64,000 nucleotides of DNA, from the sequence record OR352954; one strand, written 5' to 3'. Below, one piece after another: positions 1 through 64,000 of this stretch. Each line of letters starts with the position of its first letter. Position 1 is the stretch's first letter. The stretch is from Escherichia phage AV124. Made by a program: the position numbers and the translations under genes. Under the pieces are notes generated by a model that saw only the letters and a program-made list of their open reading frames with translations, had not been told where the DNA came from and ran no database searches.

Positions 1-2
1 AA

Positions 3-194
3 AAAGATCTTGATCTTATCCATAACGTGGCCTTTTTGATTAGCGAGCTTGAAGAATATGTTGACGAACTAGATCTGAGCATCTATGATGACTACAGTGA
101 AATGAAATCAGCACAAAAAGAAGTGCTCAAATTATTGAAAAATCTCAGACGAAGGAGAGAACATGAAATTCAACGTAGACGATTTGGTCGCTAA
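3..194 (+). CDS. 3' end of an upstream gene (partial), unknown function
   Basis: Open frame from window edge to TAA at 192-194; acidic, helix-like translation; overlaps start of next gene. Confidence 0.3.
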   Translation, partial: KDLDLIHNVAFLISELEEYVDELDLSIYDDYSEMKSAQKEVLKLLKNLRRRREHEIQRRRFGR

Positions 195-1125
195 AAAACT
201 GGTAACCAAAAAGACTTACACCGAAGGCCCGTTCGCGGGTCTTTCTGTGCTGAAGTATAAGAACAATGTGTTCTGGGATAACCTGTGGCATACTGACCCA
301 CGACTGCTTGAGTGCCGTGGCATGGTTGTTGATGCAGAGGACAACGTTGTTATCTGGCCTTTCACGAAGATCTTCAACCGCTTCGAGAATAACACGGATG
401 TCCCTCAGGACCAGTTGGTATGCGTACCTCGTAAAATCAACGGCTTTATGGCAGCAATGAGTATTTACAATGGGGAGGTGATTGTATCTACCACAGGAAC
501 ACTTGATTCTGATTTTGCACAAATGGCAAAAGACAAAATCATTGGCTCTATGCCTGACGGAATGCTTGACTATTTCGTGAAGAACGCTGGACCTTGCACA
601 CTTATCTTTGAGATATGTGATGATAGCGACCCGCACATCGTCGCAGAAGAAGCAGGTGCTTATCTGATCGGTTGTCGTGTTCATTTAAGTGGTGGTATGC
701 TCCCAGAATGGGACCTTGATAAGGTCGCAAATCGTTATGGGTGGAAACGTGCTGGTTGGGACAACATGCTCTTCAGCGATGTTGTTAAGGCCTCTCAAAG
801 TGTTAACCATGAAGGTTTTGTTGTTCGCGATGTTGACACCAATGAGCTATTACTGAAAATCAAGTCTCCACATTACCTTGCGAAGAAATTCCTGATGCGC
901 GGGGGTGATAACAAGTGGGACATGATCTGGGATAACCCGAAAGAGGCCAAGAAGCGTATTGACGAAGAGTATTACGAGTTGCTTGACCATATCCGCGAGT
1001 ATTACTCTAAAGATGACTGGGCTGGGATGGACTCTCAAAAACGTCGTCAGGTTGTTGAAGATTATTTTGCGATTGAAGACCTCTTTGATCGCGATAGTCG
1101 TTTTTACGTTGGAGTTCAAAAATGA
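163..1125 (+). CDS. RNA ligase-like covalent nucleotidyltransferase (Rnl family)
   Basis: AGGAG RBS; motif I KINGF (KxNG), motif IV EGFVV, motif V LLKIK in correct order. Confidence 0.5.
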   Translation: MKFNVDDLVAKKLVTKKTYTEGPFAGLSVLKYKNNVFWDNLWHTDPRLLECRGMVVDAEDNVVIWPFTKIFNRFENNTDVPQDQLVCVPRKINGFMAAMSIYNGEVIVSTTGTLDSDFAQMAKDKIIGSMPDGMLDYFVKNAGPCTLIFEICDDSDPHIVAEEAGAYLIGCRVHLSGGMLPEWDLDKVANRYGWKRAGWDNMLFSDVVKASQSVNHEGFVVRDVDTNELLLKIKSPHYLAKKFLMRGGDNKWDMIWDNPKEAKKRIDEEYYELLDHIREYYSKDDWAGMDSQKRRQVVEDYFAIEDLFDRDSRFYVGVQK

Positions 1126-1466
1126 TTGTCTGGCTTGACGATTTAAGAGACCCTAAAGACTACGGTTATCCTGATGCATTGTGGTTCAAGACCTCTCAGA
1201 AATTTATGGATTTTCTTGATAATCGGTCAAAGTTCTATCGTTATGTCACAGAGTGGCATTTCGACAATGACCTCGGTGAAGATTCAGAAATGGAGGGCTA
1301 TGACTGCCTGTTAGCCTTGGAAGAGAAGCTTGTGTATGGGAAACTTCCTGTGCATGATGCTAAACTCTATGTCCACACGTCTAACCCTTCTGCTGCACAA
1401 AAGTTCATGCTTGCAAAAGAGAGCTTCTCGAAGTATCGTATTACGATCTTGAGAAACAATTACTGA
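1122..1466 (+). CDS. hypothetical protein
   Basis: ORF with ATGA start/stop overlap to upstream gene. Confidence 0.5.
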   Translation: MIVWLDDLRDPKDYGYPDALWFKTSQKFMDFLDNRSKFYRYVTEWHFDNDLGEDSEMEGYDCLLALEEKLVYGKLPVHDAKLYVHTSNPSAAQKFMLAKESFSKYRITILRNNY

Positions 1467-1475
1467 GGAGAAGAG

Positions 1476-1883
1476 ATGGAAAAGACTCTGATTATCCTGC
1501 GCGGTGTGTCTGGTGCTGGTAAATCTACAGTTGCAGATATGCTAGCAGAATGTTTGTGGCCTATCTGTGAAGCAGATAAATTTCACTACACGGAAGATGG
1601 TGTTTACGACTGGAAACCTGAAAATATCCAGGCAGCGCATAAATGGTGCCAAGATCAAGTAAAGGAAATGATGGAATGGAAATTTCGTAAAATCATCTTG
1701 TCTAATACTTCTACCAGTGAAAAAGAACTGAAACCTTATCTTGATCTCGCTGCGGAGAATGGGTATCGTGTTATCAGCCTAGTGGTCGAGAACCGCCACG
1801 GGAATGATTCTATTCACAGTGTTCCGCAGGAAACTCGTGATGCTCAAGAGCGTCGTCTGCGTAACTCATTGAAATTACAGTAG
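1476..1883 (+). CDS. small P-loop kinase (polynucleotide-kinase-like)
   Basis: Walker A GVSGAGKST near N-terminus; RBS GAGGAG. Confidence 0.4.
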   Translation: MEKTLIILRGVSGAGKSTVADMLAECLWPICEADKFHYTEDGVYDWKPENIQAAHKWCQDQVKEMMEWKFRKIILSNTSTSEKELKPYLDLAAENGYRVISLVVENRHGNDSIHSVPQETRDAQERRLRNSLKLQ

Positions 1884-1893
1884 GAGGAAATAA

Positions 1894-2670
1894 TTGAGGC
1901 GTTTAATTGTTATTAGTGGCGCTGGTTTCTCTGCCGAGAGTGGTGTCCGTACATTCCGTACAGATACTGACTCCGGTAAAGCTCTGTGGGATGAATACGA
2001 CCTTGAGGAGGTTTGTAACATACACGCCTTCCGTGGTAACTTCTACCATAAAACGCACATGTTTTATAACAAGCGTCGTGCAGAGTTACCAACGGTACAT
2101 CCGAATGCGGCGCATCTTCGCGTGGCTGAGTGGTACAAACGTTATCCTGGGCAGGTTGTTAACATGACGACTAACGTTGATGACCTTCTGGAACGTGCGG
2201 GTGTCCCTAAAGAAGATACTCTTTACATACATGGTTATCTGAAAGAGATCCTTGTTAAAGATGCTTTCACCAAGAAGATAAAGGTTGTCGATATTGGTTA
2301 CGACCAAATTGATCCTGATGATTATGATTGGTGTAAACCAAACGTAATTTTCTTTGGTGAAAATGCCCCGGCGTATGGACCTATGTATGATACCTTAGAG
2401 TCCTTGACAAACCAAGATCTTGTAATTGTTGTTGGTTGCTCAAACACGGTAATCAACTTCAACTGGGAGTTGTTCCCTGCGGTTGTGCGGGGGACTAAAG
2501 TTGTTGTTGTCAATCCTGCTATTAGGTATGATGAACAAATGATGTATGAGAATGCGGGTGTTCTTGTATATCGTACCGGAGCTGTTGATGCCTTTAATAA
2601 TCCCGGCCTTATCAAGATAGTTGAGAATCACCTTGAAGGTAAGACACCATTGCAAAGCAAGGAGAAATAA
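1894..2670 (+). CDS. Sir2-family NAD-dependent deacylase / ADP-ribosyltransferase-like protein
   Basis: GAGFSAESGVRTFR (Sir2 GAGISxxSGIPxFR), NVDDL, IHG, PNVIFFGE motifs. Confidence 0.65.
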   Translation: MRRLIVISGAGFSAESGVRTFRTDTDSGKALWDEYDLEEVCNIHAFRGNFYHKTHMFYNKRRAELPTVHPNAAHLRVAEWYKRYPGQVVNMTTNVDDLLERAGVPKEDTLYIHGYLKEILVKDAFTKKIKVVDIGYDQIDPDDYDWCKPNVIFFGENAPAYGPMYDTLESLTNQDLVIVVGCSNTVINFNWELFPAVVRGTKVVVVNPAIRYDEQMMYENAGVLVYRTGAVDAFNNPGLIKIVENHLEGKTPLQSKEK

Positions 2671-3983
2671 TGCAACAAGTAAACAGTACACTGTACGCCC
2701 TTAATAAAGATGGTTCTTTCCAGTGTTGGAAGGTGTTTATTGCTGGTAATCAGGTAGTTGTAGAGTTTGGCAAGGTTGGTGGTAAGAAGCAACAAAAGGT
2801 TACCACCTGTGAACCGAAGAACGTTGGACGTTCTAACGAAACCACCGCAGAACAGCAGGCATTGGTTGAGGCGGTTTCCAAATGGGAGAAACAGGTTCGC
2901 CTTGGATATCGTGACGATACAAGCAAGCTTGAGCAGGAAGAGAACTTCTCCCCAATGCTGGCCCATGACGCAATTAAACGTTCAAAATCAATAGTTTATC
3001 CTGCATACGTGCAGCCTAAGCTAGATGGTGTACGTGCTCTGGTTACTCTTGATGCAGATGGCTTCCCACAATTCAATAGCCGTGGTAACAAACTGTATCC
3101 TGTACCGCTTGATTCTGAGTTGTCTGAACAGGTTAAATCCCTTTCTGAGCATTCCGGGTTTGACAAATTCGATGGGGAGCTGTACATTCATGGTCTGAGT
3201 CTGCAAAAGATTGTCGCTCTTGCTAAGAAGTGGCGTACACCAGAGCAGATCGAAGAAGAGATTGAAAAGGATTATCAGTCTGACCTGAAGCGCCATCAGA
3301 AAGCTATTGACAATGGGGAAGACAGTTGGAAAGATTTCGATGGTGATGTTTACTCTGTCGCAATCGAACCAGTTAAAGATGTTGATCGTTATGGCGGCTA
3401 TTCAAGCCTTGACCTAGAGTACCATATCTTCGACATTCCGTGTTCAAATAAACCTTGGATGATTAACGATGGGATTTCAGACTATACAGATAAGGAGTGT
3501 CGATACAAAGACCTTATGGACACTGACCACTTCACCTCTGTTATTAAAGCAGATAAAATAAATGTGGTCCAAGGGAATGTCTTTGACACTGAGGATGAGG
3601 TTAAGCAATCAATCGGACATTTTATGCAGCAAGGCTTTGAGGGTGCTATCATCCGAAATTTCAAAGGTGTCTATGAATTTGGTCAGAGATCTTCTGATCT
3701 CCAGAAATGGAAACTTTTCCAAGACGGTGAGGCTAAAGTCCTTGATTCTGTGGAAGATAAGAACGGTGAGGGTGTATTACTCTGCGAAGAGAAAGATGGT
3801 ACACGTTTCAACTGTAAAATGAAGGGAACCCACGCAGAGAGATCTCAGGAACGAATGCTCCTGCTGGTGGGTAAGTTTATTAACTTCACGTTCCAGGCTA
3901 GAACTGATGATGGTGTTCCTCAGTTTGCCATAGGCCAAAGCGTTCGTGAACTCGATACATTAACATGGGAACCTACTTATTAG
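2670..3983 (+). CDS. ATP-dependent DNA ligase
   Basis: Motif I KLDGVRAL, motif III FDGELY, motif IV EGAIIRN, motif V LQKWKLF. Confidence 0.8.
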   Translation: MQQVNSTLYALNKDGSFQCWKVFIAGNQVVVEFGKVGGKKQQKVTTCEPKNVGRSNETTAEQQALVEAVSKWEKQVRLGYRDDTSKLEQEENFSPMLAHDAIKRSKSIVYPAYVQPKLDGVRALVTLDADGFPQFNSRGNKLYPVPLDSELSEQVKSLSEHSGFDKFDGELYIHGLSLQKIVALAKKWRTPEQIEEEIEKDYQSDLKRHQKAIDNGEDSWKDFDGDVYSVAIEPVKDVDRYGGYSSLDLEYHIFDIPCSNKPWMINDGISDYTDKECRYKDLMDTDHFTSVIKADKINVVQGNVFDTEDEVKQSIGHFMQQGFEGAIIRNFKGVYEFGQRSSDLQKWKLFQDGEAKVLDSVEDKNGEGVLLCEEKDGTRFNCKMKGTHAERSQERMLLLVGKFINFTFQARTDDGVPQFAIGQSVRELDTLTWEPTY

Positions 3984-4038
3984 CGTATATAATGTCGGTA
4001 TAAATGATTCTTCTACACCAGTCTACTCAAATGGAAAC

Positions 4039-4574
4039 ATGGATGTCTATTACTCAAGATGGAAAGACATCCTTAAAAGATGCTATTCTGAAAGCTTTCA
4101 TGCAAACAACCCTTCCTACATTGGATGCTCTGTTTGTGAAGAATGGAAAACATTTTCTATCTTTAAGGCTTGGTTAGTAGGTTCTGGATTTGATGGAACA
4201 CAGGTTATTGATAAAGACCTTTTGTTCAGGGGAACAAATTGTACAGTCCAGAAACTTGTGTTTTGATTGATTCAGAACTTAACTCTTTTTTAGCGATTGG
4301 CGGTAGAGGTTCTCACTTGCCCCACGGGGTTGGTTTGCAAAGCGGTAAATGTGTAAAACCTTATACAGCAAAGATTAAGGACTCTGTTAAGACAGAGTAT
4401 ATTGGAAGCTATGAGACAGCAATGGATGCTCATAAGGCTTGGCAAAATAGAAAATATCAGGCAGCATGTAATCTTTCTTTAAGGTATGATGACCCAATTA
4501 GAGCATACATTGTAAACGCAGCAAATAGGATTTTAGAAGATATAGAAAACAATAGACAGACAAAGGAGATATAA
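4039..4574 (+). pseudogene. frameshifted AP2-domain homing-endonuclease-like gene (paralog of 21765..22349)
   Basis: ORFs 4039..4266 and 4239..4574 align end-to-end with the intact paralog; single-nt frame change near 4236-4245. Confidence 0.5.
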
Positions 4575-5035
4575 TGGGATTTTATCGTAAAAAACCTGTA
4601 GAGGTTGAAGCACATAAGTTTGACGGATCGTCAACCAGCGCAGGGCAGATCCATAATTGGATGGAAACTGGTGTGTGGAAGGATTCCGAAATCCACACTC
4701 GTGATTGTGGTCGTACTGTAGAGATAAAAACCCCAGAGGGGGTGGTTGTAGCCTCTGCTGGGGATTATGTAATTAAAGGGGTGGCTGGAGAATTCTATCC
4801 TTGCAAATCAGAAATTTTCCATGCAACATATGACCCGCTGGAAGACACTGATCGGGAACCTGGGAACTACCCAGCTAAAGCAATCCGTAAGGGTGATGAG
4901 ATCATGTTTTGCGGAAAGGTTTATACCGTAACGAATACTGGTGCGATGGGGGAGGATGTTATCCTGACTCTCGGCGATGGTTCCCAAATCCCTGTGCGCC
5001 CGGATACTCAAATTATCGTAACAAAGGCACAGTAA
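4574..5035 (+). CDS. hypothetical protein
   Basis: ORF, ATGA overlap with upstream ORF, RBS AAGGAG. Confidence 0.5.
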   Translation: MGFYRKKPVEVEAHKFDGSSTSAGQIHNWMETGVWKDSEIHTRDCGRTVEIKTPEGVVVASAGDYVIKGVAGEFYPCKSEIFHATYDPLEDTDREPGNYPAKAIRKGDEIMFCGKVYTVTNTGAMGEDVILTLGDGSQIPVRPDTQIIVTKAQ

Positions 5036-5036
5036 A

Positions 5037-5387
5037 ATGATCTGGTATTGGCTGGCGCTACTAGGCGCATCATTTGTAACAGGAGGCGGCATTTATACCG
5101 CTTACAGATTCCGAAAAGATAAGCTGGATGATTTCTTTGACTGGGTTGCTGGAAAGGTTAAACGTCTGCTGATCATCTGGGTATTTGTTATGGGCCTTGT
5201 TACGCTGGCCCTTACTGTCCCATTATGGAATACTATGACTTGTCAGTTCGACGGCTGGGCCGCGAATACAGAGACCAGTTATTCATGGTACAAATCAACC
5301 TGCCTGTATAAAAGCAAGACAGGGGCATGGCTACCTTTAGGTATCAGTCGTGATCAACCGCAAGGAGATGGTGATGCATCAAATTAA
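5037..5387 (+). CDS. membrane protein
   Basis: Two hydrophobic helices in translation. Confidence 0.45.
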   Translation: MIWYWLALLGASFVTGGGIYTAYRFRKDKLDDFFDWVAGKVKRLLIIWVFVMGLVTLALTVPLWNTMTCQFDGWAANTETSYSWYKSTCLYKSKTGAWLPLGISRDQPQGDGDASN

Positions 5388-5628
5388 AGAAAATACTGTA
5401 GATTTTGAAGCGCATATCTACGATTCTGCGATGAACGACAACTACAGATGGTCAATTCGTCCAGATCCTGATCTGCCAGGTTCAGTTAACCTTTCTTACA
5501 ATGAGTTAGCTCATTATGACAACCGTTCTCGCCAAGGTTATGAACAGCGGGGTATGGTAGGTTTCGATAAAGAAACTTGGGAAAAAATTAAATACGCCAT
5601 CGATGGTGTTTTTGAAAAAACAATTTAG
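5374..5628 (+). CDS. hypothetical protein
   Basis: ORF; AAGGAG RBS before internal ATG. Confidence 0.4.
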   Translation: MHQIKENTVDFEAHIYDSAMNDNYRWSIRPDPDLPGSVNLSYNELAHYDNRSRQGYEQRGMVGFDKETWEKIKYAIDGVFEKTI

Positions 5629-5636
5629 GAGATTTA

Positions 5637-6314
5637 ATGAAAGAAGCTTATGATACTCTGAATGCTATGCTGCGCCCAACCTCTCTTGTTAAGTATGCGA
5701 AACATGTTGTAGATTGGAATTCTATCGCAGCCTCTGCAAAGGGTGAATTTACCCCATTGGAAAAGCAGTGGGAGTTTGTAGGAGAGGAGTTACAAGAAAC
5801 CGTTACAGCATTAATCGAAAATGACCGTAAGGAAGTTGTTGATGGAGCGTGTGATTTGTTTGTTGTGGCGTCGTATGCTTATTGGTTGAGTAATAACTAT
5901 TCGCTATCCTCAGATAAATATTTAACTTATAATCCTGACCTTAAGTTTTCTCCTGGTAAAGCTTTGGATGCTTTTGCGAATGATGACTATGAGGGGATGC
6001 TTAAATTGAGCACAGCTTTGTTGTTTGGTCTTGATATGCAATTGCATAAGAACATGCATAGCGTTCTGGAATCTAATGATTCTAAATATCCAACACTTAG
6101 TGAAATTCAGTCTTTGCATAAAGACCTTGACTTGGCAAAAGCCCTTGAGGCAGAATGCACCTGTATCGAACAGCGTAATGGTGGACGCTATGAAGGTGTT
6201 CATTTCTCCATTGTTGATGAGAATATGAAAGAAGAGCCACGTGTCGTATTCTTCGACAAAGGCGGTAAAATCATGAAGCCAGGGACTTTCAAAAAACCAA
6301 ACATTATTGTTTGA
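5637..6314 (+). CDS. hypothetical protein, possibly MazG-like NTP pyrophosphohydrolase
   Basis: EFVGEELQE ... DGACDLFVV resembles MazG EExxE/D motifs; weak. Confidence 0.3.
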   Translation: MKEAYDTLNAMLRPTSLVKYAKHVVDWNSIAASAKGEFTPLEKQWEFVGEELQETVTALIENDRKEVVDGACDLFVVASYAYWLSNNYSLSSDKYLTYNPDLKFSPGKALDAFANDDYEGMLKLSTALLFGLDMQLHKNMHSVLESNDSKYPTLSEIQSLHKDLDLAKALEAECTCIEQRNGGRYEGVHFSIVDENMKEEPRVVFFDKGGKIMKPGTFKKPNIIV

Positions 6315-6339
6315 CAATCGTATCGGGGTCTGTATAATG
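6312..6339 (+). promoter_or_regulatory. sigma70-type promoter (TTGACA-N16-TATAAT)
   Basis: Perfect consensus hexamers. Confidence 0.55.
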
Positions 6340-6366
6340 ACCCCATCAAGACAAAAGGAGAAAGAA

Positions 6367-6591
6367 GTGGAAGAAAATATTGATTATTCTGAAATTGTTG
6401 CCTTGGCTAAACGCCTTAAAATGACCATCATGAATCGCGGGGCATCTTCCCGTCATGTTATCCGCTTCACAATGAAGCGTCGTTGGGGCGGCGTAAAGAA
6501 ATACGCTTATGAATGCACACTCGGAACTCTGGTAGCTCATGTAAACCAGATCGAGAGAATGGGCGGAAAAATTGTCGGAATTGACAATTAA
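6367..6591 (+). CDS. hypothetical protein (GTG start)
   Basis: AAGGAG RBS then GTG downstream of consensus promoter; track ORF 6307 start lies upstream of promoter. Confidence 0.4.
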   Translation: MEENIDYSEIVALAKRLKMTIMNRGASSRHVIRFTMKRRWGGVKKYAYECTLGTLVAHVNQIERMGGKIVGIDN

Positions 6592-6594
6592 AGT

Positions 6595-6622
6595 TTGACA
6601 AATAAAACTGAACGGTTATACT
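6595..6622 (+). promoter_or_regulatory. sigma70-type promoter (TTGACA-N16-TATACT)
   Basis: Consensus -35 and near-consensus -10, followed by AAAGGAG RBS and ATG 6654. Confidence 0.5.
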
Positions 6623-6653
6623 TACCACACTAAACCAAACAAAGGAGCAATAT

Positions 6654-7013
6654 ATGCCACGTATGCCAAAAATCAAAATCGAACTGATCACCTCTCTGCC
6701 ATCTGACCCGGTTCAGCGTAAGCGCCTGAAAGATAGCGTAACTGAAGTGGTTGATCTCCAGCGTCAAATCGCTGATCTGAAAGACCAGATCAAAGATATT
6801 CGCTCTGTGGAGAAAGAAACGCATAATATCTCTCCAAAATTCTTCAATAGTCTCGTGAAGCGAGAGTATGATGTTCGTTTCGAAGCAGAAAAGAAAACCG
6901 CTGCATTAGAGGCCGAAAAAGAAGTCTTCACCGAGGCAGATATTCTTTTTGGTCGTGGAACACCCAATGTTGCACAGACTGAAGCAGATGATGGTGCTGA
7001 GGACACTGAATAA
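6654..7013 (+). CDS. hypothetical protein
   Basis: ORF with strong RBS. Confidence 0.5.
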   Translation: MPRMPKIKIELITSLPSDPVQRKRLKDSVTEVVDLQRQIADLKDQIKDIRSVEKETHNISPKFFNSLVKREYDVRFEAEKKTAALEAEKEVFTEADILFGRGTPNVAQTEADDGAEDTE

Positions 7014-7213
7014 TGAAATACTACCTAAATGGTGTTGGCCTCTTTGTCTTCATCTGTGTCGTATTCGGGTTTGGTGTTCCAACTCTGGTTTCTGCCAAAG
7101 ATACAATCAGTGTTATTGGCGGGTTTGCCTTAGTCTTCACTGCCCCGGTTGTCGTATGGTACTGGTTGCGTAAGGTCTTCATTCCGAAGACAAGCGCTGA
7201 AGGAGATCGATAA
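7013..7213 (+). CDS. small membrane protein
   Basis: Two TM-like segments; ATGA overlap. Confidence 0.4.
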   Translation: MKYYLNGVGLFVFICVVFGFGVPTLVSAKDTISVIGGFALVFTAPVVVWYWLRKVFIPKTSAEGDR

Positions 7214-7377
7214 TGTTGCTAAATCTGAAGGCGGCAACTTGGGAAAAGTTGCAGCACTTGGCAAAGTCCAAAGGTAAGTCTGCGGCATCTTATGTTGCAA
7301 AAATCGTAGATGACCACGTTGATGAAAACGTAAAGACTGAGTATAAAATCAAAGAGGAGAAACAAACTGATGCTTAA
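7213..7377 (+). CDS. small protein, possibly ribbon-helix-helix-like
   Basis: 54-aa ORF not in track; KAATWEKLQHLAKSKGKSAASYVAKIV pattern; stop overlaps SPFH gene start. Confidence 0.3.
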   Translation: MLLNLKAATWEKLQHLAKSKGKSAASYVAKIVDDHVDENVKTEYKIKEEKQTDA

Positions 7378-8260
7378 GAATATCAAACGCGTAGTATTTG
7401 CTGGACTGATCGCTCTGGGTGCAATTGGTCTGACTGGTTGTGAACGTGCAACTGTTCCGGCGGGTTATGTTGGTGTTAAGGTTGACCTGTATGGTGATGA
7501 GAAAGGCGTTCAGCAGCAAGAAGTCGGCGTTGGTAAATATTGGTTGACCTGGAACGAAGAGATCTATCAGTTCCCGACGTTTAACCAGTTGAACAACTAC
7601 GAACAACCGTTCAACTTCCAGACCAAGGATTCCATGACGGTTACTGCAAAGATCGGTGTTGAGTATTACGTTGACCGCTCCAAGGTTACCAAGATCTTCC
7701 AGACCTACCGTAAAGGCGTCCAAGAGATTACAGATGTCAACATCCGTCAGAACATCTCTGATGCGCTGATCAAAGAAGCTGGTACGATGGATATTGGTAC
7801 ACTTGCTGGTGATGGTAAATCTCAGCTTCTAGACCGAGTGACCAAGACACTGAAGCAGAAACTTGACCCGGTAGGTATCGTTATTGTAAAACTATCTTAC
7901 ACTGATGACCTTGGTTATCCTCCTCAGGTAACTGCGTCCATCAATGCTAAGATCGAAGCTACTCAGAAAGCTCTGCTGCGTGAAAACGAAATCCAGCAGA
8001 CTAAAGCTGAAGCTCAGAAACAAATTGAAGCAGCTCGCGGTGAAGCAGAATCCCAGCGACTTCAAGCTCAGGGCCAGGCCGATGCTAAAGTAGCTCTGGC
8101 AAAAGGTGAAGCAGAATCCATCCAACTGCGTGGTGATGCTCTCCGTAAGAACCCTGAAATCATGCAACTGGAAGCGATCAACAAGTGGGACGGTAAAACC
8201 CCGACCATTATGGGTGGCAACGGTGCAGTACCTTTCGTAAATCTGCCAGCAGGTAAGTAA
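7370..8260 (+). CDS. SPFH/band-7 (prohibitin/HflKC-like) lipoprotein
   Basis: Signal peptide with lipobox LTGC; SPFH core then Ala/Gln/Glu-rich coiled coil. Confidence 0.7.
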   Translation: MLKNIKRVVFAGLIALGAIGLTGCERATVPAGYVGVKVDLYGDEKGVQQQEVGVGKYWLTWNEEIYQFPTFNQLNNYEQPFNFQTKDSMTVTAKIGVEYYVDRSKVTKIFQTYRKGVQEITDVNIRQNISDALIKEAGTMDIGTLAGDGKSQLLDRVTKTLKQKLDPVGIVIVKLSYTDDLGYPPQVTASINAKIEATQKALLRENEIQQTKAEAQKQIEAARGEAESQRLQAQGQADAKVALAKGEAESIQLRGDALRKNPEIMQLEAINKWDGKTPTIMGGNGAVPFVNLPAGK

Positions 8261-8263
8261 AGG

Positions 8264-8292
8264 TTGACAAAAGGCCCGGTGATTAGTATCAT
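8264..8292 (+). promoter_or_regulatory. sigma70-type promoter (TTGACA-N17-TATCAT)
   Basis: Hexamers upstream of AAAGGAG RBS and ATG 8323. Confidence 0.45.
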
Positions 8293-8322
8293 CGGGTATC
8301 TACTTACAAAAGGAGATACACA

Positions 8323-8517
8323 ATGATCCGCACAAAAATTCTTATCGCAGCATTGCTGCTATCTTCTCCGGTATTCGCGACTGTAAACACTCTTGATTTG
8401 GTTGATGAATACACCGACGGAAGTTCTAAAGTCTGCATCTACAGCGACGGTAATCGCACAGAATCTGTTCTGAAAGAAGGTGCTGGTTCTTGTCCAAGTA
8501 AGAAAACATTTCATTGA
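8323..8517 (+). CDS. small secreted protein
   Basis: N-terminal signal peptide MIRTKILIAALLLSSPVFA. Confidence 0.45.
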   Translation: MIRTKILIAALLLSSPVFATVNTLDLVDEYTDGSSKVCIYSDGNRTESVLKEGAGSCPSKKTFH

Positions 8518-8521
8518 GGCA

Positions 8522-9031
8522 ATGATGCGAGTAACTGATAAATACGTATTCTTCTTCACATACCGGGATATGTTCAGTAATCACTACCGCCAAGTTATTC
8601 CTATTCGTTGTGGTGGTTACGAGTTTTTTACTGTAGAACATTACATGATGTTCCAGAAGGCAATGCTCTTCGATGACAAAGAAATTGCTTCCCGCATCGC
8701 TACGGTTGATAACCCGAATGAGGCCAAAGCTCTTGGTCGTCAGGTAAAAGGTTTCGACAACAGCGTCTGGGAAGAGAATAGAATGGATATTGTGACTTCA
8801 GGCCTTGTATTGAAAATGAAGGCCAACAGGTCTGTTCTGGAAGCGGCGCTTGGGCATCGGGATGCTGGTCGTAAGTTTGTGGAAGCCTCCCCTTATGATG
8901 CCATCTGGGGTGTTAAATTAAACGAATATGACACACGTATCGATGACCCAACCAACTGGCGGGGTTTGAATCTTCTCGGTGAGTGCTGGGAACGAGCTAT
9001 TGATATTGTTGTTGCTGCAACGTGGAGGTGA
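8522..9031 (+). CDS. NADAR / YbiA-family protein (predicted ADP-ribose N-glycosidase fold)
   Basis: FSNH, TVEHYMMFQKAMLF, PNEAKALGR, DAIWG motifs colinear with YbiA family. Confidence 0.6.
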   Translation: MMRVTDKYVFFFTYRDMFSNHYRQVIPIRCGGYEFFTVEHYMMFQKAMLFDDKEIASRIATVDNPNEAKALGRQVKGFDNSVWEENRMDIVTSGLVLKMKANRSVLEAALGHRDAGRKFVEASPYDAIWGVKLNEYDTRIDDPTNWRGLNLLGECWERAIDIVVAATWR

Positions 9032-9470
9032 TTTGAAATTAGAGATTGAACTAGTTCCAAAGACCGCGTGGTTTACTAATCTCCGATCTCGTCTCCCCAA
9101 AGCCCAGTGGGATGTTGTCAGAAAGAAGTGTTATGAGAAGGCCAATTATCGATGTGAAATCTGCGGGGGTAAAGGAACAAAACACCCTGTTGAATGCCAT
9201 GAGAAGTGGAATTTCGGAGACGGTAAGATAACTCTGATAGGTCTAATCGCGCTATGTCCTTCCTGTCATGAAGTCAAGCATATTGGTTTGGCAGGGATCC
9301 GTGGGCGGGGTGAAATTGCCCTTCGTCACTTTATGAGAGTGAATGAAGTGAGTCGCCATGTGGCAGAGAAATATGTTAAGGAAGGGTTTGATTTGTATCA
9401 TGAACGAAGCAAGCGCGAAAAGTGGGAATTGGATGTCCGGTATTTGGACGAGTATTTGAGTAAAGATTGA
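8979..9470 (+). CDS. HNH endonuclease
   Basis: CEICGG ... HPVECHEKWNF ... CPSCHEVKH zinc-finger HNH motif; start uncertain. Confidence 0.6.
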   Translation: MSAGNELLILLLLQRGGDLKLEIELVPKTAWFTNLRSRLPKAQWDVVRKKCYEKANYRCEICGGKGTKHPVECHEKWNFGDGKITLIGLIALCPSCHEVKHIGLAGIRGRGEIALRHFMRVNEVSRHVAEKYVKEGFDLYHERSKREKWELDVRYLDEYLSKD

Positions 9471-10012
9471 GAGGGCTAGTGGGTGATCGTGAGATTGAAG
9501 ATTTAAGGAGATGCCTTACATACGACCAATCAACCGGAATGTTAAGATGGAACAGTCGTCCAAGAGAGGATTTCAAATTCGATTGGACGTTCGAAAATTG
9601 GAATTCGAAGTGGGCTGGTAAGGAAGTAGATAGCATCGGAAATACAGGTTATTATCGCTTCTCTCTTAACTACAAGAGATATCTTGCACACAGAGCTATT
9701 ATAGCCATGACATACGGTTATTGGCCTTCTGTAGTAGATCACCTAGATGGTGACAAGTTGAACAATAGACTTAGTAATCTAAGGGCAACCACCCAGGCTG
9801 TCAACATGATGAATAAGTCAGGCTACAAAAACAATACCTCTGGTGTTACAGGAGTACACAAGAGAAAGGATAATGGTAAATATTCTGCATCGGTAGTCTT
9901 AAATGGCAAGAGAAAACATCTTGGCACTTTTGACACTATTGAAGAAGCCATTCGTGTTAGAGAAGAAGAACTTTCCAAGAGGGGGTTCTCCTCCTCTCAT
10001 GGAAGTTTCTGA
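9467..10012 (+). CDS. HNH homing endonuclease with AP2 domain
   Basis: HR...VDHLDGDKLNNRLSNLR HNH_3 motif then AP2-like GVTGVHKRKDNGKYSASV...LGTFDTIEEA. Confidence 0.65.
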   Translation: MRGLVGDREIEDLRRCLTYDQSTGMLRWNSRPREDFKFDWTFENWNSKWAGKEVDSIGNTGYYRFSLNYKRYLAHRAIIAMTYGYWPSVVDHLDGDKLNNRLSNLRATTQAVNMMNKSGYKNNTSGVTGVHKRKDNGKYSASVVLNGKRKHLGTFDTIEEAIRVREEELSKRGFSSSHGSF

Positions 10013-10026
10013 AAATAGGGGGAATA

Positions 10027-11148
10027 TTGGGTTATCCATACGATGAAAATTGGAAGAGTAAAGTCACGAAAGACTGCGTATTAGCTTTGGATCTCGACCA
10101 GACATGCTTTGTATCAGCCGCTGGTGCTGAAAAGAGGACGATAAAAGCAACACATATCAAAACAGGCAGGACTAAAATCTTCCGCAACAGAACAGAATTC
10201 TGGGGTTCCACCAAAAGGGTGGTGGGTGGGTGGTTGAAAGACCAGAACGCCAATATGGAGGTGAAGGCAAAAGCTGAAGGCAGGGAGTTTACTCCTTGGG
10301 GTCGTGATGATTTCCTCATCGAGGACATTCAAACCCCTGAGCCTGTGGAGAACTGCCTTCATATCCTGAAGACAAAGATCAATGCTATCTTTGAACACCT
10401 TGAGATGGAAAGCAATACAGGGATGGGTGTACTTGGTGGTGAGGGTAACTTCCGCCTTATGCTCCCAGCTCCAGAACGTTATAAGGGTAACCGTGAGGAT
10501 ACATTACGCCCACTCCTTCTTCAGGAAACAAGGGATTATGTTACCCGGAAGTATAACGCTAAGGTGATTAATGGTGTTGAGGCAGATGACTATCTGTCTG
10601 TTCTTGCCTATATGGGGTGGGAGAATTACCAGAAGACCGGGAAGTTCAACTACATCGTGGCATCGTTTGATAAAGACCAGAAAGGAAACCCTGGGCTTAT
10701 CTTCGACACCATGCGCGATTCAGAAGAGAAGACATGGAAGCACCCGATTCCTATGTTGATCGATGATTCGATGGGAGAAATCTGGATGGAAGGTAACAAG
10801 GTCAAGGGATGGGGACGTAAGTTCTTCGGTTACCAGATGCTTTGCGGGGACAGCTCAGATAACATCAAGCCATACCAGTGTTTTGATATTGCTGGACGTT
10901 TCGGTGATACGGCGGCATTCAACCTGATCGGACACCTTCAGGATGAGAAATCCATGTGGCAAGCGATCATTAACCAGTATAAAACCTGGTTCCCGAACGG
11001 TGTTGAGTTTACTTCGTGGGACGGCACACAACGGAAAATGAGTGCAGGCCAGTGGGCATCTATCATCTTCCAGATGGTCTACATGAAACGTTCTGCAAAT
11101 GATAAGACAACCCTTTCAACAGAGCTGCGTCGTGTGGGGGTTATATGA
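10027..11148 (+). CDS. FEN-type 5'-3' exonuclease / flap endonuclease
   Basis: VLALDLDQ, GVEADDYLSVLA, CGDSSDNIKPY motifs of 5' nuclease family. Confidence 0.55.
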   Translation: MGYPYDENWKSKVTKDCVLALDLDQTCFVSAAGAEKRTIKATHIKTGRTKIFRNRTEFWGSTKRVVGGWLKDQNANMEVKAKAEGREFTPWGRDDFLIEDIQTPEPVENCLHILKTKINAIFEHLEMESNTGMGVLGGEGNFRLMLPAPERYKGNREDTLRPLLLQETRDYVTRKYNAKVINGVEADDYLSVLAYMGWENYQKTGKFNYIVASFDKDQKGNPGLIFDTMRDSEEKTWKHPIPMLIDDSMGEIWMEGNKVKGWGRKFFGYQMLCGDSSDNIKPYQCFDIAGRFGDTAAFNLIGHLQDEKSMWQAIINQYKTWFPNGVEFTSWDGTQRKMSAGQWASIIFQMVYMKRSANDKTTLSTELRRVGVI

Positions 11149-11164
11149 TAACCGGAGGAGGGAT

Positions 11165-11488
11165 ATGATGATCGATAACTTAATCATGCAGGCAGTTATG
11201 AGGGATGCTGAGGCGCTGGCTGTTCCCAGCGTCAAGGGTAAATTCTTAGTCGCCACAGGATTGTGGCGCATGGTTGAGTCTGGTGATGATTGCTATGTGA
11301 TTTTCACGGATGACTATACGGATCCGAATGTTGCATTCACCGTGTTGCTTCTGGATGATTGCGAGCTGGTAGAAGGTGAGAAGCTGTTGATGTTAACAAG
11401 CGTTTTGCTAGACACTCAAGAATTCTCCCTGGTTGTGTTCAAGGACCAAAATGACTCGGAGGCAACCGATGAAGCTGATGTCGGTTGA
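11165..11488 (+). CDS. hypothetical protein
   Basis: GGAGGAG RBS before ATG 11165. Confidence 0.4.
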   Translation: MMIDNLIMQAVMRDAEALAVPSVKGKFLVATGLWRMVESGDDCYVIFTDDYTDPNVAFTVLLLDDCELVEGEKLLMLTSVLLDTQEFSLVVFKDQNDSEATDEADVG

Positions 11489-12083
11489 TCAGAGTCTTAG
11501 CCACTGTGCTGTTGTCATATTCGATGATGGGGTGCCTGTTTACCGGGAAATGATCAGAACAGGCTCAAACAATAGCAAGAGCAAGAAAAACAAGGATGTT
11601 ATTTATTTTGACAATGTTCATGAACAGATTAGATTCATTGTTGGAAGAATCCTTACTCTGGCTGAAGAACATCGGATTGACAAATATGTTATGGAGGCCC
11701 TTAGCCTTAGTTCTATAGGCAGCGCCACTCGGGATTTGGCTGGTCTGTTCTACTGTATTGTGTACGGGTTGTATCAGTCAGCAATTTTGGGGTATCAAGC
11801 GATTCATACTGTAGCCCCTACCTCTGTGAAGGCTTATGCCAGAGCACTTTTGCCTGAATCAGAACGCACAGTTGTTAAAGAAAAGGTTGACAAAAAGACC
11901 GGGAAAAAGGTATACTCCACAGGTCAGGTTAAAATGGAAAAATCGCACATGGTGAGAGCCGTAGATTGTGATTTCCCAGGTTGGCTTGACGGAATGACTC
12001 TTGCCGCCGGAAAGGCTGACTACGCAGATGCATATTTGATAGGGAAGAAGTTCTTGGAGGATATATCCGTAGGAAAAGAATAA
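11469..12083 (+). CDS. hypothetical protein
   Basis: ORF with GGAGG RBS; function not recognisable. Confidence 0.4.
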   Translation: MKLMSVDQSLSHCAVVIFDDGVPVYREMIRTGSNNSKSKKNKDVIYFDNVHEQIRFIVGRILTLAEEHRIDKYVMEALSLSSIGSATRDLAGLFYCIVYGLYQSAILGYQAIHTVAPTSVKAYARALLPESERTVVKEKVDKKTGKKVYSTGQVKMEKSHMVRAVDCDFPGWLDGMTLAAGKADYADAYLIGKKFLEDISVGKE

Positions 12084-12127
12084 AGAGTCGAGCATCCAAA
12101 CCAAAAGCAAGGAAGAAGCCAGTAGTT

Positions 12128-12622
12128 GTGCCATTAACACCGGAACTTTGGGTGAAAGATGCAAAGCAGATTGCTGCTTTCAGAAACAAATTGATTCTGG
12201 AGCAGCAAGGGTTAGATCCTATACTTGGCGAGCCACTTCGCAAGCCGTGCTTGGATCATGACCATTTCGAAGGTAAATGCAGAGGTGTCCTTAGTCAGTG
12301 CGTGAATACTTTTGAGGGATATGTCCTGAAGGCTTGGATGAAGTACGTTTCAGAGAATACTCAGACGTCGTTATCCACCGCTCTTAGAAATTTGGCAGAT
12401 TACTTAGAGCAAGACTTCAGTGGCTATCCGCTTCACGGCGGGTTTAAGAACGATATGTTGAAGTTTTTGAGAAGATGCACCAACGAGAAGATAATTGAAA
12501 GAGCTAAGGCTGACCTTGGCATAATTATCCCCGAAGGTACTCAGAAACAAGACAGCCTCTTGCTATACCTTACAGAGTTCGTCAAGCAGACGGAGGAAAA
12601 ACATGCCAAAGAAACCACTTAA
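12128..12622 (+). CDS. endonuclease VII-like (His-Me finger) junction-resolving nuclease
   Basis: CLDHDHFEGKCRGVLSQCVNTFEG matches T4 gp49 LDHDH...RGLLCNLCN...EG. Confidence 0.5.
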   Translation: MPLTPELWVKDAKQIAAFRNKLILEQQGLDPILGEPLRKPCLDHDHFEGKCRGVLSQCVNTFEGYVLKAWMKYVSENTQTSLSTALRNLADYLEQDFSGYPLHGGFKNDMLKFLRRCTNEKIIERAKADLGIIIPEGTQKQDSLLLYLTEFVKQTEEKHAKETT

Positions 12623-12806
12623 ATTCTTTTACAGAAATTGGCGAGGTAAGTGCGGATATCGTACTGTAGAAGAACCCGTCATGTGGTATGGGTCTACCCA
12701 GTATCACAAGAACTCTCAATGGTTTATTAGAGGTTATGATCTCGATAAACAAGACTTTAGAGATTTCGCTGTGAATGATATCATTGAATTCGTCCGAGAG
12801 GTGTAA
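12603..12806 (+). CDS. hypothetical protein
   Basis: ORF overlapping neighbours by short start/stop overlaps. Confidence 0.4.
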   Translation: MPKKPLKFFYRNWRGKCGYRTVEEPVMWYGSTQYHKNSQWFIRGYDLDKQDFRDFAVNDIIEFVREV

Positions 12807-13747
12807 TGCTACCTGTAGATAAAAAGATTATAGAACTTCATGAAAGCGGAATGAGTAACCGTGAAATTGCTCGCACATTCCTTGGAAAAGAGTCGAGAGA
12901 GTCATACATCCGTTTGGTTCTTAAGCGTCATAGCGCAGAGTCTACGCCTTTGACAAAGTCCTTAGTATCGGACTATAAGAAAGCTAAAATCCTGTTCTTA
13001 GACATCGAGACCGCACCGCTGAAGGGGCATCTCTGGAGTCTTTGGCAGAATGGAATTGGGCTGAACCAAATGGTTTCTGACTGGTACATGCTATCTTTCG
13101 TAGCCAAATGGGCTGACCAGGACGAGGTCATTTATCGCGATATCCGTGATAACTACGATAAGGAAAGTGATGCATCTATCCTTCAAGACCTGTGGGATTT
13201 GCTTGATGAAGCGGATTTTGTTGTTGGGCATAATGTCCGTAAGTTCGACATTAAGAAGATCAATGCTCGTTTCCTATTGAATGGAATGGATAAGCCATCA
13301 ACCTTCCGTATTATCGATACCATGCTTATCGCCAAAGCCCTGTTTGGATTCACCTCCAACAAGCTGGAATATCTGACCGATCGCCTGTGTACGAAATACA
13401 AGAAGTCTAAGCACACTAAGTTCCCAGGACACCTGCTGTGGGATGAGTGCTTGAAAGGTAACCCCGAGGCTTGGGATGAAATGGAAGAGTATAACAAGTT
13501 CGACGTTTTATCGAACCAAGAGTTGTACGAAATCTTCATGCCGTGGGATTCTCGCCTGCCTAACTTCGATCTTTATGTTGATGGTGTTCTTGATATGAGC
13601 GAGTGGATAGAGGATGGTTTCCATTACACCAATCTTGGCAAGTACCAACGTTACCGTCACAAGGTCACCGGGCAACAGCGCCGTGGGAGAACAAACCTCC
13701 TCTCGAAAGAGAAACGAGCGCAACTGCTGTCTAATATTTTGGTTTAA
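12806..13747 (+). CDS. DEDD-family 3'-5' exonuclease with N-terminal HTH
   Basis: Exo I FLDIET, Exo II GHNVRKFD, Exo III YNKFD; N-terminal SNREIAR HTH. Confidence 0.6.
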   Translation: MLPVDKKIIELHESGMSNREIARTFLGKESRESYIRLVLKRHSAESTPLTKSLVSDYKKAKILFLDIETAPLKGHLWSLWQNGIGLNQMVSDWYMLSFVAKWADQDEVIYRDIRDNYDKESDASILQDLWDLLDEADFVVGHNVRKFDIKKINARFLLNGMDKPSTFRIIDTMLIAKALFGFTSNKLEYLTDRLCTKYKKSKHTKFPGHLLWDECLKGNPEAWDEMEEYNKFDVLSNQELYEIFMPWDSRLPNFDLYVDGVLDMSEWIEDGFHYTNLGKYQRYRHKVTGQQRRGRTNLLSKEKRAQLLSNILV

Positions 13748-13752
13748 CTTCA

Positions 13753-13770
13753 AGGGCTTCGGCCCTTTTA
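13753..13770 (+). terminator. rho-independent terminator (GGGC-UUCG-GCCC + U tract)
   Basis: Hairpin gggcttcggccc followed by tttta. Confidence 0.5.
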
Positions 13771-13867
13771 AGGAGAGATTTTGGATATTAAGATTCCTGA
13801 ATTTGCAGATGATGATTGGTTGAGGGAGCAGTTTAATGCATTACAACAATATTCGGGGTACTGATGG

Positions 13868-14380
13868 GTGAAGATCTCTGAAAAAGACCTTTCCCTTCTG
13901 AAGAGGATATTCGAATATAACCCTGAAAATGGCACACTTGTATATAAGTGGTTACCGCGTAAAAAGGCGCTAATTGGCAAGACACTCTCTCCGAGTGTCT
14001 CAGCTTTTGGGTACAGACATGTTGTTATTGATGGTAGATGTTTTTACCACCATGTGATATGTTTTTGTATAGGGAATAATTGTACTCTTGCATCTTCTGA
14101 TGAGGTTGACCATAAAGACCTCTGCAAAGTAAATGATAAGCTTTGTAACTTACGTCTTGCAACTAAGTCTCAGAATATGAAAAACAGGCGTTGTTTTTCC
14201 AACAACAAAACTGGTCATAAGTGCATACAACTCTGCAAAAATGGCAAATACCGGGTTGTTGTTAGTTCAGATAAGAAAAAGACCCATGTTGGTTATTTTG
14301 ATGACCTTGAGAGCGCAATTTTAAGTAGAAACATAGCGTTGGGTGAACTTCACAAAGATTTTATTTTCGAGGAGGATTGA
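13868..14380 (+). CDS. HNH homing endonuclease with AP2 domain (GTG start)
   Basis: HNH_3-like DHKD...N..NLR and AP2-like GKYRVVV...HVGYFDDLESA. Confidence 0.6.
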   Translation: MKISEKDLSLLKRIFEYNPENGTLVYKWLPRKKALIGKTLSPSVSAFGYRHVVIDGRCFYHHVICFCIGNNCTLASSDEVDHKDLCKVNDKLCNLRLATKSQNMKNRRCFSNNKTGHKCIQLCKNGKYRVVVSSDKKKTHVGYFDDLESAILSRNIALGELHKDFIFEED

Positions 14381-14986
14381 TTGGACATATTGGTTTTAAA
14401 CGCCCCGCCACAGAGTGGTAAAGATGAGATCTCCGCATATCTGTGCAAAGGAAACCCAAACATCAATCACGAAGAGGTGAAGGAACTCCTTTTTGAGGTG
14501 GCTGTCCGTAGTGCCGGTATCTCTCGCGAGCTATGGGACTCTCTGTACACGCGTCGCTACAAAGAGAAACCAACACCTTACCTGATGATAGACGGCTTCT
14601 TTGTTTCTCCCCGCGAATGGATGATCCATTGCTCTGAGAAGGTAATCAAGCCGTTGTTCGGAAAGTCAGCATTCGGTAAAGCTGCTGTGGAAAAACTGAA
14701 GCAGACCTATGCCAACGATGAGGTGATTGTATTCTCTGATGGTGGTTTTGCTGAAGAAATCAAAGAGTTGTCAGATTATGCATACTCGACTGGTGGTGAA
14801 TTCTTCCTTGCACGTATCCACCGAAAAGGTTATGATTGGGGGAATGACAGTCGTAACTGGCTATACCTTGACGGTATCCGAGGTCATGAACGTGACTTCG
14901 ATAACAAAGAGGGCGGTATGATCGACTGCGCAGAAGAGATCCTTGAGTGGGCAAGAACAATTAGCTATGGAGAAGACGATGCGTAA
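14381..14986 (+). CDS. P-loop protein, possibly dNMP kinase
   Basis: NAPPQSGKDE resembles phage dNMP kinase SGKD P-loop; weak. Confidence 0.35.
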   Translation: MDILVLNAPPQSGKDEISAYLCKGNPNINHEEVKELLFEVAVRSAGISRELWDSLYTRRYKEKPTPYLMIDGFFVSPREWMIHCSEKVIKPLFGKSAFGKAAVEKLKQTYANDEVIVFSDGGFAEEIKELSDYAYSTGGEFFLARIHRKGYDWGNDSRNWLYLDGIRGHERDFDNKEGGMIDCAEEILEWARTISYGEDDA

Positions 14987-15581
14987 ACCGCTGAATATCG
15001 GTATTGATGTAGACCTGACCTTTGTGGATTCTGGTACTCCTTGGCTCCATTGGCTGGAGTTAGTATACGGCGTTAAGGCAGATGCTACCTTACCCCCGCT
15101 TAATCCACAGCGTAAGGTTTACTACAATCTTTCCAAGTATTTTCCCCCGGCTAAGGTAAATCAAGTCCCGCCGTTTGAGTTTTGGGAAGACCCGTACCTG
15201 TATGACAAGCTGAAGCCTTTACCTGGAGCTGTAGAAGCAGTTGCTACTTGGGCTAAAGCAGGCCATTTTAATCAGTTTGTATCTCACTGTAAAAAGGGCC
15301 ACTTTTCGTCTAAGGTGCGATTCTTAAAACGTGAGACAGAAGAGTTCTTCAGTCTTGAGCCAGGCTCAGGCCACGGATTCTATGCTACTAAAAACAAGGC
15401 TGGTATCAAGCTCGATGTCATCATTGATGACCGCAATGAGTTTCTGAACCAGTTCGGACCTGAAGTTATCAAGATTAAGTTTAAGACGCCATATGACCAG
15501 TCTGAAGATCTTAAGGTTTCTATCGATCTTGAAACTGATAATTGGGATGAGATTCGTGACTTTGTTATGGACATTTCCTAA
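14979..15581 (+). CDS. HAD-superfamily phosphatase (possible 5'-nucleotidase)
   Basis: HAD motif I IGIDVDLT near N-terminus. Confidence 0.45.
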   Translation: MRKPLNIGIDVDLTFVDSGTPWLHWLELVYGVKADATLPPLNPQRKVYYNLSKYFPPAKVNQVPPFEFWEDPYLYDKLKPLPGAVEAVATWAKAGHFNQFVSHCKKGHFSSKVRFLKRETEEFFSLEPGSGHGFYATKNKAGIKLDVIIDDRNEFLNQFGPEVIKIKFKTPYDQSEDLKVSIDLETDNWDEIRDFVMDIS

Positions 15582-15781
15582 TGAAAAGAAATAGATGTGA
15601 GGGCGGTGATTTCATCGCCCGTCAGGGTGAATGGTACGAAGTGTTTGATGAGAAAGATAATTTCATATACTCATTCAAAGCGACAAGTGACATGTGTAAG
15701 AATGTGCTTAATCGCTACTTGGTGTTCAAGGCAGATCTTGACCCAAATGTTAACTACAGAATTAAGAGGGTTGGAAAATGA
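15581..15781 (+). CDS. hypothetical protein
   Basis: ORF, ATGA overlap. Confidence 0.4.
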   Translation: MKRNRCEGGDFIARQGEWYEVFDEKDNFIYSFKATSDMCKNVLNRYLVFKADLDPNVNYRIKRVGK

Positions 15782-16095
15782 CAAAGAATGAAATGGCTGA
15801 ACACATCCGAACACAAGCAACGGATCGTGTCAATCGTGTGATCGAAGGTATGTTCCCAGGTACAGGCCTGACGGCAGACATCATGGGAATTGATGCTGAG
15901 TTTAATCAAGGTCTTTTTGATGACGTCTATTTGAACTTATTCTCTCTTCGCGAGTTGGAAGAGATCATTATTCCTCAGATAAAATACAAAGACCGCCTTG
16001 CTGAACTTGACCTGTTGGTTGAAACTGCGGTCGCTACCCGTATGGCTGAAAACCAAGACAAGATTATTGAGAAATTAGGAGCAATGAGTGAGTAA
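15778..16095 (+). CDS. hypothetical protein
   Basis: ORF, ATGA overlap. Confidence 0.45.
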   Translation: MTKNEMAEHIRTQATDRVNRVIEGMFPGTGLTADIMGIDAEFNQGLFDDVYLNLFSLRELEEIIIPQIKYKDRLAELDLLVETAVATRMAENQDKIIEKLGAMSE

Positions 16096-17119
16096 TTTGA
16101 TTTCCGTAAAAATTGTAGCTGATAGCATTTCCCCTTCTGGTGTTCGAATCACGACCTTCGAACTTGAATATCCACGAATAATCCATAGTGAGCTGATGAC
16201 TCACCGACTGTTGAGTCGGAATGCGATGAGCAGTCGTGCTATCCCGATCAATAAGATGATCGACCAAGTCCGTAGAAACCCGGCAATGCCTGTTAAGTTC
16301 GGTAAGAATCAGCCCGGAATGCAGGATGCTGGTGAGCACAATACCCCTATCACTGTTGTGAACATCCTGCCTGATGGAGAGAAGCACACAGAAACATACA
16401 CGGCTGAACAGTGGTGGCACAAAGCGGCTGTGAGTGCAAGCGTTTATGCTGATGGTTTTGCGGAGGCTGGTTATCATAAGCAGATCGCAAACCGTCTGTT
16501 GGAAGCATTCCAAAGAATGAAGACAATTGTCACCGCTACAGACTGGAATAACTTCTTCTGGTTGCGTGTTGACCCGGATGCTGACCCGACGATCTATGAG
16601 CTGGCTAAGGCAATGAAAGAGGCTAGCGATAACTCTATTCCAGACCCTCTTGAACCGGGACAGTGGCATACACCATACGTTGACCACGTTTATGGCTTTG
16701 AAGATATCGACGATAAAGAGTGTGCAGTATTTGAAGGTTATTGCGTTCTTGACGAAGAGAACAAACCTGTAATGCTGACTCTGGAAGAGGCTTTGGCTGT
16801 TTCCGCATCTTGTTGTGCTCAGGTGTCTTATCGTGTTCTAAATACGAGCAAAGAAAAGGCTCTGGATATCTACGGCAAGCTAGTCAGTGGTAATAAGGTT
16901 CATGCTTCTCCTTTTGAACATGTGTGTACCCCGATGGCTCATGCTGACCAGTTAAGTAGAACGGATTATGTTTTGTCTACTCAAGAGGTTAATCAAGAAA
17001 CCCACATGTGGGAAGAAGGAGTTACCCACGTTGACCGTAAAGGAAGATTCTGGAGTGGTAACCTTCGTGGGTGGGTGCAATTACGTCAATTAGTGCCTAA
17101 CAATTATGTTGAGGGTTGA
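16088..17119 (+). CDS. ThyX-like (flavin-dependent thymidylate synthase family) protein, divergent
   Basis: PRIIHSELMTHRLLSRNAMSSRA parallels ThyX RHR-X7-S signature but with THR; 343 aa, longer than typical ThyX. Confidence 0.45.
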   Translation: MSNLISVKIVADSISPSGVRITTFELEYPRIIHSELMTHRLLSRNAMSSRAIPINKMIDQVRRNPAMPVKFGKNQPGMQDAGEHNTPITVVNILPDGEKHTETYTAEQWWHKAAVSASVYADGFAEAGYHKQIANRLLEAFQRMKTIVTATDWNNFFWLRVDPDADPTIYELAKAMKEASDNSIPDPLEPGQWHTPYVDHVYGFEDIDDKECAVFEGYCVLDEENKPVMLTLEEALAVSASCCAQVSYRVLNTSKEKALDIYGKLVSGNKVHASPFEHVCTPMAHADQLSRTDYVLSTQEVNQETHMWEEGVTHVDRKGRFWSGNLRGWVQLRQLVPNNYVEG

Positions 17120-17531
17120 TGTATCTGGTTATGAGGGTATTTATCAGGTAGATACTGATGGTAATGTTTGGTCTCTTGAAAGGTGGGTTGAGAAAACCCG
17201 CCACGGAAAAAGAACAGCACCACAGCTTGTCCCTGCAAAGAAAAGAAAGTGTTCTGAGCATGGCACAGGTTATCTGACTGTTAGATTGGCAAATAAAGGT
17301 GTTATAAAGACTTTCAGAGTGCATAGGTTGATTGCTGAAGCTTTCCTACCTAACCCGCTTAACAAGCCCTTTGTGAATCATAAGGATGGCGATAAGAGGA
17401 ACAATAAGGACTCTAATCTTAAGTGGGTAACCGAGAAAGAGAATACCGAACATGCTATGGAAACAGGTCTGAAGCCTGAAAATCTGAGAGACCCCGTTAC
17501 TGGACGTTATGTAAGCGAACAACTGGAATAA
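17106..17531 (+). CDS. HNH homing endonuclease (NUMOD4 + HNH_3)
   Basis: GYEGIYQVDTDGNVWS, VHRLIAEAF, VNHKDGDKRNN..NL. Confidence 0.65.
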   Translation: MLRVDVSGYEGIYQVDTDGNVWSLERWVEKTRHGKRTAPQLVPAKKRKCSEHGTGYLTVRLANKGVIKTFRVHRLIAEAFLPNPLNKPFVNHKDGDKRNNKDSNLKWVTEKENTEHAMETGLKPENLRDPVTGRYVSEQLE

Positions 17532-17544
17532 ACGTAATTTCAGG

Positions 17545-17573
17545 TTGACAAAGATATCGTTAATTCGTATCTT
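17545..17573 (+). promoter_or_regulatory. sigma70-type promoter (TTGACA-N17-TATCTT)
   Basis: Hexamers followed by 5' UTR hairpin ggggcgcttttgcccc. Confidence 0.45.
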
Positions 17574-17628
17574 AGAAGCATATTAATTAGGGGCGCTTTT
17601 GCCCCTTGCTAGGCAGAATGGAGATTAC

Positions 17629-18108
17629 ATGAGTAAAGAAAAACGCAAGCCGCCCCAACATATTTCGGTCACCATTGACTTCCTGAGAACAGTCCCAGGG
17701 TTCGATGTCCAGAAAGATAATGACCTCCGCGCTGCCTTATACGCACTCGGTTTTCAGGTTACCGATAAAGATGGGAACCCGAAGCATGTAACAGTGCTTC
17801 AAAACAAAAATGTACGATGTGCCAATATGCCCTCAACGTATCGTAAGACAATGATTTTCGTTGGAGACATGCGCCCGGATTACAAGTATGCAAATATCTA
17901 TAATGGGGTAGAGATCCTTGACGTAGGTGTTTATTCAGGACGTGATATGGAATTCGTTCTTGATCTACCTTACGACATCCCCGTAACTGAAAAGGTTAAT
18001 ACTCGTAAGTACACCAAGCGCGGTGACCGACCAGAAGCATTTGAAATTACTTTCGACAGCGAAGCCGAAGCACGTCTGGGCAATATCTTTGGCCTGGAGG
18101 ATGAATGA
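17629..18108 (+). CDS. hypothetical protein
   Basis: GGAG RBS before ATG at 17629. Confidence 0.5.
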   Translation: MSKEKRKPPQHISVTIDFLRTVPGFDVQKDNDLRAALYALGFQVTDKDGNPKHVTVLQNKNVRCANMPSTYRKTMIFVGDMRPDYKYANIYNGVEILDVGVYSGRDMEFVLDLPYDIPVTEKVNTRKYTKRGDRPEAFEITFDSEAEARLGNIFGLEDE

Positions 18109-18335
18109 GTAAAGAAAAGACAAAGTGGAAAGACCGAGGCTTCGATGACAAACATCACTATGCTGGGTGGCTCTACTTTAATGATTTAACCGATGACAGT
18201 AAGATGTACGATGATGTTTACTATGATGAGTTTTCTGGTAAAATAGTTAACATCGTTGCGCCAGATCAAAACGAGAAAGACGATCAGGATGTTGACGAGG
18301 CAGATGATTTTTTGTCTCAATTTGAAGAAGAATAA
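18105..18335 (+). CDS. small acidic protein
   Basis: Asp/Glu-rich C-terminus; ATGA overlap. Confidence 0.45.
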   Translation: MSKEKTKWKDRGFDDKHHYAGWLYFNDLTDDSKMYDDVYYDEFSGKIVNIVAPDQNEKDDQDVDEADDFLSQFEEE

Positions 18336-18344
18336 GGGGAAAGT

Positions 18345-20657
18345 TTGATCAATACAGTTGTGAAGAGTGATGGCAGTGTGGTTCCATTTGAACCAGAACG
18401 TCTAAACAAGGCCGCTATCTTTGGTGATGACGGCAATGGTAACTGGTCGTACATCTCAATGGATGCATATAAGCGACTGTATGACGGCTGCACCACTCGT
18501 GAAGTTAACCAGGCATTGATCGACGCCTGTGTGAGTCGTAAAGACGAAGCCCATTCACGGATGGCTGGGCGCGTCCTGATTGGACAAATCTACAAGGAAG
18601 CTTTTGGTGGATTTAAGAAAATTCCAAGCCTTGCCGAGTTTTACCAGGACATGGTGACGCGTGGGTACTGGGAAGAAATGGGTTATACTGGGCCGGAGCT
18701 GTTAAGCTTTGATCAAGTCATTGACCACAGCAAGGACCTGAGTTATGGGTATGCTGTTCTGAAACAGTTCCGGGATAAGTATGGTATCAAAGATAACATC
18801 AACGATATCCTGTTCGAATCTCCTCAGATGATGTTTATGGGTATTGCTATGGCTGTTATGAAGAATATGCCATTATCCCGTAGAAAGAATGACGTCATCC
18901 GACTGTATACGTATCTCTCTGACCTTAAGATCAATGCACCAACTCCGTACCTGAATGGTCTGCGTACTGGACGTACAGGATACGCGTCCTGCTGCATCAT
19001 AAAGGCTGATGATACAGCGAAAAGTATTGGAGTTGCTCGTGAAGTAGCGTACACTATGACGGTAGCACAGGCAGGGATTGGTTATTACCTGTCCTCCCGC
19101 TCTATCGGCGATGGTGTTCGTGACAATACGATCAAACACATGGGTAAACTCCCGTATTACCGTGGAATTGATGTTGGTGTTAAGGAAAATCGTCAACAAT
19201 CCCGTGGTGGTTCTGCAACGGTGTCTTTCCTTGCGTTAGACCCGCAAGTTGAAGAACTGATGCGTCTGCGTAATCCGATGACGGTTACCTCAAAGCGTAT
19301 CAATACGATGGACTATTCGATTGGTGTCAACCACTCGTTCATGAATCGAGTAGCTAAGAATCTGGACTGGATGTTGGTGTCATATAAGGATGCTCCTCAG
19401 TTGCATGAGGGTATGTTCCGAATGACAATGCAGGAGTTTGATGCTGAGGTTGCCCGTGTAGCAGCAGATACTAAGATTCAAAAGACTTGGGTGAAGGCTC
19501 GTGATCTGGCAATGGAACTGATTACCCAACGTGCTGAAACTGGTCGTCTTTATGTTTACTGGCCTGACGAAATGAACCGTCATACGCCATTCCTTGAGAC
19601 AATTTACTCATCTAACTTGTGTCAAGAAATCTGTCTGCCAACAAAAGGGTATACAGATATGCGCAATATTTTCAACCCGACCATCGATGATGGTGAAGTT
19701 GCATTGTGCTTTATCGCCTCTCTGGTTGCTGGTCGTGTTTCCGAAGAAGAATACGAGGATGTTGCTTACTACACCGTCCTGATGATCGACAACGTTATGG
19801 ATATCATGGATTATCCGTATGAGAATATGAAGTACACAGCAGAATCTCGTCGTTCGATTGGTGTTGGCCTGACCAACCTTGCACACTACATCGCGAAACA
19901 CAAAGTCGCGTATGGTTCTCCTGAGAGCAAGCAGTTGGTTCACGATCTGGCAGAACTGCATAGCTTCAGTCTGCATAAGGCAAGTCTGCGACTGGCTAAA
20001 GAGCGTGGTGTTGCTCCGTGGATGAATAAGACTAAGTATCCGCAGGGTTGGTTGCCTATCGATACCTATAATAAGGCAGTTGATAGTGTTGTGAAGAATC
20101 CGAGCCTGAAGCAGGACTGGGAAACTTTGCGCCAGGAAATCATCGAAAATGGTGGTATCCGTAACAGTGTTCTGGAAGCTTATATGCCGAACGAAAGTTC
20201 ATCATTGGCTACCAACACAACAAATGGCCTGTATCCGGTACGTGACCATGTGATCTTCAAGAAATCCCCTCAAGGCTCTGTGCTGTTTATCGTGCCTGAG
20301 TATGAAGAGCTGAAGAAATATTACACGTCGGCTTGGGATATCGATACGAATGACTTGATTGATATCTATGCAATCATTCAGAAGTTCGCAGGGCAAGCAA
20401 TTAGTGCGGATCTTTACATCGACTATACCCAGTTGCCTGATGGTAAGATTTCCATGAAACAACAACTGGGATATCTGATCCGCGCCACGAAGATGGGGAT
20501 GAAGACATGGTATTACCTGAACTCCAAGGTTGGGGCTGGAGACTCCCTCACTGAGGAACTTCATGCTAAGGCAAAAGCTGAGGAAGAGACAAGAGCTGTT
20601 GCACCGTTTATCGCCGGGGATACTGAAGACCCTTATTGCGAAAGTTGTTCTTTATAA
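18345..20657 (+). CDS. nrdA: ribonucleotide reductase class I large subunit
   Basis: TTG start with RBS; SNLCQEICLP active-site motif; C-terminal CESC pair. Confidence 0.85.
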   Translation: MINTVVKSDGSVVPFEPERLNKAAIFGDDGNGNWSYISMDAYKRLYDGCTTREVNQALIDACVSRKDEAHSRMAGRVLIGQIYKEAFGGFKKIPSLAEFYQDMVTRGYWEEMGYTGPELLSFDQVIDHSKDLSYGYAVLKQFRDKYGIKDNINDILFESPQMMFMGIAMAVMKNMPLSRRKNDVIRLYTYLSDLKINAPTPYLNGLRTGRTGYASCCIIKADDTAKSIGVAREVAYTMTVAQAGIGYYLSSRSIGDGVRDNTIKHMGKLPYYRGIDVGVKENRQQSRGGSATVSFLALDPQVEELMRLRNPMTVTSKRINTMDYSIGVNHSFMNRVAKNLDWMLVSYKDAPQLHEGMFRMTMQEFDAEVARVAADTKIQKTWVKARDLAMELITQRAETGRLYVYWPDEMNRHTPFLETIYSSNLCQEICLPTKGYTDMRNIFNPTIDDGEVALCFIASLVAGRVSEEEYEDVAYYTVLMIDNVMDIMDYPYENMKYTAESRRSIGVGLTNLAHYIAKHKVAYGSPESKQLVHDLAELHSFSLHKASLRLAKERGVAPWMNKTKYPQGWLPIDTYNKAVDSVVKNPSLKQDWETLRQEIIENGGIRNSVLEAYMPNESSSLATNTTNGLYPVRDHVIFKKSPQGSVLFIVPEYEELKKYYTSAWDIDTNDLIDIYAIIQKFAGQAISADLYIDYTQLPDGKISMKQQLGYLIRATKMGMKTWYYLNSKVGAGDSLTEELHAKAKAEEETRAVAPFIAGDTEDPYCESCSL

Positions 20658-20664
20658 GTTGTAA

Positions 20665-20684
20665 GGGGCTTCGGCCCCGTTTTT
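20665..20684 (+). terminator. rho-independent terminator (GGGGC-UUCG-GCCCC + U tract)
   Basis: Hairpin ggggcttcggcccc followed by gttttt. Confidence 0.5.
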
Positions 20685-20695
20685 GAGGAGAGAAA

Positions 20696-21784
20696 ATGGC
20701 AGTTTTTAACGTAGAAAACACCGCACATAAGACTGGGGATTACCCACTGTTCCTTGGTCAACAGATGGGGATGTATGACTCCATCAATAAGAAGTACCCG
20801 CAACTATTTGATCTGTATAAAAAGCAGAAAGAACAGGATTGGTCAGAAGATGAAGTTGAACTGAGCCAGTCTATCACTGACTTTGCAACTTGCAGCAAAT
20901 CCACTTACGACGTCATGGTGCAGACCCTGATGTGGCAATGGGAAGCTGATAGCGTTGCAGCACAGTCTATCATCTGTCTGTTTGCACCCTTCATCACGAA
21001 TAGTGAACTGTTCGCCATGATGATGAAGCAATCAGAGATTGAAGTCTTACATGCTCTGACGTATTCTGATATTGTTCGCCAATGTCTGCCTAATTCTCGC
21101 CAGATCATTGAAGATATCCAGAACAACCAGGCAGTCCTTGAACGCTCTGGAGTCATTGTCAAATTCATGCGTGAATTAGAAATCCTCGGTGCTCGATACC
21201 GTATTGACCCGGACTCTGTTGACAAAGAAGAGATCCGTCGAGGAATTCTGAGAGCGATGTTCTCCCTGTTGGGTCTGGAAGGTATTGAATTCATCTCTAG
21301 CTTTGCCTGTACGTTCGCTCTTGCAGAACAGGGCGTCTTTGTCCAAGTAGGCCAGCTTGTGCAGAAAATTATGTTGGATGAGATGCTGCATACCAAGATG
21401 GATTTCGGGGTTATCGATATCCTTCTGAAAGACCCGGTATGGAAGGCAAGCTTTATCGCAATCAAACACGAGCTGAAAGCAATTCTGGATGAAGTTCGTA
21501 TCAATGAATATGGATGGGGCGATTATCTCTTTAGTGAAGGACGTGCGATCATCGGTTTGAACGCTCCGTTGCTGAAAGATTGGACTGACTGGAACTGTGC
21601 TCCGATCTACGATTACTACGGCATTGAAAAAGATTTCGTAGCACCAAAACGTGATCCTCTCCCGTTCATGGATGTTTGGATGAATCCTTCCAAGCAACAG
21701 AATGCGAATCAGGAAATGAGTAATACAGATTATAGGCTTAATGCTATAAACGACGACATAGGGGATGATACGTTTGATTTTTAA
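20696..21784 (+). CDS. nrdB: ribonucleotide reductase class I small subunit
   Basis: Two ExxH iron-ligand motifs (EVLH, EMLH); adjacent to nrdA. Confidence 0.8.
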   Translation: MAVFNVENTAHKTGDYPLFLGQQMGMYDSINKKYPQLFDLYKKQKEQDWSEDEVELSQSITDFATCSKSTYDVMVQTLMWQWEADSVAAQSIICLFAPFITNSELFAMMMKQSEIEVLHALTYSDIVRQCLPNSRQIIEDIQNNQAVLERSGVIVKFMRELEILGARYRIDPDSVDKEEIRRGILRAMFSLLGLEGIEFISSFACTFALAEQGVFVQVGQLVQKIMLDEMLHTKMDFGVIDILLKDPVWKASFIAIKHELKAILDEVRINEYGWGDYLFSEGRAIIGLNAPLLKDWTDWNCAPIYDYYGIEKDFVAPKRDPLPFMDVWMNPSKQQNANQEMSNTDYRLNAINDDIGDDTFDF

Positions 21785-22349
21785 TCTCGGTATTTGCGAT
21801 CTTCCCAGCAGGGACAAAGATGGTAAATTGACGCCCCACTATTCCAGATGGGTCAACATGTTAAGGAGGTGTTATGACCCTAAGTATCAGACAAGAAGAA
21901 ATTCTTATGCAGATACAACTGTTTGCCAAGAATGGTTGACATTCTCTAAATTTAAAGAGTGGATGGATCTTCAAGATTGGGAAGGAAAGGACTTAGATAA
22001 AGACCTTCTTGGGGATGGTACTATTTATTCACCATCTACGTGCGTATTCGTAACGCCATTAGTTAACCAGTTTACTAAAAGAAGCTCTGCATCTAGAGGC
22101 GACCAGCCTCTTGGTGTACATCTTAAAAGAAATGGCAGATACGGGTCTTGTATAAGGAAATATGGAAAGTTAGAGCATCTTGGATATTTCGAGAACGAGG
22201 AGGCTGCACATGTTGCTTGGCAAAGAGCCAAGATTGCTTATGGGAAGGAACTTTGTCACTTACAAACAGATGAGAGGTCTATCCTAGCGCTCACACGTTA
22301 CATTGCGAGGATAGAAGAAGACCTATTATTGAAAAGGAGAACAATTTGA
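21765..22349 (+). CDS. AP2-domain homing-endonuclease-like protein
   Basis: YSRWVNMLRRCY...CQEW N-terminal motif and AP2-like GRYGSCIRKYGKLEHLGYFENEEAAHVAW; sits between nrdB and glutaredoxin. Confidence 0.55.
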   Translation: MIRLIFNLGICDLPSRDKDGKLTPHYSRWVNMLRRCYDPKYQTRRNSYADTTVCQEWLTFSKFKEWMDLQDWEGKDLDKDLLGDGTIYSPSTCVFVTPLVNQFTKRSSASRGDQPLGVHLKRNGRYGSCIRKYGKLEHLGYFENEEAAHVAWQRAKIAYGKELCHLQTDERSILALTRYIARIEEDLLLKRRTI

Positions 22350-22609
22350 ATCTGAAGAATTCCACCTTCACCATTTATGGTAAGGATAACTGCTCACACT
22401 GCGTCCGTGCTAAGGAGTTTGCCATTGCAAACGGGATCGAGTATATCTACCTTACGCTAGGGAAGAATTATACCAAGGAAGAGCTGGTGGAGCAATGTGC
22501 CCCGGTTATTCCGCGCACCGTCCCGCAGATTTTCCGTGAGACGGACTCCTCTACGGAGTACATTGGGGGCGCTGACGAGTTCATTGCGTTTGTAAAAGCA
22601 AACAAATAA
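22346..22609 (+). CDS. glutaredoxin/NrdH-like redoxin
   Basis: CSHC CxxC motif near N-terminus; TTG start with AGGAG RBS. Confidence 0.6.
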   Translation: MNLKNSTFTIYGKDNCSHCVRAKEFAIANGIEYIYLTLGKNYTKEELVEQCAPVIPRTVPQIFRETDSSTEYIGGADEFIAFVKANK

Positions 22610-22620
22610 GAGGGTTTGTC

Positions 22621-24699
22621 GTGAAGGTTGTTAAAAGAGATGGACGTGTTGAAGATTACTCGGCTGAGAAAGTGACACGAGCGGTGAAAGCCGCTCTGTT
22701 AGCCTCGGGTCTTGACCAGGAAGTGGCTGATGAGAAGGCCCGTGGAATTGCTCAGAGAACCTTCAGCCTCTTCATGGCGACCCCTGTACGAAGTGTGGTA
22801 GATTTTCACCGGGAGGTTGAAAACCTCCTGATGGAAGACCCTGATCTTCGTGACGCTGCTCGCTGTTACATAGAATACCGTCATGACCGTGACAACGCTC
22901 GTGAAGGAAAAGGAAAACTGTATGCAGACATCACTGGATTCTTGGATCAATCGGCTGAAGAGTTTACCCGCGAGAATGCCAATAAACCAAGTTCCATCGT
23001 AAACACGCACAGGGACCTCTTAGCGGGGATTTTGAGTAAGCATGTGGCATTGACCCAGATACTTCCCAAAAACCTCTCAGAATGGCATACAAGCGGCTAT
23101 GGGCACATCCATGACCTTGATTACCTGGTAAGCCCTCTGACGAACTGTTGCCTGGTGAACTATCGGGACATGTTAGAGAACGGGTTTAAGATCGGTAATG
23201 CCCAGATTGAGAAACCAAAATCAATCGGTGTGGCTACCACGGTCTTGACCCAAATCATCCAGGCGGTTGCCTCAAGTCAGTATGGTGGGCAGACCTGCGC
23301 CCATATTGACGAGGGACTCAAGCAATACGTCGAAATGAGCTTCATGAAGAACGTGAAGCAGTACCGAAGTCACCGCAATGCATACGGCCCGACCAACAAG
23401 TTGGTGTACGATGCGATGCAGACCCTGATCTACCAGGTGAATACACTGATGAGCGTCAACGGTCAATCGCCGTTCATTACCATCAGTTTGGGGCTTGACA
23501 CCTCCATGTTTGGGCGTATGATTACTGCAAACTACTTGAAAGTCCACAAAGAAGGGCTTGGGAAGGACAAAGTAACCCCGGTATTCCCGAAGGTTGTGTT
23601 CTTCCTGCAAGAAGGTGTGAACATGAACCCGGAAGACCCGAATTACGATCTGAAACAGTTGGCTATGGAATGTTGTGTAGAGCGAATCTACCCGGACTTC
23701 ATCTCTGTCCCACTGAATAAGGAAGTCACTGGGTCAGCGGAAGGCAAGGTCACGAGTATGGGTTGCCGATCATTCTTGTCTAAATTCACCACGGAAAATG
23801 GTGAAAAGTACGACGGAAGGTTCAACCTGGGTGTTGTGTCGGTGAATCTGCCGATGATTGCTGCCGAAGCGAAGCAGAAAGGCGAGAGATTCTTCCCACT
23901 GCTCCGTTATCACATGGACATGGCCTATGAAGCGCATATGGTTCGTGTGAAACGGCTGATGGATGTGAAGGCATCTCAAAACCCGACTCTGTTCATGGAA
24001 GGAGCGCTGGCCCGGTTGAGACCTGATGAGCCGATCAGTAAGCTGTTCTTCAACGGTTATGCATCGATCAGCATCGGATATGTCGGCCTGGCGGAGGCTG
24101 TGGACATCCTCAACGGCAAAGAGGACAAGGAATATGCTATGGGAATCCTCGGGTACATGAAACTGGTGTGCGATGAGTACAAAGCCATGACGAACCTGTC
24201 TTTCAGCCTTTATGGGACGCCTGCGGAGAGCTTGTGCTACCGCTTTGCCACCAAACTGAAAGAAAAGTTCCCTAACTTCATAGAGAGGGATTACCTGACG
24301 AACTCTTTCCACCAACCTGTCTGGGTGCACAGCGATCCTTTCAGTAAGTGGGACTACGAATCGGGCTTTGCAAACATCAGTAATGGTGGAAACATTGGAT
24401 ATGTGGAAACTGCCAATTTGCGTGACAACTTGCTGGCTCTTGAATCCCTGATCGATTATGGGTACAAGAAGATTCCTTACTTCGGAATCAATCAGCCTGT
24501 GGATCAGTGTCTTAAATGCGGTCACAGTGGTGAGTTTACCGCCACGGCGAAGGGTTTTGAATGCCCGGCCTGCGGAAACCACGAAGAGGGGACGCTTTCG
24601 GTTATCCGTCGTGTATCTGGGTATTTATCTGCACCCAATTCTCGACCTTATAACAAAGGGAAGATGCAGGAAGTGGTTCAGCGGGAGAAACATCAGTGA
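22621..24699 (+). CDS. nrdD: anaerobic ribonucleoside-triphosphate reductase
   Basis: Glycyl-radical motif RVSGY and C-terminal CxxC...CxxC zinc ribbon; GTG start. Confidence 0.85.
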   Translation: MKVVKRDGRVEDYSAEKVTRAVKAALLASGLDQEVADEKARGIAQRTFSLFMATPVRSVVDFHREVENLLMEDPDLRDAARCYIEYRHDRDNAREGKGKLYADITGFLDQSAEEFTRENANKPSSIVNTHRDLLAGILSKHVALTQILPKNLSEWHTSGYGHIHDLDYLVSPLTNCCLVNYRDMLENGFKIGNAQIEKPKSIGVATTVLTQIIQAVASSQYGGQTCAHIDEGLKQYVEMSFMKNVKQYRSHRNAYGPTNKLVYDAMQTLIYQVNTLMSVNGQSPFITISLGLDTSMFGRMITANYLKVHKEGLGKDKVTPVFPKVVFFLQEGVNMNPEDPNYDLKQLAMECCVERIYPDFISVPLNKEVTGSAEGKVTSMGCRSFLSKFTTENGEKYDGRFNLGVVSVNLPMIAAEAKQKGERFFPLLRYHMDMAYEAHMVRVKRLMDVKASQNPTLFMEGALARLRPDEPISKLFFNGYASISIGYVGLAEAVDILNGKEDKEYAMGILGYMKLVCDEYKAMTNLSFSLYGTPAESLCYRFATKLKEKFPNFIERDYLTNSFHQPVWVHSDPFSKWDYESGFANISNGGNIGYVETANLRDNLLALESLIDYGYKKIPYFGINQPVDQCLKCGHSGEFTATAKGFECPACGNHEEGTLSVIRRVSGYLSAPNSRPYNKGKMQEVVQREKHQ

Positions 24700-25169
24700 A
24701 CTTCTGTGGATATGAACCCGTAGATTTAGTGAATGGAGAGGGAGTTCGCTGCTCCCTCTGGGTCAGCGGGTGTAGCCACGGTTGCCGTGGATGTTTTAAC
24801 CAGAAAGCTTGGTCATACACCTACGGTAATGAGTTTACAGCAGCACAATTGGAGAGGCTCATTGCTGATCTCGGCCGCCCCTTCGTGAAAGGGCTGTCCG
24901 TTCTGGGAGGGGAGCCGCTTGACCCGCAAAATGTTGATTCTGTTATCGAAATCCTGACTTCCGTCAGAGATTTTTACGGTGACAAGAAGGATATCATGTT
25001 GTGGACTGGTTACAAATTCAGCGAAGTTCCGGAACAAGTGAAGAATCTGGTTGACATAGTGATGGACGGCAAGTATGATGAATGCAATCCTACTACAAAA
25101 CGGTTCAGAGGATCGGACAACCAGAAAATGTGGACAAAACAAAACGGTAAGTGGATAGAGGAGAAATGA
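24696..25169 (+). CDS. nrdG: anaerobic RNR activating radical-SAM protein
   Basis: CSHGCRGC (Cx3Cx2C); ATGA overlap with nrdD. Confidence 0.8.
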   Translation: MNFCGYEPVDLVNGEGVRCSLWVSGCSHGCRGCFNQKAWSYTYGNEFTAAQLERLIADLGRPFVKGLSVLGGEPLDPQNVDSVIEILTSVRDFYGDKKDIMLWTGYKFSEVPEQVKNLVDIVMDGKYDECNPTTKRFRGSDNQKMWTKQNGKWIEEK

Positions 25170-25310
25170 ATGAGTAAGAAAGCACTGCGTAAGGCATATA
25201 CCAAGGAACTGGCTCTGGAACTGCGTGGCAAAAAGCCGAAGAATAAGCGTTATTCTGATGAAGAACTTCAGCAACTTGCAGCAGACGCTGCCGCTCGCGG
25301 GGGTCACTAA
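25170..25310 (+). CDS. small basic protein
   Basis: 46-aa ORF not in track; abuts nrdG stop; TAATG overlap with next gene. Confidence 0.3.
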   Translation: MSKKALRKAYTKELALELRGKKPKNKRYSDEELQQLAADAAARGGH

Positions 25311-25690
25311 TGCCAAAAAAGGCCGCAGTTGTAACCACGGACTTACGACCTTCTCTGGCAAAAGAGTTTGTCTCTCTGGTGTGGGACCGTCTGATCGGAG
25401 ATTTTGCTACCGGATTACAGATACAGGTTGAAAGCCTCCAGAATATGGTGAAGGGAGAGAAAGACGTTTATTTCGCCAAGGAAATCAAGGAGAAAAAAGA
25501 ACGACTTCGTAAAACTCTCTCTACAGAGGTTCAACAGAAAGTGTTTGATAAATTGGTCTGCCAACTGGCAGAGGCTTTGACAGAAGAAGAGCTGAGATAC
25601 GCGATCTTCCAAGAGAAGATTACGATCAAGATTCATGGGGTAGCCTCCCAGCTCGAAGCGGCTTTTGAAGAGGCGGTGGGAGAGGCCTAA
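25310..25690 (+). CDS. hypothetical protein
   Basis: ORF. Confidence 0.45.
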   Translation: MPKKAAVVTTDLRPSLAKEFVSLVWDRLIGDFATGLQIQVESLQNMVKGEKDVYFAKEIKEKKERLRKTLSTEVQQKVFDKLVCQLAEALTEEELRYAIFQEKITIKIHGVASQLEAAFEEAVGEA

Positions 25691-25708
25691 CCTGAAAAAG
25701 GAGGTCTT

Positions 25709-26263
25709 TTGAAACTTACGCTGGAACAACTCAACAAAATCTTTCCGAATGGCGCGAAGGCTGGTAGAAATGCCAAGTTTATCGGTCCTTTGAACGACTT
25801 GTTTGAGAAGGGCGGTATTAACACTGTCAATCGCATTGCCGGATTCCTTTCCCAAATCGGGGTGGAGTCCGCAGAGTTCCTGTATACCAGAGAGCTTGGC
25901 AACAATGCCTACTTTGATAAGTATGATACCGGACCAATTGCAAAGCGACTTGGCAATACACCAGAAAAGGATGGTGACGGAGCTAAGTACAAGGGACGTG
26001 GTCTGATCCAAGTCACCGGGCTTGCAAACTACAAAGCTTGTGGTAAAGCCTTAGGGTTGGATCTCGTCAATCACCCTGAATTACTTGAACAGCCGAAATA
26101 TGCAGTTGACAGCGCTGGTTGGTACTGGAACATGAGAAACATCAACGCCGCTTGCGATGCTGATGATATCACCAAAATCACCAAGCTGGTAAACGGCGGG
26201 ACTAACCACCTCGCAGAAAGAACTGCATACTACAAAAAGGCAAAATCTGTTCTAACCTCTTAA
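25709..26263 (+). CDS. glycoside hydrolase family 19 (chitinase-like) endolysin
   Basis: IAGFLSQIGVES and YKGRGLIQVTGLANY...AGWYWN resemble GH19 core; TTG start. Confidence 0.55.
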   Translation: MKLTLEQLNKIFPNGAKAGRNAKFIGPLNDLFEKGGINTVNRIAGFLSQIGVESAEFLYTRELGNNAYFDKYDTGPIAKRLGNTPEKDGDGAKYKGRGLIQVTGLANYKACGKALGLDLVNHPELLEQPKYAVDSAGWYWNMRNINAACDADDITKITKLVNGGTNHLAERTAYYKKAKSVLTS

Positions 26264-26273
26264 GGAGAACCAC

Positions 26274-27062
26274 ATGGGAAGAAGCAAAGAGGCTCGTGCA
26301 ACCAAACTCAGCGTTCGCCAGCAACAACGTGCTGAGAGACAAGCCAAGCACCACCCTAAATTCGATGAGGAAAGGAATAGCGCTCCACCGCTGACTCCTC
26401 TGAATGACAAGCAGCAAGATTACCTTCACAAGTTGCAAACTTGCAATATTGTTATCGCAAAAGGTATCTTCGGTACAGGTAAAACTTACCTAGCATCGGC
26501 CTACGCTGCTGATCTGCTCCGTAAGAATGAACTCGACAAGATCATTGTCGCTCGTCCTTATGTGCAGACGGGTAAAACCTCCGGCTTCAAACCGGGAACA
26601 TCGTTGGAAAAACTCTTCCCGTATGTTCGTAACATGTTAGACACCATCCGTAAACGTATGGGCGACGGTGCCTATTACAATGCGCTTAAAGATGGTCTGA
26701 ATGGGCGTATTGAAGTTCAGGAATTGGAAAGCATCCGTGGTCGTTCATTCGATGAAAGAAGCTATCTCCTGATCGACGAAGCCCAGCAGAGTACCCCAGA
26801 GGAAATGTTGAGTATCATCACACGTATCTCTGACAACTGTACACTCGTAGTTATGGGGGATGCCTCTCAGAAAGATATCCACGGCATCTCCGGTCTGGAG
26901 TGGGTGGAAGATTTCCTGAGCCGGAACGGGATCGCGGGTGTGGGTATTGTAAACTTCGACAACCCAGATGATGACATCGTCCGTGGTGGTATGGTTCGTG
27001 ACATTGCCAAGGCGTTAATCGCCGACCGTGCAGAAGGACGCTATACTCCACTGGCTTCGTAA
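26274..27062 (+). CDS. phoH: PhoH-like ATPase
   Basis: Walker A GIFGTGKTYLA; colinear PhoH-like layout. Confidence 0.8.
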   Translation: MGRSKEARATKLSVRQQQRAERQAKHHPKFDEERNSAPPLTPLNDKQQDYLHKLQTCNIVIAKGIFGTGKTYLASAYAADLLRKNELDKIIVARPYVQTGKTSGFKPGTSLEKLFPYVRNMLDTIRKRMGDGAYYNALKDGLNGRIEVQELESIRGRSFDERSYLLIDEAQQSTPEEMLSIITRISDNCTLVVMGDASQKDIHGISGLEWVEDFLSRNGIAGVGIVNFDNPDDDIVRGGMVRDIAKALIADRAEGRYTPLAS

Positions 27063-27071
27063 CGGAGGATT

Positions 27072-27710
27072 ATGGCTTATTATACAGGCGTGGGGTCAAG
27101 GGAGGCCCCTCCTGAGGTTATCAGCATCATGGAAGATGCTGGTTTCCGCCTTGCAAGGTGCGGATTCACCTTGAGAAGTGGAAAAGCAGGTGGCGCAGAT
27201 GAAGCATTCCAAGTCGGAATGCAAAAATATTACGAATCTCTTGACAATGGGAAGCAAGAAGAGTATCGTACACATTTGGCGGAGATCTATATCCCCTGGG
27301 ATGGATTTGCATCTGACAATGACAATCTCTGGGATTTCTGGGATTATCCTTTAGATTATCTTGATTATCTGATTCCCGACCAAAAGGTTGTACGTGAGGC
27401 ACTGGTTGAGGAGATTCATCCTAATTTTGAAGCTCTTAAAAGAAAAAGAGGAGCTTTTGCGCTCCATTCTCGTAATGTGCATCAAGTCTTGGGGGCCAAT
27501 ATCCTCGATCCACGTCCCTCTGCATTTTGTTTGTACTATGCCAAAGAAGATAGGAACGGAAATCCTAAGGGAGGTACTGCAACCGCAGTTAATTTAGCCA
27601 GAAAGTACGGAGTTCGGGTTCTTAACCTGAACACACCCGATAAACTAGCCTTGTTGGAGAGGTTCTTAAGGTCCTTGGAGGAAAAACGTGGCATCCAGAT
27701 TTCGCGATAA
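27072..27710 (+). CDS. DprA/Smf-like Rossmann-fold protein
   Basis: TGVGSR...SGKAGGADEAF...HSRNVHQVLG...GGTATAVNLARKYGVRV parallels DprA motifs. Confidence 0.45.
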   Translation: MAYYTGVGSREAPPEVISIMEDAGFRLARCGFTLRSGKAGGADEAFQVGMQKYYESLDNGKQEEYRTHLAEIYIPWDGFASDNDNLWDFWDYPLDYLDYLIPDQKVVREALVEEIHPNFEALKRKRGAFALHSRNVHQVLGANILDPRPSAFCLYYAKEDRNGNPKGGTATAVNLARKYGVRVLNLNTPDKLALLERFLRSLEEKRGIQISR

Positions 27711-27999
27711 GCTTAATAATTCTTATTGTCTCGTTAAAGTGGATGGACAGGGCTGGTCAGTTGGTAAAATCGGTAACAAAGTGATTTTCATTACTTACAA
27801 GGATGGTGGGATGAGAAACATTTGTAATACGGATGATACTGATTTATTCAGATACTTCCTGGAATCCATTGAGTACCAAAGTAAGCGAGAGTTATTCGTT
27901 GGTGACAAGGTGAACATTGACAAGTTCGGGCCGTACTATGTGGTAGATATTGGTCACCGTGAGAAAGACGGAAGTATTAAGTACCTTATAGCTCGATAG
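27688..27999 (+). CDS. hypothetical protein
   Basis: ORF. Confidence 0.4.
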   Translation: MASRFRDKLNNSYCLVKVDGQGWSVGKIGNKVIFITYKDGGMRNICNTDDTDLFRYFLESIEYQSKRELFVGDKVNIDKFGPYYVVDIGHREKDGSIKYLIAR

Positions 28000-28006
28000 G
28001 AGGAGT

Positions 28007-28501
28007 ATGACAGTTAGTATTCATGGGATTCTTTCCCATCGGAGACTGATGGAACTGAAGAATTGTAGAGTCGTCGAGCCTGAATTTTTCGAGTCCGAGG
28101 TGACAAAGTATTACAATCTCTATCTGAAGGTTGTGGCTGAGTCACTTTATAAAATGAATGACGGGTTCTTCACCCGAATGATTTATAGCCGTCCCGCTGC
28201 CGAGCGGGATGCCTCTTGGATGTTCCCGGATCGTCGTGACCTGCTGGAGCATTTGATTTACCTGGATGGGAAATCTCAGTACGTGAGTTTGACCAAAGAA
28301 GAGCTTAACCACTTTACGCTGTTGCATCAGGCAGCAGTAGCCTCAGAACGCGCCAAAAGGGTTCTTCTGTGCTTTAAGTACAGCGATCAAGTCCTTGTGG
28401 ATGATGATTCAGGGTTCAATATAGACTGGTTGTTACGGAATGCATACACATTACGACAACTGATTGTAGACGCGAATGGGGAGACACAAGATGCAGAATA
28501 A
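28007..28501 (+). CDS. hypothetical protein
   Basis: ORF with GGAGGAG RBS. Confidence 0.45.
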   Translation: MTVSIHGILSHRRLMELKNCRVVEPEFFESEVTKYYNLYLKVVAESLYKMNDGFFTRMIYSRPAAERDASWMFPDRRDLLEHLIYLDGKSQYVSLTKEELNHFTLLHQAAVASERAKRVLLCFKYSDQVLVDDDSGFNIDWLLRNAYTLRQLIVDANGETQDAE

Positions 28502-29408
28502 CGACAAAAAGAATTACTTTGGTTTCGGTGGGGGTTTTGGTGGGGAAGGTTCTTTCTGTTACCCAATGCCATCCCATGAGCATGTAATCTACATCCACGA
28601 TTTGGATTATATGGAAGATCACTTTAATAAATTACAACAAATTCGCCAAGCCAATCCCGACGATATGGTGCGTGTGATCATCAATACCTATGGTGGTCGT
28701 GTTGATATTGCAATGGCTTATGTGAGCGCGATGCGTGAGAGTCAAGCAACCGTGGTGACCCATGCAGAGGGGCAGGTGTGTTCTGCTGGGACAATCTTGT
28801 GGTTGGCTTGCAAAGAACGCACTGTAGCCCCGATGACGGAATTCATGTTCCACAACTATCAGGGAGGGGCATATGGAGACGGGGCCAATATCTATACCCA
28901 GGTGCTGTTCTACAAACAGCATTTCGATCGTTTAATCGATTATTTCTACAAGGGTGTTTTGACTGATGGGGAGATCAATACAATCAAGGGTGGTGGGCAG
29001 GTATGGCTGGATGAAGTGGAGATTACTAAAAGAACCCGTGCAGTAATCCTGGATGATAAAAATATCGAAAGGATGAAGTCAGGTAAAAATCCTATCGTAA
29101 ACCCCACTGGAAAACAGGCGGAGAAGGTTGCGGAGGAGAGTGTTGTTGGGACTGACGCTGAGAAATCAATTTGCTTGAAAGTGCATGTTGATGGGGAGGT
29201 TTTCTCTTTTGATGTAAGGACTCTAAAAGCCTCGGATTTCGATTCCTTTAATATTGACGAGATACAGAGTATTCTGTCACAGGTTGGTGCCTTGGCCCAA
29301 GGTGAGGAAGAACCTTTGGAGATTACCTCTCGTGATCGTAAGGCACTTATCGAAGCTATGCTTACAGCAGCTCAAGTAATAGTTGATACATACGGAGAAG
29401 ACGCATAA
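28491..29408 (+). CDS. ClpP-like (S14/S49) serine peptidase
   Basis: INTYGGRVDIAMA, GQVCSAG (Ser), MFHNY (His) in ClpP-like order. Confidence 0.5.
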   Translation: MQNNDKKNYFGFGGGFGGEGSFCYPMPSHEHVIYIHDLDYMEDHFNKLQQIRQANPDDMVRVIINTYGGRVDIAMAYVSAMRESQATVVTHAEGQVCSAGTILWLACKERTVAPMTEFMFHNYQGGAYGDGANIYTQVLFYKQHFDRLIDYFYKGVLTDGEINTIKGGGQVWLDEVEITKRTRAVILDDKNIERMKSGKNPIVNPTGKQAEKVAEESVVGTDAEKSICLKVHVDGEVFSFDVRTLKASDFDSFNIDEIQSILSQVGALAQGEEEPLEITSRDRKALIEAMLTAAQVIVDTYGEDA

Positions 29409-30091
29409 TGAGTGCTCCCCTGAAGAAAAAGGGGGAGCGTAGGGATTATGACGTCTATGAGACTCCTGAATGGGCCGTACAGGCCCTTTTGGATGTTATC
29501 CCTATCAACCCATCATGGACATACCTAGAGCCTTGTAGAGCGTCTGGGAGGTTCTATAATCACATGCCTCTCGGTTCAGCTTGGGGTGAAATTCGTGAAG
29601 GTGTAGATTATCTCAGTACCGATTATCCAAATCATGTTGATTGCATCATCACTAATCCTCCATATTCGTTGGCCCAAGAGTTTGTGACAAAAGCTCTTGA
29701 CGATGCCGATGTTGTGATTATGCTTTTGCGGTTAGGATTCCTTGAGAGCATGAAACGCTGGGAATGGTGGCAAGAGAATCCTATCACCAGTTTGATGGTG
29801 TTGTCTCAAAGACCATCGTTTACTGAAGATGGTAAAACAGATGGAAGTGGCTACGCTTACTTTGTTTGGGATAGAAAGAACAGGCTGAATCTTAAGCCAT
29901 TTTATTTTTTGGAGGGACAAGACGATGAGTGCCGCAAGCAAGATGCGAGGGATCGCAGAAATCGCAAACGCAGCAATCCCGCCCGAGATGAACCAGTTGT
30001 ACGACAACATGGTGGAGGGGATTCACCAATGTGCCAAGAAGGGACTTTTGGGGATGGGGATGGTGATAGATCTGCCGGATCACCTGCTTGA
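29408..30091 (+). CDS. N6-adenine DNA methyltransferase (C-terminal boundary uncertain)
   Basis: Motif I LEPCRASGRF, motif IV IITNPPYS; low-complexity Arg/Asp/Gly tail overlaps next ORF. Confidence 0.55.
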   Translation: MSAPLKKKGERRDYDVYETPEWAVQALLDVIPINPSWTYLEPCRASGRFYNHMPLGSAWGEIREGVDYLSTDYPNHVDCIITNPPYSLAQEFVTKALDDADVVIMLLRLGFLESMKRWEWWQENPITSLMVLSQRPSFTEDGKTDGSGYAYFVWDRKNRLNLKPFYFLEGQDDECRKQDARDRRNRKRSNPARDEPVVRQHGGGDSPMCQEGTFGDGDGDRSAGSPA

Positions 30092-30203
30092 TTATTTGCC
30101 TCATATTATTGCTGATCTTCGTGGTGGAGGTTTCGAGGTTGATGTCGTAGAAGTTGAACCCTCTATGCAAGGCATTAGAGCACGATTGTATATTACATGG
30201 TAA
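29925..30203 (+). CDS. hypothetical protein
   Basis: ORF ends immediately before strong terminator; overlaps MTase frame by ~167 nt. Confidence 0.45.
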   Translation: MSAASKMRGIAEIANAAIPPEMNQLYDNMVEGIHQCAKKGLLGMGMVIDLPDHLLDYLPHIIADLRGGGFEVDVVEVEPSMQGIRARLYITW

Positions 30204-30230
30204 ACCTGCTTCGGCAGGTTTTTTTTTTTC
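30203..30230 (+). terminator. rho-independent terminator
   Basis: aacctgc-ttcg-gcaggtt hairpin followed by T10. Confidence 0.7.
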
Positions 30231-30240
30231 GTTTTTTCAC

Positions 30241-30269
30241 TTGACTCCCTGCAAAGCTTCAATTATGCT
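30241..30269 (+). promoter_or_regulatory. sigma70-type promoter (TTGACT-N17-TATGCT)
   Basis: Hexamers directly after terminator, upstream of GAGGAG RBS. Confidence 0.45.
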
Positions 30270-30291
30270 TCTCGTATTAGAGGAGATTGCT

Positions 30292-30570
30292 ATGAAATTC
30301 TACATTTATCACCGTCCTATGCACACCATCAAATTCAAAGAGTACATGGGCGACCTGATCCATGTTTCTTGTGAAGATAAAGATTTCAGCCCGGATGGGG
30401 AGCGATGGAAAATTAAACGTTGCAATCGTCCTGAGGCTGTGTATAATCGATTGAACAAAATGCTAGCTTCTGGTGGCGTCCCTTCAGATGGTATTTATCC
30501 ACTATCAGACAAACGATCACTTAAGGATCTGGTTTCTTATATGAATACTTGGGAGAAACATAATGACTAA
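30292..30570 (+). CDS. hypothetical protein
   Basis: GAGGAG RBS before ATG; track ORF start 30154 lies within terminator. Confidence 0.45.
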   Translation: MKFYIYHRPMHTIKFKEYMGDLIHVSCEDKDFSPDGERWKIKRCNRPEAVYNRLNKMLASGGVPSDGIYPLSDKRSLKDLVSYMNTWEKHND

Positions 30571-30880
30571 TAAAACTTATACCGTTGTTAAAGACCTGTG
30601 CAATGAAAATATGGGAACACCATCAACTGTCGGACAAAGTGTAACAACAGTCGTGGCAGTTCCTGCTGACACCACTGTGGTTGTGTTCGATCAGGAAGGT
30701 CAGTTTTGTTTCACCTCTACAGTTCGTAGCGATGTATTTCTTACCAAGGGTGGGAAATCTAGGAGCAAAGATGGGTTTGGTGGTGCAATCCTAGACCGAA
30801 TTTTTGCTTTCCGTATCAACGGTGTTTGGTATGAGGGCAACGATGTGTATACGGCAGAAGAGCTGGGGATTAATGAATGA
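30563..30880 (+). CDS. hypothetical protein
   Basis: ORF. Confidence 0.45.
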   Translation: MTNKTYTVVKDLCNENMGTPSTVGQSVTTVVAVPADTTVVVFDQEGQFCFTSTVRSDVFLTKGGKSRSKDGFGGAILDRIFAFRINGVWYEGNDVYTAEELGINE

Positions 30881-31161
30881 ATCTTTATGCAAAGCTTACC
30901 AATCCGAATGCGGGTTGGCCTTATGATGGAAAACGAGCAAAAGAGTTTTTGAAAACTCACGAGGAGGAAGAAATTCTCTCTGTGCTTGAGGTCGCTATTG
31001 GTCGTAGCAGCACAGACATAACTCTGGAGGGGTATGGAAAAAACTGGAACAGTGTTCAGTTTACATTTTTCGTTGAAGGTGAAAATGGTCTTGAAGAGTA
31101 CGATATCTTCATGAATAAAAACAACCTGCCCCAAATTTATAAAACTTACGTGATGTGGTGA
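30877..31161 (+). CDS. hypothetical protein
   Basis: ORF, ATGA overlap. Confidence 0.45.
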   Translation: MNLYAKLTNPNAGWPYDGKRAKEFLKTHEEEEILSVLEVAIGRSSTDITLEGYGKNWNSVQFTFFVEGENGLEEYDIFMNKNNLPQIYKTYVMW

Positions 31162-31165
31162 TGGT

Positions 31166-31432
31166 ATGAAAGTAACTGCATTTGTGAAATATGATTTGTA
31201 TCCGTATTACGTTGTTCTTGAGGGCGACCTGCAAGATAATTTCGATGTGAAAACATCATGCGGTACATATAACCGTGGAAAGGTGATATGTGTCAGACCA
31301 ATTGATGAGTTTGGTAAACACCAAGAGGCTCGCAATACTATTACAAAAGAATATGATCGACTTCATCGTCAATTAAAGGTTGACGTGTTGAGGCATAACG
31401 GTGTAAACTTCATCAACACAGAAAATTTCTAA
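31166..31432 (+). CDS. hypothetical protein
   Basis: ORF. Confidence 0.45.
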   Translation: MKVTAFVKYDLYPYYVVLEGDLQDNFDVKTSCGTYNRGKVICVRPIDEFGKHQEARNTITKEYDRLHRQLKVDVLRHNGVNFINTENF

Positions 31433-31442
31433 GGAGAAAAGA

Positions 31443-31944
31443 ATGAGATCCATTGTTCCGGTTAAGGGCTTGGAGGGATTATACTCTGTTAACTTTTTCG
31501 GAGCTGTGTATTCTCATCGGTCTGAAAAATTTCTGAAACCAGAAAGAATGCCAGACGGATACCTACGTTATACACTAATTGATGAGAGGGGCAGAAAAAT
31601 ACGTAGGCAGGCCCATATCTTTACCTTGGAGTCCTACCCTGGAGGTATTTATCAAGAAGAGGTCAACCATAAGGACCACGTCAGGGATAACAATTGGATT
31701 GGAAACTTAGAGTGGGTGTAATGTAGAGCACGGGAAATCAAGAAGCTTCATAATTACATTTCCCGATGGCAGAAAAGAGAAGGTATTCAACCTCAGTAAG
31801 TTTTGCAGGGACAATGATTTACACTTGGGGGCAATGCATGAAATGGCAACGGGAAGGATTAGAGAAGGAAGATCCCTAAGAACTCACCACAAAGGTTATT
31901 TCTGTGAATATGACCAGGACTATACAGAATCAGGAGAATGGTAA
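31443..31944 (+). pseudogene. disrupted HNH homing endonuclease (NUMOD4/HNH N-terminal ORF plus out-of-frame C-terminal segment)
   Basis: 31443..31721 encodes GLEGLYSVN...VNHKDHVRDNNWIGNLEWV then stop; a +1 frame stays open ~73 codons to 31944. Confidence 0.45.
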
Positions 31945-33200
31945 TGCAAGATAAGAAGATCTATTTGGTTGGTGGAGCCGTAAGGGACTCCTTGCTCGGT
32001 AGGCCCGTGCATGACAAGGACTATGTTTGTGTCGGGTACACACACGAAGAGATGATCGCCGCCGGATTTACACAGGTTGGTGCAAATTTTGCAGTATACC
32101 TTCATCCTGAAACCAAAGAAGAATACGCACTGGCCCGTACTGAGCGCAAAACGGGTGAGGGCCATACTGGCTTTGAGACCTTCTTCAGCCCGGATGTAAC
32201 TCTGGAAGAGGATTTATCGCGTCGTGACCTGACGATCAATGCGATGGCTAAAGACATGGAAACAGGATTTATCATTGATCCGTTCAACGGTATGCATGAC
32301 CTGTGCAACAGGACTCTTCGTCATACCACTTCGGCATTCATGGATGACCCATTACGTATCCTGCGACTTTTCCGATTCAAGGCCCAGCTGGGTGATGGTT
32401 GGACTGTCGATCATGAGACATATAGTCTCGCTTACAACAACCGTTACCGCCTGGCAGAAATTAGCCCAGAACGCAAATGGAAGGAGATGGAGAAAGCTCT
32501 TAATTCCAACAACTTTATGAGTTATGCTTACGAAATGGCCGTGCTTGGTGAACTCCCAGAGCTAGATGCCCTTCATGGTGTAGAGCAACCACCTGAGCAT
32601 CATCCAGAGGGTGATGCCTTCATCCACACCCTGATGTGCCTGGAGCAGGCAGACAAAACCTTTTGCTCTCCTCAGGTGAAATTTGCGGTGCTGTGCCATG
32701 ACTTTGGAAAGGCGATCACTTTCCGTAAGTACGGTAATCTCCTCGGTCATGAAGAAGCTGGTCTTGATCCTGTGCGGACGCTGTGCAGTCGAATTCGAGT
32801 TCCTAACGAATTCAGGGATATTGCACTGTACGTGACAGAGCACCATACTCGTGTGCATTGCATTTTGGGCCGTGGGAATAATAAAGGAATCAAGCCACGT
32901 TCCATGATGAAGCTTTTCGAAGCCGCAGGTAACGTGGCTAGTCAGAAGACACAGGACAAGGTGTTTGCCTTAGCAGACGCTTGTTTCTGCGATGCCCGTG
33001 GTCGTGGTGCCACGCACGCAGATAAGGAATACCCGCAAGGAAAAATTCTCCTTGATGCTTTCGATGCGGTTGTAAATACGGACAGCAAGGCGGTATCTTC
33101 AGCAATGCTGGAGAAAGGAAAAAGCGGCAAGGAGATCGGTGAGGCGATCCGTGTTGCACGTATTGATGCAATTCGTAATGTCCTTAAGGAGAGATCATGA
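31938..33200 (+). CDS. CCA tRNA nucleotidyltransferase (Pol-beta head + HD domain)
   Basis: N-terminal GGAVRDSLLGRPVHDKDYV motif; C-terminal HD-type region. Confidence 0.75.
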   Translation: MVMQDKKIYLVGGAVRDSLLGRPVHDKDYVCVGYTHEEMIAAGFTQVGANFAVYLHPETKEEYALARTERKTGEGHTGFETFFSPDVTLEEDLSRRDLTINAMAKDMETGFIIDPFNGMHDLCNRTLRHTTSAFMDDPLRILRLFRFKAQLGDGWTVDHETYSLAYNNRYRLAEISPERKWKEMEKALNSNNFMSYAYEMAVLGELPELDALHGVEQPPEHHPEGDAFIHTLMCLEQADKTFCSPQVKFAVLCHDFGKAITFRKYGNLLGHEEAGLDPVRTLCSRIRVPNEFRDIALYVTEHHTRVHCILGRGNNKGIKPRSMMKLFEAAGNVASQKTQDKVFALADACFCDARGRGATHADKEYPQGKILLDAFDAVVNTDSKAVSSAMLEKGKSGKEIGEAIRVARIDAIRNVLKERS

Positions 33201-33655
33201 AACTTGTAAGTCACGAAGATTTTAACTTGTGGTGGATAAGACGTTCTCCAAAGAATATTATAGACGCGAAGGCAGAGTATGCTCGACTTGTGGCGAGATG
33301 TGATTACCCGGCTTGGGAATTCCTTAAGTTCTTGGAAAAAGAGGCGAACAACTTTAGGACTGCAAATGAAGGGAAAAGGAAATTTCTTGTGTGGAAAAAT
33401 GGAGAGCTTCCTTTCCGCATAGAGAAGGTGGAAATCTTCGATATAACTGAGTATGGGGCTGATCACGCAATCAGTTTTAAAGGAATTTCTTGGGCGACTC
33501 TGTTTGAGAGAACGCTGCTCAACCATGCGTTAGCAAGACTTTTCAACCTGGCAGACAGCCACACGGAAAAAGATGAGAAACTGCTTGAACTTGAATCTTT
33601 CCAACAGACCAGAAATGAACTTGGGAATTGGCTGGAGGAGCAGAATAATGCCTAA
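33197..33655 (+). CDS. hypothetical protein
   Basis: ORF, ATGA overlap. Confidence 0.45.
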   Translation: MKLVSHEDFNLWWIRRSPKNIIDAKAEYARLVARCDYPAWEFLKFLEKEANNFRTANEGKRKFLVWKNGELPFRIEKVEIFDITEYGADHAISFKGISWATLFERTLLNHALARLFNLADSHTEKDEKLLELESFQQTRNELGNWLEEQNNA

Positions 33656-33857
33656 GGACAAAGAGGAGTACACTTACGAGAAACACCATTTCTTTCTGGA
33701 CAAACACGCAGGGAAACAAGTTTGTGCTTGGTGCGGCTTAGTCGCCCTGCGTAACAAGGCCACAGACTGGTGTATCGAAAAAGGTTGTAATTATCGCTTG
33801 CATCCAAGCTACAAGGGTGCTATGTTTAAATACACAGAGTTCTTTAAAAAAGGATAG
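33648..33857 (+). CDS. small Cys-containing protein
   Basis: ORF with RBS; CAWCG..C motif. Confidence 0.4.
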   Translation: MPKDKEEYTYEKHHFFLDKHAGKQVCAWCGLVALRNKATDWCIEKGCNYRLHPSYKGAMFKYTEFFKKG

Positions 33858-33861
33858 AAAA

Positions 33862-34173
33862 ATGAATTATCTTGATGACGTTGTACTCCCTGTATGGAGA
33901 TTTATTTTTGATAACGCAGCCTTGTTGGTTATCGTTCTAAGCATCTTGGCTGGATTGTGTGTTGGTATCGTTTATCGTGCAGAGGATGATACAATCTGGG
34001 ATAAGTATGGAATACCGGCTTTTATAGCTGCTATGTGCGGTTTATTCCTTCCGGTGATTATAGGCTTGGGTATTCTACTTCTTCCTGCATTTATATTCCT
34101 CGCCATAACTGCGGCTATCAGTTTGGGGGTGTTCCTTCTGGTTAAGTTTGTGAAGGAAAGGAAAGAAAAATGA
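33862..34173 (+). CDS. membrane protein
   Basis: Multiple TM-like helices. Confidence 0.45.
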   Translation: MNYLDDVVLPVWRFIFDNAALLVIVLSILAGLCVGIVYRAEDDTIWDKYGIPAFIAAMCGLFLPVIIGLGILLLPAFIFLAITAAISLGVFLLVKFVKERKEK

Positions 34174-34385
34174 TTTTTGCCATTATCTATATTATTCTCA
34201 GTATTATCACAGCGGGAGCTGTAATTTATTACACCCTTCGTGAACAAGATTTGCTGAGGGTAGAAGATATTTTAACTTCCCTGATCTGCGGTGTTTTTTG
34301 GTGGTTAACTATTTTATGCGGCGCCCGTGCTTGGATAGGAAAGCATCTTAATAGCAGGACAGTTGTGTATAGGAGAAAGAAATAA
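34170..34385 (+). CDS. small membrane protein
   Basis: Two TM-like helices; ATGA overlap. Confidence 0.4.
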   Translation: MIFAIIYIILSIITAGAVIYYTLREQDLLRVEDILTSLICGVFWWLTILCGARAWIGKHLNSRTVVYRRKK

Positions 34386-34876
34386 TGAAGACACGCATGT
34401 ATTGCGTAGTAAATCAGTATATTGCAGGTATCCATGCCGGAATTCAGTCTGCTCATGCCATGACTGAAGTGTTCTTAGACTACCCACAGCGTAGGAACAA
34501 GGCCAGCAACCTGTTGTGGGACTGGGCGGATAGCGATAAGACGATGATCGTCCTTAATGGTGGCTACCAGTCAAACTTACAGGACCTTTGTTCAAAATTG
34601 CGGTTTCTCAGTGGCACTTACCCGTGGGCATTTTTCTGTGAAGAACACGATGCTCTAAACGGGGCAATGACAGCAGTTGCTGTTGTACTGCCGGAGTATA
34701 TGTACAACCCACAATACATGGAAGTTACGGATCTCGTATATCGACCAGGCCAACTCGTAGGGCCGCAGATTGCTAACCAGTACCGGGACGAGCTGGGCAA
34801 TGTGGTCCACAACTACACCCAAACAGAGAAAGACTTGATCACCATGATCAAATCCTTCCGCCTGAAAGGCGAATAA
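34385..34876 (+). CDS. hypothetical protein
   Basis: ORF. Confidence 0.45.
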   Translation: MKTRMYCVVNQYIAGIHAGIQSAHAMTEVFLDYPQRRNKASNLLWDWADSDKTMIVLNGGYQSNLQDLCSKLRFLSGTYPWAFFCEEHDALNGAMTAVAVVLPEYMYNPQYMEVTDLVYRPGQLVGPQIANQYRDELGNVVHNYTQTEKDLITMIKSFRLKGE

Positions 34877-34877
34877 T

Positions 34878-35252
34878 ATGAATGATGTTCGTGGTGATAC
34901 TCTCAAGGTCGGCGACTCAGTTTATATTTATTTCGGGTACAATGAACTAAAACCTGGTATTGTAAAGCAGATCCGTGGTAAGCTGGCTAAGGTGCTGGTT
35001 GATGCATACCCTAACCGGGAAGACGACGAGAGTCGTTATTCCCTATCTAAGTGGAAACCTGGTGTCTGCATGATCAAGGCTGATGAGCCTACAGGTTGGT
35101 ATCCCGACGAGGTTATCCTACTCTTAGAAGAGATCCGCAGGTTGCGGGATGAGGCCCCTAGTAACAAAGAAGGTTTACCGACTAAACAACTATGCCAATA
35201 CCTCTTGAATTATTGGGATAGAAAACGACCATGTAACCTAGTCTGTTCATAA
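34878..35252 (+). CDS. hypothetical protein
   Basis: ORF. Confidence 0.45.
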   Translation: MNDVRGDTLKVGDSVYIYFGYNELKPGIVKQIRGKLAKVLVDAYPNREDDESRYSLSKWKPGVCMIKADEPTGWYPDEVILLLEEIRRLRDEAPSNKEGLPTKQLCQYLLNYWDRKRPCNLVCS

Positions 35253-35261
35253 GGAGAGATA

Positions 35262-36332
35262 ATGGAAAAGTTTGAAGTGATGCGATGCTATTCCGGTAGC
35301 CTCGCTTATGGCACAAATCTTCCAACTAGTGATGTGGATATTCGGGGTCTGTTCTGCGCCCCACCTAAATTCATCCGCACGCCGTTCTTTAACATCAAAG
35401 AGCAAACCTTGGAAGATGAAGAGGATGGGAAGATTTATGAGTTGACAAACTTCATGAGATTGTTTTCAGAGATGAACCCCAACATCATTGAACTGATGTT
35501 TGTCGATGACAAAGACATTTTACAAACCTCTGAAGTTTATGAATATCTTCGCACAATGGCCCCGGCACTGCTGACCAGTAAGGTAGCGTTCTCCTTCTCT
35601 GGGTATGCGATGGCACAGCTTAAACGTATTCGCGGTCATGATAAGTGGATCAGCAATCCGCAGCCTGAAGAAAAGCCTACGCAAAAAGAGTTCTTCCGAT
35701 TAGTTCACAACTATAGTGAGAACGAATTCCTTGCCGGGGCAATTAAGCACGATCGCTTCATGGAAGCAATGAACAATCTCAACGATATGTGTATCCTTGT
35801 ACCTTATGGGAACGATATCTATGGGGTGATGGAAAACTTCAGTAGCTCAGGGATGTTCAATGCTAACGGTTCAATTCGCCATGTTGACTATCAGCAACTT
35901 TCTGACTCTGACAAGCGGAGAAAACCTGTCTTTATTGTCAAATATTTGGCAGAGGAACACAAACAGGCCAAAGAGAAGCATCGTAACTATTGGACATGGA
36001 AACAGAACCGAAATGAAGTTCGTCACCAGCTCGAAGTTGATTTTGGTTATGACACGAAACATGCGATGCACCTTGTGCGCCTGATGCGTATGGCAGAAGA
36101 GATTCTTTCTGATGGGAAGGTCCTAGTGAAGCGTCCTGATGCTCAGGAACTTCTCGACATCCGGGCAGGTAAGTGGACTCTTGACGAACTGCTCTCTTGG
36201 GCTGATGAGAAGGACCGTTATATTCGTGAGGATCTGTACAAAAAGACACAGCTTCCTAAAATGGCGGATCTTGACCTGTTTGCTAGGGTTCTCATGACGG
36301 CTCAGGATATGTGTTGGAGTAAACTGGTATGA
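35262..36332 (+). CDS. Pol-beta-superfamily nucleotidyltransferase (RlaP-like)
   Basis: N-terminal YSGSLAYGTNLPTSDVDIRGLF (GS...D.D motif). Confidence 0.45.
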   Translation: MEKFEVMRCYSGSLAYGTNLPTSDVDIRGLFCAPPKFIRTPFFNIKEQTLEDEEDGKIYELTNFMRLFSEMNPNIIELMFVDDKDILQTSEVYEYLRTMAPALLTSKVAFSFSGYAMAQLKRIRGHDKWISNPQPEEKPTQKEFFRLVHNYSENEFLAGAIKHDRFMEAMNNLNDMCILVPYGNDIYGVMENFSSSGMFNANGSIRHVDYQQLSDSDKRRKPVFIVKYLAEEHKQAKEKHRNYWTWKQNRNEVRHQLEVDFGYDTKHAMHLVRLMRMAEEILSDGKVLVKRPDAQELLDIRAGKWTLDELLSWADEKDRYIREDLYKKTQLPKMADLDLFARVLMTAQDMCWSKLV

Positions 36333-36541
36333 TTGAAGCACTGGTAGGAATATTTGGTGTTGCATATTCAATCATTGGCGTGATATACTCAATCAGGATG
36401 GAAAAGGACACAGTCCTTAAGCAAATCTATAAAGCCAAGACGGACCGGGACTGGTCTGAAATTTGTTTCACCATCGGTTTTGCATGGCCCTTCGGGGCCT
36501 TAATCCACTATGTTATGAGGAGAAGAAATGCGACAGCTTGA
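36329..36541 (+). CDS. small membrane protein
   Basis: TM-like helices. Confidence 0.4.
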   Translation: MIEALVGIFGVAYSIIGVIYSIRMEKDTVLKQIYKAKTDRDWSEICFTIGFAWPFGALIHYVMRRRNATA

Positions 36542-36700
36542 GTTTATGGGGAGAATGGTAGAACTGGTTTCCGAATGGCAATCAGAATATAAGATGCACA
36601 GGAATCTCTCCGAAGAGCCTGAGAACTGGCCCGACACCAGAGATCAGGAAGATTGGTTGGGTGATTTCTTTGTTTGGCTACAATGTAAGGGGTATACAGT

Positions 36701-36937
36701 ATGAGCTATGGGCCACTGACCGCAGAGCAGGCTAAGATCCTGCAAGACCGTTATTATGAGCAGCAAGGTATCAAGAAAGTTGTCTGGCCTTCTCCCGGTG
36801 ATGGTGATACCGGAACTGTGAAATGCATGCACGACGCTTGTCCTAATTGTGGTGGCACGGGTGTCAGAAAAGATGGCACTGGTTTATGCGTTCACGGCAT
36901 CTCTTGCCCTTGCCCTAAATGCAGCTTTAAGTGCTGA
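36701..36937 (+). CDS. Cys-rich zinc-binding-like protein
   Basis: CMHDACPNCGGTG...CVHGISCPCPKC. Confidence 0.4.
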   Translation: MSYGPLTAEQAKILQDRYYEQQGIKKVVWPSPGDGDTGTVKCMHDACPNCGGTGVRKDGTGLCVHGISCPCPKCSFKC

Positions 36938-37009
36938 ATCGTCCCTATCTTATATGATAACCCTGTTTTTCATGATAAAATGGATCTATCATTAAGATAG
37001 GAGGCTAGT

Positions 37010-37489
37010 ATGTTTCAAAAGATTGTACGTGAACACCCTATCCTTCGAGAGCACTGGCATACTCTGCTGGAAAAGGGTTTTATAGAAAACTCAAAAGGTT
37101 GCATCGCTCTCGTAAGGGAGCCTGTGACAGAAGAACGAGTTCTCGTCATAAGGGATGCCAAAAACGGCATCCTTTTTTCTATCAAAGTTGGTCGTCTGGA
37201 CGTCACTAGGGGTTCAAATACCATAAGACCAACAACTTACACTTTTCGTGTTGGAGACATGGGGAAGCTCTATCCAGAACATCTGGAAGAGGCCTTTGAT
37301 AGTTATGAAGGGTTCGAAGCCTCTATTCGTGATCTCTATAGATCGTTGGATAGGATTATCAGTGAACACAAGAAAACGCTAGGTGTAAAATACCGAGTAA
37401 AAGACTGGTTCAGAAATTCCAATAACCGCTGGTTTCTCCTAGCGGCAGTTCTCTACGGCCTGTTGACGGTATTTCTGACCTTGCACTAA
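37010..37489 (+). CDS. hypothetical protein with C-terminal TM helix
   Basis: AGGAGG RBS; hydrophobic C-terminus. Confidence 0.45.
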   Translation: MFQKIVREHPILREHWHTLLEKGFIENSKGCIALVREPVTEERVLVIRDAKNGILFSIKVGRLDVTRGSNTIRPTTYTFRVGDMGKLYPEHLEEAFDSYEGFEASIRDLYRSLDRIISEHKKTLGVKYRVKDWFRNSNNRWFLLAAVLYGLLTVFLTLH

Positions 37490-37501
37490 GAGGAGATTCT
37501 T

Positions 37502-37876
37502 ATGAGAGATCGTCAGGAGTATTATCGTCAGTATGCCGCCCGTCGTCGTGAGATTGATCGTCAGCGGCGTTCTACACCAGAAGGTAAAGCAGAACAACTT
37601 CGTATCCGTCTTGCCCGTATTGAAGCAGAGAAACGCGCTACCCTTCATAGTGAGTGGGATGAGTTTGTCAGGGATGAGGCTGATCACTTGTGTTCTGTTC
37701 GTTGTGAAGATACTGGTATCAAGTGGGAACCAGACCACATGCTACCACTAAGGGCAACCAAAGTATCCGGCCTTAACTGTGGTGATAATATACAGGTGAT
37801 ACCTGCAACTCTCAACAGGAAGAAGAAAAACCGTATGATTTATACCGAAATGAATGAATGGTTGAAAGATGTATAG
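37502..37876 (+). CDS. HNH endonuclease
   Basis: C..C...WEPDHMLPL...GDNIQVIPATLNRKK HNH-like motif. Confidence 0.5.
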   Translation: MRDRQEYYRQYAARRREIDRQRRSTPEGKAEQLRIRLARIEAEKRATLHSEWDEFVRDEADHLCSVRCEDTGIKWEPDHMLPLRATKVSGLNCGDNIQVIPATLNRKKKNRMIYTEMNEWLKDV

Positions 37877-37909
37877 AAAAAACCCGGCGATTGCCGGTTT
37901 TTTTTTTAT
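37877..37909. terminator. bidirectional rho-independent terminator
   Basis: A6-cccggc-gatt-gccgg-T10; plus-strand genes end to the left, minus-strand genes to the right. Confidence 0.65.
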
Positions 37910-38202
37910 TGACCTTTGGATAGCTTTTCTATCACGAGATGGTCTGAATCATCCAGGTGCATCAGGTGATCAACTCGGATATCATGCAGGTATGGGAGTC
38001 CATCAACGTGGCAAAGAAACCATGATTCGTGACGAGGATAATATCCATTTACACCGAGAACGGTCTTCTCCAGCACAAGACAACGTTTACCGTTAAGGAT
38101 ATTATTCTCCGAGAATCCATACAACAGGCAGATTGAATCAACACAAACCTTATGGTCTGGCTCATTACGATCAGGCATACCACTATCTTCTAATTTCAGC
38201 AT
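37906..38202 (-). CDS. hypothetical protein (opposite-strand cassette, gene 2)
   Basis: ATGCTGA start/stop overlap with upstream minus-strand ORF. Confidence 0.4.
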   Translation of the reverse strand: MLKLEDSGMPDRNEPDHKVCVDSICLLYGFSENNILNGKRCLVLEKTVLGVNGYYPRHESWFLCHVDGLPYLHDIRVDHLMHLDDSDHLVIEKLSKGQ

Positions 38203-38435
38203 TTTTTATCTCCAAAGTTAAGTTCGCCATTCAACTTTTGTACACGGTGCGGGAGAATTTCCTGCCACCACCAATCCTTCTCATGAAGACGATAAGACAC
38301 ATAGACCTCTACGGTATCCTCGTCCTTACGGACAGTCCTGGTATAGATATCCCGAATGGTTGCTTCGAATTGACCGTCAACAAGGACGACCTCGTAAATT
38401 TTGTACTTGTCTTGTTCAAGAATTTGTTCTGACAT
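38196..38435 (-). CDS. hypothetical protein (opposite-strand cassette, gene 1)
   Basis: AGGAGAT RBS before ATG on minus strand. Confidence 0.4.
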   Translation of the reverse strand: MSEQILEQDKYKIYEVVLVDGQFEATIRDIYTRTVRKDEDTVEVYVSYRLHEKDWWWQEILPHRVQKLNGELNFGDKKC

Positions 38436-38642
38436 TTTATCTCCTATTTGATTCTTTTTCCACCATGTTTTTCATAGATGGAGATGACTTTTTCTAAGTC
38501 TAGCACAGAAACGGTCTCGACAAACTCCACTCATCCTGTTCAAGCTCTTCTGCACAAGTAACACCGAAATCACTATAGTTCAAAATCAACCTCCTCTAAA
38601 GTCTGTACGGGGAGTATACCAACAAATTTGGTATCAATCAAC

Positions 38643-38672
38643 TGTTGACACGACCTCTTTTTCTGTCATAAT
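38643..38672 (+). promoter_or_regulatory. sigma70-type promoter (TTGACA + ATAAT-like -10)
   Basis: Consensus -35; resumes rightward transcription. Confidence 0.4.
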
Positions 38673-38842
38673 GCCAAGAAAAACAATTTCAGAGGAGAAA
38701 TCCTTGAGCATATTGTCAAAGCTGTCACCAACAACCAGAAAAAGAGAGACCAGTTTGAGAGAGGCTCATTAAATCGGGCAGTGATGACAGTGGCTATCGA
38801 TGAGCTTTTGTATGTTGGAGATTTCATAATGAAGAGGGGCGC

Positions 38843-38995
38843 ATGAAAAAATTCTGCGTCTATGGGTGGGTGAGCGTTGACAACGGCTGGTATTTGTGCA
38901 AATCTAGTGTCAGTGAAGACGAGCTTGCCAAGTTGCTGGACTACTACCGTAAAACTTGGCGTTATGTTAAGGGGATTTCTTACAATGAATAAATT
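38843..38995 (+). CDS. small protein
   Basis: 50-aa ORF not in track; ATGAATAA overlap with next gene. Confidence 0.3.
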
Positions 38996-39281
38996 TAGGC
39001 TAAAATGTCAGGGTGGGCGATGGTGGGTTCAGGAAAAGTTCTTTGGATTCATGTGGCTAACCATTTGGAATTCCTCTTTGACGAAAGAAAGTGCAATGGC
39101 AAAGATTGCAGAGCACGTTCAGGAAAAGGAGGATGAGTGCATTTACTATCCAACACAGGAAGAGATTATCTCCGCAGTCTCTGCTAAAATGGTGCGACCA
39201 AGTACACCTCCCTCTCCACCAGCAGACTACTCTTTAAAAAGGAGACAGATATGTTCGAATGGTTTAAGCGAAGAAAGCTAA
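38985..39281 (+). CDS. hypothetical protein
   Basis: Internal ATG of track ORF 38877..39281. Confidence 0.4.
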   Translation: MNKFRLKCQGGRWWVQEKFFGFMWLTIWNSSLTKESAMAKIAEHVQEKEDECIYYPTQEEIISAVSAKMVRPSTPPSPPADYSLKRRQICSNGLSEES

Positions 39282-39520
39282 ACCTGATAGGTACATCAAA
39301 GTGGCAAATCAACTGGACAGATACAGGGTGTCAAGAGAAAGGGGTGTGGCTATATTACCAGTCAGAAAGTGGTAGACGGGAGATCGAATCATCTGCCATT
39401 CCCTGGGTCTATAAAGGTATGGGTGGTGAAACTCGCCTCCCAGGATATCCTGAGGCCCTGACGTGGTTGCGAGGAGGCACCCTACCAAAAAGCTTTGTTG
39501 GTGTTAAGGAGACGTTATGA
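39251..39520 (+). CDS. hypothetical protein
   Basis: ORF. Confidence 0.4.
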   Translation: MFEWFKRRKLNLIGTSKWQINWTDTGCQEKGVWLYYQSESGRREIESSAIPWVYKGMGGETRLPGYPEALTWLRGGTLPKSFVGVKETL

Positions 39521-39762
39521 TTCAAGACGATTTTGAGTTGATAAAAAGAAACCTTCAGGAGTCTAGGAGCAATGGGATTTATTTCCGTGACCCGGCATGG
39601 CTGAAAGGAATTTACATCTATCTTTCCCAAAAAGGTAGTTTGTACATGGTCTACAACTTGGAGGACATGTTTGGAGGTGAGGGTTATCGATACACCCAGA
39701 TCAACGAGTACGATCTCCCTAACCTCGGTTGTAACTTTGAGATTTGGGAAGGTTCTGTATGA
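39517..39762 (+). CDS. hypothetical protein
   Basis: ORF, ATGA overlap. Confidence 0.4.
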   Translation: MIQDDFELIKRNLQESRSNGIYFRDPAWLKGIYIYLSQKGSLYMVYNLEDMFGGEGYRYTQINEYDLPNLGCNFEIWEGSV

Positions 39763-39935
39763 TTGAAATCTGGAAAACCTTGGGGTGTGTCATCATGACC
39801 ATTATTATGGGGACTGGCTTGGTGCTGACAACAGAATTCCGTGAATTCTTAGGGATGTTGTTGTTTGGAATGGCATTCGCATTCTGGGCTAACCTTTTCC
39901 TTGTCCGTTTTTGGCGGCTATTAGAAAATTATTAG
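39744..39935 (+). CDS. small membrane protein
   Basis: Two TM-like helices. Confidence 0.35.
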   Translation: MGRFCMIEIWKTLGCVIMTIIMGTGLVLTTEFREFLGMLLFGMAFAFWANLFLVRFWRLLENY

Positions 39936-39943
39936 GAGACCAC

Positions 39944-40102
39944 ATGGGAAGCACTTTTACTGTTCAATACTGGACAAACGCCTACGAAGGCGAGTATAAA
40001 TACTACGTGTTCTGGCAGGGCGAGAGCTTTGACGAGGCCATTCGGCAGATGGTAAAATGTAAGGACAAAGGCTACGGTTGCGTGAAGCTGGAATGGCGTT
40101 AA
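39944..40102 (+). CDS. small protein
   Basis: AGGAGA RBS before ATG 39944. Confidence 0.4.
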   Translation: MGSTFTVQYWTNAYEGEYKYYVFWQGESFDEAIRQMVKCKDKGYGCVKLEWR

Positions 40103-40300
40103 CATATGGGCGCGAAGCGCCGCGCCGCCTCAATCCAGTACCCCCGCTACGCCGGGGCCTGGATTTTGCCGTCGATCTTTTTGTGAAGGAGTTTTCGTGG
40201 AAAATGTTAAAAAGGCATTAGAGCATCTTGATACAACGCGTCCCGGTATTCGATGGGCGGAAGGAGTTTCTAAGTTAATACCGACACCGGGAGTTATGAA

Positions 40301-40495
40301 ATGACCACAGAAGAATACCTGAAAGAACTCTCTGATGAGCGACTGATTGAGTATGCCGAGACGGCAGAGAGTTACCTGGTAGAACACCCAGAACCTGAAA
40401 TTCTAAAAGGTCGTAGCCAAGTCCGTAAATGGGCCAGCTTTGCTCGTGAAGAGCTGGAACGTCGTAGATTAACGAAGGTGGGGAATGGAAAATAA
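40301..40495 (+). CDS. hypothetical protein
   Basis: ORF. Confidence 0.4.
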   Translation: MTTEEYLKELSDERLIEYAETAESYLVEHPEPEILKGRSQVRKWASFAREELERRRLTKVGNGK

Positions 40496-40805
40496 CATAA
40501 CCAGTCTTATTAGAAAGATAAGAGATATTTTCCCGCCTCAAGTAGACGTCAGTTGGGTAGGAAAAAACGGAAAATGTTATCAAGTAGCCTTGGTGCTCAG
40601 ACACATTTTCCCGGATTCAGAAATATGTTACTCCCCAAGTGAAGGCCATGTTTATACCAAAATAGGGAAGGTGTTCTACGATATAGAGGGGGCACATTTA
40701 TCCGTCCCTCCCGATACCACCAGATTGGATCATAACCGTGGGCACAAGCCGCACAGATGGCATAAAAGCTTTGGTGACATACCTATCGATAAATGGATAA
40801 TATGA
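40485..40805 (+). CDS. hypothetical protein
   Basis: ORF. Confidence 0.4.
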   Translation: MENNITSLIRKIRDIFPPQVDVSWVGKNGKCYQVALVLRHIFPDSEICYSPSEGHVYTKIGKVFYDIEGAHLSVPPDTTRLDHNRGHKPHRWHKSFGDIPIDKWII

Positions 40806-40806
40806 G

Positions 40807-41043
40807 ATGAACACCCTAAACACCTACACGAAAGTCTTTCACTTCTGGTGGCAAAATCTGGGAAGGCTCGATGTCGGCTCAAAAGATGAGGCACTCAGAG
40901 GTTGGCGAGACTGTATGCTTAAGCAGCACGAAATCAATGACAAAGGGAGTATCCTTCGGGGAACAGATGCTTATTGCTTGGGGTGGAACGCCGCTGTCGA
41001 GTTTATTCTTGGGGAGAATTACTATGGCTTACAGAACATTTGA
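40807..41043 (+). CDS. hypothetical protein
   Basis: ORF. Confidence 0.4.
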   Translation: MNTLNTYTKVFHFWWQNLGRLDVGSKDEALRGWRDCMLKQHEINDKGSILRGTDAYCLGWNAAVEFILGENYYGLQNI

Positions 41044-41227
41044 TGAATGGAACGCCCGTGGGAGGATCGTCAAAAAGGGCGAGAAAGCTATGGGTCACCT
41101 TCTTGACGGAACTGCTCTTTTTGGGAAGGAACAGACCAAAGGGAAAAAGAGTCGTGACTGGGGAGAGACTGACCTGGGTGATGCGCCAGACTCCTGGTAC
41201 ATGGGTGGGCCTGAGGATTATTATTAA
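41024..41227 (+). CDS. hypothetical protein
   Basis: Internal ATG of track ORF 40871..41227. Confidence 0.35.
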   Translation: MAYRTFDEWNARGRIVKKGEKAMGHLLDGTALFGKEQTKGKKSRDWGETDLGDAPDSWYMGGPEDYY

Positions 41228-41511
41228 TGAAACATATCCTACTGAAGAAGTGCAAACCTATAACCTACTGCAAATTCTGCAAAGCCATTGGTATACGCAG
41301 GCGTTGCACAGTTATGACGAAATACCAACCGCCGTGGGGACTGCGTGACTGGTACAAGCATTACGCCTGTGATGAACACAAACACCTGATTGAAGACCCC
41401 GACCCACGGGGAATCATGGAAGCTGCTGCAAAGAACCCTGCCCCACCACAAAAAGTTGCACGTGATGAGCACCACACAGAAGCTGACTATCAAACCTGGA
41501 TGAGGCTATAA
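41227..41511 (+). CDS. Cys-rich protein
   Basis: CKPITYCKFC...C...CDEHKH. Confidence 0.4.
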   Translation: MKHILLKKCKPITYCKFCKAIGIRRRCTVMTKYQPPWGLRDWYKHYACDEHKHLIEDPDPRGIMEAAAKNPAPPQKVARDEHHTEADYQTWMRL

Positions 41512-41940
41512 ATGATAAAACATTGCCATAATTGCAGTGCCTGTTGTGAAGTTATCGCCATAGATAACATCACGCACGAAGAATTTCACGAAAAGGTCAG
41601 GACCGGAAGAGTATCGGCTATCCACGGGGAGATGATGAAACCAATCTCCAGGGATGAGGCCTACAAACGGAATCCTCTTGTTGTTACAGGTCGTGAAGAG
41701 GTTGGTAAAGGAACAAAACACTTCACCAGCTACTTTACCTGCACAAAGCTGAAAGACAACAAGTGCTCAATATACGGGGATCGCCCGTACATGTGCAGCG
41801 GATATCCGTTCTATGACCGAGTGCCTGTGGACACACAATCACATGCTTCTCTGTGCAAGACACAGCTTCGCAGGAAGGACACCCCGTACTCCTCAACATG
41901 CACGTATGTCCCAAACCTGATCGCAGTCAAGAATATCTGA
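41512..41940 (+). CDS. CxxCxxCC-motif (YkgJ-like) metal-chelating protein
   Basis: HCHNCSACC N-terminal motif plus further conserved Cys. Confidence 0.4.
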   Translation: MIKHCHNCSACCEVIAIDNITHEEFHEKVRTGRVSAIHGEMMKPISRDEAYKRNPLVVTGREEVGKGTKHFTSYFTCTKLKDNKCSIYGDRPYMCSGYPFYDRVPVDTQSHASLCKTQLRRKDTPYSSTCTYVPNLIAVKNI

Positions 41941-41953
41941 CCCACACAACAAG

Positions 41954-41980
41954 GGAGCCTGAAGAGGCTCCTTTTCTTTT
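41954..41980 (+). terminator. rho-independent terminator
   Basis: ggagcc-tgaaga-ggctcc hairpin + ttttctttt; ends rightward block. Confidence 0.65.
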
Positions 41981-41994
41981 ATCTAAATTTTCCT

Positions 41995-42022
41995 TGACGT
42001 AAACAGTCAGCCCTGATATAGT
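41995..42022 (+). promoter_or_regulatory. sigma70-type promoter (TTGACG-N16-TATAGT)
   Basis: Hexamers just after terminator, reading into the non-coding region. Confidence 0.4.
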
Positions 42023-42029
42023 CATTATA

Positions 42030-43855
42030 CGCCAAATCTCCTGAAGCGGGAGGATACAATCACCACCCCTGCGTGAAAGGTTGCACATCCCATTAACACA
42101 CATAATATGAAGGGTCTCCCCGATATGTCGATAAAACACCATTTCATAAACACATTGCCGTAACGTGTCGATGCCATAAACATTACGGTGCGAAGCACTT
42201 TGCCAAAGGCAAAAACCTCCGGTGCTATAAATATATCGCCTTGGGCGATTAGCCAGAGGCTAACCCGTACACGGGTAAATATATCGCGTAAACAGGCCCC
42301 TGTTTTCCCCGTATAACCACCCCTTCCCCCCGTGGGGAAATCAAAACATACCCCCTGCCGAAAATATCACTTGCCGAAAAATATCATGGCTTGGTCCTTG
42401 GGTAAAAAATATTGTATTCGCACCATCTGCGGTGTTAGACGGACAGCTCCGGGCGTCAACTATCTTTACGGATCTTTACAAAATATCATGGGCAAGGTCG
42501 ATCCGGTTCCCGGTTCCTCGGGGCCTCTTCAGGCATGATAGTTACTTGCCGAAACTAATAATAATTGGGTGTGTCAGATAGCAAGCTTATGGTTTGCCAG
42601 CTTAGAGCACGATTTGCTATTGACTTGTTTATATTTATATGAATTACACCATTTAACATAAAACACGTTATACGCACTGACCAACAACGCATAGCAGACT
42701 AATAATGCCCCAATGTTACCAGTGTGACGCATAGGACAGCCGCTTCAGGTCATTACATGGTGTGACTGTTACTGTGGTGATAGTTTCATATGTGATTATT
42801 CATGTTTTAGGGTTGTTTTGTGAATGAGACGACGAATGAGAATCATTATTATTTCGATTTCGAATTCAATTTCGAAATGAGAATCATTCCGCAAATATAA
42901 ATATTTTGTAAATTTATAAATAAAAGCTTGACGAGGGAAGAGAATCGTGTTTAGCAATACATACTCTTTGAGCATCATTATCATTTGCGACTAATTCCCA
43001 TAAACCCTTGCTACGCAAGGGATTGATAGATATTTTCGATAATAAAAACACTTGACACTTCAGATAAAATCATGCTCAAAAACAAGCCTTTTCTCATAAG
43101 ATACGATCATCATTCTAATGGTTTGTCAACCATTAAACACGAATTAATTTGATTAAACTGCTAATTGTTTACAGGGTTTACTATCATCAGCGACACAATA
43201 ACACAATGCCCTTCGGGTTGTTTTCGCCACGGAAAACAATGTCCAGATTGACCAAAGGGGTTTTGTGAATCCCCTTTATCTGGACACAATAACACTAGGG
43301 CGATCAACGATAGTTGATCGGTGTTATCGTGGCGATGTGATAAAGTTTCATTGCTAATCATTACAGATGTAATGATAATATACTGTGATAATTTCGTCCT
43401 TGATCGTAGCGTCTACGAGCCACGATAACGCGAACGAGAATGCGATTTGTTCGCATTTGAGTTACCCTAGTGTTATTGTGTCGCTCGCTCCGCTCGCGCC
43501 ACTCCCCACGATTCGCGAACGAGAAATTTTATTGACAGAAAATGATTTCTATGCTCATAAAAAGCCAGTTCACACAATGAGTTAGATGAGGAAAGTTATC
43601 ATTATAGTGATTTATGCTCATATTCACTTCCAGTGCATAGAAATTCATGATTTATTCAGTTAATAACATGCGTTATTAATTAGGTGGGGTTGTGGGGTGA
43701 AAAGCCAGGACCGACACACAATTAAACGCAATATAAAGCGTTTTGAGCGTGGTTATCGGTTACCCTCATCATGGTATGTCTTGTGTTAGATCTCAATTAT
43801 GCACTTTTTTGCATAGCGGCGGGGCCGTGGTGTGGGTTGTTTATGGTGTGGATCT
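42030..43855. other. ~1.9-kb non-coding, palindrome- and repeat-rich region (candidate origin / regulatory region)
   Basis: No convincing ORF; numerous direct repeats, palindromes and nested inverted repeats. Confidence 0.5.
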
Positions 43856-43857
43856 GC

Positions 43858-43885
43858 AAAGAGAAAAGCCAGGTAAAAACCTGGC
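43858..43885 (-). terminator. rho-independent terminator for leftward block
   Basis: gccagg-taaaaa-cctggc hairpin; U tract on minus strand. Confidence 0.55.
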
Positions 43886-44142
43886 CTTTGTGTGATTGTC
43901 TTATGACTGGCTAGCCATATTGTTTTAGATAGTTTACAGCGGAAATTATTGCTTGTGCTCGGCTGTACTCTTCGCCGTTCACACGATAGCGCCGCGCGCC
44001 TTTATGGCACTGGGTGATCATAACCTGGATTATTCCATCCATAACATAGAATGCTTTACTTACGAATAAAATCATCTGATACTTTGCAACCGTGATCCGT
44101 GGCGTATGTTATCGCGTCATCAATTTTTAACATGTCACAACC

Positions 44143-44355
44143 TCATTCATTGATTAGTTTAAATTCCGCTTCAGGGTGATAAAGATCAGCCATATAGCGC
44201 ATTTTGTAATAGAAAGATACTTCCACAATGTGAGGCGCTTCGATTTCTATTTGTGTGATGAGAACGCTACCCGGCTTAAATCCTGGGGCGATGTCCGGTA
44301 ATTCGATAATCATTCCGCCTTTTAAATCTTTCGCTTTTACAGTTCCCATGATCAT
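44143..44355 (-). CDS. hypothetical protein
   Basis: ORF. Confidence 0.45.
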   Translation of the reverse strand: MIMGTVKAKDLKGGMIIELPDIAPGFKPGSVLITQIEIEAPHIVEVSFYYKMRYMADLYHPEAEFKLINE

Positions 44356-44585
44356 TAGCCTTTTTTACGTTTCATTACTTTGATCGCTTTTATGCCTTTT
44401 TGTTCGAAAAATTCCGGGCTTCGCAATTGTGCGGCACTGCTACGGCTTTTTACCTTAGTAGACAATACACCATAATAGCGCCCGTCATCATACTGACCAA
44501 TAAAATAAAAATCGTTTACGCCATATTTTTCATCCCCTGCTTTCTGGATGATTTCGGATAACTTGTCAATACTAATATTAATCAT
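44355..44585 (-). CDS. hypothetical protein
   Basis: ORF. Confidence 0.45.
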   Translation of the reverse strand: MINISIDKLSEIIQKAGDEKYGVNDFYFIGQYDDGRYYGVLSTKVKSRSSAAQLRSPEFFEQKGIKAIKVMKRKKG

Positions 44586-44633
44586 AATTGCTTTACCTCA
44601 AAGGATAGCGGGGCGGCTAGCGCCCCGGTTTGA

Positions 44634-44963
44634 TTATTTGTTAAGCTCTTTATATTCAGCGATCCAGCGGGTAAAAATCTCATACTGTTTTTGTGCTGCT
44701 TTCGCTGTTTTGTGAGAGATAACAGTTATATACCAGCAATTTCCTAAAACATAACCGGATGAATGATAAACCCACGGATATTTCGGATCGATCTCTTTCA
44801 GTTCTTTTTGACGTTCTGGGGACTCGCTCCAGACGTGAGAGACAAAATCAACGGCAGTATAACGGGGAACTTCAAGCGGGACACGCTGACCGAAAGCGTC
44901 AAACTTAAAATTGTGCGACTCTAAATGCTTGTCTAAAAAGGTGAAAAATTCTGATTTTGTCAT
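44634..44963 (-). CDS. hypothetical protein
   Basis: ORF. Confidence 0.45.
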   Translation of the reverse strand: MTKSEFFTFLDKHLESHNFKFDAFGQRVPLEVPRYTAVDFVSHVWSESPERQKELKEIDPKYPWVYHSSGYVLGNCWYITVISHKTAKAAQKQYEIFTRWIAEYKELNK

Positions 44964-45210
44964 TTCCGTTTACCTCGTCAAGTTGTTTTCGTTTGTTTGC
45001 CCTACGAGATAAATAATAATATAAGCGGGGATCGCTGTAAATAGCTCTTTACGTATCTTTACATTACTGTCGTTGTTGAGAGTAATTCTCATTACCGGAA
45101 TAGCGGGCACCTCCGGTGGCTTTCCTCCGGTATCCATCGTTGCCGCTTCAAAAAAGAATAGCAAAAACCAGGACCGAAAGCAAGCCCTAGAATTGTAAAG
45201 ATTTTGCCTA

Positions 45211-45678
45211 TCATACCAGGCCGGATCGCTTCGCCTTTGCAATGTCTGAATATAATTTCCTGAAGTATGCCGGGCCTCGCTCGTTTACTCTCACATATTC
45301 ATCACGCGCCGCCAACTGGTGATCGTCGGGTAATAACCCATGATAACCACTGCTAACAACGGCAATCCGCTTTTTGTTGCAGTCATAGTAAACATATGAA
45401 CCATCGGCTAGATAAATTGTGCAGTTCTGCCGGATGTAGGGTATCAAATACGCGTTGCCCTGGTGCCGGATTTTGTAAAGCGCCATTTGTCCATTGTAGA
45501 TCCGGCGGACGTGATAAGGGTCATTGATTGCCTGGTGAATGTTTTCCTTCCAGGCCTGGCGAGCGTTGCCAACATTACGGATCAGCGCTTCCACCTCTGG
45601 GATCACGACGTTAGCACGGGCGGCGGCTTTTGCCTGGTCTGATAATTCATCGTAATAAAACATTCGTACACTAATCAT
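45211..45678 (-). CDS. hypothetical protein
   Basis: ORF. Confidence 0.45.
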   Translation of the reverse strand: MISVRMFYYDELSDQAKAAARANVVIPEVEALIRNVGNARQAWKENIHQAINDPYHVRRIYNGQMALYKIRHQGNAYLIPYIRQNCTIYLADGSYVYYDCNKKRIAVVSSGYHGLLPDDHQLAARDEYVRVNERGPAYFRKLYSDIAKAKRSGLV

Positions 45679-45824
45679 TTTTTAATCCCCATGAAAGGAA
45701 AGCAAGCCAGATCGGCGGGGCGCAAGTGGTTAACACGTCGCCAGCCTTTTGGCGTTTCAACAAAAACGCGGTTTTCAATCCAGTGATAAATTTTACCAGA
45801 TCGCATATTGAGAAAACGTATCAT
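45675..45824 (-). CDS. small protein
   Basis: 49-aa ORF not in track; ATGA overlap with downstream gene. Confidence 0.3.
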   Translation of the reverse strand: MIRFLNMRSGKIYHWIENRVFVETPKGWRRVNHLRPADLACFPFMGIKK

Positions 45825-45873
45825 TTGCGTTTATCCGTAAAAGTTGCCCCGGATCGCCGGGGCCTGGTGTACA

Positions 45874-46644
45874 TTATGCCACAATGGCGGGACGGTTTAC
45901 AACGGTTGTTTTTACGTCCTGATAGGTATCGTGTTTTTTAACGGTAGCCTTAAACTTAACAACCGCGCCAACCGGGCCGAACTCTTTTGATCCGATGTAT
46001 GTTACTAGGTCATCGCCCTGGCGGACTTTGATAATATAGTATGATGATTGATTCCATTCATCAATTTTGAGATAAGAGAAAACGATCTCACCCTCAAAAA
46101 CCAGGCGATCGCCAATGTTACCGATCCAATTGCTTTTTAAATCCTCGGCTTTACGCTCGGCGCGTTTCTGGTCACGGGCTGCAATGTAACCATGATCAAG
46201 AGCATAACCCAAACACGCCGCGCTTAGTGCTTCCATTACCGGGCCGTTATCTGGCTTGTTTGCCATATCAGCAAAAAATAAAACATAGGATTCTTTAACA
46301 TCGGCAAACGTTTTACCGCAATGCTTGCCAAAAGGAAAGCGCCCCGCTTCGATTTCTTCGATCCGGGCGGTATCGACGATCGACAATTTACCGCGACGTT
46401 GCCCCAGCTCAAAATCTGCGTAGCCTGCAAAAACTTGTTCAAAGTTTTCTGTGTTGGCGATCCGCGCGGTTACTCGATCAAAATATTCCTTTGCTTTAGT
46501 TTCTGCTTTTTGGGGATCGGTTGAAAGATTGCAGATGTAAGAATCTGCAAAAACGCCACCGCCAAAGTTACGGCGGCGCAATGTATACATTGCATTCAGC
46601 TTGCCGGAGTCGATGTAATAGGTAACGGTGATTTTAGTAGTCAT
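45874..46644 (-). CDS. hypothetical protein
   Basis: 256-aa ORF. Confidence 0.5.
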   Translation of the reverse strand: MTTKITVTYYIDSGKLNAMYTLRRRNFGGGVFADSYICNLSTDPQKAETKAKEYFDRVTARIANTENFEQVFAGYADFELGQRRGKLSIVDTARIEEIEAGRFPFGKHCGKTFADVKESYVLFFADMANKPDNGPVMEALSAACLGYALDHGYIAARDQKRAERKAEDLKSNWIGNIGDRLVFEGEIVFSYLKIDEWNQSSYYIIKVRQGDDLVTYIGSKEFGPVGAVVKFKATVKKHDTYQDVKTTVVNRPAIVA

Positions 46645-46751
46645 TCTGTTTTACCTCGATTTGTGGGCCGTCGCATCATTGCCGCCCTATACATTAAATA
46701 TAATAAAAGTCGCTCACGTTTGCAAGCGACTTTTTAGATTAATTTTCTCAA

Positions 46752-47075
46752 TTAGTTAGCACGGAAAACATCGTTTACAATAGCAGTTGTAAACATCCAG
46801 ACCAGATCCGGGGTGGTTATCGGCAGGCTGTCAGCCTGTTTTATTGTTACTCCGCTTCTTTCAAGAGTGTAGGCGATAAAATGACGGTTTTCAAGTTTTC
46901 CACTATGTGATTGAATAGATTTTTCAGTACGGATCAGGACGGTTAAACGGTCCGCTTGTTCGCTGTCATTCTCATGACAAAACACTAACATGGTTTTTTC
47001 TCCCTGGCGATTAAAGTCACAATTAACATTATCGTTAACATTTTCCAGAAAGAAAAATTTGTTTGCCTTTTCCAT
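46752..47075 (-). CDS. hypothetical protein
   Basis: ORF. Confidence 0.45.
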   Translation of the reverse strand: MEKANKFFFLENVNDNVNCDFNRQGEKTMLVFCHENDSEQADRLTVLIRTEKSIQSHSGKLENRHFIAYTLERSGVTIKQADSLPITTPDLVWMFTTAIVNDVFRAN

Positions 47076-47146
47076 ACTATTTTACCTTTTTGTTAGTGGG
47101 CCAATCTTGCCCGGTCCAAGTAATATAGCCTAACCGGGCCGGGTGA

Positions 47147-47443
47147 TCAATGATTATTTTCTTTTTCGGCGTACATCTGGATCAAGCTGGCTGCGTCGAT
47201 ATTGTCAACAAAAAACGAGGATACCGCCACCGCCGGATCACCGTCTACTGGTTCACCATCCGGCATAGGTTCGACTTCTGGCGATGGTATGCACGCCGGA
47301 TTAATCCAGCGCCCATAGCGCTGATAGTCAACGGCGACGATCTCGCAAGTCAATTGATCATCATAGCTTTCTACTACATAATCGCCACACTGTTTTAAGG
47401 CTAGCGCACTATAAAAACACACACCCGCGAATACTTCGAACAT
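47147..47443 (-). CDS. hypothetical protein
   Basis: ORF. Confidence 0.45.
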   Translation of the reverse strand: MFEVFAGVCFYSALALKQCGDYVVESYDDQLTCEIVAVDYQRYGRWINPACIPSPEVEPMPDGEPVDGDPAVAVSSFFVDNIDAASLIQMYAEKENNH

Positions 47444-47453
47444 GTTAACCGCC

Positions 47454-47696
47454 TTATTTTTTCAGAGTAATGATCGGGCGCTTGTCGCCCTCTTTGACGC
47501 CAGGATCTAACGTATCGCAGATCCCCACTTGCTCACCCTTTTTCAAAGTGTAGCTGTTTTCGTACACCTCGCAAGCTTGTTCGTCATCAAAAACTTTCTT
47601 TACAGTCCAATCACATTGTAATGACATTGAACTAACAGAAATGTGACAAGCTAATAAAATAAATCCGAACATGGTAGCCGCCTTAATGGGGCGCAA
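47454..47696 (-). CDS. small lipoprotein-like protein
   Basis: Signal peptide with lipobox-like LLAC. Confidence 0.45.
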   Translation of the reverse strand: MRPIKAATMFGFILLACHISVSSMSLQCDWTVKKVFDDEQACEVYENSYTLKKGEQVGICDTLDPGVKEGDKRPIITLKK

Positions 47697-47710
47697 GGCC
47701 CCGCTATTGA

Positions 47711-48034
47711 TTATTTGTTGATCTGGTTTGTCTGATTATAGATCCCATATTGAACACGGGACACGGTAACAGATTGAGGGAGTAAGCAACGAACACGATC
47801 CGCGCGGTTGTCATATTTTTTAATATGCGCCGGAGTATTGTTGCGGGTAAACTTAACACGCAAACGTAATTTATTTGGATCGCGGTCATCGATGCCGGTT
47901 ACCACACCGAAAGCGATTTGGCCATAGTTATGATAAACCATTTTACCCAGAAATTTTGATTCAAGATCGGCGATGTTAGATTTTACGTTTTGCATGTTGT
48001 TTACCTTTTTCAGAGTGGCGGTGAATTCCGCCAC
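47711..48034 (-). CDS. hypothetical protein
   Basis: ORF. Confidence 0.45.
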   Translation of the reverse strand: MAEFTATLKKVNNMQNVKSNIADLESKFLGKMVYHNYGQIAFGVVTGIDDRDPNKLRLRVKFTRNNTPAHIKKYDNRADRVRCLLPQSVTVSRVQYGIYNQTNQINK

Positions 48035-48295
48035 TGATTAAAGGATAGCATAACGCCGACAGGATGCAACAAATATTTTTAGAATTGTTGAGAACTGTTC
48101 TCATATGCAGTGATATGCATAGAAAATCGCTGTTATGCAATTAGTTTCAACTGGTTACTAAATTTGTGGCGTTTTGAGCGTGGCGCGGCTATCCGATACC
48201 CTCTAAAACGCCCTCAAATCGATTCTAAGCGCTTCAATCTGTAGCCCTGGTAAGTGCATTGCTACGCTGAGATCTCGCTAAATTCACTTTTTTGC

Positions 48296-48323
48296 ATAAA
48301 AAAGCCGGGGATAATTCCCCGGC
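48296..48323 (-). terminator. rho-independent terminator / intergenic hairpin
   Basis: gccgggg-ataatt-ccccggc hairpin, U tract on minus strand; near-identical hairpin at ~49299. Confidence 0.5.
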
Positions 48324-48327
48324 CTGG

Positions 48328-48543
48328 TTACTCACCTGTTACGGCGTATCGCTGCAAATTACGTTTACGATCGGCAAGGCGTTTATTTAACTTCGGGTCG
48401 TACTGGTCCGGCGACCATTGAACCGCGATCCGTTCCGGCTTATGCCGTTTATTGTTACGCTCTCGCCGCTCGTTAGTCTCACCAAAAGCAAGGCGATCGC
48501 GCTGGCTTGTCATCTTCTCAAAGTTGCGGCTTTTTGCTGTCAT
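48328..48543 (-). CDS. small basic protein
   Basis: Arg/Lys-rich ORF. Confidence 0.45.
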   Translation of the reverse strand: MTAKSRNFEKMTSQRDRLAFGETNERRERNNKRHKPERIAVQWSPDQYDPKLNKRLADRKRNLQRYAVTGE

Positions 48544-48880
48544 GTTTTGATCCTCTGTGGTTGTATGTTTCCGCTCGCCATTCCGCGATCTGTTTTTTGC
48601 GATACTCGATCAGCTCTTCGATGTAGTCGAAAGATCCCTCTTTATGTACCAGGACCACGCCGCCCCGGTGTTTAATCTCACAAATCAGGCCGCTACCCTC
48701 CAAATCATTTAACGGCCCGGATCGCCTGGTGTGGTACTCCTCCCCCTGGAAGCAATATTCTATATAATGAAACATTGTTTTAACCCTGTACCAGTAGTAA
48801 AACCACTTCAGAACACGCCAGATCCTGACGTGAATTTTTGCATAATAACAAAATATGAGTAGAATCAAAAATTCTTTCAT
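48518..48880 (-). CDS. hypothetical protein with hydrophobic N-terminus
   Basis: Start at internal Met (MKEFLI) 1 nt after upstream stop; track start 48952 overlaps upstream gene. Confidence 0.4.
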   Translation of the reverse strand: MKEFLILLIFCYYAKIHVRIWRVLKWFYYWYRVKTMFHYIEYCFQGEEYHTRRSGPLNDLEGSGLICEIKHRGGVVLVHKEGSFDYIEELIEYRKKQIAEWRAETYNHRGSKHDSKKPQL

Positions 48881-48881
48881 A

Positions 48882-49277
48882 TTACGCCGCGCTGTTTTTA
48901 AATGGCTTATCCCATGATCCGAACTGTAGATCGATATAGTGACCAACATCAAAATAATCTGTCATCACGTCGCTATTGTTATAATTATCAGTGTCTAGCG
49001 CTTCAATGATTTTTTCAAGCGTTGCGGTAAACTCTTTATCACTCGAATAAGTATGAGCGTTATAATGGTTAACACTGATATATGTAAAGCCGTCCGGGTA
49101 TCCTTCTTTAACTGATTTATGATCCATTTTAGACACAAGATCAAACGGCGCGGATCGGATAGTGCAAACAATAGTTGAATAGTGACGGATCGCAAATGTT
49201 GCTTTCCAACCTTTGGGCAATACAGCTTTTACCGCTTCGACAATTTTCGCTTTCTTCTCTTTATTCATGTAGGCCAT
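48882..49277 (-). CDS. hypothetical protein
   Basis: ORF. Confidence 0.45.
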   Translation of the reverse strand: MAYMNKEKKAKIVEAVKAVLPKGWKATFAIRHYSTIVCTIRSAPFDLVSKMDHKSVKEGYPDGFTYISVNHYNAHTYSSDKEFTATLEKIIEALDTDNYNNSDVMTDYFDVGHYIDLQFGSWDKPFKNSAA

Positions 49278-49336
49278 TTTGTTTACCTTTTAGGTTATGC
49301 CGGGGACAATTCCCCGGCTTTAATCAGTATAGCGGT

Positions 49337-49849
49337 TTAAAGAATCTTTGCAACGTCTTTATAAGACCATGCAAAAAGAGAATTTTGCTTACCTGGTGCA
49401 ACGTCCGCCAGACGTCCAGCAAATCGGGCGCGGTTATGGGGGAACTCAAAGACTACCACGCGCCCGGATATCATTTCCACGCGATCACCGTTTTTCAGAA
49501 GTTTAATCCGGTCAATCAGTGCTTTATGCTCTTTTTTGTGTTTAACATGTTGACGACAAGCGGCGCGCCAATTAACGGAGAATTCATCTTGTTGCGTGGA
49601 TCGCTTAAGGAATTTTTCAGGACAATTGTAATAACACGGGCCGCAGGATTCATCCATATCTTTATAAAAAACCATACCATCTTTGCGGGAAAGGATTGTA
49701 ACACGAATGTAAAGACTTTCATCTCTCGCCCTTGCAAGCTGATAAACTTCATTGCCTACAATAGACGTTTCGATCACGCGGTTATCAGTCAGATAATTTT
49801 CAACAAATTTTTTGTTATTAAGATTAGAATAAATGCTAGTCCAGCCCAT
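49337..49849 (-). CDS. hypothetical protein
   Basis: ORF. Confidence 0.5.
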   Translation of the reverse strand: MGWTSIYSNLNNKKFVENYLTDNRVIETSIVGNEVYQLARARDESLYIRVTILSRKDGMVFYKDMDESCGPCYYNCPEKFLKRSTQQDEFSVNWRAACRQHVKHKKEHKALIDRIKLLKNGDRVEMISGRVVVFEFPHNRARFAGRLADVAPGKQNSLFAWSYKDVAKIL

Positions 49850-49917
49850 TTTATTTACCTCGTTTAGTGTTTAATTTGTTGGTGCCTGGTAATTATAGGC
49901 CCTTTCCGGGCCTGGTG

Positions 49918-50703
49918 TCAAATGATACGTTCGAATTTATCGAATCTTTTTGCGGATCTGCCGTGAACGTCGATCACGACGTTGGCGCGTTTACCATCGC
50001 ATAAGCCGCAATCTAAGCAGCTAATGTTGTGAGTGGTATTAACGCAAGTGATCTCGCCCTCCAGGCGGCGCATATTGTGAGTTTTCACGCGGAAAGTTTT
50101 ATAACCCTTGCGCCATGCTGTGATCGCTTGTTTTTCCGTATCGGCTGAGATCTGGCAAATGGTAGCGATACGATGATCAAAATTCTTATGGTGGATCTGG
50201 TGAGTGTACCCCGTATTGCCTTGCGTATGGTTGACCATGTTTTGCCATACCTCAAAAGGGACCGCCGCCGGATCGCCGTAGGAACCTAAACGGATATAAC
50301 GCCCCGCAAAATGTACCAGATCGCGAGAATCAAGATCTTTATAATTGCCTTTTTTGTAAGACTTCCAGACTGACAGCGGGGCCTGGTGTAATGTCACATA
50401 ACAAGCGCCGTTTAAGCTGGTACGATGGGGACACATACCGCAAACAGATGAATCAAGTTTTTTAGCGCTCGCTTCCAGTGGGCTAACATCCTCACGCATG
50501 ATCCAGGTTTGAACCATATCGCCAGTCTTATCGTTAGCGGTTGACATTGTAGCAATGACCACGATCGGGGCCTTATCCAGGACTGACGGGCCTTTATATA
50601 ATACATAACCCTTTTTTGCTGTGGATTTTTTACCCGGTACACTATGCACGATCTCGGATTCAGAGTTGACAACCAGACCATTATTAAGTTTAAACGTAGA
50701 CAT
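49918..50703 (-). CDS. hypothetical Cys-containing protein
   Basis: 261-aa ORF with CGMCPH and CLDCGLCDG motifs. Confidence 0.5.
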   Translation of the reverse strand: MSTFKLNNGLVVNSESEIVHSVPGKKSTAKKGYVLYKGPSVLDKAPIVVIATMSTANDKTGDMVQTWIMREDVSPLEASAKKLDSSVCGMCPHRTSLNGACYVTLHQAPLSVWKSYKKGNYKDLDSRDLVHFAGRYIRLGSYGDPAAVPFEVWQNMVNHTQGNTGYTHQIHHKNFDHRIATICQISADTEKQAITAWRKGYKTFRVKTHNMRRLEGEITCVNTTHNISCLDCGLCDGKRANVVIDVHGRSAKRFDKFERII

Positions 50704-50806
50704 TGCTTTTTACCTCGATTTATCGCGGCCCTTGCCGCCTGAGAAAACACTTTAGCAAGGGCGCTAACTGAAAGCAAGCGCCCAGGGTAAAATATTTTAT
50801 TTAGCT

Positions 50807-50964
50807 AGTGATAAGGTTTTTCCGTGGTTGATCCCAGGGATAACCCATTGCCCGGCGCCATCTTTAACAGGCTGACGTAAACGCGCCGCCGTGGTTACCT
50901 TGCTGTTAACATTACGGGCAAAAGCGCGGGCCTGGTCACGGGTAGTAAAAGAAATATTTTTCAT
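50807..50964 (-). CDS. small protein (first gene of leftward block)
   Basis: 52-aa ORF not in track; GAGG RBS; promoter-like TTGACG-N17-TAATAT upstream on minus strand. Confidence 0.3.
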
Positions 50965-51193
50965 GTTGTAGCCTCTTCAGTAGATGTAATTTTGTTTTGC
51001 CCTGGATTTTGGAGATCCTCACCTTTCCGGGCCAGATTGAATCCTCATCGCTTGCGCTTTACTCCACGCCCCACTATTTCAACCGGGGGCCTTGGATTCA
51101 CCCCGCCCCGGTGAGATGAATATTAAGTGATAGCGATCCCCGCGTCAATCCCCTGGATGAAAATAAATTAAAAATATTTTTGTTCGTGTGGGC

Positions 51194-51224
51194 TTGCGCC
51201 CCGGCCTGGTTAGTGTACTATATA
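51194..51224 (+). promoter_or_regulatory. promoter A (TTGCGC-N16-TACTAT) with GC hairpin in spacer
   Basis: First of three similar promoters; precedes small ORF 51253. Confidence 0.45.
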
Positions 51225-51252
51225 AGGACTCCCACAAATAAAGGTAAACGAA

Positions 51253-51438
51253 ATGGAAAACGCAAAAGTGATAACGAGTGAAACAATGGTTACCCTTTCC
51301 ACCTGGGAGACGGAAAGCGCAGCGCCCCAGGTTAGGATCGTGCCTTTACCCTTCGCGTTGAAAATGTATAATGCAGGATTTACCAGGGTGAGAATTGTTG
51401 CGGAAAATGGGGAAGTGATCGCGGACTCCTGGGAGTAA
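51253..51438 (+). CDS. small protein
   Basis: 61-aa ORF between promoters A and B. Confidence 0.4.
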   Translation: MENAKVITSETMVTLSTWETESAAPQVRIVPLPFALKMYNAGFTRVRIVAENGEVIADSWE

Positions 51439-51458
51439 AAAATATTTTATCACGGGGC

Positions 51459-51487
51459 TTGCAAACGGCCCCGACCTGGGTTATATT
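51459..51487 (+). promoter_or_regulatory. promoter B (TTGCAA-N17-TATATT)
   Basis: Same architecture as A; downstream ~120 nt lack an ORF. Confidence 0.45.
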
Positions 51488-51619
51488 TATCAGACAGGAG
51501 AAGAGACGCCACCCCCACGGCGGAAAGGCGGGGCTAACATACCAGGCGCGGCGATCTGGTTGGAAGGTGGATCGCCGGTAGCTCGCCTTAAGCCTGTTTG
51601 TAAAGAATTGTAAAGACGA

Positions 51620-51649
51620 TTGCAACCGGGGGTAGGATATACTATATTA
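51620..51649 (+). promoter_or_regulatory. promoter C (TTGCAA-N18-TATATT)
   Basis: Third member of the tandem set. Confidence 0.4.
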
Positions 51650-51818
51650 TACACATAGCGGGAACATTGAAACCGGAGTACAAAACACCGGGGGTGCCTA
51701 TCATTCAGCAAATGAGAATGATTACCATTCAAATAACTAAATAAGAATGCTTCTCATTCAACAAAAAATTTAAATATTGACTTCTGATTTTTCGTGTGAG
51801 ATACTGAGCGATACCCCT

Positions 51819-52030
51819 AAAAAATTTTTTCGCGTAAGAAAACAAATACGATCTGGAAATTGAGATCTCGATCGAGAACCGGGCCGAAAAATTTTTTCTA
51901 GAGAGAAAACAATTACGATCTCGATTTTGAAAAACCGATCGAGAACCCGGTTGATACAGAGAAAAATTTTTTGATAGTGAGAGCAAATACGTTTTTGAAA
52001 ACGAAAAGTCGATCGAGAACCCAGAGTTTG
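51819..52030. repeat. three tandem ~70-bp direct repeats (candidate iterons / regulatory array)
   Basis: Each unit has AAAAATTTTTT, AGAAAACAA(A/T)TACG and palindromic TCGATCGAGAACC core; unit starts ~51819, 51887, 51963. Confidence 0.6.
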
Positions 52031-52257
52031 CTACCTGAAAATTTGAGTTATCTTTTTCGCTTATTTGAGATAAATGTCCAATCTTGATGCCAAGATACCT
52101 ATAGCAATCATACACTTGTGCATCATTTTTCGACATAGCTCCCACAAAGGTTTGAGATAATCTACTCCCAAAACTCTTGATTTAAAAATTTGCAGGGAAG
52201 ATGAAATCCGTTTCAAAAACGATTTTGAAAACCATTTCGAATTTTAAAATATCTTTG

Positions 52258-52290
52258 GGATATTAAATATCATACAAATATCCCACAGTT
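52258..52290 (-). terminator. hairpin downstream of leftward gene 52298..53134
   Basis: gggatatt-N15-aatatccc inverted repeat in AT-rich context. Confidence 0.35.
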
Positions 52291-52297
52291 TTGAATC

Positions 52298-53134
52298 TTA
52301 TCTGGGATTGAAAATATCCTTCCATTTAATAATATCATAGGTTGTGCCTGTAGAAATTTCATACATTTTAATCTCATCTGGGGTCGGATTACAAATGTCA
52401 ATGAAAAATGTGCTCAATACAGAAATCAGGAACCGTTCTGTCTTTCCTGGGACTGTGTAAACAATACGCATATCACCGGGAATAGGAGAAATGGCCAAGG
52501 AGGTAGGGCCATTCATAAGTGTAACGGTATTATCAGCAATCTTGATACGACCATCGACACCATACACCAAATCATGGACAGAAGAATAATGTGCAAGCAC
52601 CTCTACTACCGGGTTACCGACAAGGTTCACGAGGTAATCAAGATACAGGTCTCGCCATCCACGATTCTGCATCATGTACCGTATATGGGAACCTCCATCA
52701 AACATCTCGCCCAGTTGCTCTGCGATCCAGGCAACACCATTTGCAATGTCTTCTCTGTTCCAAGTGTTGTCGATATCTAAAATATCCTTGCTGAACTTGT
52801 TCAAACGGCGCATAGCATTGAGTACATACTCACCTCTTTCAACGAAGGCACGTTCAGTGTCTTTTGCATAATCGAGAAGCCCTTCAACCTCTGATCCTGT
52901 GGCGTATTGCTTAAGGTCATCAAGCACACTTTCCACACTGGCCTTGGCCTGATTGAAAGTATACTCATCAGTCTCGTCAGTAGAGAATTCTACACCACCA
53001 AGGGCGTATGTAGCATCATCATAGAGCTTTTTGAGATCATGACGCATATCCGGGAAGTCATAACCAACCTTGTTATGAGGGATAAGTTCAAGAGTGTTTA
53101 AAATAGTAGTCATCGTATATCGTCCTGTAATCAA
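52298..53134 (-). CDS. hypothetical protein
   Basis: 278-aa ORF. Confidence 0.5.
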   Translation of the reverse strand: MITGRYTMTTILNTLELIPHNKVGYDFPDMRHDLKKLYDDATYALGGVEFSTDETDEYTFNQAKASVESVLDDLKQYATGSEVEGLLDYAKDTERAFVERGEYVLNAMRRLNKFSKDILDIDNTWNREDIANGVAWIAEQLGEMFDGGSHIRYMMQNRGWRDLYLDYLVNLVGNPVVEVLAHYSSVHDLVYGVDGRIKIADNTVTLMNGPTSLAISPIPGDMRIVYTVPGKTERFLISVLSTFFIDICNPTPDEIKMYEISTGTTYDIIKWKDIFNPR

Positions 53135-53394
53135 TCCTGAGGCGTTTTATTAAAAGGCAGTACGTTTGCCTATCTTACATGCTAAAAACCCCGCTACGGC
53201 GTTCCTACGCATCATACGGGGTATTCTAGCATCTGTTTTTCAGTCACGTTTCATTTGGTAGCGCATATACGCCATATTCATTCTGTGTTTGACGTTGTAA
53301 GTTACCGGAAGATGACCAAATACAAAGTAACAGACATCATACAGGATCTCCCAGAACTTAAAAACCAAATATTTAGACCGTTTTTCTAAGCTCA

Positions 53395-53805
53395 TCATCT
53401 CACCTCCACAGGTTCAATAAAATAGTTCTGGCCTTGTTTTGTTTGACAAAATGAACCAATGTACCAGACACCGCCGCCGCCATGCTGGGTGATACGGAGA
53501 ATATCATACCCACCAAGCTTTTCTGGTCTTTTGACACTTGCTGGTGCATCGACTATCTTCATCAACAAATCAAACCCAGACATTGACATCAGGAACTTGT
53601 TCCCGTCTTGATCGACCATTTCAATATTCGCAGCAGAACGACCACGACTGAATCCAGTATACTGGAGTTTCAGCTCTCGAATTTCATGACGATCGGAAAC
53701 ATCCACCTTATCTTCCATCTTCCAGTCATGGGCGTACCCGGTATACCAAGCATTACTGCCCTTCAGGTATAGTGCGGGGTATCCGCGCTTTCCTAACTTA
53801 GCCAT
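53395..53805 (-). CDS. hypothetical protein
   Basis: Internal Met start chosen to limit overlap. Confidence 0.4.
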   Translation of the reverse strand: MAKLGKRGYPALYLKGSNAWYTGYAHDWKMEDKVDVSDRHEIRELKLQYTGFSRGRSAANIEMVDQDGNKFLMSMSGFDLLMKIVDAPASVKRPEKLGGYDILRITQHGGGGVWYIGSFCQTKQGQNYFIEPVEVR

Positions 53806-54148
53806 GCTTACCCTCGTTCTTTTCAATACCAAGGATCATACCCTGGAGTTGCTGTTTCATTGGAATCAGGATTGGCATATCGTCAATCCAGACATCTGGT
53901 GTCCAGCGATTTTCTGCACACACCTGTGCCTTTTGTACACCACTACAGTAGATTATCTTGATATCCAGCTCATTAGCCCAGAACTCAATGTCCGAGTTAT
54001 TATCAGTCGGATATCGGAAGGTAACGAAACGAACATCAAAGTCACCCTCGATGACCATCAAATCAACAATGTGATGCCACATGGTTGGATTTAACGTGAA
54101 AGTATCATCGAAGTCAAGTGCTATTTTCTTTTTCTCGAATGGTTTCAC
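53798..54148 (-). CDS. small HAD-like phosphatase
   Basis: ALDFDDTFT HAD motif I. Confidence 0.4.
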   Translation of the reverse strand: MKPFEKKKIALDFDDTFTLNPTMWHHIVDLMVIEGDFDVRFVTFRYPTDNNSDIEFWANELDIKIIYCSGVQKAQVCAENRWTPDVWIDDMPILIPMKQQLQGMILGIEKNEGKHG

Positions 54149-54531
54149 TCAGCCTCCCACTTGACTACAATCCCATGTGCTGACAAATACTTTTCAACAC
54201 TGACCTTGCATTCCAGCCGACACGCATTATGTATTGCTGCCAAATCATCATTGCCGAATTCACCATCAACGTAATCAGATGGTAATCGGCGGGATGCTAG
54301 ATTCACGGTGACGGTGCGGGACTCCAACTGAGAAATCCGCTGCTGCACCTTCTCCAGCGCCTCTACCAGCGCGAGAACGTTGACAGGGTTAGCAAGACTA
54401 ATAAGATTTATCTTTGACTTATGAACGGTACAAATCTGATGGCCTTCCTCAAACCATTCACTGTCGTAATTTTTAATAACGCGCACTGCTGCCGCTTTCA
54501 GGCTCTGCGCCAGTTCGTTGATATCAATCAT
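54145..54531 (-). CDS. hypothetical protein
   Basis: Internal Met start after upstream stop. Confidence 0.4.
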   Translation of the reverse strand: MIDINELAQSLKAAAVRVIKNYDSEWFEEGHQICTVHKSKINLISLANPVNVLALVEALEKVQQRISQLESRTVTVNLASRRLPSDYVDGEFGNDDLAAIHNACRLECKVSVEKYLSAHGIVVKWEAE

Positions 54532-55174
54532 GCTGAGAATCCTTTTTATCTTCTTTTGTTTTGGCGGCTGCATCCAACTCTTCAGTATATTTCTTGATTT
54601 GAGCATCAAGATACTTAATGGTGCTATCAGCCAGTTGTTGTGTACGTGGTGACTCAACCACATTCTGACCTACATACGCTGCCAGCATCTTATAGGCCGT
54701 CTCTTTCTGCGGCATAAAGTTAGCGTACAGGATACCTAGGAAACATATAACCATGCCAAAGACTGCGATCTTACGTGGACCTTTGGTAACATCCTTTACC
54801 ACAACAGGTGTTGTTGATTGGCCTTCCTTCCGGGTTACTTTGTAGATTGTGGACTGCTTAATATCGTTGCTGGAGACCCTTCCATTCGGCAAGCGAACTC
54901 GAAGCGTATTATCACTGTTCCATACCGTAACGATTTCAATCGTATCCCCGGCCTTACATCCATTCCAGTCTTGATTAAGAATCAGGTTTTCACCTTCGAA
55001 GAACTGATACCCTAAGGCTGTACCATTCTTCTCAAGATCTTCATAAATCTTCTGACCGAAATAGCAACCGGCGTATGCGAGAGCAGAGATAAGCATCAGA
55101 GCAACCCAACCACCATAATTACCGTCTGTAGTCAGAACATCAATTACATAAATCAGAAAAGGCCATGAACCCAT
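54524..55174 (-). CDS. membrane protein
   Basis: N-terminal and central TM-like helices. Confidence 0.45.
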   Translation of the reverse strand: MGSWPFLIYVIDVLTTDGNYGGWVALMLISALAYAGCYFGQKIYEDLEKNGTALGYQFFEGENLILNQDWNGCKAGDTIEIVTVWNSDNTLRVRLPNGRVSSNDIKQSTIYKVTRKEGQSTTPVVVKDVTKGPRKIAVFGMVICFLGILYANFMPQKETAYKMLAAYVGQNVVESPRTQQLADSTIKYLDAQIKKYTEELDAAAKTKEDKKDSQHD

Positions 55175-55199
55175 TTTGTAATCTCCTCTTAGGATAACT

Positions 55200-55460
55200 T
55201 TAATTAAGTGTTAAATTTCCAACAGTTTCAATGAAGCCGAAGGGCATAGAGAATACCTTCACCATATAAATCTTGTCCTTACCATCTTCATAGTAAGGCA
55301 CAACTACAACATCATCAGCTCCCAGAGGAAGCATAGTCATAATCATACCAGAATCTACAACGTATTCAAGCACAGCTTCTTTGGTGGCAGGAATTTCTTT
55401 CTCTGTTTGTTTGCTTTCCAACAGGCCACCACGGTGTTGACGAATACGGATCGTTTTCAT
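55200..55460 (-). CDS. hypothetical protein
   Basis: ORF. Confidence 0.45.
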   Translation of the reverse strand: MKTIRIRQHRGGLLESKQTEKEIPATKEAVLEYVVDSGMIMTMLPLGADDVVVVPYYEDGKDKIYMVKVFSMPFGFIETVGNLTLN

Positions 55461-55668
55461 TTGTTGTCGGCCTCGCGCCGCCCCCAGTTAAGTCGTTCAT
55501 AAGATTCACTGTCGCCCATGCCTCCATCACATAAGCGAACAAGTTCGCACTTCCACACACATCTAACACCCGTAAACGGGTTAGCTCATGGCTAATCCAC
55601 TTGTGGATGACTGAAGTGATGAATCACTTCCTCTTGAAACTAACTATACACTAACTAAACCATAGATC

Positions 55669-55780
55669 AAGATCTTTTTATAAAGATCTATGTTTTATGT
55701 TTTTAAGATCTTATGTGTATTATTTTATATATGTATTCATGTGCAAAATTTGCATGACACGAGACGCAAAATTTGCATCA
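55669..55780. promoter_or_regulatory. operator-like palindromes (AGATCTTT-N4-AAAGATCT; two copies of TGCAAAATTTGCA)
   Basis: Palindromes between leftward genes, adjacent to wHTH protein gene. Confidence 0.4.
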
Positions 55781-56056
55781 CAAGACGGTGTACTCATACG
55801 TACTCATCCCTCTGCGTTCTGTAGATAGATACCCTAGTGCCACGAGGTTTTTTATGGATGTACTGATTGACCTTTCAGACACACCCGTAGCTTCACTAAT
55901 CGTTTTATAACTAGCAAAGTATTTCTTCCCTTTTGTCTCTAAGTATCCTGCCTTGTACTTTATGTGGAGCAGGACACGAAGATCTGTGCATGACAGGTTC
56001 TTATCATGCAGCTCTTTTTCGTCACAAGCTACCCACTTCTCACTCTTTTTTGGCAT
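55778..56056 (-). CDS. winged-helix DNA-binding protein
   Basis: ASYKTISEATGVSERSISTSIKNLVALGYL HTH signature. Confidence 0.45.
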   Translation of the reverse strand: MPKKSEKWVACDEKELHDKNLSCTDLRVLLHIKYKAGYLETKGKKYFASYKTISEATGVSERSISTSIKNLVALGYLSTERRGMSTYEYTVL

Positions 56057-56450
56057 CCAAGTATTTCTCCAAATGAGTGAGTACAACCCCTTGGGCATAC
56101 TCTTGAGATGCATCATTGTGGTGAAGAACAGCCAGATCACATCCAAGTTTGTGCAAACTCCTCTCGAATGGAGACAAGTGTGTCATCATAACTTCGACCA
56201 GACTAAGCTCTTCTTCTGTGATGTGGAGGGGATCATCCGTGAAATCCCTGGAGATGAGAATCTCTCTCTCACCTCCTTCTCCGTGACCATAGACCTCGAC
56301 AATCCTCCTGTTACAGAAAATTTCGTACTGATAGCCGTTCCAATCTTGACCGTCTTGGGCTTCAAAGTTCACAATGAGGCAACAACCAAGCCCCAACAAG
56401 AGTACCTGGAAATCCAAATTGTGAACAATTTTTTTATTTAAAGTGTTCAT
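56040..56450 (-). CDS. hypothetical protein
   Basis: ORF; co-oriented with neighbours. Confidence 0.4.
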   Translation of the reverse strand: MNTLNKKIVHNLDFQVLLLGLGCCLIVNFEAQDGQDWNGYQYEIFCNRRIVEVYGHGEGGEREILISRDFTDDPLHITEEELSLVEVMMTHLSPFERSLHKLGCDLAVLHHNDASQEYAQGVVLTHLEKYLDAKKE

Positions 56451-57873
56451 CTAAGTCCACAGCTTTTCCAAATGGTGGAATCCAACCCTTGCGCCCACCG
56501 CAGATAACCCAGAGAGTGTTGTACTTACGCCCCCAGCTTGAGCCACGATGTCTCAGGTCCTCTATGTAACCATCTGTGAAGATTATAACCTCTTTTGCCT
56601 TAGGAATAAACTCATCGATGTACTCAAAAGCACATGCAGCAGTTGTCCCACCAGTCGATGTAACTCTGTAATCCAGAATTTCCTTTATGTTATCCTGTGT
56701 GTACACGTTGACGTTGCCAACTTGGGTTGACCAACAGAACAATGTGATACGGAAACATTGGTACAGGGTGCTCAAAGCGATTATCTCATTGAAGATACGT
56801 GTCATTGTTTGACGAGAGATAGAACCTGAAACGTCAAAACCGATTACAATATCAACAGTCTCTGTTCTTTTTCTGCCAGGCATAACCATGAACTGTTTCT
56901 TAGTTAGAGCGCCGTGATCACGAAGGACTTTTGTCATTCCTCCTGATCGACGACCTAAGACCCGATAAGTACGGTCTGATTTAACACGAGAAATCATTCG
57001 CTGCTTAATGATTTGCAGGTAATTAATCTTCGGTTTACCTTTTTGTGCGATTAATTCTCTGGCTTCTTTTGGCCCTTCACCACCTGCGGCTTTCATAGCA
57101 GCGTCAATCATGTCCTCAGACCAAGACATATCCTCATCTTCCTGATCAGCAGACTTCTGTGGGTGTGGGTCCGTATACCCCAGGATGTCAAGGTCTTTAT
57201 CATAATCCCCTATGTGCGCTCCCAGCGGCTTACCTTCACCGTCACCAATCTCTTCCGGTAGTAGAGCATAAATCTCTTCAGCCGTTTTTCCCTCATATTG
57301 GTAATCGCAATAACAGTAAGCAAGGAAACCAAATTCTTTTGACTTATCAAACACTTGTCGATGAGTGAACCATTTCAAACTCTCGGCTTTCTGGCCCAAC
57401 TCCTTGACTAGGTCAGTATTGATATAGTGATCAGCGGCGATGTTGAAACGTTTGCGATCAAATGTTTTCCCACGAGACATGTGGTCGTTGGTGACATGGC
57501 GGACCTCATGCATCATGATGAATACAATTTCTTTCATGGTCTTTTGACGATAAAATACATTGATGTACTCTTTGTAATCATCTTTTTGCTGTTGTGTCAT
57601 CATCGGATGCTTGTCAATACGAGCAAAGACTTTTTTCTTGCGATCAGCAGGCATACCCATAATGAACTCTGGGTTAAAGTATAGATTGCGATGATCAGTT
57701 GCTGCGGTTGGAAGCCATGCACAGTCAACTATCAGCGGCATACCGCTTAATAATGTCCCATAGAATGGTCGATTAGTAAGTAAAGCGATGCGGGCAGACT
57801 GAACTCTCTTCAGTGCTTCATCAGCCAGTTCCATAATGCTTTCTTTTTCATCAGTATACATTCTTATCTCCAA
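56434..57873 (-). CDS. HExxH metallopeptidase-like + von Willebrand factor A domain protein
   Basis: HEVRH motif in N-terminal half; vWA MIDAS VIGFDVSGSIS in C-terminal half. Confidence 0.55.
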   Translation of the reverse strand: MEIRMYTDEKESIMELADEALKRVQSARIALLTNRPFYGTLLSGMPLIVDCAWLPTAATDHRNLYFNPEFIMGMPADRKKKVFARIDKHPMMTQQQKDDYKEYINVFYRQKTMKEIVFIMMHEVRHVTNDHMSRGKTFDRKRFNIAADHYINTDLVKELGQKAESLKWFTHRQVFDKSKEFGFLAYCYCDYQYEGKTAEEIYALLPEEIGDGEGKPLGAHIGDYDKDLDILGYTDPHPQKSADQEDEDMSWSEDMIDAAMKAAGGEGPKEARELIAQKGKPKINYLQIIKQRMISRVKSDRTYRVLGRRSGGMTKVLRDHGALTKKQFMVMPGRKRTETVDIVIGFDVSGSISRQTMTRIFNEIIALSTLYQCFRITLFCWSTQVGNVNVYTQDNIKEILDYRVTSTGGTTAACAFEYIDEFIPKAKEVIIFTDGYIEDLRHRGSSWGRKYNTLWVICGGRKGWIPPFGKAVDLDEHFK

Positions 57874-57910
57874 GAAAAAAGGCCATCAGTTACGATGGCC
57901 TTATTATAGG

Positions 57911-58171
57911 TTAATTCATCACCCTTTGCAATGCAATTTGGGGTAAAAATTCATCTATCCCCTCAACCCTGAAACCCCACGCTAATTGTGGACCAGGCGC
58001 TCCCGGAAGGTGAGGAACAGCAAACAAGACGATCCCATCAATAGCTCCGCGAATCGCGTTCTCTGTGAAAGTCTCTACCAGATCCCCGAAATTAAGACCC
58101 GGCCTGAAGCCAGCATTCAGCATTTTTTGCTCTGGCGCGGATGCAGGCCTGCCCAAGATATCTTCGTACAT
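57911..58171 (-). CDS. hypothetical protein
   Basis: ORF. Confidence 0.4.
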   Translation of the reverse strand: MYEDILGRPASAPEQKMLNAGFRPGLNFGDLVETFTENAIRGAIDGIVLFAVPHLPGAPGPQLAWGFRVEGIDEFLPQIALQRVMN

Positions 58172-59037
58172 TACACCACCTTGTTGAGCATTGCTGCAAC
58201 TTTTGGCAGGCTCAGGCCCGTCTGGATCATCAGTTGGGTCATCGCAGTTTCCATTTTCTTGGAGACAATGATGAAATTATCTTTGGCAAAGCCAATGTTC
58301 AGATCCAGAATCAGAATAGATTTCGGTTCTTCAGTTAATTTTTCACCAGATAAGGCACAGGTGTTGCGAATGTATCGTGCCTTAAATTGCGAATAGGTGA
58401 CCGATACAGACATTCCAGCCTCGTGGAAGGTGTTGCAGTAACGGGCATACGCCAATGCAACAGAGACGTCCTCAGGCAACTTCTGGGCCTCTTTCTGAGC
58501 ACTTGTCTCTTCCGCCGCAGGTTTTTGGTTGTGAACATGTTCTTCGGCATTATCCATAGCGTTCTGCATTGTCTCTTCAGTATTCATTTCGTTCTCCTGT
58601 TGTGGGATATATTTGGTTTTCAGTTTTTCAAGGTGGTCTTTGGACATGTTCAACATCATGGCCTTTACTATTTCGCGATCTAAAGGATCTTGAATCAGTA
58701 TAGATGTTGTCTTGTCAACTAAACGGTCCTTAAGTTGGTTTGCGCGAAGCATAACCACACAGACGTTTCCCCGGACATACCCTTTCGAGTCATCGATTCT
58801 CTCTATAGACGGATACCTTGGGTTAGCTTCCTCACCATCATTCGCGATGTTGGTACTGAAAGGTAGCCCCGTGTAATCACAAGAGCCGTGGCCCAAAAGC
58901 TTGAATCCGAGCATACGCATATCTTGCATTGTTAAATCACAGTCAAGGCCCCGTTTTCGAGCATTCAACTTCTTATGCTTCAAACGATTCCTCAACTTTT
59001 CCACTTCTTCAGGTGTAAACTCTTGTAATACAGACAT
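58171..59037 (-). CDS. HNH-like endonuclease-related protein
   Basis: CDYTGLPF...PSIERID...GYVRGNVCVV..ANQLK with a second degenerate copy. Confidence 0.4.
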   Translation of the reverse strand: MSVLQEFTPEEVEKLRNRLKHKKLNARKRGLDCDLTMQDMRMLGFKLLGHGSCDYTGLPFSTNIANDGEEANPRYPSIERIDDSKGYVRGNVCVVMLRANQLKDRLVDKTTSILIQDPLDREIVKAMMLNMSKDHLEKLKTKYIPQQENEMNTEETMQNAMDNAEEHVHNQKPAAEETSAQKEAQKLPEDVSVALAYARYCNTFHEAGMSVSVTYSQFKARYIRNTCALSGEKLTEEPKSILILDLNIGFAKDNFIIVSKKMETAMTQLMIQTGLSLPKVAAMLNKVV

Positions 59038-59072
59038 TTCTAACTCCTTGGGTCTTGCCCGTTCTTAGTAAG

Positions 59073-59140
59073 GTGATTATCACCATTCGGAAAAGGGTTG
59101 TCAACCCTTGATTTCTAAAAAGTGGCGGTGTATCTTTGTC
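59073..59140. promoter_or_regulatory. divergent promoter region with palindromes GGTGAT-T-ATCACC and AAGGGTTG-T-CAACCCTT
   Basis: Two perfect palindromes plus TTGATT-N17-TATCTT between divergent blocks. Confidence 0.4.
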
Positions 59141-59170
59141 CATTATTCGTATAAGAGGGTAAGTGAGATT

Positions 59171-60178
59171 ATGAGCAAAGTAGATATTAATGTAAAACCA
59201 AACGAGGCTTGGAATGAGGAGCGAGATTTCATAGATAAGTTGTTACAAGGGAAGCAGGCTGCTCAAGAGAGATTTCTTTCAACTTTTGAGAGGGACAGAC
59301 ATGTTGACAATCCCATCACCCGCTTTATCGAGTATCTTCGTGGGGTGGGGGATCAGAATCCTGTGTTGGAAATTGTTTTGTCTTGCCTTCATAAACTTCC
59401 CACACATGGCGGACCTTTTTATTGGGAATGGTTTGATGGTAATGATGAGGATGTGATGGATTTCGCTTTTGATATGAATCGGAAGACTACCTCTCATTCC
59501 CTATCCAGTATGGTGGCAGAGCATAGAACACATCGCACAGGCGGAAATCATCCTTGGTCAGATCGTTTAACAGAGACAGTGGAACTTTGTTTTCATGGTC
59601 ATGGGAATAGTGAGGCGTTTAAATGCTCGTTCTGGGATTTTTCACACCGTACCCGCAATTTTCTTTATCATTTGAAGCCTCTTCTTGAGGATATGTCGAA
59701 TGGGGATGACCTTCGTTTAGTTGTAGAGTATGCGAGTCATCAAAGAAATGCCTCGATATCGTGGAAGAATCTCCCTGCTGGTCGATTTGAACTTCTGCAT
59801 GTGAGGCTGGTTTGTGGTGACTTGGTTCTTTACTCTGACTATCTTGAGCCTTCGGCGTTCGATCGTGTTTGTAGCCAACTGAACCATTCTGTTATCAACA
59901 TCATGAACAGAAAGATCGCTAATAAGGCACGTAAAGCAATGTTCGTTTGTTCTCCGAAAGAAACGATGTTCCACTTGGAATATGACCCCAAGCTACAGAG
60001 CATGATGGAGGGGGACTCCCCGACAGAAGAAGAACTCATGATGATGTCTATTGCAGGATATGAAGATGAGTTTTGGCTTGACAACGTAAAATCTTTCGAT
60101 AGACTGAACATAAAACCCTTTAACCTAGAGGAAGCTGTCAAATGGTATCAACAGACAAGAGTTGTATTCAAGCTTTAA
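59171..60178 (+). CDS. hypothetical protein
   Basis: 336-aa ORF from internal ATG of track ORF 59108. Confidence 0.5.
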   Translation: MSKVDINVKPNEAWNEERDFIDKLLQGKQAAQERFLSTFERDRHVDNPITRFIEYLRGVGDQNPVLEIVLSCLHKLPTHGGPFYWEWFDGNDEDVMDFAFDMNRKTTSHSLSSMVAEHRTHRTGGNHPWSDRLTETVELCFHGHGNSEAFKCSFWDFSHRTRNFLYHLKPLLEDMSNGDDLRLVVEYASHQRNASISWKNLPAGRFELLHVRLVCGDLVLYSDYLEPSAFDRVCSQLNHSVINIMNRKIANKARKAMFVCSPKETMFHLEYDPKLQSMMEGDSPTEEELMMMSIAGYEDEFWLDNVKSFDRLNIKPFNLEEAVKWYQQTRVVFKL

Positions 60179-60651
60179 GTCCAGCACAAGAACTTGCTTT
60201 GGCAATTAAAATTGCAGCAGAAGGCCACCTGAATCAGAAAGATAAGGGTGGTAACCCGTACATCCTTCATCCACTGAAGGTAATGCACTACCTGAAGACT
60301 GATGATTTTCAGCTCATGGCTATCGCTGCCCTACATGATGTTATCGAAGATACTGACGTTATGGCGGCTGATCTCGTGATGATGGGATTCTCCAACCGTG
60401 TTGTCTGTGCAGTGGTCCTACTGACGAAGACACCAAACCAGTCACCAGAAGAATATTTTCAGGGTATTGCAAGCAACTACGACGCGGTTCGTGTGAAGCT
60501 TGCAGACCTGCGTCACAACTCTGACGTTCGTCGCCTGAAAGGTCTGACAGATAAGGATTTGTTGCGTGTTCGTAAGTATCACGACATGTATCTTCGTTTG
60601 ACAAAGATGAAAGAACACCACGAAGCGATCAACGTCTTATCTAAACTATAA
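60142..60651 (+). CDS. HD-domain (p)ppGpp/alarmone hydrolase (small alarmone hydrolase-like)
   Basis: HPLKV...IAALHDVIEDT...KLADLRHN motifs of RelA/SpoT hydrolase domain. Confidence 0.65.
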   Translation: MVSTDKSCIQALSPAQELALAIKIAAEGHLNQKDKGGNPYILHPLKVMHYLKTDDFQLMAIAALHDVIEDTDVMAADLVMMGFSNRVVCAVVLLTKTPNQSPEEYFQGIASNYDAVRVKLADLRHNSDVRRLKGLTDKDLLRVRKYHDMYLRLTKMKEHHEAINVLSKL

Positions 60652-60710
60652 AGGAGTGCCACTGATGACAATTAAATCAAGTGATGAATTTGAACTGAGG
60701 GGGATAAAAA

Positions 60711-61088
60711 ATGCCTGACTGGAAAACTACTCTTGACATAAGTGATATATGGTCTAAAAGAAATGGTGAATGCGGCAGAGAAGACTGGACAGACAAGACG
60801 GTGCATGAGCTTGCTAAGGAGATAGCTCGTCGTCTTGAACGGAAATTCCCTCGCGAGTCAAACTATGACAACTGGGATAATGGCTGCGATTATGAGCTGT
60901 GTGATATAATTGGCTATTTCCGGGATGTTTCAACATACCCAGATTGGTTAGCCTCTATTGCGGAATGTGAGAATGAGGGGTATGATGCCGACCCAATTCG
61001 CCATTATACACCCTTGCGGGAATTCAACGACATCATGAAAGATTTTTATGATTGGTGTGATGAAAATCGTGTTTGGGTGGATAAATAA
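60711..61088 (+). CDS. hypothetical protein
   Basis: ORF. Confidence 0.45.
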   Translation: MPDWKTTLDISDIWSKRNGECGREDWTDKTVHELAKEIARRLERKFPRESNYDNWDNGCDYELCDIIGYFRDVSTYPDWLASIAECENEGYDADPIRHYTPLREFNDIMKDFYDWCDENRVWVDK

Positions 61089-61151
61089 TCATTGCAATGG
61101 GGGAGGATCAAATGTATCCTGCTCCCGAATTTCATTTACAGGAGACAAATA

Positions 61152-62348
61152 ATGTCAAGTCGCAACATCTTTTCTGGTAACTGGATCACTTTGCGTGATC
61201 TCCCGCCGCTCGTACAATTTTGCCAGCGTCACAAACGTTCACTGATGATCTTCGGCGGGGCAGGTATTGGTAAAAGTCAGGCTGTGAAGCAAATTGCGGA
61301 TTCTCTTTTCGGGCCTGGTGATAACTTGGTAGACTTCCGCTTGGCTGATAAAGATAACACCGACCTCACCGGGGTGCAGATTCCATACACCGATGACAAT
61401 GGTGTTACTCGCACAGTGTACGCCTTGCCGGATTTCTGGCCTCGTGATCCTAACTGGAAAGGTATTGTGTTCCTTGACGAGCTTCTCCACGCCGAGCCTT
61501 ACCTTCAGAAACTGGCATTCCAAATCATGCTGGACCGTCGAATCGGGACCTACCAGTTCCCTGAAGGGGCTGTACTGGTTGCTGCTGGTAACCGTGCTGG
61601 GGATGGTACTGCCGTGACTGCACTGGAAGCTCCTTTGGCTAACCGTATGATGCTGGTAGAGCTTACCTATAGCGCATCGGTGTTCATCGAAGACTATGCC
61701 ATGCAGAACGGTATTCATTCGTCAATCATTGGTTTTCTGTCTCGTAAGAACAGTGCTATTGAAAACTATGAAGAAATGCTGGATATCGGGTGTCCTTCTT
61801 TCGCCACACCGCGTACTTTAACTTACGCCAGTGATGTATTGTACGATTACGATGCTAATTTGCTGCCTGCCAACCTAGCTAAGGTTGCTCTTCAGGGCTT
61901 CATTGGCACACCTTTAATGGCTGAACTGTGGGCATACCACACTAAGATTCGTAATATGGTCCCGATCGAAGACGTTATGAACGGTACTGCCCAAGACCCC
62001 GGAGACCTTCCATCCGATAGTTTGTGGATTTTAGGTTCCGAAGGTGCTATTTGGTTGCGTAAGGCTATTGCAGATACCAACTACACCGATGATCAGATTA
62101 TTGAATTCTCTGGTAACTTCCTACAGTATCTTTATGATCACTTTATGGACCAGAACCGAGACTTCGTAAGCTCTATTTTCCTGTCGTTCATTAAGGAAAA
62201 TGCATTCGGTAAGGCGCTGTTGACCACTGCAAGCAACCGTGACAAGCTTCCTGCACGTTTGTTGAAGGCAAAGCCCATCATAATGAAAATTATGGCAGAC
62301 TTCCAGGTCAACTACGCTGAAGATATTAAGCTTATCGAAGGAAAATAA
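61152..62348 (+). CDS. MoxR-like AAA+ ATPase
   Basis: Walker A GGAGIGKS, Walker B VFLDELLHAEP, sensor VAAGNRA; AGGAGA RBS. Confidence 0.55.
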   Translation: MSSRNIFSGNWITLRDLPPLVQFCQRHKRSLMIFGGAGIGKSQAVKQIADSLFGPGDNLVDFRLADKDNTDLTGVQIPYTDDNGVTRTVYALPDFWPRDPNWKGIVFLDELLHAEPYLQKLAFQIMLDRRIGTYQFPEGAVLVAAGNRAGDGTAVTALEAPLANRMMLVELTYSASVFIEDYAMQNGIHSSIIGFLSRKNSAIENYEEMLDIGCPSFATPRTLTYASDVLYDYDANLLPANLAKVALQGFIGTPLMAELWAYHTKIRNMVPIEDVMNGTAQDPGDLPSDSLWILGSEGAIWLRKAIADTNYTDDQIIEFSGNFLQYLYDHFMDQNRDFVSSIFLSFIKENAFGKALLTTASNRDKLPARLLKAKPIIMKIMADFQVNYAEDIKLIEGK

Positions 62349-62411
62349 TATTGACAGCCCCTCTTGGGGCTGTTATGCTTCATGTATCAAACAAAACGAG
62401 GATAGACTCAA

Positions 62412-62750
62412 ATGCAAATTACTGAAACTCTGAATGATCAACAACGTCTTATGTCTTTGGGACACAAAGAAGCTCTCCAACAGACATTCCCTATTTTCAA
62501 CGAGCTGACTGCTGACGGCTATGAAGTTGAGTTCTATTATGTGGATGGTTTTGGTGGCCTGACCATCGTTCCAAGCGTGAAGCGTATCCGCGTTAAGGCA
62601 AACCAAGAAGCGTTAGCGGATGCTGATTATTGTTCTAGCTTCGCGCACAAAGTACGCCAGTCTTTTGAATCGCGTCTGACTAATCCTAAATTCTTGGCAG
62701 GCCAGAAAATTTCTACCAGACTCAAACACAAGGGTCATTACAGTGTCTAA
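62412..62750 (+). CDS. hypothetical protein
   Basis: ORF. Confidence 0.45.
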   Translation: MQITETLNDQQRLMSLGHKEALQQTFPIFNELTADGYEVEFYYVDGFGGLTIVPSVKRIRVKANQEALADADYCSSFAHKVRQSFESRLTNPKFLAGQKISTRLKHKGHYSV

Positions 62751-62907
62751 TTCTGTGATCTACAAAAACCAGTTTCGTAACATCTGGCGCAAGTTTGTTA
62801 ACGGTAAAGGCTATGTGTCTGGTGACCAAGGCCTCACTTGGACAGAAAACGGTGCCTCTGAGGACTTGATAAAGCGATTACCTTATTACGTGGAGGTTAA
62901 AGTATGA
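62743..62907 (+). CDS. small protein (GTG start)
   Basis: 54-aa ORF not in track; ATGA overlap with next gene. Confidence 0.3.
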   Translation: MSNSVIYKNQFRNIWRKFVNGKGYVSGDQGLTWTENGASEDLIKRLPYYVEVKV

Positions 62908-63203
62908 TCCGTTCACCCGGTTTTGGTTATATCTACATCCCAGATTTCACTGGGGAAGATCGTCTTGTTAGGATCAGTGATCTTGACATCAGTGATATTG
63001 AAAATCAGGCACGATATGGACAGGCTGAAAAAGAGTGTTATATTCGTACAGATAATGGCTTCTGTCAGACAAGCTGGACATCGGGCATAACTGCAATGGA
63101 AGTTCTTGAGAAGATTGCTAAACACGATAAAGATAATCTTGGAGCCTTCCGTGATTATGCACATCGTAACCGGATTGTCTTAATGAAGGGGGAATTATGG
63201 TAA
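62904..63203 (+). CDS. hypothetical protein
   Basis: ORF. Confidence 0.45.
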   Translation: MIRSPGFGYIYIPDFTGEDRLVRISDLDISDIENQARYGQAEKECYIRTDNGFCQTSWTSGITAMEVLEKIAKHDKDNLGAFRDYAHRNRIVLMKGELW

Positions 63204-63523
63204 AAAACTTTTCGAATTCTGACGATATCCCTTCTTCTGTACCAATTACGGAAGAGCATTTCCAGATTGTTGGTAATGCGTGGGAGTTGGTTATGTCATA
63301 CAAACCAATTTGGTATGATGTTGAAGCACTTTCCTACTTCTTCGTGTTCTGCTCTAATCGAGACAGCATGTATAAGCCTGCTTGCGATGCTGTTGATCGA
63401 CTCTATGGTGAGATCAAGAATGAAGGTTGGAACGATAATCGAATTCAGCGTTTCAAGAACTTAGATGCTCTGTCGCGTGAAATTCATGATACGACCCCTG
63501 ATATGTTCGTTCAGGACATGTGA
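63197..63523 (+). CDS. hypothetical protein
   Basis: ORF. Confidence 0.45.
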   Translation: MVKNFSNSDDIPSSVPITEEHFQIVGNAWELVMSYKPIWYDVEALSYFFVFCSNRDSMYKPACDAVDRLYGEIKNEGWNDNRIQRFKNLDALSREIHDTTPDMFVQDM

Positions 63524-63795
63524 TGAGAGACATACCTGAGAGCAAGTATCAATGCTTCTGGAAGTGCCGCCGCTGTGGAACATTCCTACGCCTAGGTGTT
63601 AGGTATTGTGATTGCGGCTGTCAGGAGATCGTTGCAGAGCTTATAGGTCTCGATGTGCTGGCAAGTTATGGCTACCTTCCCGACCGAAAGGTAGAGGTTG
63701 AATTGAAAGGCCAAAAACCTAAAAGGTTAGAAGATTTGCGAAAAGCACAAGCGTATCTGAATGAACTTATCAAACTGGTGGAAGAAGATGGCTAA
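63520..63795 (+). CDS. zinc-ribbon protein
   Basis: CFWKCRRCG...CDCGC. Confidence 0.45.
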   Translation: MMRDIPESKYQCFWKCRRCGTFLRLGVRYCDCGCQEIVAELIGLDVLASYGYLPDRKVEVELKGQKPKRLEDLRKAQAYLNELIKLVEEDG

Positions 63796-63964
63796 GTTTA
63801 AATTCCAGAAATCTGAGCTAAACGAGTGTTGGTGGCTTGACACCGCCGACTGTGTTATGGCAGGATACACCTATCGACGGCATCGGGTTTTTGTTGTCTG
63901 TGCGAAAAATCGTGCGGATGCTATTGAATCCATGAAAGAGTTTAAAGAGAGGAGTTGCAAATGA
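63788..63964 (+). CDS. small protein
   Basis: Internal ATG with GGAAGAAG RBS. Confidence 0.4.
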   Translation: MAKFKFQKSELNECWWLDTADCVMAGYTYRRHRVFVVCAKNRADAIESMKEFKERSCK

Positions 63965-64000
63965 AGGAGAGCGAAGAGGCATTGCAGGCACTTAAATCTT
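63961..64000 (+). CDS. 5' end of a gene continuing past the window
   Basis: ATGA overlap, open to window end. Confidence 0.3.
   Translation, partial: MKESEEALQALKS

Follow-up and report, generated by a model that had tools for sequence, protein, structure and literature searches.

A non-coding array of three direct repeat units, located at 51819-52024 of the analysed stretch of phage AV124 (OR352954; 64,000 nucleotides, hereafter the window), is most likely a transcription-activated replication origin of unusual build, an assignment that is put forward tentatively. The window derives from a Klebsiella Mydovirus, an rV5-like phage of the Vequintavirinae, a subfamily widely isolated as therapy or biocontrol candidates; neither the array nor any origin is described for these phages in the searchable literature. 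As the array is unique, non-coding, conserved and, in a relative, undisruptable, it is considered an essential DNA control element. The first-pass annotation, made from the sequence alone, had proposed an origin or a regulator-binding array, and this proposal is partly supported, given that the array proved to be single-copy, non-coding, conserved, constrained, placed beside the AT-richest tract and insertion-intolerant in the relative Bas54. The essential function would be replication initiation, and transcription would activate it. A defined origin or essential cis module would be useful for genome minimisation, rebooting and infection-dependent plasmids.

The three tandem repeats of about 70 bp noticed in the first pass were recovered as three direct units. 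Tandem Repeats Finder reported 51820-51947 with a period of 67, 80% matches and a score of 172, and a repeat search returned 64-nt copies in register at 51820, 51887 and 51961, with identities of 100/80/69% and spacings of 67 and 74. What is conserved as a functional unit is not the full 70 bp but a 41-bp element, which is gapless, occurs once per unit and has the form AAATACG-N12-GAAAA-N2-CGATCGAGAACC. The units are given here with the scores of a PWM for this element that was built solely from other genera:

51819-51885, plus strand: unit 1, an A6T6 linker and then the 41-bp element at 51842-51882 (ACAAATACGATCTGGAAATTGAGATCTCGATCGAGAACCGG); 47.0 bits
51886-51960, plus strand: unit 2, an A5T6 linker and then the 41-bp element at 51909-51949; 52.7 bits
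51961-52024, plus strand: unit 3, an A5T6 linker and then the 41-bp element at 51983-52023; 57.9 bits

The A5T6 junction described earlier is present in every one of the three units, and it is absent in phage CR9. The core TCGATCGAGAACC was likewise found as claimed, at 51868, 51935 (as CCGATCGAGAACC) and 52009, with no further copy in the 64-kb window, while the motif AGAAAACAA(A/T)TACG, attributed to all units, holds for units 1 and 2 and is replaced by GAGAGCAAATACG in unit 3. The plus strand of the array is 58.7% purine, which places it in the top 6% of windows, a composition that is at most suggestive of a transcript staying hybridised or serving as a primer for the replisome.

When the PWM was applied to the complete 143-kb genome of KPP-1, exactly three sites were obtained, with 47-58 bits, the next best reaching 5.9. 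The check for conservation in relatives suggested in the first pass was run, and the three-element array was recovered in Mydo-, Seuna-, Avuna-, Certre-, Henuna- and Vequintavirus, that is, in 6/6 genera examined, with one array per genome and elements that are gapless inside. The distance from element to element is 63-78 bp across genera, and the iteron-like spacing that had been claimed fails for such 41-bp composite elements. Among 36 Mydovirus records the copy number is invariant (three). Within this genus the array is the least variable segment of the locus, with 4.2% variable sites, in comparison with 5.9/4.4/17.3% at codon positions 1/2/3 of the adjacent CDS and 8-34% in the other non-coding parts; the array is more constrained than the neighbouring coding sequence.

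In its variable middle, the element is more alike for the same unit between genomes (0.71) than for different units within a genome (0.62), which indicates that the units are orthologous. In the core of the element this relation is reversed, with 0.87 within a genome versus 0.78 for the same unit between genomes, and its variants are concerted, GACCC being found in 3/3 units of CR9 and TCCA/CYYTCRAG in 3/3 units of the Erwinia phage. Since the recognition blocks change in concert within lineages, a sequence-specific and co-evolving factor appears to read the elements, and on these sequence patterns the ligand is probably a DNA-binding protein. In IMG/VR, the element occurs in only 11 contigs of 37-152 kb, mostly Vequintavirinae-sized, and the sole match in PLSDB is a 137.6-kb record resembling an rV5-type phage. 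Among 100,044 species genomes scanned, single matches to the element turned up 37 times in unrelated bacteria, with none in Enterobacterales and no arrays, and the element was not found in E. coli genomes; on these grounds, mimicry of a host site and carriage by a satellite were dropped.

The Dam-site core pointed out in the first pass is real in so far as six GATC lie at 51850-52011, within 165 bp, but it is not required, as the Erwinia phages keep the array without any GATC. A density of at least 6 GATC per 250 bp is reached in only about 0.5% of 250-bp windows, one spot near 49945 having 7. Such a cluster would fit recognition for packaging at a pac/cos site that, like P1 pac, has Dam-sensitive GATC clusters; in addition, these phages encode DNA methyltransferases, the relative CB7 has been reported as Dam-methylated (PMC7344957), and motifs are common to the region around the array and the terminal-repeat region. 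This interpretation is nevertheless very improbable. For KPP-1, a terminal repeat of 514 bp has been reported from coverage and PhageTerm (PMC9862379), and its position in the window is 42438-42951, some 9 kb away from the array. The terminase genes are distant, the arrays of the Erwinia phages contain no GATC, and Bas54 has a separate 2.5-kb insertion-free intergenic region that, by gene order, was taken as terminus-type. The packaging site was rejected because, according to the KPP-1 repeat mapping, the array is neither at nor adjoining the virion DNA ends.

Several ORFs have been annotated over the array, namely window 51729-52145, Mydo gp054, PVP-SE1 gp202/203 and bas54_0100/0101, so that small minus-strand proteins could be encoded here, the repeats being protein repeats. 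A stop-free minus-strand frame does cross the array in most genomes, the window ORF 51729-52145 matches phrog_25933 (1e-41), and bas54_0101 was scored as an essential gene by the authors of HIDEN-SEQ. However, the PHROG match is circular, as these families derive from annotations, and the absence of stops is compositional, two of the three minus frames being frequently open. With unit spacings of 67 and 74, the conserved core is read in differing frames per unit, and variable sites in the array are spread 6/6/6 over the codon phases, whereas the real neighbour gene shows a third-position excess. Unit 2 of KB57 carries a 1-nt deletion, the homologous segments of rV5_ev156 have a missing start codon, an internal stop or a frameshift, and annotators differ on the strand and extent of the array ORFs. 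The array is regarded as non-coding because of the even codon phases, the shifting core frames and the ORFs broken in a congener; the protein-coding reading, which is scarcely credible, was rejected for its unconserved frames and its lack of codon-phase bias.

The insertion intolerance was taken from the transposon mapping of Bas54 by HIDEN-SEQ (bioRxiv 10.1101/2025.11.20.689424). By synteny and sequence, bas54_0101 corresponds to unit 1 of the rV5-type array together with the promoter P4 described below, and bas54_0100 to units 2-3 of the Bas54 array. In that study, bas54_0101 was hit at 0/11 TA sites (0.0 reads) and bas54_0100 at 1/3 (5.0 reads), in comparison with 220 and 152 reads for the genes flanking the array, 0.0 for the DNA polymerase and 6.0 for the primase-helicase (bioRxiv 10.1101/2025.11.20.689424). 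In read counts, the array ORFs are on par with the genes for the DNA polymerase and the primase. The insertion-free TA sites lie mostly in the promoter and 5' leader, and P4 overlaps an insertion-free stretch; essentiality is resolved per annotated ORF only, and the intolerance could reflect the loss of an essential promoter or RNA instead of an origin. The authors treated bas54_0101 as a protein gene of unknown function (bioRxiv 10.1101/2025.11.20.689424). The locus is the same, whereas here the ORF is judged spurious and the essential entity to be non-coding DNA or a transcript, and a non-coding cis element probably stands behind at least one entry of the published essentiality map that is listed as an "essential gene of unknown function".

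The array had been placed in a non-coding hub of about 1.3 kb. This holds for the array itself and not for the entire hub, which contains a 61-aa ORF besides the following control features:

51253-51438, plus strand: 61-aa ORF, DUF7170 (E 9e-26)
51713-51756, unstranded: two Fur-box-like 7-1-7 palindromes, TGAGAATGATTACCA at 51713-51727 and TAAGAATGCTTCTCA at 51742-51756, upstream of P4
51777-51805, plus strand: promoter P4, TTGACT-17-GATACT with an upstream TG (extended -10)

A promoter scan predicted several rightward sigma-70 promoters in the hub. P4 points into the array, with a predicted start near 51812, a few bases ahead of unit 1, and the alignment revealed a promoter at this position in Seuna-, Avuna- and Henunavirus despite changed sequence, the distance to unit 1 downstream ranging from a few bases to about 30. 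The palindromes are the hub's most conserved piece between genera, with 0-3 mismatches to TGATAATnATTATCA, the 7-1-7 Fur consensus in the model of Baichoo and Helmann, phage 4MG matching it perfectly. No more than 4 sites in the window have up to 2 mismatches to this consensus, 3 of these in the hub or the terminal-repeat region. From the putative Fur boxes to the -35 hexamer downstream of them, the distance is about 20-65 bp, and the core promoter is not covered. Judging by sequence likeness, their occurrence in the hub and at the genome terminus may link host iron status with phage development. A Fur-box-like motif was also seen upstream of a promoter-like TTGACG, spotted by eye, near the terminal repeat.

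This arrangement would equally suit an essential transcriptional control hub that is not an origin, in which the four rightward promoters act jointly with the Fur-box-like operators and with binding sites for a regulator of phage or host origin to govern early transcription, possibly as a roadblock or insulator between two leftward operons or as a switch that shuts off early promoters. The crowding of sigma-70 promoters that oppose the flanking genes, the palindromic operators upstream of P4 with the same motif near the terminal repeat, the concerted variation of the recognition blocks and the insertion-free region of Bas54, promoter included, are all compatible with it. On balance it appears unlikely: as it is found once per genome, the element does not qualify as a promoter or operator motif of general use, none of the early genes on either side is essential by itself in Bas54, which leaves the essential target of such control unclear, and the AT-rich tract with its extra sub-sites has no obvious role.

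This tract, whose presence downstream of the array was confirmed, has a higher AT content than any other 300 bp in the 64 kb; the parts of this region are as follows:

52025-52200, unstranded: spacer, containing the start of the spurious minus-strand ORF
52036-52343, unstranded: AT-rich tract with the window's GC minimum at the scale of 200-300 bp; candidate DNA-unwinding region
52203-52241, unstranded: GAAAACCATTTC-type repeats with a 12-bp period, among which the left sub-site of the element occurs as an inverted pair
52247-52318, unstranded: the GGGATATT/AATATCCC inverted repeat together with four AAATATC boxes, of which the last overlaps the 3' end of the 271-aa gene

With a 300-bp window, the GC minimum is at 52036-52335 (30% versus a mean of 44% over 64 kb), and with a 200-bp window at 52170-52180 (27%); at most 0.05% of windows fall below these values. 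The spacer has 8% variable sites within Mydovirus, distributed 3/3/3 over the codon phases when counted by hand, and is not conserved between genera. The inverted pair of left sub-sites consists of CGTTTTTGAAA on the minus strand at 52211 and CGATTTTGAAA on the plus strand at 52220, and the sub-site CGWTYTNGAAA has 9 copies in the window, 5 of them within the hub, where 0.1 would be expected. Both smaller motifs reported in the first pass are present: on reading the sequence, TTTTGAAAAC recurs exactly twice (inside 51992-52002 and 52222-52232) and near-exactly once, and the GGGATATT/AATATCCC inverted repeat has 12-nt arms at 52253-52264 and 52277-52288 that are 92% complementary. The AAATATC boxes, 4 of the 18 window copies against 0.2 expected within 52247-52318, are kept in other genera as CAAATATCA.

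In the proposed mechanism of a transcription-activated origin, a sequence-specific and probably phage-encoded protein would bind the three 41-bp elements, each offering two sub-sites of related sequence, TACGWTYTNGA and CGATCGAGWA, at a distance of about 20 bp. Host RNA polymerase, starting at P4 with its Fur-box-like operators, would transcribe through the bound array into the 300-bp AT-rich tract, which bears additional sub-site copies. Transcription and the bound protein together may open this tract, or an RNA primer may remain there, and the phage primase-helicase and DNA polymerase would be loaded next. The array holds no cluster of DnaA or IHF boxes, and intrinsic bending, sought as A-tract periodicity of 10-11 bp or helical phasing, was not found. 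The 41-bp size of the elements and their wide spacing, unlike those of classic iterons, count against an origin. GC skew tracks the direction of transcription, and the skew analysis in the rV5 genome paper gave only transcription-linked shifts (PMC3606486).

With iteron origins such as lambda ori, P1 oriR, pSC101 and R6K, the array shares direct repeats of the same orientation beside an AT-rich unwinding tract, a single-copy and essential nature and, presumably, reading by a sequence-specific factor; its GATC cluster resembles those of P1 oriR and oriC. It departs from them in having 41-bp composites 63-78 bp apart, whereas iterons are 17-22 bp long and follow at about 22 bp, or about two helical turns, and in lacking a cognate initiator gene in cis as well as a DnaA/IHF cluster. 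A second group of origins is built on transcription: the primary origin of T7 consists of promoters 1.1A/1.1B and an AT-rich region, and oriF/oriG of T4 combine a middle promoter with an unwinding element. A strong promoter directed into an AT-rich tract is common to these and to the present locus, where the AT minimum lies downstream of P4. By calculation, the array also resembles them in being about 6-7% of the genome length from one end of the terminally repeated genome. Different from T7 and T4 are the host sigma-70 promoter with Fur-box-like operators upstream and the three conserved, putative protein-recognition elements between promoter and AT tract. A DNA primase/helicase, podovirus-like according to the rV5 paper, is encoded by rV5-like phages (PMC3606486), and one is also present in the annotation of KPP-1.

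The essential product might instead be the transcript of P4, an unstructured A/U-rich tandem-repeat RNA whose three 41-nt modules bind or sequester a protein. Such RNA could act as a sponge or decoy, as an anti-defence mimic like the pseudo-ToxI of phiTE, as a replication primer or as an antisense of the 271-aa gene. The conserved promoter just upstream, the orientation of every element with P4 and the concentration of the insertion-free TA sites of Bas54 in the promoter and 5' leader agree with this, and in the same subfamily there is a precedent for a host system being overcome by a non-coding repeat RNA (PMC3475682). The possibility is doubtful, as the A5U6 junction is missing in CR9, a sub-site copy in inverted orientation suits DNA recognition, and copy number does not vary among the 36 Mydovirus records. 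No intrinsic terminator follows the array on the plus strand. The more specific version, in which a Fur-box-gated host promoter drives an unstructured repeat RNA that captures a host or phage protein and is itself the essential entity, is rather improbable; if true, it would represent a novel type of non-coding RNA essential to a phage and tie phage development to host iron status.

Structured RNA was rejected for want of any conserved structure with compensatory changes. A hairpin hypothesised for the unit has 70% of its cells paired versus 68.5% in shuffles, 94/500 shuffles being as high, and RNAalifold gave nothing for the unit and -7.35 kcal/mol for the array over 287 columns, with a positive covariation term. 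Folding of the single sequence on both strands gave z-scores of -1.25 and -0.61, and neither Rfam at a permissive E-value nor ARAGORN detected an RNA family or tRNA in the array. Pseudo-ToxI of phiTE, a Certrevirus, is likewise a set of tandem non-coding repeats in the same subfamily (PMC3475682), but its units are 36 nt long, near-identical, pseudoknot-forming and expand under selection (PMC3475682), whereas those of the array are diverged, always exactly three and without structure signal. Homology was rejected, as the phiTE locus lies in a tRNA region and is not syntenic. In type III antitoxin arrays in general, the repeats are near-identical, measure about 34-45 nt and have a processing site per junction; the array differs in having units of 67-75 nt that are 69-80% alike and in lacking the A5T6 junction in CR9.

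For the origin preferred here, a nearby initiator that co-varies with the array was sought. No conserved DNA-binding gene adjoins the array, the left neighbours vary between genera, and the 271-aa right neighbour gave no Pfam, NCBIfam or PDB match, only close homologues, and an unusable AlphaFold model (pLDDT 57). The sole candidate was the following:

55778-56074: winged-helix (wHTH) protein annotated as a replication initiator (phrog_8102, E 1e-30)

This protein is swapped between close relatives (100% vs 38% identity) while the array stays identical, and it was detected in Mydo- and Seunavirus only, the array being present in all six genera examined, so that co-variation was not observed. 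Each wHTH allele has its own repeats beside a very AT-rich, GATC-rich stretch at 55640-55790, which is a rival origin candidate. Two testable candidates for the origin are thereby offered, one being the array (51.8-52.3 kb) and the other the wHTH module (55.64-55.79 kb), and of both the array is the one that is universal in the subfamily, across the six genera examined, and indispensable in a relative.

A 2.2-kb segment surrounding the array matched 45 phage records, and the best matches (94-97% identity) were Mydovirus phages of Klebsiella, Raoultella and Proteus (KB57, KpS8, KPP-1 and Mydo). From its sequence, the source of the window is assigned to the subfamily Vequintavirinae as an rV5-like myovirus of ~143 kb. 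The three tandem direct repeats described in the first-pass annotation are real: Tandem Repeats Finder returned a period of 67 with 80% matches at 51820-51947, and a repeat search gave three in-register 64-nt copies at 51820, 51887 and 51961 (100, 80 and 69% identity; spacing of 67 and 74). The core, TCGATCGAGAACC, occurs three times in the array and nowhere else across the 64 kb, and six GATC sites fall inside 165 bp of the array; at least six per 250 bp are found in only ~0.5% of windows. The AT-rich tract reported downstream also holds up, with 52036-52335 being the lowest-GC 300-bp window in 64 kb (30% vs 44%) and the 200-bp minimum (27%) lying at ~52170-52180, and so does the inverted repeat GGGATATT/AATATCCC, accompanied by a 12-bp periodic GAAAACCATTTC run. 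The description of the hub as non-coding applies to the array itself and not to the whole hub, which holds a 61-aa plus-strand DUF7170 ORF. A promoter scan detected several rightward sigma-70 promoters inside the hub, one of them aimed directly at the array:

51777-51805, plus strand, array promoter TTGACT-17-GATACT with TG upstream

Three more rightward sigma-70-like promoters are embedded in the leftward gene block. That at ~51194-51224, found by eye, lies upstream of the DUF7170 ORF (51253-51438), and those at ~51459-51487 and ~51620-51648 have GC-rich leaders and no ORF. Between a leftward promoter (51148-51120) and a 55-aa gene, the GC-rich stretch 50785-51120 carries a 26-nt imperfect inverted repeat; Mydo and 4MG have it labelled as a "DNA ligase" of 96-98 aa, which looks like a misannotation.

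For comparison, the homologous locus was taken from five genera besides Mydovirus, namely Seunavirus (PVP-SE1, 4MG, EspYZU14), Avunavirus (Av-05), Henunavirus (pEp_SNUABM_01), Certrevirus (CR9) and Vequintavirus (rV5_ev156). The array proved to be conserved in these relatives, with exactly three units in every genus compared, six in total. In a core-anchored alignment, 30/30 units were gapless across 41 bp, an element with the consensus AAATACG-W-T-Y-T-N-GA-N4-GAAAA-N2-CGATCGAG-W-ACC. The linkers differ in length (element spacing 63-78 bp) and the A5T6 linker motif is wholly absent from CR9, so the gapless 41-bp element is the functional unit. Each element contains two related sub-sites ~20 bp apart; the left one, CGWTYTNGAAA, has extra copies in the AT-rich tract, one of them inverted, and five of its nine copies in the window fall in the hub. 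Despite differing flanking genes, a ~600-bp module is intact in all genera compared, in the order palindromes, promoter, three elements, variable spacer, 12-mers and AAATATC boxes. The record PQ002170.1, a Salmonella phage classified under Demerecviridae with a PVP-SE1-like locus, terminates within the array, and the 80-bp feature labelled attR there (1-80 of locus L003) most likely reflects an assembly that broke at the tandem repeat rather than a true attachment site.

In the complete KPP-1 genome, a PWM for the element, trained only on non-Mydovirus genera, scored three sites and no more at 47-58 bits (runner-up 5.9). IMG/VR had the element in 11 contigs, whose lengths (37-152 kb) mostly fall in the Vequintavirinae genome-size range. 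Among 100,044 bacterial species (one genome each), single matches were scattered over unrelated phyla, with Enterobacterales having none. The element was also missing from genomes and plasmids of E. coli, except for one 137.6-kb record resembling an rV5-type phage. This PLSDB entry, CP057073.1, a non-mobilizable E. coli "plasmid" matching the rV5-type hub at 17393-17455, is probably a Vequintavirus genome misfiled as a plasmid, whether contaminant or carrier state.

Across seven Mydovirus-group sequences, the array had 4.2% variable sites, the lowest value among all locus segments. Within the element's variable middle part, likeness was higher for the same unit between genomes (0.71) than for different units within a genome (0.62), thus the triplication is old and the units are orthologous. 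This relation is reversed in the core (0.87 within genome vs 0.78 for the same unit between genomes) and in the left block (0.80 vs 0.75). CR9 has GACCC in 3/3 cores, and in the Erwinia phage 3/3 units carry TCCA and CYYTCRAG without any GATC, so the Dam site is not an essential feature of the array. Such concerted change of core and left block has the look of sites read by a lineage-specific factor.

A HIDEN-SEQ transposon essentiality preprint covers Bas54, Escherichia phage MaxBurger, a Vequintavirus (bioRxiv 10.1101/2025.11.20.689424). The Bas54 hub was placed at 81,180-81,786 by gene-length synteny with rV5_ev156 and sequence reading, and two small annotated ORFs within it are on the strand that corresponds to the window minus strand. 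In this dataset, bas54_0101 (promoter and unit 1) had insertions at 0/11 TA sites, mean reads of 0.0 and the class Essential; bas54_0100 (units 2 and 3) had 1/3 and 5.0, not classed; and bas54_0102 (Fur-like box and upstream GC-rich leader) had 5/15 and 12.7, its insertions causing a strong fitness defect according to the authors. The flanking bas54_0099 and bas54_0103 showed 18/21 (220, non-essential) and 12/14 (152, intermediate), and mean reads for DNA polymerase and primase-helicase were 0.0 and 6.0, respectively (bioRxiv 10.1101/2025.11.20.689424). The rV5_ev156 segments homologous to bas54_0101, bas54_0100 and bas54_0102 are without start codon, with a stop and frameshifted, respectively, and the Bas54 ORFs (81475-82064; 976-1565 of the fetched locus L065) have non-ATG starts and odd composition. 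All three are probably spurious and, because their counterparts are broken, the indispensable entity would be non-coding; one "essential gene of unknown function" in the published map, bas54_0101, is then probably no gene. The authors separately record an intergenic region of 2.5 kb that is free of insertions and flanked by convergent genes (bioRxiv 10.1101/2025.11.20.689424); from gene order, it looks like a terminus-type region.

Annotators disagree about the array, with minus-strand ORFs (Mydo gp054, PVP-SE1 gp202/203), one plus-strand ORF and, in several cases, none. Of its three minus frames, two are frequently open, so that their freedom from stops is compositional; the unit spacings of 67 and 74 bp shift the conserved core between reading frames; and the variable sites among the seven Mydovirus-group sequences fall 6/6/6 across the putative codon phases (5.9/4.4/17.3% at codon positions 1/2/3 of the 271-aa gene to the right). 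A protein-coding array is excluded on these grounds. Nor does the array behave as an RNA fold. The candidate unit hairpin had 70% of cells paired vs 68.5% when shuffled (94/500 shuffles equally high), RNAalifold gave zero structure for the unit and only -7.35 kcal/mol for the 287-column array, with a positive covariation term, and single-sequence folding of both strands was no better than shuffles (z -1.25, -0.61). Rfam and ARAGORN returned zero matches on the array, and an intrinsic terminator is absent downstream.

For KPP-1, whose locus is 96.5% identical to the window at the array, coverage and PhageTerm reportedly place a direct terminal repeat of 514 bp at positions 116,316-116,829 (PMC9862379). 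This repeat corresponds to 42438-42951 in the window, ~9 kb away from the array, which excludes a packaging site. A replication origin is, tentatively, the best fit for the array, since it appears essential, unique, non-coding and factor-read, with the AT-richest neighbour and an inbound promoter, and is not the packaging site. The classic iteron layout proposed at first pass stands only as regards repeats with an adjoining AT-rich tract; the arrangement as a whole resembles the T7 and T4 origins, which combine a promoter with an AT tract, more than it does classic iteron origins. The main alternatives, an essential transcription-control hub and an essential RNA product of the array, are each considered less likely.

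Besides this putative origin, a second candidate site involves a 98-aa winged-helix protein (55778-56074, minus strand), which matched HTH_36 at 1e-10 and, at 1e-30, the N-terminal portion of a PHROG that bears the name replication initiation protein. Among Mydoviruses, some alleles are identical to that of the window and others share just 38% identity with it; PVP-SE1, a Seunavirus, carries the window-type allele (91% identity). Gene and repeats travel together as an exchangeable cassette, both between close relatives and across genera. The array is unchanged among phages with different alleles, so the winged-helix protein is not its reader. The allele-specific repeats are at the gene's 3' end (55743-55785 in the window):

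TGCAAAATTTGCA, two copies, in the window and PVP-SE1
GTGTCCGGGG, three copies, in Mydo
a different pair, in 4MG

They adjoin a conserved, very AT-rich and GATC-rich stretch (55640-55735; 15-20% GC), which includes five GATC sites as well as two GATCT sequences resembling oriC 13-mers. Protein and repeats may represent either a second origin or a regulator with its operator; the gene was found in Mydo- and Seunavirus alone, and the array in all six genera.

The Fur 7-1-7 box has the consensus TGATAATnATTATCA. In every genus compared, palindromes matching it precede the array promoter (51713-51756 in the window; also 2513 of locus L005), with a perfect match in 4MG. The other Fur-box-like sites in the window (42837, 42878 and 42969) occur in the terminal-repeat region only, where the motif is likewise upstream of a rightward promoter-like site. 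Through these candidate boxes at array and terminus, host iron status may be tied to phage development. The terminal repeat sits where plus- and minus-strand gene blocks converge, and its region uses the same motif vocabulary as the hub, with the 12-mers TTCGATTTCGAA/TTCAATTTCGAA and two AAAATATCATGG boxes, at 42378 (just outside the repeat) and 42480. Just inside the terminal repeat, short repeats occur at 43189-43300 and 43465-43485, among them perfect inverted repeats of 16-18 nt (GACACAATAACAC...).

Follow-up and report, generated by a model that had tools for sequence, protein, structure and literature searches.

Two short palindromes standing in tandem at the end of a gene for a small DNA-binding protein raise the question of what this protein-site pair is for: does it switch a nearby promoter, or does it act on the phage DNA in some other way, for instance as an origin of replication? 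The locus lies in a stretch of 64,000 nucleotides from Escherichia phage AV124 (sequence record OR352954), referred to here as the window. A sequence-only reading had described, between leftward genes, the palindrome AGATCTTT-ttat-AAAGATCT and two copies of a near-palindrome about 23 bp apart, directly downstream of a small protein with a clear helix-turn-helix (HTH) signature, and had interpreted the arrangement as a local repressor-operator switch. The elements themselves are present as described. The first palindrome occupies 55670-55689, the two copies 55742-55754 and 55765-55777 (23 bp start to start), and the latter copy abuts the stop codon of the HTH gene. As for function, we tentatively read the locus as an iteron-type origin-of-replication module with a stand-alone binder, an interpretation that could well be correct but that we would not yet call probable.

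Genomic context of the locus

Nucleotide searches placed the 2 kb around the locus at 99.3% identity to Raoultella phage Ro1 and at 92-96% identity to approximately 30 Klebsiella and Proteus phages of the genus Mydovirus, which comprises rV5-like virulent myoviruses of about 145 kb within the Vequintavirinae. The Ro1 genome (145.8 kb) was used for whole-genome uniqueness, stability and AGATCT counts. Every gene around the locus is oriented leftward. The HTH gene closes an early operon; this operon begins near 59040, is headed by an Srd-like anti-sigma gene and also contains a VWA-metallopeptidase gene. The HTH gene is followed by a gap, and the start codon of the next gene ends at 55460. Close to the HTH gene lie the genes for the VWA-metallopeptidase, gp030 and small membrane proteins, and domain and profile searches detected no replication domains in gp030 and the VWA-metallopeptidase. 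The phage replisome has its own T7-like primase-helicase, and a DpnIIA-like GATC methylase is encoded as well. The polymerase and primase-helicase genes lie 17-30 kb away from the module of HTH gene and sites; this distance and the location in a host-takeover operon were counted against an origin. The features of the locus are as follows.

55778-56056, minus strand: HTH gene, a 92-amino-acid open reading frame for a stand-alone winged-helix protein of the HTH_36 family (stop codon 55778-55780)
55765-55777, unstranded: candidate iteron 1, CGCAAAATTTGCA (TGCAAATTTTGCG on the minus strand), beginning at the first base past the stop codon; repeat family D3, inverted repeat I4
55742-55754, unstranded: candidate iteron 2, TGCAAAATTTGCA, a perfect 13-bp palindrome 23 bp from iteron 1
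55701-56075, unstranded: exchangeable cassette of HTH gene, both iterons and approximately 40 nt of the AT-rich tract
55676-55741, unstranded: AT-rich tract (85% A+T), a candidate DNA-unwinding element and also the upstream region of promoter P1
55664-55711, unstranded: GATC cluster with AGATCT at 55670-55675, 55684-55689 and 55706-55711, and GATC at 55665-55668 within the -35 hexamer
55643-55670, minus strand: predicted promoter P1, TTGATC (55670-55665), 16-nt spacer, TATAGT (55648-55643), from a consensus scan

In the literature searched, we found no account of an origin, iterons or the 92-amino-acid protein for Vequintavirinae, nor of the sites, the AT-rich tract, cassette exchange or a second module. 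A published skew analysis did not find the origin of rV5-like phages (PMC3606486). Cumulative GC skew was also rejected here as an origin cue, as it turns where the direction of transcription changes and not at the locus.

Two tandem sites at the end of the HTH gene

The site consensus is TGCAAAWTTTGCR, a 13-bp palindrome in two copies. A lone palindrome of either kind is not unusual in this DNA: perfect inverted repeats with 8-nt arms number 22 in the window, compared to 8.3 +/- 4.1 in shuffles, and perfect 6-N-6 palindromes number 18, compared to 15.4 +/- 3.7. The tandem copy is unusual. A 13/13 match at a spacing of 21-25 bp within 80 nt occurs in 0.04% of random genome pieces (P=0.0004). 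The pair is unique in Ro1, where all other matches (one mismatch) are single sites within coding regions, and likewise unique in the Erwinia phage Hena1. One extra exact copy of the 13-mer is found in the window at 32080-32092, within the gene for the CCA-adding enzyme, and is missing from Ro1. As the 13-mer is unique to the locus in Ro1, a role as global regulator was ruled out.

The position of the sites also argues against the proposed repressor-operator switch. They are centred approximately 112 and 135 bp upstream of the P1 start, and neither overlaps the -35, the -10 or the start of a regulated promoter. Scans of the window and of Ro1 revealed no site at the promoter of the operon to which the HTH gene itself belongs. 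A second promoter over iteron 2 was considered and rejected; it scored 9/12, its geometry is not conserved across the classes of relatives described below, and -10-like hexamers occur in all classes at a variable distance to the site. A single DnaA-box-like sequence (8/9 match, TCATCCACA, 55602-55610, minus strand) lies in an insert found only in Mydovirus; it is changed in phage Mydo and missing in Seunavirus.

A stand-alone winged-helix protein related to initiator DNA-binding domains

By its sequence, the 92-amino-acid protein is a member of Pfam HTH_36 (PF13730; 42.5 bits against a gathering cut-off of 25, E=5.8e-11, residues 20-77), which bears out the HTH signature noted before; a match to DnaD_N was weak and one to MarR_2 fell below the cut-off. 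HTH_36 has been reported in lambda-O-like proteins and plasmid Rep proteins (PMC5509034; PMC3832669). Among PHROG families, the protein matched phrog_8102, a 'replication initiation protein', with E=2e-30, restricted to profile positions 12-105 of 337. Eight of its 12 PHROG matches are replication initiators, O-like proteins or DnaD-like proteins/helicase loaders, with the initiator-type matches covering the DNA-binding part only, and just one of the 12 is a regulator family. The label 'replication initiation protein' is already present in RefSeq via PHROG transfer.

The AlphaFold model is a winged helix (pLDDT 82.6, residues 13-91). Its Foldseek neighbours are generic winged-helix (wHTH) proteins, namely CodY-C, AspA, TubR, MarR, ArsR and BlaI (TM 0.6-0.66 for the MarR/ArsR-type fold), mostly transcriptional repressors and centromere binders, and this neighbourhood was counted against an origin. 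Pfam, PHROG and AlphaFold agree on a single winged helix, with a helicase-loading or -recruiting domain absent. Thus, nothing in the protein could recruit a helicase. That no helicase-recruiting partner is visible was likewise counted against an origin.

Membership in the lambda O family is not demonstrable from the sequence: Phage_rep_O gave no Pfam match at E<=0.01, hhalign of lambda O against the family alignment returned a probability of 0.4%, and direct homology to lambda O was dropped on these grounds. A PDB sequence search gave no match. A word-index search for homologues returned three near-identical proteins only, and an exhaustive search 15 proteins, of which the majority were long, contained several HTH domains and added no information.

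Protein variant and site sequence co-vary

Translated searches found the protein in 58 phage records. The variant of the window (class A, >=90% identity) accounts for 24 of these and spans two genera, being part of Mydovirus and the PVP-SE1 group of Seunavirus. Here, the expectation that the palindromes are conserved in relatives is borne out for the TGCAAA pair, which is kept in 24/24 class-A records, but not for the AGATCT palindrome, one arm of which is lost in Seunaviruses. In the remaining 34 records, DNA similarity ends just short of the sites. The other protein variants are 28-40% identical to that of the window and are accompanied by different paired sequences in the same register, again spaced 23 bp: GGWCAY-NN-RTGWCC in Mydo, KE22, FENT2 and SalP219, and TGACAAAAACG in 4MG, GAP31 and SPLA5a. 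The Erwinia phages of Henunavirus carry TGACAAAWTTGTCA and TGACAMAAATGTCC, 22 bp apart, with the stop codon within the first site. Four metagenomic homologues (26-52% identity) follow the same plan with repeats of their own; two have two copies at 24 bp, one has three at 22-23 bp, and the fourth has four copies at 22, 23 and 32 bp, followed by approximately 110 nt of AT-rich repeats.

Taken over Mydo-, Seuna- and Henunavirus and the metagenome contigs, the homologous loci show 2-6 tandem sites at 22-24 bp, and the array starts 0-4 nt past the stop codon, within the last codons or over the stop codon. The direct-repeat score reaches 12-13 of 13 in 8/15 loci (P<=0.0006 each). At least eight specificity classes can be told apart in which the site sequence changes along with the protein variant, and several of these classes have direct, non-palindromic repeats (TGACAAAAACG, GGGGTGATCTAA).

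Gene and sites are also exchanged together. The window and phage Mydo, of the same genus, are 87-100% identical on either side of 56075-55701 and 27-60% identical inside, whereas Seunavirus PVP-SE1 carries the same cassette with a protein that is 91% identical. Swaps have occurred between and within genera and are also seen in the laboratory recombinants K54_rec1-6. In some phages, a GIY-YIG-like T5orf172 gene adjoins the cassette. No HTH gene or sites were found at the syntenic position in Av-05, FFH2 and CR9. Since Avunavirus, Vequintavirus and Certrevirus lack the module here, the subfamily as a whole does not share it as an origin; this was also counted against an origin.

To approach the pairing from the side of the DNA, IMG/VR was scanned with the motif GCAAAWTTTGC-N12-GCAAAWTTTGC alone. 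The 11 matches comprised five known relatives and six unrelated contigs (four distinct loci), and in 6/6 of the unrelated contigs an open reading frame matching the family profile touches the array.

L041: gene of 101 amino acids, with two sites 2 nt past the stop codon
L035: 188-kb contig, gene of 120 amino acids, with six sites from the last codons on, spaced 32, 23, 23, 23 and 23
L031/L037: full-length replication initiation protein of 234 amino acids (phrog_270, E=8e-39), with three sites within the linker-coding part of its own gene
L038/L039: RepA_N protein (E=3e-23), with three to four sites between two perfect DnaA boxes

In L035, approximately 70 nt consisting almost wholly of A+T come after the run of six sites, and no other DNA of the locus is less stable. 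The protein of L031/L037 combines an HTH_36 N-terminus with a primosomal-like C-terminus. The recognition helices of the window protein (SERSISTSI), L035 (SERSYTSAI) and L038 (SLRSMTTIM) are alike. Since protein class and site co-vary and the motif-only scan recovers family genes, the adjoining winged-helix protein very probably has its cognate site in the TGCAAAWTTTGCR pair. This part of the earlier interpretation stands, while the switch that was built on it is unsupported.

The AT-rich tract, the GATC cluster and promoter P1

At lengths of 60, 80 and 100 bp, no duplex of the window or of the whole Ro1 genome is less stable than the tract next to iteron 2. In Hena1, which belongs to another genus, has other iterons and a G+C content of 48%, the tract at the corresponding position ranks as the least stable piece at 40, 60 and 80 bp, and in coliphage 4MG it does so at 40 and 60 bp. 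This is an uncalibrated ranking, computed from nearest-neighbour energies for three genomes of three genera. The second least stable region of each genome is also a promoter region, a point counted against an origin.

The palindrome AGATCTTT-ttat-AAAGATCT corresponds to the first two AGATCT hexamers of the GATC cluster. Three AGATCT in 42 bp are rare, given 44 in the 145.8-kb Ro1 genome. GATC density was rejected as a statistical argument; four in 50 bp are the genome maximum, yet this value is reached in 60% of random placements. Both AGATCT arms are kept in some Mydoviruses only. The promoter-proximal arm is the one lost in Seunaviruses, and the distal arm is conserved in an alignment of six phages of two genera. 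With only the distal arm conserved, and hence not the symmetry, the palindrome is not an operator-like dyad, contrary to the earlier suggestion. AGATCT pairs recur at the matching place in the distant relatives L014, L018 and Henunavirus. Judged by its sequence context, the palindrome is part of a recurring AGATCT/GATC cluster just upstream of the -35.

P1, of the sigma-70 type, is the only conserved promoter in the gap. Its predicted start lies near 55636-55635 and it reads leftward, away from the sites. Six phages of two genera show no variation in CTTGAT, GTTAGTG, TATAGT or the first 13 transcribed bases. In ten phages, the stop codon of the HTH gene lies 141-148 nt from the P1 start; such constancy could be a sign of coupling to transcription. 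A terminator scan detected no intrinsic terminator between the HTH gene and P1. With near-consensus hexamers and A/T-rich upstream DNA, P1 looks constitutive. That the AT-rich tract lies where an UP element or curved DNA of a strong P1 would lie was counted against an origin.

A second, paralogous module

A six-frame profile scan found exactly two family genes per genome. The second one (Ro1 gp149, Hena1 gp088, 4MG gp255) lies outside the window and adjoins the large divergent promoter region; in stability this region ranks second from the bottom in each genome or, at 80-100 bp in 4MG, lowest of all. It has two tandem private sites, 23-24 bp apart, that abut the -35 of the paralogue's own promoter, and in Ro1 and Hena1 a third copy is located at the paralogue's ribosome-binding site. 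By its sequence, this layout looks autoregulatory. The autoregulatory look of the paralogue was counted against an origin, as were the conserved 141-148-nt spacing at the first module and the null profile comparison with lambda O.

The AT/GATC blocks of both modules are alike in sequence and have the same orientation to the sites, with local alignment scores of 45 in Ro1 (null 20.7 +/- 3.0) and 60 in Hena1 (null 18 +/- 2.9). The paralogue is present in 73 phage records, including Avunavirus and Certrevirus. It may be speculated, with considerable doubt, that virulent rV5-like phages possess two minimal origin modules, paralogous to each other and located at those two positions where the genome is least stable. 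Each would combine an initiator-type winged helix that stands alone with two or three iterons of its own and an AT-rich/GATC unwinding block, common to both modules, next to an outward promoter. A binder lacking a helicase-loading domain would then act directly with the T7-like primase-helicase, and the cassettes swapped between genera would represent 'replicon types' in strictly lytic phages.

The locus as a candidate origin of replication

The sequences themselves show the anatomy, its conservation, the co-variation, a site pair that is unique, a duplex of low stability and homology to the DNA-binding domains of initiators; that the protein binds, in which dimer stoichiometry, that it unwinds DNA or loads a helicase, and whether P1 has a role, we infer in the origin reading. 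The 92-amino-acid winged helix would correspond, as a stand-alone protein, to the DNA-binding domain of phage and plasmid initiators and would bind both TGCAAAWTTTGCR palindromes, probably as one dimer per site. The resulting nucleoprotein complex would abut the least stable duplex, a 60-100-bp AT-rich, GATC-bearing tract, and could help to open or mark it, whereupon the primase-helicase and polymerase of the phage would start. Transcription may assist, through read-through from the HTH operon and through the strong outward P1 beyond the tract, and gene and sites would move together as a specificity cassette of approximately 375 bp. The anatomy fits an origin because it combines a binder of the initiator kind, tandem sites, a melting-prone tract, nearby transcription and exchangeable cassettes. 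Of the hallmarks of an iteron origin, we found tandem direct repeats about two helical turns apart, an adjoining initiator-related winged-helix gene and, as computed stability, an AT-rich unwinding element next to the iterons; a helicase-loading function in the initiator was not found. What we file as new here is a candidate iteron-type origin module in a virulent phage with its binder reduced to a stand-alone winged helix.

The lambda origin is activated by nearby transcription, and among lambdoid phages initiator and iterons make up specificity pairs that can be exchanged. The locus resembles this origin in its palindromic tandem iterons, of which lambda has four spaced 20, 24 and 23 bp, and in the AT-rich tract on one side. 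[quoted passage not shown] The differences are that the binder described here has 92 amino acids and no C-terminal helicase-loader domain, that its iterons are only two and lie past the stop codon, whereas those of lambda lie inside the gene, and that the phage is a 145-kb virulent myovirus with a T7-like primase-helicase and no detectable similarity to lambda O.

L031/L037 (PHROG 270, GCAAAATTTGC iterons) and the RepA_N loci L038/L039 share the 11-mer core, the 22-23 bp phasing and the array by or within a gene, and the N-terminal winged helix which that gene encodes fits the family profile. Their proteins carry C-terminal initiator- or primosomal-like domains, whereas the window protein is the DNA-binding domain alone, and they belong to small temperate-type phages or plasmid-like elements. 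The primary origin of T7 and oriF/oriG of T4 place a strong promoter next to an AT-rich unwinding region in virulent phages with a replisome of their own. In contrast to the locus, they have the AT-rich tract on the downstream side of the promoter and lack a dedicated iteron binder; here, the tract lies upstream of P1 and downstream of the HTH operon. Iteron plasmids (RepE, pi, TrfA) also have a winged-helix binder and direct repeats approximately two helical turns apart, but their Rep proteins comprise two winged-helix domains, and the iterons usually number 4-8 and are joined by DnaA boxes, compared to one domain and two sites here. Next to the plasmid iterons lies an unwinding element with short repeated motifs, and there are often Dam sites as well (in part PMC4980987).

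The locus is a precise origin candidate for rV5-like phages, comprising a 92-amino-acid protein, two 13-bp sites and a melting-prone tract of 60-100 bp. This group includes Salmonella phage PVP-SE1 and many Klebsiella phages studied for therapy. If the origin reading is true, a phage with its own replisome can make do with an initiator that has shrunk to the DNA-binding domain, and origin specificity is swapped as a cassette of approximately 375 bp among virulent phages, which bears on recombination, the outcome of co-infection and phage engineering.

Alternative explanations

A possible, though in our assessment doubtful, alternative is that the protein is a local transcription factor which binds both palindromes and controls P1, with no role in replication. 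It could act as an upstream activator or architectural factor via bent AT-rich DNA, or as a roadblock to read-through from its own operon. The protein is a small single-domain wHTH whose nearest folds are the MarR, ArsR, BlaI and CodY repressors, and its palindromic 13-14-bp sites, with half-sites approximately 9 bp apart, would fit a dimer of the MarR/ArsR kind. Downstream of the sites stands a strongly conserved sigma-70 promoter, at a site-to-transcript-start spacing that is kept at 141-148 nt, and a protein roadblock would have a task since no intrinsic terminator separates the gene from P1. Moreover, the paralogue's sites, two abutting the -35 and a third over the ribosome-binding site, form a classical autoregulatory layout.

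However, sites near -112 and -135 are too distant for occlusion and lie beyond the usual positions of class I activators. In contrast to the sites of MarR/ArsR repressors, they overlap no promoter element, and the protein has neither MarR dimerisation helices nor a ligand domain and is of HTH_36 type by sequence. P1 has the near-consensus, A/T-rich look of a constitutive promoter. The profile matches favour initiator DNA-binding domains over regulators (one family in 12 PHROG matches), and this same iteron motif is also found alongside full-length initiators and alongside DnaA boxes. The 4-6 direct repeats of relatives, followed by 70-110 nt of nearly pure A+T, are untypical of operators. Should the protein nevertheless be a promoter regulator, the family would offer a clean natural set of orthogonal protein-site pairs.

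It is unlikely that the protein-site pair, real as it probably is, serves another purpose at the DNA level, either as a centromere or genome-organising complex or as a competition device that titrates the initiator of a co-infecting rival. The fold neighbours AspA and TubR are centromere binders that coat tandem repeats. A competition device could explain the exchange of cassettes between and within genera and in K54_rec1-6, and the T5orf172 GIY-YIG-like gene beside the cassette in some phages is in line with such a role. Unlike the AspA and TubR centromeres, however, the locus has no gene for a partition NTPase or tubulin among the annotated neighbours that adjoin the HTH gene, partition is of no obvious need to a virulent phage, and the invariable adjacency to the least stable DNA would be left unexplained.

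An element acting as RNA, in which a 3' hairpin of the palindromes would terminate or stabilise the HTH mRNA with no protein involved, is very improbable: the site region of the window folds at -15.1 kcal/mol (z=-2.3 compared to shuffles) and SalP219 has a perfect 14-bp inverted repeat at the corresponding position, but no U-tract follows the sites, the terminator scan was negative, in three other classes the matching sequences are no more stably folded than their shuffles (z -0.9 to -1.4), the non-palindromic direct repeats of several classes cannot pair as a hairpin, and the co-variation with the protein would be unexplained. A terminator or RNA hairpin at the sites was accordingly rejected as unsupported beyond class A.

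The leader of the downstream operon

Transcription from P1 would produce a conserved leader, of which two features were recorded.

55461-55635, minus strand: leader of the downstream operon, 175 nt, conserved, beginning with AAGAGGAAGTGA
55613-55630, minus strand: 5' hairpin of the leader, GAAGTGA-TTCA-TCACTTC

An Rfam scan of 55150-56100 at E<=1 gave two chance-level matches only. A structured RNA in the leader was considered and rejected, its consensus fold being weak (-3.9 kcal/mol) with one compensatory pair. In alignments of the leader, indels disrupt any reading frame. The stem of the 5' hairpin is invariant and its loop is variable.

A conserved leader downstream of the predicted promoter P1

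The predicted sigma-70 promoter P1 (window 55670-55643, minus strand) is followed by an untranslated leader that contains an insert restricted to Mydovirus.

55461-55635 (-), 175-nt untranslated leader downstream of P1
55560-55612, Mydovirus-only insert of about 45 nt within this leader

Among ten phages the leader was 123-178 nt long and its conservation was unusually high. It starts with the invariant sequence AAGAGGAAGTGA, forms a 5' hairpin whose stem is invariant and whose loop varies, and includes AGATGTGTGTGGAAGT and GGGGCGGCGCG among its conserved inner blocks. Every reading frame across the leader is interrupted by indels, and the consensus RNA fold was weak. The insert is missing in Seunavirus and changed in phage Mydo. 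It harbours the hairpin AACCCGTTTACGGGT as well as the palindrome ATCCACAAGTGGAT, one arm of which, TCATCCACA, matches the DnaA box at eight of nine positions.

A second HTH_36 module in related phages

In the phages Ro1, Hena1 and 4MG, a paralogous second HTH_36 gene, which lies outside the window, adjoins the main divergent promoter region.

Ro1 73940-74534 (locus L012), second HTH_36 module
Hena1 42740-43324 (locus L028), second HTH_36 module
4MG 71216-71700 (locus L044), second HTH_36 module

With the least stable DNA ranked first, this region comes second in each of the three genomes. The paralogue has two tandem sites of its own with a spacing of 23-24 bp, joined in Ro1 and Hena1 by a third site at the ribosome-binding site, and its AT/GATC block resembles in sequence the block beside the HTH_36 gene of the window. 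Overall, 73 phage records contain the paralogue, and they cover more genera than the module in the window.

One metagenomic relative (contigs L015, 608-1425, and L016, 75-892) carries tandem winged-helix genes of the initiator type, encoding 93 and 131 amino acids. Four iterons come after them, along with roughly 110 nt of AT-rich sequence in which ACTAAATAGAT appears three times.

Exchange of the HTH-iteron cassette

The cassette of HTH gene, both iterons and part of the AT-rich tract (window 55701-56075) has been swapped both among members of one genus and from genus to genus. It also differs among the laboratory recombinants vB_Kpn_K54_rec1-6, with the Mydo-type variant in rec3 and the window type in the rest. 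Some phages possess an extra gene immediately upstream of the HTH gene with weak matches to T5orf172/MUG113 (GIY-YIG-like); it is absent in the window.

L003 1901-2527, T5orf172/MUG113-like gene, gp214 of PVP-SE1
L010 909-1535, T5orf172/MUG113-like gene of VLCpiM5a
L021 4384-4914, T5orf172/MUG113-like gene of SNUABM_01

A mobile endonuclease at this position could drive the exchange of the cassette.

Repeated sequences and annotation

The octamer AAGATCTT occurs nine times in the window (positions 4, 367, 2414, 7691, 15505, 50332, 55034, 55669 and 55705), compared to 1.9 copies expected from shuffled sequences. Ro1 encodes a DpnIIA-like GATC methylase (gp111). A third exact copy of TGCAAATTTTGCA lies within the CCA-adding-enzyme gene (window 32080-32092); it probably reflects chance, since this copy was not found in the Ro1 genome with up to two mismatches allowed.

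Two stretches of the leftward early operon call for annotation remarks.

58171-59037 (-), operon gene annotation
56434-57873 (-), operon gene annotation

The first operon gene matches Srd-type anti-sigma, sigma-decoy and also HNH families. The RefSeq names 'HNH endonuclease' for the VWA-metallopeptidase and 'tail protein' for gp030 both look like mis-transfers. Finally, the annotation of Hena1 lists 519-bp direct terminal repeats at 1-519 and 148324-148842 (L028 and L027).

Follow-up and report, generated by a model that had tools for sequence, protein, structure and literature searches.

The mechanism of couples formed by a MoxR ATPase and a vWA protein has been described in several systems (PMC13036017, PMC9976466, PMC7159879). 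NorQ-NorD and CbbQ-CbbO, which act on respiratory or carbon-fixation enzymes, serve as the mechanistic template, in which the ATPase is hexameric and the vWA domain sits at the pore of the hexamer (PMC13036017, PMC9976466). A MoxR and vWA core is also present in the bacterial ternary conflict systems, where it is joined by a third component (VMAP, inactive STAND, FtsH or beta-propeller) and where effector domains are located C-terminally to the vWA domain (Kaur et al. 2020, PMC7159879). The only viral couple with biochemical data is p618 (MoxR) and p892 (vWA) of the Acidianus two-tailed virus (ATV), in which p618 binds p892 and tail proteins, and p892 stimulates the ATPase (PMC4124505). In phage N4 (Schitoviridae), the couple corresponds to gp24, an AAA ATPase, and gp25, a vWFA protein; both are encoded by conserved genes of N4-like phages that are listed without a known function (PMC2784036). 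Group 2.2 jumbo phages encode a MoxR protein together with a vWA co-chaperone that is fused to an N-terminal metallopeptidase, and a role in virion assembly was proposed for this pair (Iyer et al. 2021, PMC7824862, section 3.4.5). Our literature search retrieved no experimentally assigned function for a gp24/gp25-type pair; nor did it yield, for any phage, experimental evidence that members of this family interact, hydrolyse ATP or cleave proteins. Gene-essentiality data from genome-wide CRISPRi-ART screens are available only for T4, T5, SUSP1 and PTXU04, while EdH4 and N4 are absent.

Here, we analysed a stretch of 64,000 nucleotides (the window) from Escherichia phage AV124 (sequence record OR352954), which our analysis placed in Mydovirus among the rV5-like Klebsiella/Raoultella phages of the Vequintavirinae. 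It contains a pair that is already recognised, both as N4 gp24/gp25 and as the jumbo-phage MoxR/vWA-metallopeptidase pair. By tblastn, the two window proteins are homologous to those of N4, with which they share the two-protein make-up and the non-structural location at an identity of about 21-22%. N4-like phages encode the pair on one strand with 0-0.5 kb in between, whereas the window has the two genes in divergent orientation at a distance of 3.2 kb; the Vequintavirinae proteins further differ from those of N4-like phages by an insert of about 37 amino acids before HExxH and, in the ATPase, by a helical C-terminal domain of greater length. The architecture of the jumbo-phage pair is the same as in the window, and K64-1, phAPEC6 and GAP32 were matched by both queries, but the published description is restricted to adjacent genes of jumbo phages, and the assembly role it proposes is not favoured by the gene neighbourhoods detailed below. 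The solved structures that the ATPase resembles most belong to NorQ-NorD and CbbQ-CbbO, which likewise combine a MoxR protein with a MIDAS-bearing vWA partner, but NorD and CbbO are much larger adaptors that have a defined 'finger' and lack a peptidase domain, and sequence identity to the window proteins is just 14-21%. For ATV, an archaeal virus whose p618 belongs to the virion and whose p892 lacks a metallopeptidase domain, the likeness is one of MoxR/vWA composition. PF20030, a MoxR domain that takes its name from the beta-propeller ternary systems, occurs in some of the homologues of the window ATPase, but the window pair resides in a phage genome, lacks a third component and any PADLOC match, and its peptidase precedes the vWA domain. 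Taken together, we consider it probable (roughly 0.7) that the two genes encode two subunits of one conserved phage MoxR AAA+/vWA-adaptor machine of the N4 gp24/gp25 family. The contribution of the window is primarily evolutionary, and it adds little new on function.

The predicted vWA/zinc-metallopeptidase and the MoxR-type ATPase

The leftward gene of the window encodes a predicted vWA/zinc-metallopeptidase of the N4 gp25 family (PHROG 1314). The mechanically called reading frame (56434-57873, minus strand) has a TTG start and 479 codons, but translation likely begins at the ATG at 57861, which is preceded by GGAGA and would yield 475 amino acids, the version that is also annotated for the homologue in phage Ro1. 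The preliminary description had noticed an HExxH motif and a C-terminal vWA MIDAS motif in this protein, and both are confirmed by Pfam domains above their gathering scores: the N-terminal peptidase and the C-terminal vWA domain are covered by DUF2201_N (79.9 bits versus a cut-off of 23.2) and DUF2201 (41.1 bits versus 26.4). Among the vWA homologues found, PF13203 is present in 97/97 and PF09967 in all except the truncated P0148. The motif HEVRHVTNDH (57481-57510, minus strand) follows the pattern HExxHxxxxH and is predicted to bind zinc and to act as the catalytic site of the peptidase domain. The MIDAS is complete and consists of DVSGS (56821-56835, minus strand), its first element (DxSxS), together with T410 and D434. 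An alignment of 31 vWA homologues with identities down to 23% revealed that H122, E123, H126 and H131 are invariant, and the same applies to D347, S349, G350, S351, T410 and D434. The C-terminal domain was found to have the Rossmann-like vWA fold, and an insertion resembling the NorD-type 'finger' was not identifiable in the predicted model of this small domain. Comparison of the peptidase domain with minimal zinc peptidases gave weak profile matches to MJ1213 (2e-3) and M48 (3e-2). There is also a weak local match to the NCBIfam family Lit (E 1e-4), which is confined to the HExxH region and, with 21.6 bits versus a cut-off of 274, far below the family threshold. The PHROG label 'HNH endonuclease' for phrog_1314 has no domain evidence behind it and was discarded.

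The rightward gene encodes a diverged MoxR-type AAA+ ATPase of the N4 gp24 family (PHROG 1297). Its mechanical reading frame covers 61092-62348 (plus strand), and the ATG at 61152, with AGGAGA ahead of it, is the likely start of a 398 amino acid long protein (61152-62348). Its AAA+ module takes up residues ~1-280, and residues ~285-398 form an additional helical domain at the C-terminus. Walker A (GGAGIGKS, G35-S42; 61254-61277, plus strand), Walker B (VFLDEL with D109 and E110; 61467-61484, plus strand), N147 of sensor 1, R148, R165 and R221 of sensor 2 are invariant or nearly so in 50 ATPase homologues. The Walker A, Walker B, sensor-1, arginine-finger and sensor-2 motifs of MoxR-class ATPases are thereby all represented. 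A Pfam scan of the window protein found no family at E <= 0.01 and AAA_14 only at E 0.13; up to E 10 nothing usable appeared, and the gathering scores of AAA_3 and AAA_5 were not reached. Relatives with 31-40% identity (E ~1e-36), on the other hand, carry AAA_3 (PF07726), AAA_5 (PF07728) and in some cases PF20030, and the profile of the family matches midasin AAA domains at 4e-23. The AlphaFold model (pLDDT 87.9) predicts a beta-hairpin after strand 2 (residues 75-91) and a second one before sensor 1 (residues ~129-136), in keeping with the helix-2 insert and pre-sensor-1 hairpins of solved MoxR proteins. When this model was compared with the PDB by Foldseek, the top 18 matches were all NorQ or CbbQ (E 1.5e-8 to 1e-6), with target-normalised TM-scores of about 0.60-0.68. 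A direct sequence search of the PDB gave weak matches to Clp D2 only; a Clp-like identity was set aside, as profile and fold evidence both indicate MoxR. Judged by the transitive Pfam link through its homologues together with profile and model matches, the 398-aa protein is a diverged MoxR. The MoxR-like assignment with Walker and sensor motifs in the preliminary description is therefore supported indirectly but consistently, whereas support for the vWA and metallopeptidase domains is direct.

Genes and putative promoters between the two genes

The two reading frames lie on opposite strands and are 3203 bp apart, which agrees with the positions and the distance of about 3 kb reported initially. 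Three intervening genes had been counted at that time, but there are five; those missing from the count are an 86-aa gene (PHROG 10489; 57911-58171, minus strand) and a 125-aa gene immediately upstream of the ATPase gene (PHROG 6318; 60711-61088, plus strand), the latter being present in 10/12 loci with the split layout described below. The leftward unit further contains a gene for a 288-aa Srd-like or degenerate HNH-like protein (PHROG 3118; 58171-59037, minus strand). Its previous description as HNH-like has a counterpart in PHROG-level labels (HNH endonuclease or Srd anti-sigma), but the product has no match in Pfam or PDB. The presence of this gene at the junction is shared by 12/12 split-type genomes and seen in no other genome, and the Srd-like product is outside the MoxR/vWA machine. 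In the rightward unit, a 335-aa gene (PHROG 10920; 59171-60178, plus strand) precedes the small alarmone hydrolase (60142-60651, plus strand), an HD-domain protein that had been recognised correctly and whose closest solved relative is the (p)ppApp hydrolase 7smg (3.6e-27). The PHROG labels 'thymidylate kinase' for phrog_10920 and 'tail protein' for phrog_10489 and phrog_6790 are not supported by domain evidence and were rejected.

The unit leading to the vWA gene and the unit leading to the ATPase gene diverge from a 133-bp intergenic region (59038-59170). A divergent promoter region had been suspected here. A strong candidate sigma-70-like site, TTGACA-17-GATAAT (59076-59104, minus strand), faces the leftward unit and matches the consensus in 11/12 positions. 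Because both units start from this single region, expression of the split genes probably still coincides and falls into the non-structural (early or middle) part of the programme; co-expression is nevertheless an assumption, since a pattern search of the shared region returned no convincing rightward site of comparable quality. Pattern matches point to a further promoter-like sequence, TTGCAA-17-TATAAT, shortly before the ribosome-binding site of the vWA gene; a GC-rich hairpin with a T6 run comes directly after it (57879-57931, minus strand).

Conservation of the pair and origin of the split layout

Loci were collected with an ATPase alignment, which yielded 91 sequences carrying the ATPase. 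The vWA-peptidase is present in 81 of them, and the other 10 stop at most 823 bp past the ATPase gene; both genes are found in 81/81 loci with sufficient flanking DNA. The canonical layout, in which the vWA gene is located downstream of the ATPase gene on the same strand, accounts for 68/81 loci (median gap 71.5 bp). The distance matrices of the two proteins are correlated with a Mantel r of 0.95, which was reached by 0/2000 permutations and which is also what would be expected of any two vertically inherited phage genes. Conservation in related phages had been named as a check in the preliminary description, and the pair turned out to be co-conserved throughout; together with the Mantel correlation, this supports its proposal of a working MoxR/vWA pair. 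By tblastn, the two genes were detected in 799 and 615 of 50,697 phage records with parallel genus distributions, and the hosts of these phages include Klebsiella, Pseudomonas, Vibrio, Rhizobium and Bacillus. In LIT1, LUZ7 and K64-1 the genes are annotated as N4 gp24-like and gp25-like. Clustering of neighbouring ORFs identified no conserved third component, i.e. no family common to split-type and canonical loci, with the exception of the alarmone hydrolase and one small gene that are shared between both types within the Vequintavirinae. No PADLOC defence model or anti-defence family was matched.

The divergent layout with genes 3.2-4.4 kb apart is found in only 12 genomes, all of which belong to rV5/Mydovirus/Seunavirus-type Vequintavirinae, and the gene content between the split genes varies among them. 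In Certrevirus F5M1E of the same subfamily, the ATPase gene is followed by the vWA gene after a gap of 66 nt. Certrevirus and the window have in common the order of alarmone hydrolase and ATPase as well as the order of the vWA gene and an 86-aa gene (55203-55460). The preserved gene orders suggest a single rearrangement breakpoint, situated between the ATPase and vWA genes. The adjacent, co-directional operon is the ancestral state and the divergent, separated layout a derived one that is confined to part of the Vequintavirinae. An old inversion, or a translocation, with its breakpoint between the two genes probably produced the two divergent transcription units in the rV5/Mydovirus/Seunavirus-type lineage. 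That the pair was physically split and yet strictly kept argues that operon linkage or co-translation is not required.

The rearrangement could also have uncoupled the genes, such that each acquired a separate role in the Vequintavirinae. The opposite strands, the distance, the variable gene content in between and the possible promoter of the vWA gene would be in line with this explanation, but both genes are kept in 12/12 split-type genomes with all catalytic and MIDAS residues intact, neither protein has gained or lost a domain, and divergence within the split group remains tightly correlated (r = 0.97). Uncoupling is thus highly improbable.

Proposed mechanism and alternative functions

By analogy to NorQ-NorD and CbbQ-CbbO, we infer that the pair forms a complex that is capable of ATP-driven remodelling and proteolysis. 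The ATPase would assemble into a hexameric ring, onto which the vWA domain of its partner would dock, and the metal ion in the MIDAS would grip a target protein by one of its acidic residues. Hydrolysis of ATP could then twist or stretch the adaptor and thereby remodel the target, after which the N-terminal zinc-peptidase domain might cut either the target or the adaptor itself.

As an alternative, the pair could serve as a chaperone and protease in virion assembly, where it would assemble head or tail components while the peptidase domain processes structural proteins. The role proposed for the jumbo-phage homologues and the contacts of ATV p618 with p892 and tail proteins provide precedents; p618, however, is from an archaeal virus and not linked to a peptidase fusion. 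Moreover, the pair is located among non-structural genes in every annotated genome inspected: it adjoins helicase and DNA polymerase genes in LIT1, it is found near gyrB in PBS1, the ATPase gene shares a unit with rIIA in the Vequintavirus phage Mangalyan, and the window pair is close to the Srd-like gene and the alarmone hydrolase. As virion-proteome evidence was not found either, an assembly function appears rather unlikely. The consistently non-structural position is compatible with host takeover or counter-defence, in which the MIDAS would capture a host regulator, a defence factor or a stress factor for early inactivation by the ATPase and the zinc peptidase. The neighbourhood is rich in host-manipulation genes (the Srd-like anti-sigma homologue, the (p)ppApp/ppGpp hydrolase and, in relatives, rIIA), and the active site locally resembles Lit, a zinc protease that cuts EF-Tu. 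This resemblance is weak and restricted as described above, however, anti-defence and PADLOC families were not matched, and conservation across phages of Bacillus, Pseudomonas, Vibrio, Rhizobium and Klebsiella would either need a universal host target or better fit a phage-internal one. A function in host takeover is therefore a tentative possibility. Finally, the machine could, like NorQD, CbbQO and CobST, insert a metal or cofactor into a metalloenzyme of the phage or its host, with the 'peptidase' serving only as a binding or metal-handling module. The closest solved structures are those of NorQ/NorD and CbbQ, which function in the insertion of metals or the reactivation of enzymes (PMC13036017, PMC9976466), but the invariant glutamate of HExxH argues for hydrolytic catalysis rather than mere metal holding, and the loci share no linked metalloenzyme that would be a candidate client, which makes such a function improbable.

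The reading as a MoxR/vWA-adaptor machine leads to a more speculative and, in our view, doubtful extension, namely that the pair might be a two-piece AAA+ protease of a new kind, which selects its substrate by the MIDAS metal site and not by a degron-binding pore. N4-like, rV5-like, jumbo and PBS1-like phages might employ it early or midway through infection against one conserved protein of the host or the phage, which it would destroy or reshape, and in this case the split layout of the Vequintavirinae would permit separate regulation of the two subunits. Few non-structural gene pairs are shared as widely among virulent phages as the gp24/gp25-type pair, and identifying its target would close a real gap in phage biology and reveal the role of a MoxR machine with a protease-bearing adaptor. 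The split loci represent natural 'separated' variants for expressing or deleting each partner independently.

The metallopeptidase-vWA protein and the MoxR-type ATPase

The 6.6-kb region under study shares about 90% DNA identity with roughly 30 Mydovirus phages of Klebsiella/Raoultella (Vequintavirinae, rV5-like myoviruses), among them Ro1, KB57 and Seu621. Both genes are already annotated in Mydovirus records, and the window proteins are 95-100% identical to the deposited ones. The vWA-peptidase gene is named 'putative metallopeptidase domain protein' or, wrongly, 'HNH endonuclease', while the ATPase gene appears as 'ATPase' and, in rV5-like relatives, as 'MoxR ATPase'. 'HNH endonuclease' is the name of PHROG 1314, to which the vWA-peptidase belongs, and is carried by homologues in many GenBank phage records; neither this name nor 'anti-sigma factor', 'DNA repair ATPase' and 'homing endonuclease', which are used for homologues elsewhere, has domain support.

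The vWA-peptidase gene (56434-57873, minus strand) is a real open reading frame. Translation probably begins at the ATG at 57861, which follows a GGAGA ribosome-binding site and gives a 475 amino acid protein, matching the Ro1 annotation. The protein exceeds the cut-offs of two Pfam models, which together define the architecture: DUF2201_N ('putative metallopeptidase domain'; 79.9 bits versus a cut-off of 23.2) and DUF2201 ('VWA-like domain'; 41.1 bits versus a cut-off of 26.4). The HExxHxxxxH motif (H122, E123, H126 and H131) and the MIDAS residues (D347, S349, G350, S351, T410 and D434) can be read directly in the window sequence and are unchanged across 31 aligned homologues, down to 23% identity. 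In Vequintavirinae-type proteins of both the split and the adjacent gene layout, about 37 extra amino acids (residues ~74-112; window 57538-57654, minus strand) are inserted just N-terminal of the HExxH helix. A second insert, of about 14 amino acids, precedes the vWA domain within the linker of these proteins, and both inserts are missing from the more distant homologues in the alignment.

Translation of the ATPase gene (plus strand, ending at 62348) most likely starts at 61152, where AGGAGA and six further bases precede the ATG, yielding a protein of 398 amino acids. A Walker A motif (GGAGIGKS) and a Walker B motif (VFLDEL) are present, and the asparagine of sensor 1, the arginines and the sensor-2 arginine show little or no variation. 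The window protein itself reached none of the Pfam AAA families, and its direct PDB sequence matches were weak and confined to Clp D2 domains. The protein is nevertheless assigned as MoxR-like because three independent lines of evidence point this way. AAA_3 and AAA_5, and in some cases PF20030, are found in homologues with 31-40% identity (E ~1e-36); a profile of 50 members of the family matches midasin AAA domains at 4e-23; and the confident structural model (pLDDT 87.9) displays the two β-hairpin inserts typical of the MoxR clade, with all of its top 18 PDB structural matches being NorQ or CbbQ. Different from NorQ, the phage ATPase has about 110 extra C-terminal helical residues. The preliminary description of divergent vWA/HExxH and MoxR-like genes was correct.

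Conservation of the pair

Of 50,697 phage records searched by tblastn, 799 matched the ATPase and 615 the vWA-peptidase, with genus distributions that run parallel; the matches include records labelled 'N4 gp24-like' or 'N4 gp25-like' from LUZ7, LIT1 and K64-1. For a closer view of the loci, 80 viral contigs retrieved with the ATPase profile, together with annotated phage loci, were searched with profiles of both proteins. Both genes were present in 81 of 91 sequences, and the other ten cannot be scored for the vWA-peptidase because at most 823 bp of sequence follow their ATPase gene. This supports the earlier proposal that the two genes form a MoxR/vWA pair. In 68 loci, the vWA gene lies downstream of the ATPase gene on the same strand, with a median gap of 71.5 bp (52 gaps of at most 300 bp; maximum 2.9 kb). 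Pairwise divergences of the two proteins are strongly correlated (Mantel r = 0.95, reached by none of 2000 permutations), which is consistent with co-inheritance, with the caveat that any pair of genes inherited vertically would be expected to show the same. The pair is a recognised and widely conserved phage module.

A pair with reversed order is present on the bacterial chromosome of Oxobacter pfennigii (LKET01000016.1, 5974-8991), where the vWA-peptidase gene is followed by a 165-aa gene and then the ATPase gene. It is located among purine-biosynthesis, UvrD and DNA-ligase genes, and a prophage context is not obvious.

Possible mechanism and role

In the MoxR/vWA couples that have been solved, the vWA domain docks at the pore of a hexameric ring, the client is held at the MIDAS site or by the linker next to it, and ATP hydrolysis twists the adaptor, by which the client is remodelled (PMC13036017, PMC9976466, PMC7159879). 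In contrast to these couples, the phage adaptor additionally carries a zinc peptidase at its N-terminus, in which the catalytic glutamate is invariant, and the most economical reading is therefore that the phage pair would capture a target protein with the assistance of ATP and then cleave it. That the two phage proteins form a complex, hydrolyse ATP and act proteolytically is inferred.

Iyer and colleagues described a homologous jumbo-phage pair in 2021 and, citing the archaeal ATV p618/p892 couple, proposed a role in virion assembly with proteolytic processing (PMC7824862). This proposal is not favoured by the gene neighbourhoods: the pair adjoins the genes for a helicase and a DNA polymerase in LIT1, is near gyrB in PBS1 and close to rIIA in Vequintavirus, and in the window it shares its surroundings with an alarmone hydrolase gene and an Srd-like gene. 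The pair could equally well act in host takeover, for which the only hint is that the peptidase active-site region resembles the Lit protease, at a score far below threshold. Defence-system models did not match the pair, and the literature searched yielded no data on essentiality, interaction or expression of the family.

Origin and content of the divergent locus

A divergent layout was observed in 12 sequences, all of the Mydovirus, Vequintavirus (rV5) or Seunavirus type, in which 3.2-4.4 kb separate the two genes; the distance in the window is the shortest. In the Certrevirus phage F5M1E of the same subfamily, the ATPase gene is followed by the vWA gene after a 66-nt gap. Two gene orders are kept between Certrevirus and the window, namely 'alarmone hydrolase ... 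ATPase' and 'vWA ... small gene', the latter gene being the homologue of window 55203-55460. With the pair adjacent in F5M1E, the simplest history would therefore be a single inversion or translocation with its breakpoint exactly between the two genes. All catalytic residues are retained in both genes of the split-type group, and their divergence is still correlated (r = 0.97). Both partners are strictly kept despite the split. The new point is a modest one: the divergent layout appears to be derived by rearrangement from an ancestral operon, and this only in part of the Vequintavirinae.

The junction itself is occupied by a gene for a 288-aa protein (58171-59037, minus strand; PHROG 3118, labelled 'HNH endonuclease'), which is found exactly at this position in 12/12 split-type genomes and in none of the other loci. 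A further match of this protein is to phrog_1400, the Srd anti-sigma family (1.6e-22), and searches of Pfam, NCBIfam and PDB returned no match. The same sequence searches gave no match for the 335-aa protein (59171-60178, plus strand; PHROG 10920, labelled 'thymidylate kinase'), the gene of which is restricted to Mydovirus- and Seunavirus-type loci. The nearest solved structure for the small HD-domain 'alarmone hydrolase' (60142-60651, plus strand) is the (p)ppApp hydrolase 7smg (E 3.6e-27), far ahead of MESH1 and SpoT/Rel hydrolase domains. Its gene is near the MoxR gene in 10/12 split-type and 3/3 Certrevirus-type loci. Other intervening genes vary, with three additional small genes in Ro1 and a fucosyltransferase in place of the alarmone hydrolase in rV5-like phages.

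As a pattern match only, a near-consensus σ70-like site reads leftward (59104 to 59076) within the 133-bp divergent gap, in which a rightward site of comparable strength was not found. A promoter-like TTGCAA-17-TATAAT, likewise only a pattern match, is located between an 86-aa gene and the vWA gene (57879-57931, minus strand), just upstream of the vWA ribosome-binding site, and abuts a GC-rich hairpin followed by a T6 run. In a transcript starting here the hairpin's 5' arm would be missing, and this arrangement could terminate upstream transcripts while locally started ones read through. At the other end of the locus, a perfect 8-bp GC-rich palindrome (62354-62373; ACAGCCCC TCTT GGGGCTGT) is located six bases past the ATPase stop codon and overlaps a promoter-like TTGACA-17-TATGCT that faces the next gene.
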